A DNA stretch of 63,884 nt, the filler included, from Octopus bimaculoides (taxonomy: Eukaryota): NCBI RefSeq assembly GCF_001194135.2. It is 5 parts of 4 records of this genome, joined end to end, with 100 filler letters (N's around TTAATTAATTAA, not from the genome) between each part and the next. Parts side by side here need not be neighbours in the genome. Positions count along the whole stretch, not along the records: positions 46,198 to 54,405 come from NC_068989.1; 4 more parts are not named here. One strand, given 5' to 3'. The notes below the pieces were generated by a model. That model was not told the DNA's origin, made no database searches, and worked only from the letters and a program-made list of their open reading frames with translations. A program made the translations under genes and the position numbers. Of the stretch, positions 1 through 63,884 are shown in pieces. The stretch's first letter is position 1. Each line of letters opens with the position of its first letter.

Positions 1-28063: not shown

Positions 28064-29549
28064 GGAATGGAGGAATTTCAACCATGTTTCGTGGTCTGCT
28101 ATCACAACAGCTCCTTTATAGGATCCAGTTAGCTGAAGACATCATCAGGAGGAACCACGTCCGGTTTCGGCCCCTACTCCTCTACCGTTTTGACGTGGCG
28201 GGGCCCCGCCTAGGTGGGACGCCAGTCCGTCACAGGATTACTCACTTTTGCCAGCTGAGTGGACTGGAGCAACCTGAAATGAAGTGTTTTGCTCAAAAAC
28301 ACAACGCGTTGCCCAGCCCAGGAATCGAAACCACAATCTTACGATCATGAGTCCAACACCCTAACCACTAAACCACGCTCCTCCACAGTATCAGTAGTAG
28401 TAGAAAGGGAGAACTGAGAGATGAATGGTAAGGATAAATGCTGTTGGGTTTATGAAATTTAGGATAATAGTAAATAAAATTAAAAGAAGTTAAGATAGTG
28501 AGAGAAAAGGAAGGGGCAAATCTTGAGTGAGGGGAAGGGGTCAATTTTATTCAAGGGGTGCAGTGAAAGGTGAGTTTCAGGAATACGAATGGTTCGGCGG
28601 TGAAGAGTGAGTGGTTTTGGTTGCCTCAAAGAGGCAAGGAGGAGATAGGGGAATGGAATTCAAAGAATGAGGATAGAGGTGACAATAAGAGGGGATGTGC
28701 AGTGTCGGAGGATATTAACAAAGGTAGCGTTAAGGTGAAGACCCCTTCGGTCATAAACGACCATGAGATTGCACCAAAGAAGTTACCCTCCGAAGCACAA
28801 GTCCGAGCCAGGTTGTTTATGGAAGACCAGCAGTCACCCATGCATGACACTTTTCCCTCTCCATGCAGCCGATGTTATCCAAGTGAAAAGCAAGGCTGAT
28901 ACAGTTTGGCACCAGTGAGGTCGCAACTCATTTCTACAGCTGAGTGAACTGGAGCAACGTGAAATAAAGTGTCATGCTCAAGAACACAACACACAGCCCA
29001 GTTCAGGAATCGAACTCACACTGTAATTACTGAGCCATGCACCTTCACAAAGGTAATATTAAGAAGACCTATATTTAGTAGAATGTTTATGTTACTCGTG
29101 TGATGAAGTTGTAACTTAATATGACGATTATCGTAATTAGGGAGTCACACAGATTTCGCACAATGGGAAAATGATGCGTAGTACCTCTGTTTATACGAAA
29201 GGATTACATCTGAGAATATATCAAGTAATGAAGAGTTGTGGTTTCGATAGATGGTGATCGATTCCCTTAAACACAGATTACAAACGACAAGGTTATTGTA
29301 CAAACGCTAAGGTTATTGTTGTTAATGAGCAGGATAGCGTGTCAGGAATATTTGGGGATTTGAGGTTGTGTATACCAGTTGCTAAAGAGGTAGATGATTT
29401 AAAAGTTAGATAGGAGACAGTGTTCATATGTGCTCGGTAACATTGCTTGATATCAACAGGGCCATCAATATCGACAATTGAGTCCTACAAAGTGTTTCTA
29501 TATTCAGATTCTCTCGATCTCGTCTATTGACTCTCTCTCTCTCTCTCTC

Positions 29550-29581
<32 letters not shown>

Positions 29582-30062
29582 NNNNNNNNNNNNNNNNNNN
29601 NNNNNNNNNNNNNNNNNNNNNNNNNNNNNNNNNNNNNNNNNNNNNNNNNNNNNNNNNNNNNNNNNNNNNNNNNNNNNNNNNNNNNNNNNNNNNNNNNNNN
29701 NNNNNNNNNNNNNNNNNNNNNNNNNNNNNNNNNNNNNNNNNNNNNNNNNNNNNNNNNNNNNNNNNNNNNNNNNNNNNNNNNNNNNNNNNNNNNNNNNNNN
29801 NNNNNNNNNNNNNNNNNNNNNNNNNNNNNNNNNNNCATCTACTCGCTAGAAATAGCAGCAAAAATACTACATACCACAAAAGTTAGGGATAATTTCGAAA
29901 GGAAATGAAAAATAAAAACTTTTACCAATCTATATTCTGTACCATGGTTTCAAGTCAATTTTAGTAAGATAAAGATTATATCTTACAAGGTCAGATGGTA
30001 TGTAGTATTTTTGCTGCTATTTCTAGCGAGTAGATGTCCTATTATAGGCGTCTCTGCATTTC

Positions 30063-30093
<31 letters not shown>

Positions 30094-30113
30094 ATATATA
30101 TAAATACATGGGC

Positions 30114-30154
30114 AGTGACTTCGAAGTTTCGGCCAGCTTTGCCATCATTGGACT
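30114..30154 (-). ncRNA. Decayed hammerhead motif with inverted partial copy (30172-30189)
   Basis: AGU-CCAAUGA-UGGC...GCC-GAAA-C-UUCGAA-GUC-ACU; palindrome ACUUCGAAGU. Another fragment lies at ~11015-11036. Confidence 0.45.
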
Positions 30155-30263
30155 ATATATGACAAAGTTAACCGAAACTTCGAAGTCACAGTCAATAAAA
30201 TTATTGTTAACGAATATTAAATATATATATGTTTGTCCATATACGCATATATGTATGTGCGTT

Positions 30264-30346
<83 letters not shown>

Positions 30347-30651
30347 GTGTGTGTGTAAGTGTGTGTGTAAGTGTGTGTGTAAGTGTATGTGTAAGTGTGT
30401 GTGTAAGTGTGTGTGTGTATACATATATATATATGTATGTATATATATATGCATGTATAGATACATGTATATATCATATTTATAGGCACATATTTATTAT
30501 ATACATATGCATACACATACATATATATGTAATTAGATATATATACATGTGTATATATATATATATATATATATATNNNNNNNNNNTGATTGACCGTTGA
30601 CTGAACACTATTCAATTTTTTTTCTCCGTGTTTTTCTCCTTGTCTCCGTAT

Positions 30652-30688
30652 TCTTTCTGTTGAAGAGCGTAGCTCGAAACGTCAAAGA
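30652..30688 (+). ncRNA. Minimal hammerhead-like motif in a Penelope-type terminal fragment (~30590-30785)
   Basis: UCUUU-CUGUUGA-A-GAGC(GUA)GCUC-GAAA-C-GUC-AAAGA; A6 is replaced by U. A more decayed copy lies at 7133-7169. Confidence 0.6.
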
Positions 30689-31075
30689 CTTTCCGTATTC
30701 CCGAGCGTCATACTAATATATACTTTTGTTATTTACACCACCTGTCCTCGTCTGTTGTTATTATTTGTATATTCTCCCATATATAATTAATATGTACATA
30801 TAGACAAAAATCAATTTATTATTGTGCAGGATAGAACAGGTTGTCTACGTAGTCCATCAAAATCAATGTTCTGCCGTCTTCTTTTTAACAAGGTGGGTGT
30901 GTTTGTATCTGACGGCTACAGCAAGCCAGTTTAAATGTACTTAATGGCTGAAGTAAACATGTTGGAATACGAAGGAAACTGAAAGAGTTGAGGTGAAATA
31001 TCGATAGAATGTCTTATGTATATCCAGCGTAACAGAAAGCGTGAGTCAAATTGAGGTGGGGTGAGGAGATAGATA

Positions 31076-31332
31076 TTGGGTTGGTGTATAATTATTGCGA
31101 CTTTTTTTCAACAAATTTTATTCAACAAAAACAATAACAATATTTAACAAAAGCATTTTTAAATGACGGTCTGTCCGTCTGCAAATCAAATGGGAAGCAG
31201 TAATTGAAGTAGATGGTGAATATGCTCCGGAATAATCATTTAAAGATGTTTTTGTTACATGTTGTTATTGTTTTTGTTGAATAAAATTTCTTGAAGAAAA
31301 AAAAAAGCCGCAATAATTATGCACCAACCCAA
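31076..31332. mobile_element. Mariner MITE with Hsmar1/MADE1-like TIRs
   Basis: TA|TTGGGTTGGTGTATAATTATTGCG ... CGCAATAATTATGCACCAACCCAA|TA. Confidence 0.88.
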
Positions 31333-31446
31333 TAGTTAATGGCTGAGGTAAACATGTTGGAATACGAAGGAAACTGAAAGCGTTGCGGTGAAATTTCGAT
31401 AGAATGTCTTATGCATTTCCAACATAACAGAAAGCGTGAGTCAAAT

Positions 31447-31690
31447 GCGGCGAGCTGGCAGAATCGTTAGCACGCCGGGTGAAATGCTTAGCGGTATTTC
31501 GTCTGCCTTTATGTTCTGAGTTCAAATTCCGCCGAGGTCGACTTTGCCTTTCATCCTTTCGGGGTCGATAAATTAAGTACTAGCTACGCACTGGGGTCGA
31601 TGTAATCGACTTAATCCCTTTGTCTGTCCTTGTTTGTCCTCTCTATGTTTAGCCCCTTGTGGGCAATACAGAAATAAGAAAGCGCAAGTC
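31447..31690 (+). mobile_element. Young Meta-like SINE with ~17-bp target duplication
   Basis: AGAAAGCGTGAGTCAAA before and AGAAAGCGCAAGTCAAA after. Confidence 0.85.
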
Positions 31691-33739
31691 AAAATTGAAG
31701 TGGGGTAAGGAGATAGATAGATAAAAAGGTAGAGGTGGAGAAATTAGGGGTGGCCGATGACAGTGATGTGGTTGATACGGGAGCAAAGATGGCGATTGCA
31801 CCCAGCGAGAATATTTTTTCGACAATTTTTCTTTTAAATTCTTTTGTTGACTTCACAAATCTCACCTGTTTTTTTCTTATCGCATGGCTGTAGGAAAAAC
31901 CTTCTGCCGTTATTCCTTTGTTTGACCAGCCTCCCCTGCTTTTGAACTGTCTGCTATATCACTTGTGATGTGCTGGTGGCCGCTGATATCTGAAGAACCA
32001 AAACAAATCACTATGTCACATCCTCCCAACACTGGACGATCTCGTTCAGTTGCATGTTTATCACATCATACAGTTCTATATTCAGAACCCACGGGCATAT
32101 GGCGTAGTGGTTAAGAGCGAGTTCAAATTCCGTCGAGGTCGACTTTGCTTTTCATCCTTTAGGGGGTCGATAAATTAAATACCAGTTACGCACTGTGGTC
32201 TATGTAATCGACTTTATCCCTTTGTCTGTCCTTGTTTGTCTCCCTTATGTTTAGCCCCTTGTAGGCAAGAAAGAAATAAGAAACGTTCGCACGCCGGGCG
32301 AAATGCTTAGCGGTATTTCGTCTTTTTTACGTTCCGAGTTCAAATTCCGCCGAGGTCGACTGTGCCTTAAATCCTTTCGGGGTCGATAAATTAAGTACCA
32401 GTTGCGTACTGGAGTCGATCTAATCGACTGGCCCCTTCCCCCAAAAATTTCGGGCCTTGTACCTAGAGTAGAAAAGAACGTGAAGTGAAATGCTTTTCTG
32501 AAGGATGCGTGTTGCGTTTCCGACTGTTAATCGAGCCCACGACGTTGTGATTGGAAGCCTAGTTATCTAATCACTACACCACACATGCGAGAGTGTGGAG
32601 GTTGGGTGCTCCAGAAAATTTTATGAAATATTATTGTTTTGCTCTAAACCAACAATGATTGAGCTGATTTATGATAAAAGGCATTCCATCCATGATCACC
32701 TCTTTTATTCAGATAGTAGAAAAAGAGACTACACGATTCAACTAATGAGTGTTTTTTAAAATATGTAGCTTAGGAGTCATTTGATTGCTATTTTTAGCAG
32801 GTCAAGTGACCATGTTGAAACTCTTTAAGCGGCTTGTTTTCTATTGATTCGATCACTGTGGGTGGCAAAATCTAGTAATTTAAATGCTTCTGATTTTCCT
32901 CCACCCACGGAAAGAAGATGTTTCCCCTACACTCTTTCTGTAGCTAAGAGCAGTGAAGCCGATACTGAAGTGCTGTTGTTCCCTTGAGACGAGTACTGTT
33001 CATCCTTCCTGCTATAGGCAGTTCATAGCATTTTTCTAACTTTTCGTTACCTTCGTCCATCCCTCTACTATCTAACAAGAAAACAACATCGATTAATCAA
33101 CACCCATTTTTACTCGTTTATTGACTATGACAATGTTTGGTCGTAAATTCAATTTGCCTGACGACTTGGTATTTCGTTTCCCGTACGAACTTTACATGGA
33201 TGTTTCAAAGACGTATTCTGTTTTGTGGTTATATAACTTTTTCTACGTGTTCAAATTCAAATTTATGTTTTTAAAGATTCGCCAATGTAAAGTTGTAGTA
33301 ACTTTGTCAGGTCTCCAGTTCTTATAAACCTTACGAGCAAACATCTTATTACATGCTTACATGTTCGACTTTATGTGCAATCGTCTCTTTTGTTTTAGTA
33401 TGCATTTTACATGCAACCGAGATGTATTCTTTATTTATAACAAGACGTATAGATAGAGAGATATGTTACAGAGAGATAGAGATAGATAGCGAGCGATGGA
33501 TAGAGAGATATACATAAAGAGATGTTACGTCACTGACACTAGAAAAATAAAAGGTAAATATTTTAAAATCTTTCAAAGACGTGAATGCAATATAAAAAGC
33601 AATATTTTAAATTCTACTAATTTTTAATATGTAAAAAATGCCACAGAACTGCTATTATTAGAAGTAGGAAGGTCGGGTTTGTGTAGGATGAAAGATTGCA
33701 AAGATAAAGCACTATACAAGAAATTAAAAGCGAATGAAA

Positions 33740-34553
33740 CTGAAAATGTGTGGATAAAGAAGGCATGGTCAATTACATAGGGATGTTGAAGATAAGACAG
33801 ACAGAGAAAAAAGATGATTTAAAACCGGAAACGTAGACTCTAGTCAGTGCTGCCCAAGTGCAAGCACTAAGAACAAACTACATAAAATACAGAATAGACA
33901 ACACATCAGAAAGTGATAAGTGCAGAATCTGAGGACAAAACGATGAAACCATATGTCATATTACTAGCCAGTGTACGTCACTAGCCCATAAAGAATATAA
34001 GAGATACCACGACAATATGGTCAGGCTTGTCCATTGGACACTTTGCAACAAGTATGGACTTGACAGAGAAGAAAATTGGTACGACCACGAACCTGAAGGC
34101 ACCGTCGAAAATGGAAATGCAAAGATCCTATGGGATTTTATGATTCAGTTTGACCATGAGACAGAGAATAGAAAGTCAGACATAGTCTTAATTGAGAAAG
34201 AAAACAAAATCTGCTGGATCATAGATATCACATGCCCAGTTGACAACAAGGTATGCGATAAGGAAGAAAGAAAAGTCGAGAGATATGATAAGTTAGCTTG
34301 GGAGGTTAAGCAGTTGTGGTCGATGAAAAAGGTGGTAGTAGTACCAATAATTGTCGGAGCCCTGGGAACAGTGAGCAAAAATCTCGAGAAGTACGTGGAA
34401 CAAATAGGGGCTGCACTTGCAGAAAACAGCACTGCTTGGAACCGCTGGAATACTCCGGAAGGTGCTCGAAAAATAAGAGGTGTTACCTTAGTTCACTGGT
34501 AGGGTACAGCTGACACCGTAATACATCTCCAGCGTTAGAAGGTGTGCAAAGGC

Positions 34554-34610
<57 letters not shown>
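33740..34610 (+). mobile_element. R4/Dong-clade (RLE) non-LTR retrotransposon 3' end with (TAA)n tail
   Basis: LKPET, CCHC knuckle CRI*GQNDETICHITSQC, RYHD, ILWDF, SDIVL..., IID, VVPIIVGALG, KTALLGT. Confidence 0.9.
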
Positions 34611-34910
34611 CACATAGAAGAAATAGGGGCTGCAATAAGGGTGGAGCACTTGAAGAAAACAGCACTGTTTGGAACCGCTTGAATACTCCGGATGGTACTC
34701 GAAAAATAAAGGGTTTCTTTAATTTATTGGTAGTGAGCAGCTGACACCGTAGTACGTCTCCAGCGTTAGAAGCTGTGCAAAGACAAGAAGAAGAAGAAGA
34801 AAGAGGAGGAGGAGAAGGAGAAGAAGAAGAAGAAGAAGAAGAAGAAGAAGAAGAAGAAGAAGAAGAAGAAGAAGAAGAAGAAGAAAAAGAAGAAGAAGAA
34901 GAAGAAGAAT
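34610..34910 (+). mobile_element. Second, shorter R4/Dong 3' end followed by (GAA)n
   Basis: Repeats the last ~175 nt of the preceding copy. Confidence 0.85.
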
Positions 34911-34966
34911 GAACAGGATATTGGTTGCAGTGCTCTATAATTCTGGTCTCATATCACGCTGAGTTA

Positions 34967-35034
<68 letters not shown>

Positions 35035-35151
35035 AACAAAAGATAGGAATTAAAAATTCCAAGCAGTTATCAATAAAGCACTCAGTTTGAAACGAATTTC
35101 TTTAACTACATCAAACAATAAGACACCGATAAATGGAAGTAGATAGATAAG

Positions 35152-35204
<53 letters not shown>

Positions 35205-38200
35205 GTACATATATATATGTGTGTATGCATACATGTGTGTTCGTCGTATATATATATGGTAAAGTGTTTGTTGGAAGGTTAACGTCTTAATAATTTTTTG
35301 TTGTTTTGTTAAATTCCCACAGAAACGTTGAAACAATCGTGATAATTTACGAGTGAAGCTATCTTATTGCTTGTTCAACGTACTAGCTGACTTCACTTTG
35401 ACATAATGACTGATATACATTAAAAGATAAAAAGAAAAAAAAACAGAAAGACACAAGAAAAATACAAGAAAAATAGGTAAGAAACCAAGAAAAAAGCTAG
35501 CAAAACTCAATGGACAAAACAGAATGGCCTTTTAATAATCACGTGAATTGAATAGCTTGATGCAGTAAACGAGTCTCTCTAAATGATCTCTCTTTCATTT
35601 TTTGTCTCTCTAAATGATCTCTCTTTCATTTTTTGTCTCTCCTTCTCCATCTTCTTTCCAATAAATCCTGTTTTTGCTGAGATATAAATCTCAAGATGAT
35701 GCTTTCTTCACAATGAAATACAGGTCATGAGATGATGTAATTTAGAGATAGACAACCAAAGCTAATTTAAACAAGATGCGATGTGGACTTCTGAATAATG
35801 GAATACGCGTTAATCCCGTGAAGTGAAGGCGCGTGGTTCAATGGTTTGGGCATTCGCCTCCTTGAGTTCGACTCCCGGTGACGCGTCATGTCTTTGAGTA
35901 AGACATTTTACTCCACTCAGCTGGAAAAAGGAAAATGAGTTGTACTTGTATTTCAAAGAGCCAGCCTTGTCACATTGTGTGTCATGTTGAACCTCCTTGA
36001 GAACTTGAGAACGTTGTTATGGGTTCGCGTGTCTGTGGAGTGCTCAGCCACTTGCACGTTATTTTTCGGATCATCTGGAACCCTCGTCGTCGTAACAAAC
36101 GGAGTGTAAATTCTGTTTAATCCAGTAGATATATCGAGTTAAAAATTTATAGAATATTTTTTTATTCATTTGCTCATAGACCTAGTTTTTTTTCTTTATT
36201 TTTTCATAGAAATTAATACAATAAATTTTCTTTTATGAATTCTTCTTACGCACTGGGAAAAAGAATAAAAGAAAAGAAAAGATATTGGTGTATCTCAGGC
36301 AAAATGGTTTTAGTCTACTACAGAGAGGTAACAGGGTGACGCCGTAGTAGGATGGTGAGAGGGGGTGCTATGCTACGTGAAGGAAAGCTGAGGTATGTGG
36401 AAAGAATGAACGGGTAGAAAGATAATGGGAGTGGGTTAGTGGTTGTCGATGGCGAAACCAACGGCTAAGAGTGAAAGATGGAAGAATTGAGCAAGGAAGA
36501 GAAAACCGTGGAGGACTGACAAAATGAAAGATTTTTAATTTTTTAATTTCTTCAACTTTTTTCAATTCTTTCAAAATCAATTTTTTCAATTCTTTCCATT
36601 TCTCTTTTCAATTTTTTTCAATTTTTTCAATTTTTCAATTTCAATTTTTTTTTCATTTTGCCATTTCTTCACCGTTTTTACATCCTTGCGCACTTCTACA
36701 ATTTTCCATCTTAGCTGTTGGTTTTCCCATCGACAAACTGCTAAAATTCCAAGTAATACCTCCTCCTTCTACCTGTTAATTCTTTTCTCCTAATTCAGCT
36801 TTACTTCTCTTAGCATATCATCCCTTCTCACCAGCCTATTAAGACGTCACACTGTTATCTCTCTGTAATAGACTAAAAAAAATAATAAAACAGGTTTGAA
36901 ATGTATATTTAGAAAATGTCATATCATGCATGCAAATCATAAACCATATTCATAAAATTTTAATAAAAGCCTACACTCGCCAACTCACCCAAGCACACAT
37001 GCACACACACACACACACACGCACACACACATACACACATATGATAAAATATACAAGAACAAATACATAAACTAACAAAAACCCGCCCAGGACAGAGTTT
37101 GCTTGTTCCTACATTTGTGTTGCCCATATATGTACATGTGTGGGTGACTGGTTATTTAATGTCATTGTGGGGTTGTGTTTAAATTTGTAAATTTATATAG
37201 GCGCAAGTGTGGGAAAAATCTTGCGACTTACCACTTTAATAATTTATAATTATCACTTTACCATTTTACTCAATCAGACACTGATTAGTATGCTAATTTC
37301 TATAAACTGACAAATCGAATTAGCTTAACCCTAGGCAACGTAGTTGCAGCACCAATGGGGATTAATTCAATCCGAAATCACCGGTGACCTGGCGCCTTCG
37401 CTTGCTGTTGGGAATTGACAGTGCTCTTTGAACTGTTCGTTACTAAAGGTTGTCTTGTTCGTGATTAAAAGTTGACTAAAATGCACTGTTCGTGACTAAT
37501 GACTCTTATTTCTAGCAATGCTGGTGCTGGCTTGAACCCTAAGTCACTTTTAGTGACGGTTTGTACTTGGGTCTTTTGGTTATATATATANNNNNNNNNN
37601 NNNNNNNNNNNNNNNNNNNNNNNNNNNNNNNNNNNNNNNNNNNNNNNNNNNNNNNNNNNNNNNNNNNNNNNNNNNNNNNNNNNNNNNNNNNNNNNNNNNN
37701 NNNNNNNNNNNNNNNNNNNNNNNNNNNNNNNNNNNNNNNNNNNNNNNNNNNNNNNNNNNNNNNNNNNNNCGTGAATGTAATTTATGCACGTCCACAAGTT
37801 AGCACGCATGTCACTCTAATTTTAGGAGGACATTCGTCAAGACCCTATCTGCATTTTCGTCAACTTTTTCTCTCAGAGGTATCCGCGTATAGCTGTAAAA
37901 ATCGATTTTCAACCATAACTTTTACCAATTTTGAAGTTTGCTAACCTGGCGAAGTGAAAGTATACGTGTGAGGGAGAGAGAGAATTTGTGTGTTGATGTA
38001 TATATGTGTGTGAAAGAGGGGAAGCGAGGGAGAGACAGAGATTGTTTGCCAGCGTCTAACAAAAAAAAAGTAAAGAAAAAGTGGGAGAGGGTGACAGAGT
38101 AAGTGTCAGCGTTCATGAAAAATGAAAATGTAAAATGCTTTTTTTTCTTAAACATGAGATATAGTTTCAAATATAGGATGTTTTTGGAAGACACTATATT

Positions 38201-39014
38201 TTGTAATGAGATTATACACACTCTCTCACACAACAATTAAAATATAGTTATTTTAAATCATTTATTTTAAATCGTTCATATTTCTCCTCCCTCTCACTCT
38301 CTCTCTCTCTCTCTCTCACACACACATACTACTTTGGGAGCGAAAGATTTAATTTATATTTCAGCTGAAGAAAAAAGTTTATTGATAATCCATTTATTTA
38401 ACAACAATGAAACAAAGAGGTCTGTAACAATTTGTCAGTGAATTACATAATATAAATGGGTAAAATTTCGAGGCTTCCACCACACCCCAACCCGTTTTTC
38501 GGACCACAAAAAGGCTCAGGCCAGGATAGTTGATTCCAAGCAAAACATCCGATTTATTTTTCTTAGTGAAAATCGTGCGAGTGTTATTTAAAAATTTAGC
38601 TGAATTTTTCATGGTAAATTTAAGATTTAAAAGAAAATTTTTTCCATATTCTTAATCTCCTTATTTTGGATCTTTCTGATTTGGCGGACACCATTTGTTT
38701 TCTAACGAAACACTTTCAAATTGGGACACTGGTAGAATGTGTCATATAAAACATCTTTTACTCTAAGTGTTGTTGAGAAAAGTTTATATTTTTAAAGTAA
38801 TTTCGTGTTAAAGTTGTCGTATTTAGGTAATTTCAACCAATCACTGACGTCTATTGAGGTGAAAACAATTACTGCTGTGGTTTGTCAACAACACGTTGTG
38901 GCGGTGTAATGGGATCTTTTCCCTTGAATAAAATTACTCCCGCTGTTTGTCAACAGCAACTATCAGCGGTACTGTCATTTATGACATCGTTCGTGCGTTT
39001 GTACTGGTTTTAGC

Positions 39015-39096
39015 TTTAGGGCTTTAGGGTTAAGGTTCGGATTTTAGAGTTAGGGTTAGGGTTAGGGTTTTAGGGTTAGGGTTAGGGTTAGGGTTA
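39015..39096 (+). repeat. Interstitial (TTAGGG)n telomere-like array
   Basis: About 7 perfect units plus degenerate units. Confidence 0.9.
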
Positions 39097-39354
39097 CGAG
39101 TATTTTTGCCAAATTTGGTGAAAAATTTGCGGCAGTGTATTGAACAGATTTTCACCAAATTTGGCAAAGATGAAAGTCATGCGAAGGAATATAAGAGATG
39201 CCTCTCGGATGGTAGCCGAACCAAGAAAGAAATGTCAAGCTTGGAGGAACACTGGCCACGTGGAAGGAGAGGAAAGAGGTAGGGGCAGAGGGATTGAAGA
39301 ATTAGGGAAGAACGAGAAAGAGAAAACAGAAAGGAAAGGGACAGAGTGAGTTAA

Positions 39355-40195
39355 AAGAGGAGGAATAAAGTCAGATTTACACAATTCGATATTGTAGATT
39401 TCTATGCATCTATTTCTAAAAGAACTGCTAGATAAAGCCCTGACTTTCACAGGCAATTTTACAGAGATTAGTGAACAAGATAAGGATATAATCTCCATGC
39501 CAGAAAGACCTTACTCTTCAGTGAGAACGCAGAGTGGGTCAAGACAGCAGACATAGAGATTCTTTCGATGTGAGCATGGGGTCATATGATGGAATAGGCA
39601 TATGCGATCTCATTGGGCTATTCCTGCTAGACATGTTAGGAAAAGCTTTTCTTGGTGTATATTTCGATATTTATAGGGACGATGCTCTAGAATACCGATG
39701 GACCAGCGCAAGATCGGTTAAGGAAGGATGTTATTCAACTTAGGAAAACATTTGATCTTAGCATAACAACCGATACCAACCCGATGGTGGTCAGTTTCCA
39801 TGACGTATCTCTAGATTTACAAAAGAATATTTACAAACCTTATAGGAAGCCAAACAAAGTTATATTAATGTAGGTTCCTTCCACCCCCACCCATAGTGCT
39901 TAAGAATTTAGTTAAGAATATTAGTAGGAGAATTTCTAACCTCTCCTCCAATATAAACAATTAATTATGCTGCCCCACTAGATAATAATGCCCTTAAAGC
40001 TAGTGGATTTAAAGAGGAAATAGATTACACCCCTACTATTAGACCAGAAATAAAGAAAAGGAAACATCGATACAGGAAAATTATCTGGTTCATACTCGAT
40101 TACTCCACCGAAATGACCTTTAATATCGGTAGATATTTCTTGTCACTTATAGATGGACATTTTCCAATACATCACAAATGTTTGTATATATATTT
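39355..40195 (+). mobile_element. Penelope-like element reverse transcriptase fragment (degraded)
   Basis: FDVSMGSYDG.GICDLIG, YRDD (39672-39683), KPYRKPN, RKIIWF, NIGRYFLSLIDGHFP.HHK are characteristic PLE RT/thumb motifs; frameshifted. Confidence 0.85.
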
Positions 40196-41420
40196 TATCT
40201 TTGTTATAATATTTTTATCTTATTTTCTTTTTCCGCCTATTAGAGTTACTTCCCCTATATTTTTTCAATTCAAGAAGCCTATTAGGCATGTTAATGATTA
40301 GATGACGAATATTCTCTTCAGAAATTTCTTGCCAAGTTTCATGCAGTAATCTCAAAAGATCTGGCTTTGAAGACGCTTTCTTGTTCTTTTTATGAAGTGT
40401 CATGTCAATTATGTCCCAGGGATGTTTAATAGGGTTCATATCTGGTGACTGGTTAGGCCATAGAAGCTTTTTTTATGCTAATCTCTTCCAGCAAATCTTG
40501 GGTCATTTTATCCGTGTGACAAGGAGCCATAAATCCGTGTGACAAGGAGCCACAAATAAAGAGTTTTCTTAAATTATTTTATCCCTTGAGAATATTGGAA
40601 GGCGTCCTTTCTGAAATATGAACATATTTATCTGAGTTTGTGTTTCCTTCACACTCCACCAGCTCTGATTGGCCATTGCTCCAAATTGCTCCCCAGACCA
40701 TCACAGAATAGCTGCTGTGTTTCATTGTTGGTTGCAATCTTTTCACATCAAATTCTTGATCACAAGGTCCTCATACCCACACACTCGACCACTATTAGAA
40801 AATACAGAAATTCTGGACTCATTGGAGAATATGAAAGTGTTCCGAAATGCTAGTGGCCTCTCCACCATCTTACTGGCCCAACCTTTTCTCCGCTTCGTAT
40901 TGGGTGGTCAAACAAGTGGTTCCCTTCTTGCTGCTCTGCCATAGTAACCAAGTTTGTGGAGATACTTGACAACTGTTCTGGGACTGACATCAAACTGTTC
41001 TGCTATGTCAGAGGTCTTGCAACGAAGATCATGCTCCACACTTCTCTTAACAAAGAGAAAGGTCTTGTCAGAGGGCCCTTGTCAACCTGGGCGAAGTGAT
41101 GTGGACTCCTTTCCCTCTCTGGTGAATTACACAATCACTCTATTAAATGTAGAAAGCGAGATCCCAAGGTTTTCCTCAATTGACTTACCCACTTCCTGAA
41201 ATTGCCGGCCCAAAGCCAAAATTGTGGATCCAATATTTCGAGGTAGAGGCTCTTTGTCAAGAAAAAGGAATATATGAAGAAATAAGAGAAAATTAGTTTT
41301 ATGTGTATAATTGAATGACGAAGGCTGTGTTTGGTCTTGCGGCTTGGACTCGGTTTGAAAAGAAATTGTATTAGTGTTCATGCTTCGATCCACTCTGGTT
41401 CAACACTTCAAAACGTTTCC
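40195..41420 (-). mobile_element. Degraded Tc1-like (DD34E) transposon truncating the PLE
   Basis: FSNES...RVW, PTMKH...VMVWGAI, WPNQSPDMNPIKHPWD motifs. Termini approximate. Confidence 0.85.
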
Positions 41421-41681
41421 TGGAAAAAAAAAGGCCGATAACCAGTAGAAATGAAAACTTGCTGAATATACTTTGGAACTGTCAGTATCCTCCTTGATAT
41501 ACTGTGTATTGTTCACGTCTATTTATGTTGGATATTTTATCGCGTCTCAGTGAAAATTTCAAGTCATCGGTGAGACAAATTTATGGCGACTTTCTTCTAT
41601 TTCTTTTGTCTGCAAACGTTCAAAGGGAGCTAAGAGACAGTACAGCTTCACTGAGTATGAATGCAGCAAGTTAATTCATAT

Positions 41682-42140
41682 TTAGTTGCCAAGAAGCCCT
41701 GAGTTCTTCATCCTCAGTATATACTGACTAATGTTCAGAACCATCCTCAGCATTCTCATGTAGCACCCATCTACCATTTGAATGAGTGTTTTGGTCAGTA
41801 TCCAAGTCTCAGACACGTATAATAGCACAGACTCTACTGCAGCAGCGAAGAGACGGATCTTCAGGTCTTTATGAAGGCCCGATTCCCATACAGATCTCAA
41901 AGTGTGGCATGCCGCCCAGTGTTTGCTCTTCCTCTCAGCTATATCACCCTCTGTGTTCCCAGTCTTTGCTCCCAGATACAGGAAGTCCTCAACGACCTCT
42001 AGTGGCTTCCCGCCTACATTCATAATCTTCTCCGGCTTCTTAATGTTCTCTACCAGATACTTCGACTTAATCTCATTCATTTTCAGCCCCGCACTCATGG
42101 ACATCTCCTGCATCAACTCCTCTGCCTCCCTCACCAGCCT
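41682..42140 (-). mobile_element. RTE-type LINE RT fragment
   Basis: GLKMNEIKSK, LEVVEDFLYLG, KIRLFAAAVESVLLYVSETW, LRMVLNISQ. Confidence 0.9.
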
Positions 42141-43390
42141 TACATAATATCTATAACAGTCAGTTGTTCATAAATCGGACAAAAGACGTACACTCTAATA
42201 GTTTTTATGAACAGTAATATTTTATGTAACCGTTGTTTATGACCAAAAAGTACCCATTGGTTTCACGTCTATTGTTGCTCTTAACATGATTTGGCGACGC
42301 ATCAGGCATGCTGACCGGAGGCACATAAATTCTTTATTAATGGAGGTTAGAAGCTAGTCTTGGTCAACATGGTGGTGAAAACCCCTTTCACTGGGCATAG
42401 CTAACGATTAGATAAATATGTGTGTGTGTGTTTATCTTTCTTTGTATCTGTATTTGTCCCCCACTGACGCTTTACCACCGGTGTTGGTGAGTTTACTTCC
42501 CCGTAATCTAGCGGTTCGGTAAAAGACGCTGATAGAATAAGTACTAGGTTTACGTAAAAAAATCAGTAGTGCGGGCGATTCGTGTGACTAAAATTCTTCA
42601 AAGCAGTGCCCCAGCATGGCCGCAGTTTAATAACTGAAACAAGTAAAATAAAAGACAAAACAAAATAAAATAAATGCAAGACGTGCCGAAAATCAGAAAC
42701 TTTTAGTCAAAGTCTTTCATTTCATGGTATACAGCGAATATTCTTTTCTACTCTAGGCACAAAACCCAAAATTTTGGGGGGAGGGGGCCAGTCGATTAGA
42801 TCTACCCCAGTACGCAACTGGTACTTAATTTATCGGCCCTTAAAGGATAAAAGGCAAAGTCGACCTCGGCGGAATTTGAACTCAGAACGTAAAAACAGAT
42901 GAAATACTGCTAAGCATTTTGCTCGTCGTGATAACGCTTCTGCCAGCTCGCCGAATATTATTTTAGCAAGTTTAAAGTGATTTCTTTTGTGCCGTAAACT
43001 AGTTACCATTTCTGTAATTTCCCCTCCTTCGCTTGATGCTCTAAGCATGTTCTTATTTTGCTTAATGTTTAATCCAGCGCTGTATAAGACGGCTTTCTTT
43101 CAGAGGTGTATATTCCGAGTATTAGGTGTGCGAATTCATTATAAATATTCACCTTACTCATTAATTTAATAACAAATCTTGACGGAAAACCTTTGTCACA
43201 CCCCTGCTTGAAATTTAGTGGCATTGGATGTGGCAACACACCCAATACAACAACCACAATACGCCACTGAAATAAACCATCTGTTCCTGTTTCTCTGTAC
43301 CAAATCCACTCAAAAGTTTTTGGTTAGCCTAAGGCTATATCGAAGACACTTGCCCAGTGTCTTGCCCACACGCAGTGGGGTTGACCCCAG

Positions 43391-43831
43391 GGTACTTTTT
43401 GGTTATCTCACACCCATTAAAAAAATGGGTTATCTCCCCACTAAAAAATCGAGTTTATGTGGCGACAAGGGATTGGATTACAAGAGAGTTAGATCCTTTT
43501 GCTTCAATACTTCAACAGATTGTTGACGTTTGGCCTCCTCGATAGACACGGTATGATTTGTTATAAAAATGTTGCCCCAGCATGGTCACAGCTCATGAGC
43601 TGAAACTTGATAAAATGAAAATGAAATGAGATTCAATAAGATGCTTAATCTTTTCAGCTTTCCTTTTTATTTATTTTTGTTTCCCGTTTTCATGTTTATT
43701 AATCTTTTCATTCTTTTCTTTCTTTTATTGAGGGTTAAACAATTTTTTTTAGTTGGGGGAGATAACCAAAAGTACCTAAACGGGGGAGATAACCCAACTT
43801 TTTAATGGCGGTGAGATAACCAAAAAGTACC
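43391..43831. mobile_element. Non-autonomous DNA transposon with ~50-bp TIRs and 8-bp TSD (GACCCCAG)
   Basis: GGTACTTTTTGGTTATCTCAC... / ...GTGAGATAACCAAAAAGTACC; TSD at 43383-43390 and 43832-43839; inserted in a SINE. Confidence 0.88.
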
Positions 43832-44169
43832 GACCCCAGAACCATGTGGTTGGGAAGTAAACTTCTTAATCACACTGCCACACCCGTAACAAACATCTTA
43901 ATCACACTGCCACACCTGTAACAAACTTCTTAATCACACTGCCACACCTGTAACAATACAATGTTACTCAGAAGTGGTTTTGATTTATCATTTCAAACCT
44001 CATAACTTTCCTCGTTCTCACAGTTTCCTTGTCAGACTGGCACCGTCATTCTGTATGGATGTTGTGAGTCTATGTATATGTCTGTCTGTGTGAGCGTACC
44101 CAAGAGAACGAGCGAGCTAGAGAAAGACAGACAAAAATATAGACAGATAGATAGGTAGATAGACAGATT

Positions 44170-44270
<101 letters not shown>

Positions 44271-45702
44271 TGTGTGTATATGAGTGTAATGAAAACTATC
44301 TCAGGCATGAGGGAATGTGTTCACATATATCGACAAAAAAGTAGGCTTGATAGACAAATATGATACACAGGTAGATACAGAGGCTAACTAAATTGATCGA
44401 TAAATAAATTGTTAAATGAAAAGATAGACAGATAGGTGTGGCAAAGTTAGAATATGTAGCATAAAGAGCTATGGTGAAACATATTTTGATGAATGCTTTG
44501 TATACATTAAGTAGGGCCAAGTTAGCAGCATAGCAGGCAAGCAGGTGGGTAAATAGGTAGATAAGTATGCATGTAGGTGGCTAGATCAAGTAGTATGTTT
44601 GGTAATGGAGAGGTAGGTGAGGGCTTATAATATGTATGTAGAATGTGATATGTGGCTAGCAACAGGCAGTGGTGACAAACAGATATAAATCGACAAGTAA
44701 AGAAAGAGGGACTTAGACAGATTGATTAGTGTAGAGACAGTGAATAAAACATCCCGCATATACTTAACTGTACAGAGAAAAATATGTGAAGAGGGAAGAA
44801 AAGAATGAGACGGAGAGATGAAGGGGAGAAGAGCGTGTAAGAGGTGGAAGTAGTTAAAAAGGAAGTAGTAAAAGGAGAGGGATAGAACGAAAGGGACGGA
44901 GAGAAAGAAAGAAAGAGTGAGAGAGAATGAGAAAGAGAGTAAGGGAAATGGAATAACATGTTTTATCATGTTTCATATCATTACAAAATCTCTAAGTAGG
45001 ACATGTTTTGCCAAGCAAAGAAATTAAATAAATTGATAAATAAAAGAATAAATAAAATAAATAAATAAGCAAAACAAAGTTCTAAAGCTGGAAAATTCGA
45101 ACCTCTGTCTAAACAATTGAAAATACTAACCAGTTAGATGTGTATAGCCATACATACATACATACATACATACACACATACATATATACATATATACATA
45201 CATACATACACACATACATACATACATGATGGCTGCCCCCTCGTTATCGAGTATGGCCATTGCACGAAGCTTAACTTAATGGTGCTGTGATCATACATAC
45301 ATGCATACATACATACATACATTATATAAACACCAATATAACTGAGAAGCCAGACAAGAAACGATTTTTAAGAGAGACAAAATGGCTATAATCACTTATT
45401 TTTTAGCATTGATACGGCCAAATCCTCTTATGCTGGGGTTTTACGAGCCGCACCCAAGCTTTTGGCATGTTACTGCATTTTATTTTTTTTTCCTTTCTCC
45501 ATTGTTGTTGTTGGTTATTACAATAAAAGTTAAATATTTTTCATCCGCTCAGTACTCGTTCTACTACTTTAATATACTTGTGAAAAACAGTCAAATATTC
45601 TCTTTTTAGAATTTTAGTGCTGCTTCGATACACAGACACACTAACTTCCCACGCCGTTGCACTTACATTTCACACTGGTGCACGCTCATACACATGCTAC
45701 TG

Positions 45703-45771
<69 letters not shown>

Positions 45772-45862
45772 GCTAGCTAGCTAGCTCTATCTACACCGGA
45801 GTAAGAATATAAATGTGAAACAAGGTGGAAAAAAGAGTACTCAAATACCAGAGGTAGAGTAA

Positions 45863-45997
45863 TATACTTTATTTAAAAGCAGCAGAAATATAACAAAAGC
45901 TGTTACTTAGAGTTTCACGTTCCCGTTCGTCGGACAGGAACGTGAAACTCTGAGTAACAGCTTTTGTTATATTTCTGCTGCTTTTAAATAAAGTATA
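45863..45997. repeat. Inverted repeat with 61-bp arms and 13-nt spacer
   Basis: One mismatch. Confidence 0.95.
45900..45937 (-). ncRNA. Minimal hammerhead motif (U4C) in a near-perfect fold-back
   Basis: CUGU-CCGACGA-AC(GGGAAC)GU-GAAA-C-UCUAA-GUA-ACAG. Confidence 0.6.
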
Positions 45998-46058
45998 CCT
46001 ATCTCTATCCAAGAATCTGTCTGTCTTTGTCTGTCAGTCTGTCTTTCCACCTCCTCTC

Positions 46059-46097
<39 letters not shown>

Positions 46098-48652
46098 NNN
46101 NNNNNNNNNNNNNNNNNNNNNNNNNNNNNNNNNNNNNNNNNTTAATTAATTAANNNNNNNNNNNNNNNNNNNNNNNNNNNNNNNNNNNNNNNNNNNNACA
46201 GACACAAGTACTTGATGTTTATAAAAGGCTGACAAGAGAAATGAAGTGAAACAACTGGGAATGAAAGGCTGCATTATTTACTTCATTCTGCGAAATGTCA
46301 TTTCTTCTAGTCTACCACATTAAAGAGACTGACAGAGAACCACAGTAGAAACTATAACTAACATTTCCTCAAAGACAATGAAATTTGTTCTGGCCACAGA
46401 ATTTACACCAAAATCAATTTTGCTTTCGATTTTCTAAAGGTTGATAAAATATAACATCATTCCTCTACAACAGACTGGAAGAATTTCAAAGTGTTAGATG
46501 AGATGCTTTNNNNNNNNNNCCTCTACAACAGACTGGAAGAATTTCAAAGTGTTAGATGAGATGCTTTGTGAGATTTATTAATGCTCTTTGCATTCTGATT
46601 TCTTAGATGAAGTGGTTTAACACCACCATCATCTGGTTCTGGGATTTCTNNNNNNNNNNNNNNNNNNNNNNNNNNNNNNNNNNNNNNNNNNNNNNNNNNN
46701 NNNNNNNNNNNNNNNNNNNNNNNNNNNNNNNNNNNNNNNNNNNNNNNNNACACACATTCGCAGGAGAAAATATGTTTTTATCAGTGCGGGGTAATGACTA
46801 GTAGCAATGTCTTGTGGTATTTAGTTGTGATTGAATTATCTTCCCCTTATAACAAATATTACATTTGCATTTTCTATCTTGTAGGATCCTTAAATTAAGA
46901 AGCAGACAAAATCCTGGGGTCAGTATAATCCCCTAAAAACACACTTAAAAGGGATGCTTCAGCACGGTCGTAATCCATTGGCAGAATCCAGTAAATGAAA
47001 GAAAAGAAAGAAATGTAACATCACATTTTTCTCAAATATATCCAACATTTTGAACAGGCCTAATCAAGCAGACCTGTGAACAAAGGCATGCCAGATGCGA
47101 TATTCCCATTTTGTATGGCTATCTATATTATGCTAATATGTGCTTTTGTAATTCTTTTAAGATGGTAGAGTGTGATTTGAGGAAATCTTGTCTACAGCAT
47201 CTTGCACGTTGCGGAAGTATGTATGAGTTTCTCAACACTTCAAACGTTAATAAAGCAATAGTGGCCATGTATTGTCACAACCAGCATGCTTGACTAGATA
47301 AAAAGAGAATAACGACATTCACAGCAATCTCAACTACGGGGATATTTTGCTTCAAATTGTAGCAGCTTACGATGGAGAGTTTACTTCAATTCCTAGCAAC
47401 TTCAGAGAGAGTATAGTGGCAAATGGATCCACTATGCTCTCTTTGACGAGAGGTGTAACAGTAAAATCTCCCACAAATCACTTTACATTCTTAAGAAATA
47501 ACGAAAAAAGCNNNNNNNNNNNNNNNNNNNNNNNNNNNNNNNNNNNNNNNNNNNNNNNNNNNNNNNNNNNNNNNNNNNNNNNNNNNNNNNNNNNNNNNNN
47601 NNNNNNNNNNNNNNNNNNNNNNNNNNNNNNNNNNNNNNNNNNNNNNNNNNNNNNNNNNNNNNNNNNNNNNNNNNNNNNNNNNNNNNNNNNNNNNNNNNNN
47701 NNNNNNNNNNNNNNNNNNNNNNNNNNNNNNNNNNNNNNNNNNNNNNNNNNNNNNNNNNNNNNNNNNNNNNNNNNNNNNNNNNNNNNNNNNNNNNNNNNNN
47801 NNNNNNNNNNNNNNNNNNNNNNNNNNNNNCAGCACGGTCGTAATCCATTGGCAGAATCCAGTAAATGAAAGAAAAGAAAGAAATGTAACATCACATTTTT
47901 CTCAAATATATCCAACATTTTGAACAGGCCTAATCAAGCAGACCTGTGAACAAAGGCATGCCAGATGCGATATTCCCATTTTGTATGGCTATCTATATTA
48001 TGCTAATATGTGCTTTTGTAATTCTTTTAAGATGGTAGAGTGTGATTTGAGGAAATCTTGTCTACAGCATCTTGCACGTTGCGGAAGTATGTATGAGTTT
48101 CTCAACACTTCAAACGTTAATAAAGCAATAGTGGCCATGTATTGTCACAACCAGCATGCTTGACTAGATAAAAAGAGAATAACGACATTCACAGCAATCT
48201 CAACTACGGGGATATTTTGCTTCAAATTGTAGCAGCTTACGATGGAGAGTTTACTTCAATTCCTAGCAACTTCAGAGAGAGTATAGTGGCAAATGGATCC
48301 ACTATGCTCTCTTTGACGAGAGGTGTAACAGTAAAATCTCCCACAAATCACTTTACATTCTTAAGAAATAACGAAAAAAGCCACGCATTAGACAGTGTAG
48401 TCGTAGATATAAATAAAAAAAGATGGAATGGTCATTACTAGGAAACCTAGACATAGTTGAACGCGGATGATCTGTGTTTAAACAAACGCAACTCCCAACA
48501 AACTGAACAAAATATAACAATTACGATGCTGAACAGAGATAAGTACACCACCACCACCACCACCACTACTGTTACTGCTGCTGCTGCTGATGATGATGGA
48601 GCTAAGACTACTACTGCTACTGCTGCTATTACTATAGTAAACGAATACTTAC

Positions 48653-48727
48653 AATGGGTCAAAGGAATGTACTTCACAGCCAAAGATTTTTTGGATCTCA
48701 TTGTCAAAACTTGAGTCACCACCAATC
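48653..48727 (-). CDS. METTL24-like: Exon of METTL24/Methyltransf_22-like methyltransferase (motif I region)
   Basis: Acceptor ctttctttatttcaacag, donor TT|gtaagt, 75 nt, phase 2-2. Translates IGGDSSFDNEIQKIFGCEVHSFDP, the family signature GIGxDxSFD...GCEVHSFDP. Confidence 0.92.
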
Positions 48728-49583
48728 CTGTTGAAATAAAGAAAGTCAGATACATATATATGTGTGTGTGTGTGAGAGTTGTGTGCATGTGTATGTGTGC
48801 ATGTGAGAGAGAGAAAGAACGAGAAACAGAGAGAAAGAGAGATGGTGTCTCTGTCTTGGCCGTGCATGATCGTCGTAAACGAATATCACTGTCACAAGTG
48901 CGACTTTTCATTTTCGTTCTTCTGTGAAGAACTTCTTGGCCACGGGGCAATAGTACCTTACTGGAAAACAGCTAAGGACATCTGGCTGAGAAAATCTGCC
49001 TCAACGAATTCTGTCCGACACATGAATGTATGGCGACGTAGATGTTCTAAACATGAAGATGATTATGATGAAGCTGATGATATATATAAGTACATATGCA
49101 TATACACCAGGCTTCTCTTAGGTTCAATCTACCAAATCAACTTACAAAACTTTCGCCCGTCTGGCGTTATAGGATGAGAAACTGGTCTTAAGTGCCGCAA
49201 AGTGCAACTGAACATGAAGGTGATAAAACAAATTTCTTAACCTTATATCCTCGAACGTGTCCATATATGTGTATGTGTTTCTTTGTAGACACATNNNNNN
49301 NNNNNNNNNNNNNNNNNNNNNNNNNNNNNNNNNNNNNNNNNNNNNNNNNNNNNNNNNNNNNNNNNNNNNNNNNNNNNNNNNNNNNNNNNNNNNNNNNNNN
49401 NNNNNNNNNNNNNNNNNNNNNNNNNNNNNNNNNNNNNNNNNNNNNNNNNNNNNNNNNNNNNNNNNNNNNNNNNNNNNNNNNNNNNNNNNNNNNNNNNNNN
49501 NNNNNNNNNNNNNNNNNNNNNNNNNNNNNNNNNNNNNNNNNNNNNNNNNNNNNNNNNNNNNNNNNNNNNNNNNNNNNNNNNNN

Positions 49584-49995
49584 GGTGGTGGTTGTCTACT
49601 CCTTACACAGAGTTTTACCACCTCCTGCACCTACACCTTAGCCCCTTCATGGCGTCTGATGTGGCTTTTTAAATTAGACAATGTTTTGAAAAAACATCCA
49701 CACAGATTGCACCTCTGATTTGTACTACCATTACCTGCAAGTAAGTTCTGCTCATTGTGGATCCTAACATGTCTTTTATGACCCCCATTGGATTTGCAAG
49801 CCCTCTGGCACACACCACATTCAAACGTGTGCACAGACATATAGTCAGAATAGCTGATTGAGGTTTGTTTTCCATGGGCTCGCAGGTGAGATTTGAGGCC
49901 AGCCAAAGACAGGTATGGTCTGTCACAGACTGTGCACAAAAAAAGGTCCTTGTAATTCACCTTCTCGATCATTACATTCTTCCTTAAATATCTCT
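49584..49995 (-). mobile_element. LINE (RTE-like) 3' end encoding three C2H2 zinc fingers
   Basis: CTVCDRPYLSLAGLKSHLRAH, CGVCQRACKSNGGHKRHVRIH, CNLCGCFFKTLSNLKSHIRRH. No TGEKP linkers, no start or acceptor, short tail ending in (CCA)n. Confidence 0.75.
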
Positions 49996-50016
49996 TGATA
50001 TGCATACATACATACA

Positions 50017-50066
<50 letters not shown>

Positions 50067-50819
50067 CATATATCACACACACACGTGTAGCCCTCACTGT
50101 TTCATTTACTGTCTTGTTCTCACTGTTATGTTCTTGTTAACACTTTCAGCCTCCGCAAAAAATTCCAAATTTGCTTTGCTGGAAGGACTGTTCCAACAAA
50201 GTCGCGTATTGTCCTTGCCTTCGAAACGCGAAGTAGATGGAACAGGGACAACTGACGAAGGGTTATACACTTTATGTTGCATGTCTCGTTTCTCTGTTTG
50301 GTTTTTTTTCGTTGTTCGAAAAAAGTTCCTTTTCTGTTTTCGTTTTTATATTTTCGTTTCTCATTGTGTTTAACGATTTTTTGTGATGTCCTGTACCCAT
50401 ATATGCATGTATGTATACATATAGATGTAGGTATGTACATATATGTATGGATATATGCATATATTTATATATTATTTATATTATATATATATATATATAT
50501 ATACATACGTATATCACAGACATATAGGAAATATATATATACACGAACGCGTGTACAAACATATTTGGTTGACGTTACATGTATTATTTAATAACAGTTT
50601 TACTCAACTCCATAAAACTTAGTTTCGTACGACGTACAACGCAGCTACATCGATACGTATCTGGAGGTCGAAAAACAAGACGCGACAGACTCATAATGGT
50701 TTCGAGATATTAGGCCTGTATTTATAAACTCAGGTCACCTAACAGTATTGTTCAGGATACGACAATCTCTGAATTGTACGTGATGCATTCAACAATTCCA
50801 GATTAGACTCATTAACACC

Positions 50820-51040
50820 CGAGGAAAAAGTATCCGGACTGTTGCCATAGTAACGAAGCTAAAGCACGTAGAATAAAGCCGCTTGCCACAGATTGATCGT
50901 GTAGTCTGCTGTGCATGCGCACTAAATTTTAACGTTCTAGCTTACTTTCGCTGTTTACAGCAGTGGTTGGAAAGGTGTGCAACGTGATTGTCTCATTGAC
51001 CATAACGGACTAAATTCTGCATCAAAATTTGCAATTTGAG
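50820..51040 (+). mobile_element. Mariner 5' end fragment
   Basis: AAAAAGTATCCGGACT TIR-like start, followed by a CIKIC (CIKFC-like) motif. Confidence 0.5.
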
Positions 51041-51590
51041 AAAAGCTTGGCGAAAGAAGTAAGGAGGCATCATATGTCTTTCATTGATGACAACCACTAA
51101 AACCATTACAGTTGTAGGAAATATTGTATGTATAACACTTGGAGATTCAGAAGGATCTGCACATAGCCATCTGTCATTTCTTCTGTTAACTTTTTGATCT
51201 TGGTCGATTTTTTTTCAACTTCATGAACTTCTTAGAATGGTAATCAATGGTCTGTTGAACTTACTCGACAAATTCAGGTGTTCTAATAATTACAAAGCAT
51301 TTAGAATGCTTTTTATGCTTTAATACTAGTGATACATTTCCGTCTTCAGTCTCTAGCTCCTTAAAAGTTTATAGACAAAAAATCTGATAATTTTTAAACT
51401 TCGCGATATTTCTAAATCGCTATGTCCAGCTTTTTATAACCACAATAACAGAATGCCTCTTCATTTCTTGAGTAAGCTGAGGGTCTACCATTATAATTTT
51501 CTGAAACAAAGATTATACGGAGTTAACAAAACATGCGGCAATGACCCCCAAATAAATATGTCCACAAATAACTTACGCACCATATATATA
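51040..51590 (-). mobile_element. maT/Bmmar1-like (DD37D) transposase remnant
   Basis: KRHSVIVVIKAGHS, IRTPEFV, NRRNDRWLC.DPSE, FPTTVMV, NERHMMPPYFF. Confidence 0.7.
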
Positions 51591-51703
51591 TATACAGCTG
51601 AATTACGTACTTAAGTTGAAGCACCAAGTCAGAGCGGTGTTTTCCGTACAACTTAAAATAAAGTGAATAAAATCAAAATAAGCAACAGGATATCAAGATG
51701 TGA

Positions 51704-51789
51704 TGCAGTACGACCGTTTCAAGCGGCTCCATTTAATTGAATAATGCAATCATTACAGGAATTTAAATGCAGGGCTATCCTCGGCTGCA
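51704..51789 (-). ncRNA. Hammerhead motif with long stem II (U4C), left arm of the large fold-back
   Basis: UGCAG-CCGAGGA-UAGC...GCUU-GAAA-C-GGUC-GUA-CUGCA. Confidence 0.55.
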
Positions 51790-53019
51790 TTAATCTGTTG
51801 GACACATTAATATAATTTTACTCAAATTCTCTAATTGAGCAAGAAGAGGGGAGGACTCCATGTTGCTACTAATGTAGTTAAGAATATACTACACATCGAA
51901 GAACTGTATGAAGTTTGTTAGGGTCATAACTTGTAAAGNNNNNNNNNNNNNNNNNNNNNNNNNNNNNNNNNNNNNNNNNNNNNNNNNNNNNNNNNNNNNN
52001 NNNNNNNNNNNNNNNNNNNNNNNNNNNNNNNNNNNNNNNNNNNNNNNNNNNNNNNNNNNNNNNNNNNNNNNNNNNNNNNNNNNNNNNNNNNNNNNNNNNN
52101 NNNNNNNNNNNNNNNNNNNNNNNTGAGTTGACAGTTTATAGTTGGGTATGGTCATAAATATTGTCAGGATCTTAGGATTTGTATAAGTAATTGTCTATCA
52201 AAGAAGCTAGGTAGAGGAAGACCCCAAATCAAGATGTGAATTACCAGTTAAAAGGGCGAGACGTTAATAAAAGCTATGATGTTAATACAGAGGAAATTAT
52301 CACGGGGTACTATGGATGATTGTATATAAACAATATTGTTATGTTGTATAAAGATAAAATTTAATATTACTAAAAATGATATTATAACCATATTTAACTA
52401 TGTGCGCACAGAGTTCAATAGGTATATGTATCTGTGCACAACTTATTTTTACTGATTTTCTTCTGATTCTTAGCTTATAATTAATATAAAGATAATATGA
52501 TTTATCGCCCCAGTATTCCATAAGAAAATACCCAGAGCAATCTTTATAGAAACCACCTAATAAGTAAATAATTAAGTACAGGAATGAATATTAAATTATT
52601 TCTATGTAATCTTCCCTTTCTAATTATGAAAATTAGTATATATACACGTTTTATCCATTCAGGTTATGATATCATGTTTAGTAATCTTAAATTTTATCTT
52701 TATACAACATAACAATATTGTTTATATACAATCATCCATAGTACCCCATGATAATTTCCTCTGTATTAACATCATAGGTTTTATTAGTGTTCTCTTGCCT
52801 TAGATTTAGTAGTTGATAAAAAAAAGACTAATAAATTAAAAATGAACCACAATCCTTTACAAACTATGACCCTAACAAACTTCATACAGTTCTTAGAAGT
52901 GCAGTATATTCTTAACTACGTTAGTAGCAACATGGGCTCGTTCCCTCTTGTTGCTCTATTAGAAGAATTGAGTAAAATTATATTAATGTATCCAACCGAT
53001 TAAGAAGTCTATTTATTTA

Positions 53020-53103
53020 TGCAGCTGAGGATAGCCCTGCATTTAAACTGATGTAATGATTGCATTATTCAATTAAATGGAGCCGCTTGAATCGGATGTA
53101 CTA
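53020..53103 (+). ncRNA. Decayed hammerhead motif, right arm of the large fold-back
   Basis: UGCAG-CUGAGGA-UAGC...GCUU-GAAUC: core 1 intact, core 2 mutated. Confidence 0.45.
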
Positions 53104-53115
53104 TATAACCTCTTC

Positions 53116-53153
<38 letters not shown>

Positions 53154-53183
53154 GTATAGACACATATGTGTGTGAGTACATAC

Positions 53184-53312
53184 CCAAATGAGTATACCAA
53201 GCAAGGCTTCATGGGATAATATTCATTATCCAAACAAACATACCATCCTCCGTCTCCACGAGAACCAATGCGCACTATCTTGTTTCACTTCACCTGAGTT
53301 TGGTTCATAAAT
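53184..53312 (-). CDS. METTL24-like: Exon of METTL24/Methyltransf_22-like SAM methyltransferase, with in-frame TGA at 53285-53287
   Basis: Acceptor tattgcag, donor GG|gtatgt, 129 nt, phase 2-2. Translates FMNQTQVK*NKIVRIGSRGDGGWYVCLDNEYYPMKPCLVYSFG, matching the family motifs RxGxxxDGGWxVC and CLVYSFG. Splices in frame to the 48727 exon (GG+G = Gly). Confidence 0.9.
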
Positions 53313-55275
53313 CTGCAATAGTATTCAACAAATAAATTATTGATTTTTCTTTTACACAGACACAAGTACTTGATGTTTATAAAAGGCTGACAAGAGAAAT
53401 GAAGTCAAACAACTGGGAATGAAAGGCTGCATTATTTACTTCACTCTGCGAAAGGTTATTTCTTGTTGCTCTACAACATTAAAGAGACTGACAGAGAACC
53501 ACAGTAGAAACTATATCTAACATTTCCTCAAAGACAATAAAATCTGTTCTGGCCACGGTGTTTTACATCAAATTACACCAAAATCAATTTTGCTTTCGAT
53601 ATTTTAAAGGTTGATAAAATATAGCATCATTCCTCTACAACAGACTGGAAGAATTTCAGATTGTTAGATGAGATGCTTTGTGAGATTAATTTATGCTTTC
53701 TGCACTTTGAGTTCTTAGATGAAGTGGTTTAACACCACCATCATCTGGTTCTGGGATTTCTTAAGTGGAGTTAATTCTGTTACAAGCATTTTTTCCAGTT
53801 TTCCAATTTAAGAAAATTTACCCTCTTCTTTGCTAGCTTAGGTAGGAAGGTTTGACAGGTTCCAACAGATTCAAGGATTGTATAGTATTCCGATGTCTGC
53901 CTTTGCATGGTTTGTACAGTTGCATGCTCATCCTAATGTTTTTGAGGGAAAATTGGCTGCTGTATCCAGCAAGCCGAATGATCACGTGGATGTGTCTTCA
54001 CTGAGTTGTCAGAATTGTTATTGATGCTATTGAGAAGTCCCGGCCAATTCTTTAGATCTATGGATTCGAGGTAACCAATAAATGACTAAAGCGTGAATAA
54101 ATAAGACCACACATTCAAGACACTCATCTGGTTCTGTATGGTAGTGAAATATACATTATCATCGGATAGGTTTCCTTTGATTTGACTAAGGAGCTTCTGT
54201 ATAATGGGTTGACTTGATAAATAAAACAGGAATATTCTTCCACACACAATTTCTTGACATGGGTCAGCAAACTTCAAGTCTTAAATCTAAGAAAACCATA
54301 ACCTCAGTCGTCAGTTTCGTTTTAATGTCCACTATTTTATGCTCCCGTGAGTCAGGCAAATGGTTGATGTTGATATTATTTGGCTGGATGCCTTTACTTC
54401 CACCGNNNNNNNNNNNNNNNNNNNNNNNNNNNNNNNNNNNNNNNNNNNNTTAATTAATTAANNNNNNNNNNNNNNNNNNNNNNNNNNNNNNNNNNNNNNN
54501 NNNNNATATATATACGAATATGTATATATATATATATATATAGTTTCGATTAGAAGTTGTGTTGGTCTCATGAACGGATGGTTTCATGCAAGCAAATACT
54601 GGCTCAATACCTAGTAATTTGGGGGAATTAGTTTCCTTAAAATAATGAGTACATATATAAAAAATATAGTTAATATTCATGTAAAAGAAGAAAAAGAAAA
54701 TGGAGATTGGGAAGTTAATAATTGTTTATTATTAACAGCAAATTAATCATCTTCTCTTACAGTTATTTCAAATAATAATTAGTAAATATCAAGTAAATAT
54801 TAAGTAAATATTCAGTCTGCGATAATGAATCCATAAACACTTATAAAGCATCCAAGGGTATATTCTTTTCCCTCTGAAGATATTACGCTCAGGTAATATA
54901 TAATAATTTAATATTTACTTAATATTTAAGTATTATTAATTTAAACAGCTGTAAGTGAAGATAATTAATTTGCTTTTAATAATAAGCTATTATTTACTTC
55001 CCAACCTCCCTTTCCTTTTTCTTCTTCTTATATATATATACATATATGACACCTTTATAAAAATGGGTAATTTAGCTGTTCTCCGTAGACTGAAAAAAAT
55101 GATGAACACTCTTAATCGGGTTTCTCATCCGAGGCATCTACATCAATTTGATTTATCCCAGGGAAACAAGTAACAAATTTGTTTATATGCTTAATAATAT
55201 TTATATACATTTGTGTATATACATATATGTGTGTGTATGTGTATATATATGTGTGTGTATGTGTATATATATATG

Positions 55276-55328
<53 letters not shown>

Positions 55329-56712
55329 NNNNNNNNNNNNNNNNNNNNNNNNNNNNNNNNNNNNNNNNNNNNNNNNNNNNNNNNNNNNNNNNNNNNNNNN
55401 NNNNNNNNNNNNNNNNNNNNNNNNNNNNNNNNNNNNNNNNNNNNNNNNNNNNNNNNNNNNNNNNNNNNNNNNNNNNNNNNNNNNNNNNNNNNNNNNNNNN
55501 NNNNNNNNNNNNNNNNNNNNNNNNNNNNNNNNNNNNNNNNNNNNNNNNNNNNNNNNNNNNNNNNNNNNNNNNNNNNNNNNNNNNNNNNNNNNNNNNNNNN
55601 NNNNNNNNNNNNNNNNNNNNNNNNNNNNNNNNNNNNNNNNNNNNNNNNNNNNNNNNNNNNNNNNNNNNNNNNNNNNNNNNNNNNNNNNNNNNNNNNNNNN
55701 NNNNNNNNNNNNNNNNNNNNNNNNNNNNNNNNNNNNNNNNNNNNNNNNNNNNNNNNNNNNNNNNNNNNNNNNNNNNNNNNNNNNNNNNNNNNNNNNNNNN
55801 NNNNNNNNNNNNNNNNNNNNNNNNNNNNNNNNNNNNNNNNNNNNNNNNNNNNNNNNNNNNNNNNNNNNNNNNNNNNNNNNNNNNNNNNNNNNNNNNNNNN
55901 NNNNNNNNNNNNNNNNNNNNNNNNNNNNNNNNNNNNNNNNNNNNNNNNNNNNNNNNNNNNNNNNNNNNNNNNNNNNNNNNNNNNNNNNNNNNNNNNNNNN
56001 NNNNNNNNNNNNNNNNNNNNNNNNNNNNNNNNNNNNNNNNNNNTATATATATATATATATATATGATCTAAATAATTGTTACTGGATAGACTGATTCTAC
56101 GTATCGCATTGTGAATTTGAGTTGGTCAGTAATTGATGAAATGGGTTAGGAATTTTGCTATAAGCAATCTTCAAGTTGACGGATGGCATTGAGGGAATTA
56201 AAAGTATCATATTACAATCTGAGCATGATCCGTTAAACGTAATTCTTAAGTAGGTTTGCTGAGACACATCCCTTATATACTGGTCAAGTTTTGTTAGTTT
56301 CACTAGATCTCTCTCACTTAAAATCTCCTATAATCCAAGCAGTGCGGAATAATTTTGATAAGTATAGGATGGCGTATAATTTCTCTTTGTCGATCAAATA
56401 TGGTATTGATTGATATGCATATTTACTGCATCGAAAAATTTGGATAGATTTGTTAATCTACCCGAAGCGTGCGTAAGCTGAGTAAAGAATGTATAATTCT
56501 GCATTCTTTTGTCCTTTTCTGCTATTTTTGCGACTTTATACTAAACCTATTCTGGGTGCAAACTTTAGACTTACAAAATCGTCAGGCAACGCAACGTTTA
56601 CGCCCTACGTCCATTAGAGTGGCTTTTACTGGTCAATTTAGTTAGCCATCTTGATCCCTATAGTGTGCTTATAAAGTTTTTGACTGGAATTTTAACTCCT
56701 TTTTCCTTTACG

Positions 56713-56775
<63 letters not shown>

Positions 56776-56901
56776 GCGCGCGTGTGTGTGTGTGTGTGTG
56801 TGTATACAGACACAAACACACGACACGCACGCATATGTATATATGTATATATGTATGTGAGTATATATATACTCATGCATATTTATACGTACATGAGTTT
56901 G

Positions 56902-57007
<106 letters not shown>

Positions 57008-57084
57008 TGTATGTATACATATACACCACCAAACACCCAAAATTGCACCTTTATGAATATGTATTTATGCATGAATGAATCAAC

Positions 57085-57115
<31 letters not shown>

Positions 57116-57943
57116 ACTTATAGCTTACAAACAAAAGAAATTCCTATTGCATCGCATCACGTTTCATAGATTTGAAAATAGATATCAAAATTAAAAAAAA
57201 GATCGATAGACAGAAAGATACATAAATATTAGCTCATGCTGGTTTCTTGCAAATGTTTATTTGCTTTTATTTGAGCAGTTTTTCTTTCTTTATTTTTGTT
57301 TTTGCTTTCTAGTGTGACCTGTTTATGTTTGTATCTTGATATATACTTTCAATGCAAACAGTTCATCACTCAACGACGTGCGTGAGTGCTTACTGTGCCT
57401 GGTGGTGAACTAACTATAAATATATAGGAATAAGAAAAAAATAATATAATATAAACATTGATAATAATAACACACAAAAAAATACTGTTTTATTCTAAGT
57501 TGATATAGTATTTCTGAGTATGTGGATAATGATGAAACAGTGACAATTTTCCTTATTAATTTCAGACATAGATACTAGTTTTATGATATTACGAATGTGA
57601 GGAATTTCTGTGAATGCAAATATTTTGTCGCAATTTAAAGTGACAAGTTTACGATGTAAACCCTAAGACACGCTAAAATGACAAACACGAACGGTTTGTA
57701 AAATCTGAACAAATAGAAATATATTTATATAAAATATCGTTTGATTATTTAGTGCTATTGGATACATGACACAAATGCAATATAACAATATATTTTACAG
57801 TAGACGTTAACGCTCCTTTTATTTTTGTTGTTGTTTTCAGATCGTTTTTAAAGCAGCCATTACCAAGCGCTATTCATGATCTCTGTTGATACAAAAAAAA
57901 AAAAAGAATACTTTTATTCGACCCCCTTTTTTATTTTACCTTG

Positions 57944-57944
<1 letters not shown>

Positions 57945-58018
<74 letters not shown>
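57945..58018. repeat. (TTA)n microsatellite
   Basis: Direct reading. Confidence 0.95.
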
Positions 58019-58140
58019 TAAAGTGTTGTGTGGGGAATAAATGAAATGATGAAATATATTACTGAAAACAGAGTCACTTTCATAAACTAAATATTTGTAA
58101 GGTTACATACTCCAGTGTGAGTATGAATCTTCAGCTTTAC

Positions 58141-58218
58141 CTTGTTATTTTTTTGACAATGTACTGAAGCGTATCTTTAACATATTTCTCTGGTTGAGGC
58201 AAACTTACTGAATAAATC
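58141..58218 (-). CDS. Probable upstream (stem-region) exon of the same gene
   Basis: Acceptor ttattcacatacccttag, donor AAG|gtaaag, 78 nt open phase 2-2. Translates IYSVSLPQPEKYVKDTLQYIVKKIT(R) and joins in frame to FMNQTQ. Sequence conservation is weak. Confidence 0.5.
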
Positions 58219-58633
58219 CTAAGGGTATGTGAATAATGAGGTGATATTGAAAACCAAATAATATGTATTTGCAAATGTAGATTTTAACCATAACATTCTA
58301 CATTAAATCCTACTCATCAAATAAATAACCGAATGATCATATTTGAGTAATATTATAGTTACCAATTTGGTAACAGAAAAGACAAACAGGTCCATTGAGT
58401 GGACTTAGTTAATGCAATTAGCCAGCAAATAGTAGATTCAAGGCTCGAGTCCGACCAAGGAACCTGTCGATGTTTTTCCTCCAACTACTGCTTATAATGC
58501 TCAATATTTCACGATTAAATTCTTAGCAGTTAAATTATTTAAAATTTAATTAATTAGGTTATTTCTTGTCTTAAAGAATAAAATAGGAATCTGACACATC
58601 ATAGTCCGTGTTGGACCTTAATGTATAAAAATA

Positions 58634-58820
58634 CAAACTTGTGACCAGTTCAAAAAATGTTTGAGGGATATTTGAACCCGTAAGAAAGCCATTCATTGTA
58701 TTTTGTCTAGTAGAAAATTTGTTGAGACAGATAGGTGTAAGTACAACCAACCAGTTCGCAGAGCCACATAACCGAACTGTTGAATGCATGTATTTCGGAG
58801 TGGTTATCTCATCTTCAGCA
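58634..58820 (-). CDS. Possible further upstream exon (donor uncertain, end approximate)
   Basis: Strong acceptor cttttccatttgcctttccggtttctag with an open frame from it (AEDEITTPKYMHSTVRL...FFELVTS). Only weak donors and no recognisable motif. Confidence 0.2.
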
Positions 58821-58869
58821 CTAGAAACCGGAAAGGCAAATGGAAAAGCAGATTGTATATAATTCTTTT

Positions 58870-59069
58870 TTCTCTTTTTTCTCAGTCATTTGACTGCAAC
58901 CTTGCTGGAGCACCGCTTTTAGTCGAATTTATTGGCCCCAGGACTTATTCTTTGTAAGCCTAGTACTTATTCCATTGGTCTCTTGGGCCGAAACTCTAAG
59001 TTACAGGGACGTAAACACACCAACTCGGTTGTCAAATCGATGCTAATGGGACAAACAACACAAACACAC

Positions 59070-59124
<55 letters not shown>

Positions 59125-59290
59125 CGACGGGCTTCTTTCAGTTTCTGTTTACCAAATCCACTCACAAGACTTGATTTTGGTCGGCCCGAGGCTATATTAG
59201 CAGACAGTTGCTGAAGGTGCCACGCAGTGAGACTGAACCTAAAACCATGTGGTTAGAAAGCAAGCTTCTTAGCCCACAACCACTCCTGCG
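58870..59290 (-). mobile_element. SINE type A
   Basis: Reverse complement of the consensus. Confidence 0.85.
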
Positions 59291-59584
59291 CCCTCAATAT
59301 TCATAGAGAGTTAAAACTGCTCTTTATACCAATAAATTATACTAAAAATCATTAGATCCTCTCATAGTAATGATTCCGATTCTCTGTGCTATGTGTTCAG
59401 TTTTTACCGAGGTCAGTTTTGTTATTCATCCTTTCGAGGTCGATAAAAGAGTTCCAATCTTAGGAGATGGATTGATGGAGCTTTAAGAATGTCAGATTGG
59501 ATGTTACGTGGTTATTTATTTGTTCTAGCTCGACGCGTTATGATGTGTCAAATTTCACCATGAACTACTTGCATGGTAGACTTA

Positions 59585-59790
59585 ATACGTTATCCAATTT
59601 AACACAATAGCTTGCCATTTCGGTTAATGGAATCGACCCCGTTGCAAACATTCGAGCTGGGTCTCCCAGTTTGAAGACACCGTGACAGACCCACACCCGA
59701 TGGATGGACGTGATTAAGGAAGATCTTTGACGATGCAGAAGGGCTGGCATGGGACCGCCAACGATGGAGGGCATGGTGGACCTTGTGACT
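59585..59790 (+). mobile_element. RTE 3' remnant
   Basis: RPTPRWMDVIKEDL...DRQRWRAW motif, frameshifted. Confidence 0.6.
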
Positions 59791-61703
59791 CTACACACGC
59801 TGACTCCTCTAGGACCTCTAACCTTACATGACTTCAACCCCATCAAACAAAAGCATGAAGTAAGTGAAGAGAAGTGATCCTGATTTCAATTATTAACACA
59901 AGGCCAGAAATTTCGGGGTCGGAGTCTAGTCGATTACATCGACCCTAGTGCTCAACTGGTACTTATTTTATCGACCCCGAAAGGATGAAAGGCAAATCGA
60001 CCTCGGCGGAATTTGAACTCAGAACGTAAAGGTTTCAAGACCAGAAATTTTGAGGAGAGAGACAAATCGATTGCATAGACCCTAGTATTTGATTAGTGCC
60101 TTATTTTAAGGATGAAAGGAAAAGTTACTTCGGCAGGTTCGAACCCAGGACGTAAAGAATCGGAAGAAATGCCGCTAAGCATTTTGCACGACGTGATAAC
60201 AATTCTGCCAGCTCACAGATTTAGCTTACCAGATTTCAATTATTCTACACCAGTAGTTTTGGTAACTTAATATAAGTACGAAGCATATCCCATCGTTTCA
60301 TTTCCTCTGAACTTCTGAAATGAAAACTAATCATTGATATCTAATATCATTTTTCGCCCAAAGCTTATTGTAACTTCCCTTATCATTAACAAATTTCTCG
60401 CTTTCTATAAACAAGATACAGTATAGTTCTTCACGGTTTTATCATTATATACATTATGGCGCTCATAGCAGTTAAATACTAAAATCATTCCGGTGTCTGG
60501 CGCTTACAATAGTGGAAATATCACAAAACTGTCAGAGTTGCTTAAAGATAAAAGAAAATATATTTATTTATTTAGATAACTTCTAAGCCACTATATTAAT
60601 ATTGATAATTACTTATTCGTATTTTGGCTTAGTGCATACTCAGCACTCAGCTCAACATCAGTATTAAGAATGTGCATTAAAATTATTATTCAGTTATAAT
60701 ATATTTCGATAATCTATTTATAGTTTGTAAATAATTACCAGATTTTAAAGCAAAGTTTTCTAAAAGCATATGTACTCTGTTCTCATATATATGCCGTTTT
60801 TTTTTTTACGCGTTCATCTACAAGAGATATTTTCTTAGTTCACTTTGAATTCAATCACTTTTGGATTGCGTTGATAAGGCTGTGTTAACGTGTATATTCG
60901 GATATATTAATTTGACTGTTATTTTCTGTATCTAAATATCTTGACACTACAGAAACGATCGTCAGTATCATATGGTGGAATCACCAATTAAAGATTTGAT
61001 TTTATCCATTCGTATTTTTGTTGCCTTATACTCTGAATTTCTTGAAATTCTTCTAAATGATATTTAAATCTACTTGTTATACCTGAGGAGTTACCTTGGA
61101 AAATTTATTCCACTTGCATTTATTGGTTTCAAATTTTGGCCAGTGGCTTTGGGGCAGGGCTAAGTCTATTATATAGACCCTAGTGTTCAGCTCATTTTAT
61201 CGAGCCTGAAAGGATGAAAGGCAAAGCCGACCTCGGCGGAATTTGAACTCAACGTGAAGACGGACGAAATACCGTTGAGCACTTTACCCGGCGTTGCTAA
61301 CAAATCTGCTAGCTCGCCGCCTTCTACTTGCATTTATTGTTGTTTGACTGTTGGATGTAATTATTCAAATTTGTTTAACACTGAGTGCTTCATTGATATT
61401 TGACTGGATTGTTTAATCCATTTCTCATATTATATGCATTATTAGATATACATGTTTAAAAAAAGGGCCTTTTCTGTACTCATTGTTAGATAAGTTTTTA
61501 TCTTCCTATTCGTACTTCGTTCCAGATTTTGTGTCTGTATATCTGCAAGTCTATGACTCATGTCAAAAATATATTTAATGGCGTATGGGAAAACATGTCC
61601 GATGTCGTGTTTTCCCATACGCCATCAAATATAACAACTGAGAAAAACATTATTTACATTATTTACATTTGACGGATATTTGTCCTCAACTTGTTTGTTG
61701 TTA

Positions 61704-61747
61704 ACACAACGTTTCGGCTGATATATCCTCCAGCCTTCATCAGGTCT
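61704..61747 (-). ncRNA. Minimal type I hammerhead motif with intact core, in a Penelope-type end (~61645-61800)
   Basis: AGAC-CUGAUGA-A-GGCUG(GAGGAUAUAU)CAGCC-GAAA-C-GUU-GUGU; palindrome AACGUU; one stem I mismatch. Confidence 0.65.
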
Positions 61748-61806
61748 CTTCGGGAAATTTCGAACCTGGGTTCTCATTCCTAAGGTATTTTTCGATATTA
61801 TTATTA

Positions 61807-61868
<62 letters not shown>

Positions 61869-62147
61869 GTGGCGGCGCAATGACCCAGAGGCTAGGGCNN
61901 NNNNNNNNNNNNNNNNNNNNNNNNNNNNNNNNNNNNNNNNNNTTAATTAATTAANNNNNNNNNNNNNNNNNNNNNNNNNNNNNNNNNNNNNNNNNNNNAT
62001 ATCATTTTGTTATTTTTCGTGTTTTTATTCAATTTATCTGCAATTTTCTTCTTGTATTAGATGGTTAACCAACCCTCCATTTACAGCAAGTAGCGAGCGT
62101 CTCGTTTTTTACCTGAGTGCTAAATTCGACTACTTACGACTAATGCG

Positions 62148-62159
62148 TGCGCATGCGCA
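62148..62159. promoter_or_regulatory. Perfect NRF1-type palindrome TGCGCATGCGCA, candidate promoter element
   Basis: 12-bp palindrome in a CpG-richer non-repeat patch upstream of the minus-strand gene. Minus-strand donor-like gtaagt (~62132-62137) and cag|gtaaaa (~62112) lie just downstream. Confidence 0.35.
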
Positions 62160-63236
62160 AATTTGTGACATGCACACTCCCAGAACTTGGATCCACACTT
62201 CTCCAGTAGTGCCAAATTTTGGAACTGAGTTTGCACCCCCTAAGCAAATTTTGTTCCCGGGCCACTGACAGTGTTGTATTGCTACTACAGGCATGTTATT
62301 AATAAGTTGCAATCATAAACTATTCCTATTTCCCATTTTTAGCAACCAGTTGTCATAGTTCTATCGATTTTACATGTTTTCTTTATAAACTCAATGCACA
62401 AGTGTCACAGCTCGCTGTCTTTCCATTTCTCTTGATTCAGTGACTGCACATAACACAACTGACACACAAATTATCGATCAAAGTGTACATTTAAAATCAA
62501 TTAGCATATGGACTCCTTTCTTCTGATTATACACAGAAAAATGCATGTAGCACCAATACAAAGGGTCTCCGGCGACCCATATACCAAATGGGTTAATTAG
62601 AGTAAGCTGTGTTCGTGAAATACAGTTGTTCTGAATTTGCAGTAGGAAGAGGTCACTGTTGGTAATGGTGGGTGAGGGTCACTAGGAGTGTCACCTAGGT
62701 CCCAAGGGAGTGACAATCTGAAAAAATTTGGGTATCACTGCCTTAGACGAATGTCCAACACAGAATCAAAGAGACAATAACAAAATCTACCTGTGACACC
62801 TATCCCAATTTGTGTGAATATTACAATGTTGATAAGTAAAGGAAAATAGATGTAATATCATTGCCATGATATTACATCAGTAGTATTCAACCAATAGATT
62901 ACCTTATATATCCAGCTTAAACTTTAGATACCACCTGGCAACGAGGCGGTGAGTAGATGTTTTATATTTAGCTCGGCAAAATTGAACATCGTATTGACAT
63001 TATATTTAATGTGTTGATGTATTTTATGTAATAAACATTACCGCATCTTTCTCACAATAATTAAGATCATTCTCACATATTTGCTACAGAATTACTACTA
63101 ATCAAAAACCATTTTTAATTGTTAACATCTTAATGGATCACTCAAGTACTCCAAATGACCTGGCCTCGTTTTCTTTGTATCGTCCCATTTTGTATTATAT
63201 ATATATATATATATATATAATCATATAAATATACAA

Positions 63237-63276
<40 letters not shown>

Positions 63277-63884
63277 NNNNNNNNNNGATAGTGGATTTTC
63301 ATCGATGAGTTCTTGAAAATTGGTTATTTTCCCTAAAACTATATATATATAAAGCTGTGGTATATTGTCAACTTAATGTGACAATCCCAATAAGGGAATA
63401 CACTACTGCTGTTTAGCCCTACACGTACACACATACACACACGCACACACACCTCTCACATACACAATACTCACTCACATACACAACATGCACACACGCA
63501 CGAAAACATACACAATATACACAGACACGCACGCACAAAAAATATACACACACGCGCACACACACACACACATACAGACACACATAAACACACATGCGCA
63601 TACACACACACGCACCCGTACCTAACACTCACAACCCACACACATCACAATCCCACACACACACCCACACCCACACACACCCACATACACATACACACGC
63701 ACACACACTTCTCATCAACACAACACACTCAGACAGACATGCATACAATCACACACACATGGGCATAAACAACACACGCACATACAATAGCAAACGCACG
63801 CACACACACGTACACAGCAACGCACATATACACAACATACACATACACACAAACACACACGCACGCACAAAAAGATACACACAC

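What the first reader, a model, noticed from the sequence alone, without database searches (positions are those of the whole stretch)
53184..53312. In-frame UGA at a conserved Cys in an otherwise intact METTL24-like exon: selenocysteine, A-to-I stop recoding, or fresh pseudogene?
Seen: the exon has good splice sites, correct phase and intact motifs (RIGSRGDGGWYVC, PCLVYSFG) but reads QTQVK-TGA-NKIVR (53285-53287). Known: Methyltransf_22 proteins typically have Cys here (Q..C...R.G..DGGW.VC). Inference: TGA exactly at a Cys codon is the classic selenoprotein signature. In a coleoid, ADAR editing UGA->UGG (Trp) is also conceivable, though the 5' G neighbour disfavours it. A simple TGY->TGA nonsense change in a redundant paralog, or a consensus error, is the most parsimonious explanation.
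Basis: partly seen in the sequence, partly recalled or inferred. Interest (0 to 1): 0.75.

Follow-up and report, generated by a model that had tools for sequence, protein, structure and literature searches.

The report
Stop codon in a silent duplicate exon
The in-frame TGA is real DNA, but it sits in one of two near-identical copies of an octopus METTL24-like exon; only the sister copy, with the normal cysteine codon, appears in mRNA, so this is an ordinary disabled duplicate, not selenocysteine or RNA editing.

Summary
On the minus strand, 53312-53184 is an exon with AG/GT borders. It reads FMNQTQVK*NKIVRIGSRGDGGWYVCLDNEYYPMKPCLVYSFG and belongs to Pfam Methyltransf_22 (METTL24-like). The TGA (53287-53285) replaces a Cys found in 37 of 38 family members.

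The TGA is not a consensus error: independent DNA contig sets of the same species carry it. But TGT is also in the DNA. Two runs of one individual give TGA and TGT, and one run's contigs break exactly at 53285. The exon contig has about twice the depth of its copy-specific flanks. Words specific to both flank versions occur in at least 8 individuals. So there are two fixed, near-identical copies.

All 61 raw RNA reads and every RNA contig show TGT, never TGA or TGG. That transcript splices to a different exon 4 than the one in this piece, and the local exon 4 has no exact RNA support. The closest copies in three related species, and the paralogues, all have TGT. No SECIS was found.

Verdict: a recent TGT>TGA nonsense change in a silent, probably partial, duplicate. 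Interest is low.

The parts
53184..53312 (-). Exon 3 of a METTL24-like (Methyltransf_22) gene copy ('copy A'). It has AG acceptor and GT donor borders and is intact except for one stop.
   Evidence: tblastn to octopus METTL24-like proteins P0004, P0074, P0077 and P0079 gives 70-76% identity across the whole exon.
53285..53287 (-). TGA stop at the family's near-invariant Cys codon. The sister copy, the paralogues and other species have TGT.
   Evidence: TGA in DNA contigs of X1, X2, X3 and X6. TGT in X7, X9 and X12, and a contig break exactly at 53285 in X10. RNA reads show TGT 61 of 61. Cys in 37 of 38 homologues.
53212..53212 (-). Second difference from the expressed sister copy: ATG (Met) here, GTG (Val) in the RNA. 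The difference is also in DNA, so it is not an editing site.
53167..53443 (-). 277-nt tract (exon 3 plus 17 nt of intron 3 and 131 nt of intron 2) that is near-identical between the two copies. It assembles as one contig at about twice the depth of the copy-specific flanks.
   Evidence: Contig limits and depths. Copy A and copy B differ only at 53406 within 53356-53443.
53444..53761 (-). Copy-A-specific part of intron 2, 93-96% identical to copy B. Exact-match contigs sit at about half the exon's depth.
48651..48727 (-). Exon 4 of copy A (IGGDSSFDNEIQKIFGCEVHSFDP). It looks intact with good splice sites, but no spliced RNA matches it exactly.
   Evidence: In one search, all ~700 raw RNA reads over 48685-48694 carry paralogue-specific differences.
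46198..46649 (-). 'Copy B': a second version of intron 2, starting 43 nt upstream of where its own exon 3 would lie (just outside the piece). It lies only ~2 kb downstream of exon 4, where paralogues have intron 4 and then exon 5.
   Evidence: Copy-B-specific words are held by most organism-A whole-genome samples listed.

Best explanation
The window, most likely Octopus bimaculoides, holds one of two near-identical genomic copies of exon 3 of a METTL24-like (Pfam Methyltransf_22) gene. It is part of a local duplication of about 7.1 kb containing exon 3 and exon 4.

In this copy a single T>A change turned the near-invariant Cys codon TGT into TGA. The stop falls at about position 63 of the 252-position methyltransferase profile, so any product would lack almost the whole domain.

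This copy does not appear in mature mRNA. All detectable RNA comes from the intact sister copy (TGT, plus GTG instead of ATG at 53212), which splices to a different exon 4. The TGA is therefore a disabling mutation in a redundant, silent or rapidly degraded duplicate. It is an unprocessed, probably partial, pseudogene copy and not a recoding signal.

Shown: the TGA and TGT both exist in DNA; there are two copies; RNA carries only TGT; relatives carry TGT. Inferred: that TGA sits on copy A in every individual; that copy B carries the TGT; and that absence from RNA reflects no transcription or splicing rather than complete NMD.
For: 1. TGA is real DNA. Contigs built independently from runs of four studies (X1, X2, X3, X6) carry it.

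2. TGT coexists with it in the same genomes. X6 (TGA) and X7 (TGT) are the same sample, S6. X9 and X12 give TGT. In X10 the contigs end at 53284 and restart at 53286, an unresolved two-way branch.

3. Two copies rather than two alleles.
- The exon contig depth is about twice that of exact-match copy-A-specific intron contigs: X2 119.7 vs 53.7/59.9; X3 127.5 vs 61.6/51.4; X10 56-73 vs 30.6; X7 33.8 vs 10.6-23.
- Two versions of the start of intron 3 occur at about 47-50 each in X2.
- Words specific to copy A and words specific to copy B are each held by at least 8 samples (S1, S2, S4, S5, S6, S7, S9, S10).

4. RNA. At 53285, 61 of 61 raw reads (X24, X43) give TGT, with none TGA or TGG. RNA contigs of X16, X25 and X30 show the same two differences. 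No organism-A RNA run holds more than 0.57 of the exon's words.

5. The TGT transcript joins exon 3 to an exon 4 (IDTDSSFDVG) that is absent from the piece. The local exon 4 has no exact RNA read among about 700.

6. The closest contigs in organisms B, C and D, and the paralogue loci L001 and L002, all have TGT. Cys is present in 37 of 38 family members.

7. The gene structure is broken relative to paralogues. Exons 5 and 6 are missing, and a second intron-2 copy follows about 2 kb after exon 4.
Against: - Logan contigs collapse near-identical copies and drop minority variants, so TGA:TGT ratios per individual were not counted directly.
- The raw DNA runs gave only about 5-6 reads at the site, with nothing listable.
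- Linkage of TGA to copy-A flanks rests on the assembly and on one 302-nt contig of X1.
- X7's TGT contig reaches 53447 with only three listed differences from copy A. It therefore agrees with copy A, not the assembly's copy B, at 53444, so assigning TGT to copy B is not secure.
- The assembly here is gap-ridden, with artefactual duplications at gaps, so the apparent partial duplication could be partly a scaffolding error.
- A weak unspliced signal over the exon 4/intron border (10 reads in X24, and one contig of depth 5.5 in X25) leaves room for low-level transcription.
- Only two of six coding exons of this copy can be seen.
Confidence: 0.8

Rival explanations
1. Segregating null allele. There is only one locus for this exon, TGA and TGT are alleles, and the apparent second copy is an alternative haplotype mis-scaffolded in tandem.
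For: The assembly is gap-ridden with false duplications at gaps. Different individuals' contigs show either TGA or TGT. Other window-specific variants are minority haplotypes, for example 54067-54140 in X2.
Against: Both flank versions occur in at least 8 samples. The exon has about twice the depth of copy-specific flanks in all four individuals tested. One individual (S6) has both variants, and so does S8. For all of these to be heterozygotes for the same two 93-96% diverged haplotypes is very unlikely.
Confidence: 0.1
2. Copy A is transcribed and spliced normally, but its UGA-containing mRNA is removed by nonsense-mediated decay. On this reading it is a transcribed pseudogene or null copy rather than a silent one.
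For: The splice sites and 131 nt of upstream intron are essentially identical to the expressed copy. There is a faint unspliced signal at the exon 4/intron border.
Against: 0 of 61 reads carry UGA, and 0 of about 700 reads match the local exon 4. NMD rarely removes transcripts that completely. No RNA run in at least 6 studies holds the TGA words.
Confidence: 0.08
3. Selenocysteine. The UGA is decoded as Sec in a Cys-to-Sec METTL24-like paralogue.
For: The TGA lies exactly at a near-invariant Cys in an otherwise intact exon.
Against: No mRNA with UGA was detected. The closest copies in three related species, and all paralogues, have TGT. The local downstream exon is unexpressed. No SECIS appears in the piece even at E<=10, and none appears in paralogue loci at Rfam gathering score. 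The 3' UTR of this copy is not in the piece.
Confidence: 0.01
4. RNA-level correction. ADAR edits UGA to UGG (Trp), or another RNA change restores a sense codon.
For: Coleoids recode heavily (general knowledge). RNA differs from the assembled DNA at this base.
Against: The RNA base is U, not G, which is not an A-to-I signature: 0 of 61 reads show G. The U (TGT) is encoded in genomic DNA of the same species and the same individual.
Confidence: 0.005
5. Assembly or consensus error. The genome really has TGT only.
For: Low-quality, gap-rich assembly.
Against: TGA is present in contigs assembled independently from runs of four studies, 2015-2025. X10 shows a clean branch at exactly this base.
Confidence: 0.01

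Closest known systems
METTL24 / Pfam PF13383 Methyltransf_22 family, molluscan 'methyltransferase-like protein 24' paralogues (e.g. O. bimaculoides P0074 and P0079, O. sinensis P0004 and P0077)
   Same: It shares the exon structure of the paralogues (exon 3 of six coding exons, 129 nt). It has the same motifs (QVKCNKI.R.GS.GDGGW.VC...KPCLVYSFG) and is 70-76% identical in protein across the exon.
   Different: It carries TGA at the near-invariant Cys. It is not represented in mRNA. Exons 5 and 6 are not where the paralogues have them. No annotated protein in the searched collections contains this exon.
Unprocessed (duplicated) pseudogene with a single nonsense mutation
   Same: It is a duplicate of an expressed gene segment with introns retained. 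It has one disabling stop and no mature RNA, and an intact sister copy supplies the function.
   Different: It is very young: 2 differences in 129 nt from the sister, and 1 difference in 131 nt from organism B's transcript. The 277-nt identical tract is flanked by 93-96% identity, which hints at gene conversion rather than simple decay.
Selenoprotein genes with Cys-containing homologues
   Same: An in-frame TGA aligned to a conserved Cys.
   Different: There is no UGA in mRNA, TGA is not conserved in relatives, and no SECIS was detected.

Membership tests
Methyltransf_22 / METTL24-like | Significant match to Pfam PF13383 above the gathering score | tested here: met
   E=4.9e-12, 46.4 bits vs cut-off 22.4, profile positions 55-121 of 252.
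Methyltransf_22 / METTL24-like | Closest proteins are annotated METTL24-like and share the exon structure | tested here: met
   Octopus and other mollusc 'methyltransferase-like protein 24' entries. Exon 3 and exon 4 boundaries coincide with L001 and L002.
Methyltransf_22 / METTL24-like | Open reading frame through the domain (a functional member) | tested here: not met
   Stop at 53287-53285. Exons 5 and 6 are absent from their expected positions.
Selenoprotein gene | UGA present in the mature mRNA | tested here: not met
   0 of 61 raw RNA reads. All RNA contigs read TGT. No RNA run holds the TGA words.
Selenoprotein gene | SECIS element in the 3' UTR | tested here: inconclusive
   No SECIS family hit in the piece at E<=10 or in paralogue loci at gathering score. 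The 3' UTR of this copy is not in the piece.
Selenoprotein gene | TGA, or a Sec/Cys pair, conserved in orthologues | tested here: not met
   The closest contigs in organisms B, C and D all have TGT. Family members have Cys in 37 of 38 cases.
A-to-I recoding site | A>G mismatch between RNA and DNA at the site | tested here: not met
   All reads at the site show U, none G. The U variant is genomic.
Unprocessed duplicated pseudogene | Disabling lesion in a copy that retains introns, with an intact paralogue | tested here: met
   TGA in an exon flanked by introns. A TGT sister is present in DNA and RNA.
Unprocessed duplicated pseudogene | Two loci rather than two alleles | tested here: met
   About twofold depth of the shared tract. 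Both flank types are present in at least 8 samples. This is indirect evidence from contig depths, not read counts.
Unprocessed duplicated pseudogene | No, or negligible, mature transcript | tested here: met
   Limited to the tissues sampled in those runs.

The most novel reading that the evidence does not exclude
The TGA copy is expressed in a tissue or stage that no available run sampled, and its UGA is read as selenocysteine through a SECIS in a 3' UTR lying outside this piece. This would make it a very young Cys-to-Sec conversion in a METTL24-like paralogue. A weaker variant: the 277-nt identical tract reflects ongoing gene conversion that can move the stop into the functional copy.
Probability: 0.01. 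Interest if true: 0.7.

Novelty: already known. Interest (0 to 1): 0.1.

Why it matters
The main value is as a caution. An in-frame TGA at a conserved Cys looks like a selenoprotein, and an RNA/DNA mismatch at that base looks like editing. Here both appearances come from a young duplication whose two copies collapse in short-read assemblies.

It also flags three practical points:
- The expressed member of this METTL24-like cluster (exon 4 IDTDSSFDVG) did not turn up among the annotated proteins returned by the searches made here. One search is uninformative, because that search also missed obvious relatives.
- The reference assembly is unreliable in this region.
- Octopus METTL24-like genes form a multi-copy family with recent turnover.

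Tried and rejected
- The search for homologous proteins with the 67-aa joined exons returned nothing. This is a limit of the word index on a short query, because obvious relatives exist. It is not evidence of absence.
The 33-aa stretch after the stop was used instead.
- Raw 2026 DNA runs (X21-X23) were too shallow: about 5-6 reads at the site, and no variant met the listing rule. Direct TGA:TGT counting therefore failed.
- Calibrating single-copy depth on 50600-51880 mostly hit a very high-copy interspersed repeat. Only 50602-50836 and a few short contigs were usable. They gave intermediate depths (X2 80.8; X3 93.3) and further 1:2 branches, so the calibration is only rough.
- The O. sinensis gene P0077 (L003) proved to be a more distant paralogue (79% DNA identity), not the orthologue. 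L001 and L002 are also paralogues (83-86%) and not the sister copy.
- Rfam hits in the piece are all sub-threshold miRNA models landing on (TA/CA)n microsatellites. They were rejected as spurious.
- Two literature searches on METTL24 (one of them together with octopus) gave nothing relevant to cephalopods or selenoproteins.

Full report
**Observation**

On the minus strand the piece reads ...ttgcag|ATTTATGAACCAAACTCAGGTGAAGTGAAACAAG...CTCATTTGG|gtatgt. The exon 53312-53184 is 129 nt and translates to FMNQTQVK*NKIVRIGSRGDGGWYVCLDNEYYPMKPCLVYSF(G). It has a single stop, TGA, at 53287-53285.

A second exon lies at 48727-48651 (IGGDSSFDNEIQKIFGCEVHSFDP), with cag| and |gtaagt borders. The two exons together match Pfam PF13383 Methyltransf_22 at E=4.9e-12, 46.4 bits against a cut-off of 22.4.

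The 33 residues after the stop were searched against 1.84 billion representative proteins and gave 73 hits. The residue aligned to the stop, 10 positions before GDGGW, is Cys in 37 of 38 scorable cases. Many of the remaining hits visibly show Cys there too.

**Family and gene structure**

The nearest proteins are octopus and other mollusc entries named "methyltransferase-like protein 24". They include O. sinensis P0004 and P0077, and O. bimaculoides P0074, P0078 and P0079.

Mapping them onto their genomic loci (L001 and L002, from GCA_001194135.2) shows six coding exons. The finding is exon 3, and 48727-48651 is exon 4. Both paralogue loci read GTGAAGTGTAAC where the window reads GTGAAGTGAAAC.

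The window is neither of these loci; it is 83-86% identical to them. An O. sinensis locus, L003, is more distant still at 79%.

RNA of "organism A" contains the P0079 exon 3/exon 4 junction exactly. Organism A is therefore most likely O. bimaculoides. This is an inference.

**Is the TGA real?**

Yes. Contigs assembled independently from DNA runs of four studies carry it. X1 is identical to the window. X2, X3 and X6 differ only at 53406, with or without 53212.

But TGT is in the DNA too. X7 comes from the same sample as X6 and gives TGT, as do X9 and X12. In X10 one contig ends at 53284 and the next starts at 53286, an unresolved branch exactly at the third codon base.

**Two copies or two alleles?**

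The piece itself contains a second version of intron 2 ("copy B", 46198-46649). It is 93-96% identical to 53356-53761 and about 7.1 kb away.

- Within 53356-53443 the two versions differ only at 53406. The contigs that carry the exon span about 53167-53443.
- Those contigs have roughly twice the depth of exact-match copy-A-specific contigs: X2 119.7 vs 53.7 and 59.9; X3 127.5 vs 61.6 and 51.4; X10 56-73 vs 30.6; X7 33.8 vs 10.6-23.
- On the other side of the exon, two versions of the start of intron 3 sit at about 47-50 each in X2.
- Words specific to copy A and words specific to copy B are each held by at least eight samples of organism A.

Universal heterozygosity for two such diverged haplotypes is very unlikely. 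I therefore read this as a fixed duplication in which exon 3 and its immediate flanks are nearly identical in both copies.

The depth argument rests on contig mean k-mer depths. Direct read counts were not obtainable, because the raw DNA runs gave only 5-6 reads at the site.

**RNA**

- In two raw RNA-seq runs of organism A, all 61 reads covering 53285 show TGT in transcript sense. None shows TGA and none shows TGG.
- RNA contigs from other studies (X16, X25, X30) carry the same two differences from the window: TGT, and GTG instead of ATG at 53212.
- No organism-A RNA run holds more than 4 of the exon's 7 index words.
- The 53212 difference is also present in DNA, so it is not editing.
- The TGT transcript is spliced at both exon borders. 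It continues upstream into ...ASDLEDLFHG and downstream into IDTDSSFDVG..., which is not the exon 4 of this piece.
- The local exon 4 has no exact RNA support. Of about 700 raw reads over 48685-48694, every one carries differences typical of other paralogues. The dominant one is P0079's exon, joined to ...TKPCLVYSFG.
- There is only a faint unspliced signal at the exon 4/intron border: 10 reads in X24 and one contig of depth 5.5.

**Relatives**

Organism B's spliced RNA contig differs from the window exon at one base in 131, and that base restores TGT. The closest DNA contigs of organisms C and D (about 95% identical) and their paralogues all have TGT. In C and D the closest contig is not at elevated depth relative to the paralogues. 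That is weak evidence that the duplication is specific to organism A or its closest kin.

**Recoding signals**

An Rfam scan of the piece at E<=10 gave only sub-threshold miRNA models on microsatellites and no SECIS. A scan of L001 and L002 at gathering score gave one borderline tRNA hit and no SECIS. The 3' UTR of this copy is not in the piece, so this test is incomplete. The absence of any UGA-bearing mRNA makes it moot.

**Interpretation**

A T>A change (TGT>TGA) hit one of two near-identical copies of exon 3. The stop is at about profile position 63 of 252, so it would remove nearly the whole domain.

The copy that carries it, with its own exon 4, is absent from mature RNA. The intact sister copy is expressed.

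The structure after exon 4 departs from the paralogues. In the paralogues, exon 5 follows about 3 kb downstream. Here a gap and a second intron-2 copy follow after about 2 kb. That fits a partial exon 3-exon 4 duplication, although a scaffolding error cannot be excluded in this gap-ridden assembly.

Selenocysteine, ADAR editing and consensus error are each contradicted by direct data. A single-locus null allele, and an NMD-cleared transcript, remain as minor alternatives.

**Verdict**

Confidence in this reading is about 0.8. Interest is low.

Noticed in passing
window 49631-50080 (-): A 149-aa ORF inside intron 3 with three C2H2 zinc-finger motifs (Pfam zf-C2H2 E=5.6e-8). It is flanked by microsatellites and an assembly gap, and may be a fragment of one of the expanded octopus C2H2 genes or of a mobile element.
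   Followed up: partly
window 50815-51880: A very high-copy interspersed repeat. DNA contig word depths reach 10^4-10^5 against about 50-130 for the flanks, with thousands of contigs laid.
   Followed up: no
window 46960-47259 and 47830-48129; also around the 10-N gap at 46510-46519: 100% identical direct duplications that flank runs of N (a 318-N gap at 47512-47829). This is typical of assembly artefacts at gaps, so the local assembly should not be trusted for structure.
   Followed up: partly
window 52265-52389 and 52662-52786: A 125-nt inverted repeat, 96% complementary, with arms 272 nt apart in intron 3. It looks like a MITE or a foldback element.
   Followed up: no
window 53167-53443: The two copies are about 99% identical only over this 277-nt tract (exon 3 plus short flanks), while the surrounding intron is 93-96% identical. 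This suggests a gene-conversion tract between the copies.
   Followed up: partly
window 53110-53165: A (TA/CA)n microsatellite just downstream of the exon. It attracts thousands of RNA reads and produces spurious sub-threshold miRNA hits (mir-297, mir-1277).
   Followed up: yes
L001 (O. bimaculoides CM046609.1), proteins P0074 and P0078: The annotated isoform X2 (221 aa) of the paralogue is isoform X1 (264 aa) minus exactly the 43 residues of exon 3. Skipping this 129-nt exon keeps the reading frame, so exon skipping could in principle bypass a stop in exon 3.
   Followed up: no
window 54037-54170 and 51066-51179: The window's haplotype is the minor branch (about 1:2 in depth) of two-way contig branches in several individuals. 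This hints at a third related copy, or at polymorphism, in the flanks.
   Followed up: no
L001 8064-8130 (-): A borderline tRNA hit (31.2 bits vs 29 gathering) between two METTL24-like genes.
   Followed up: no
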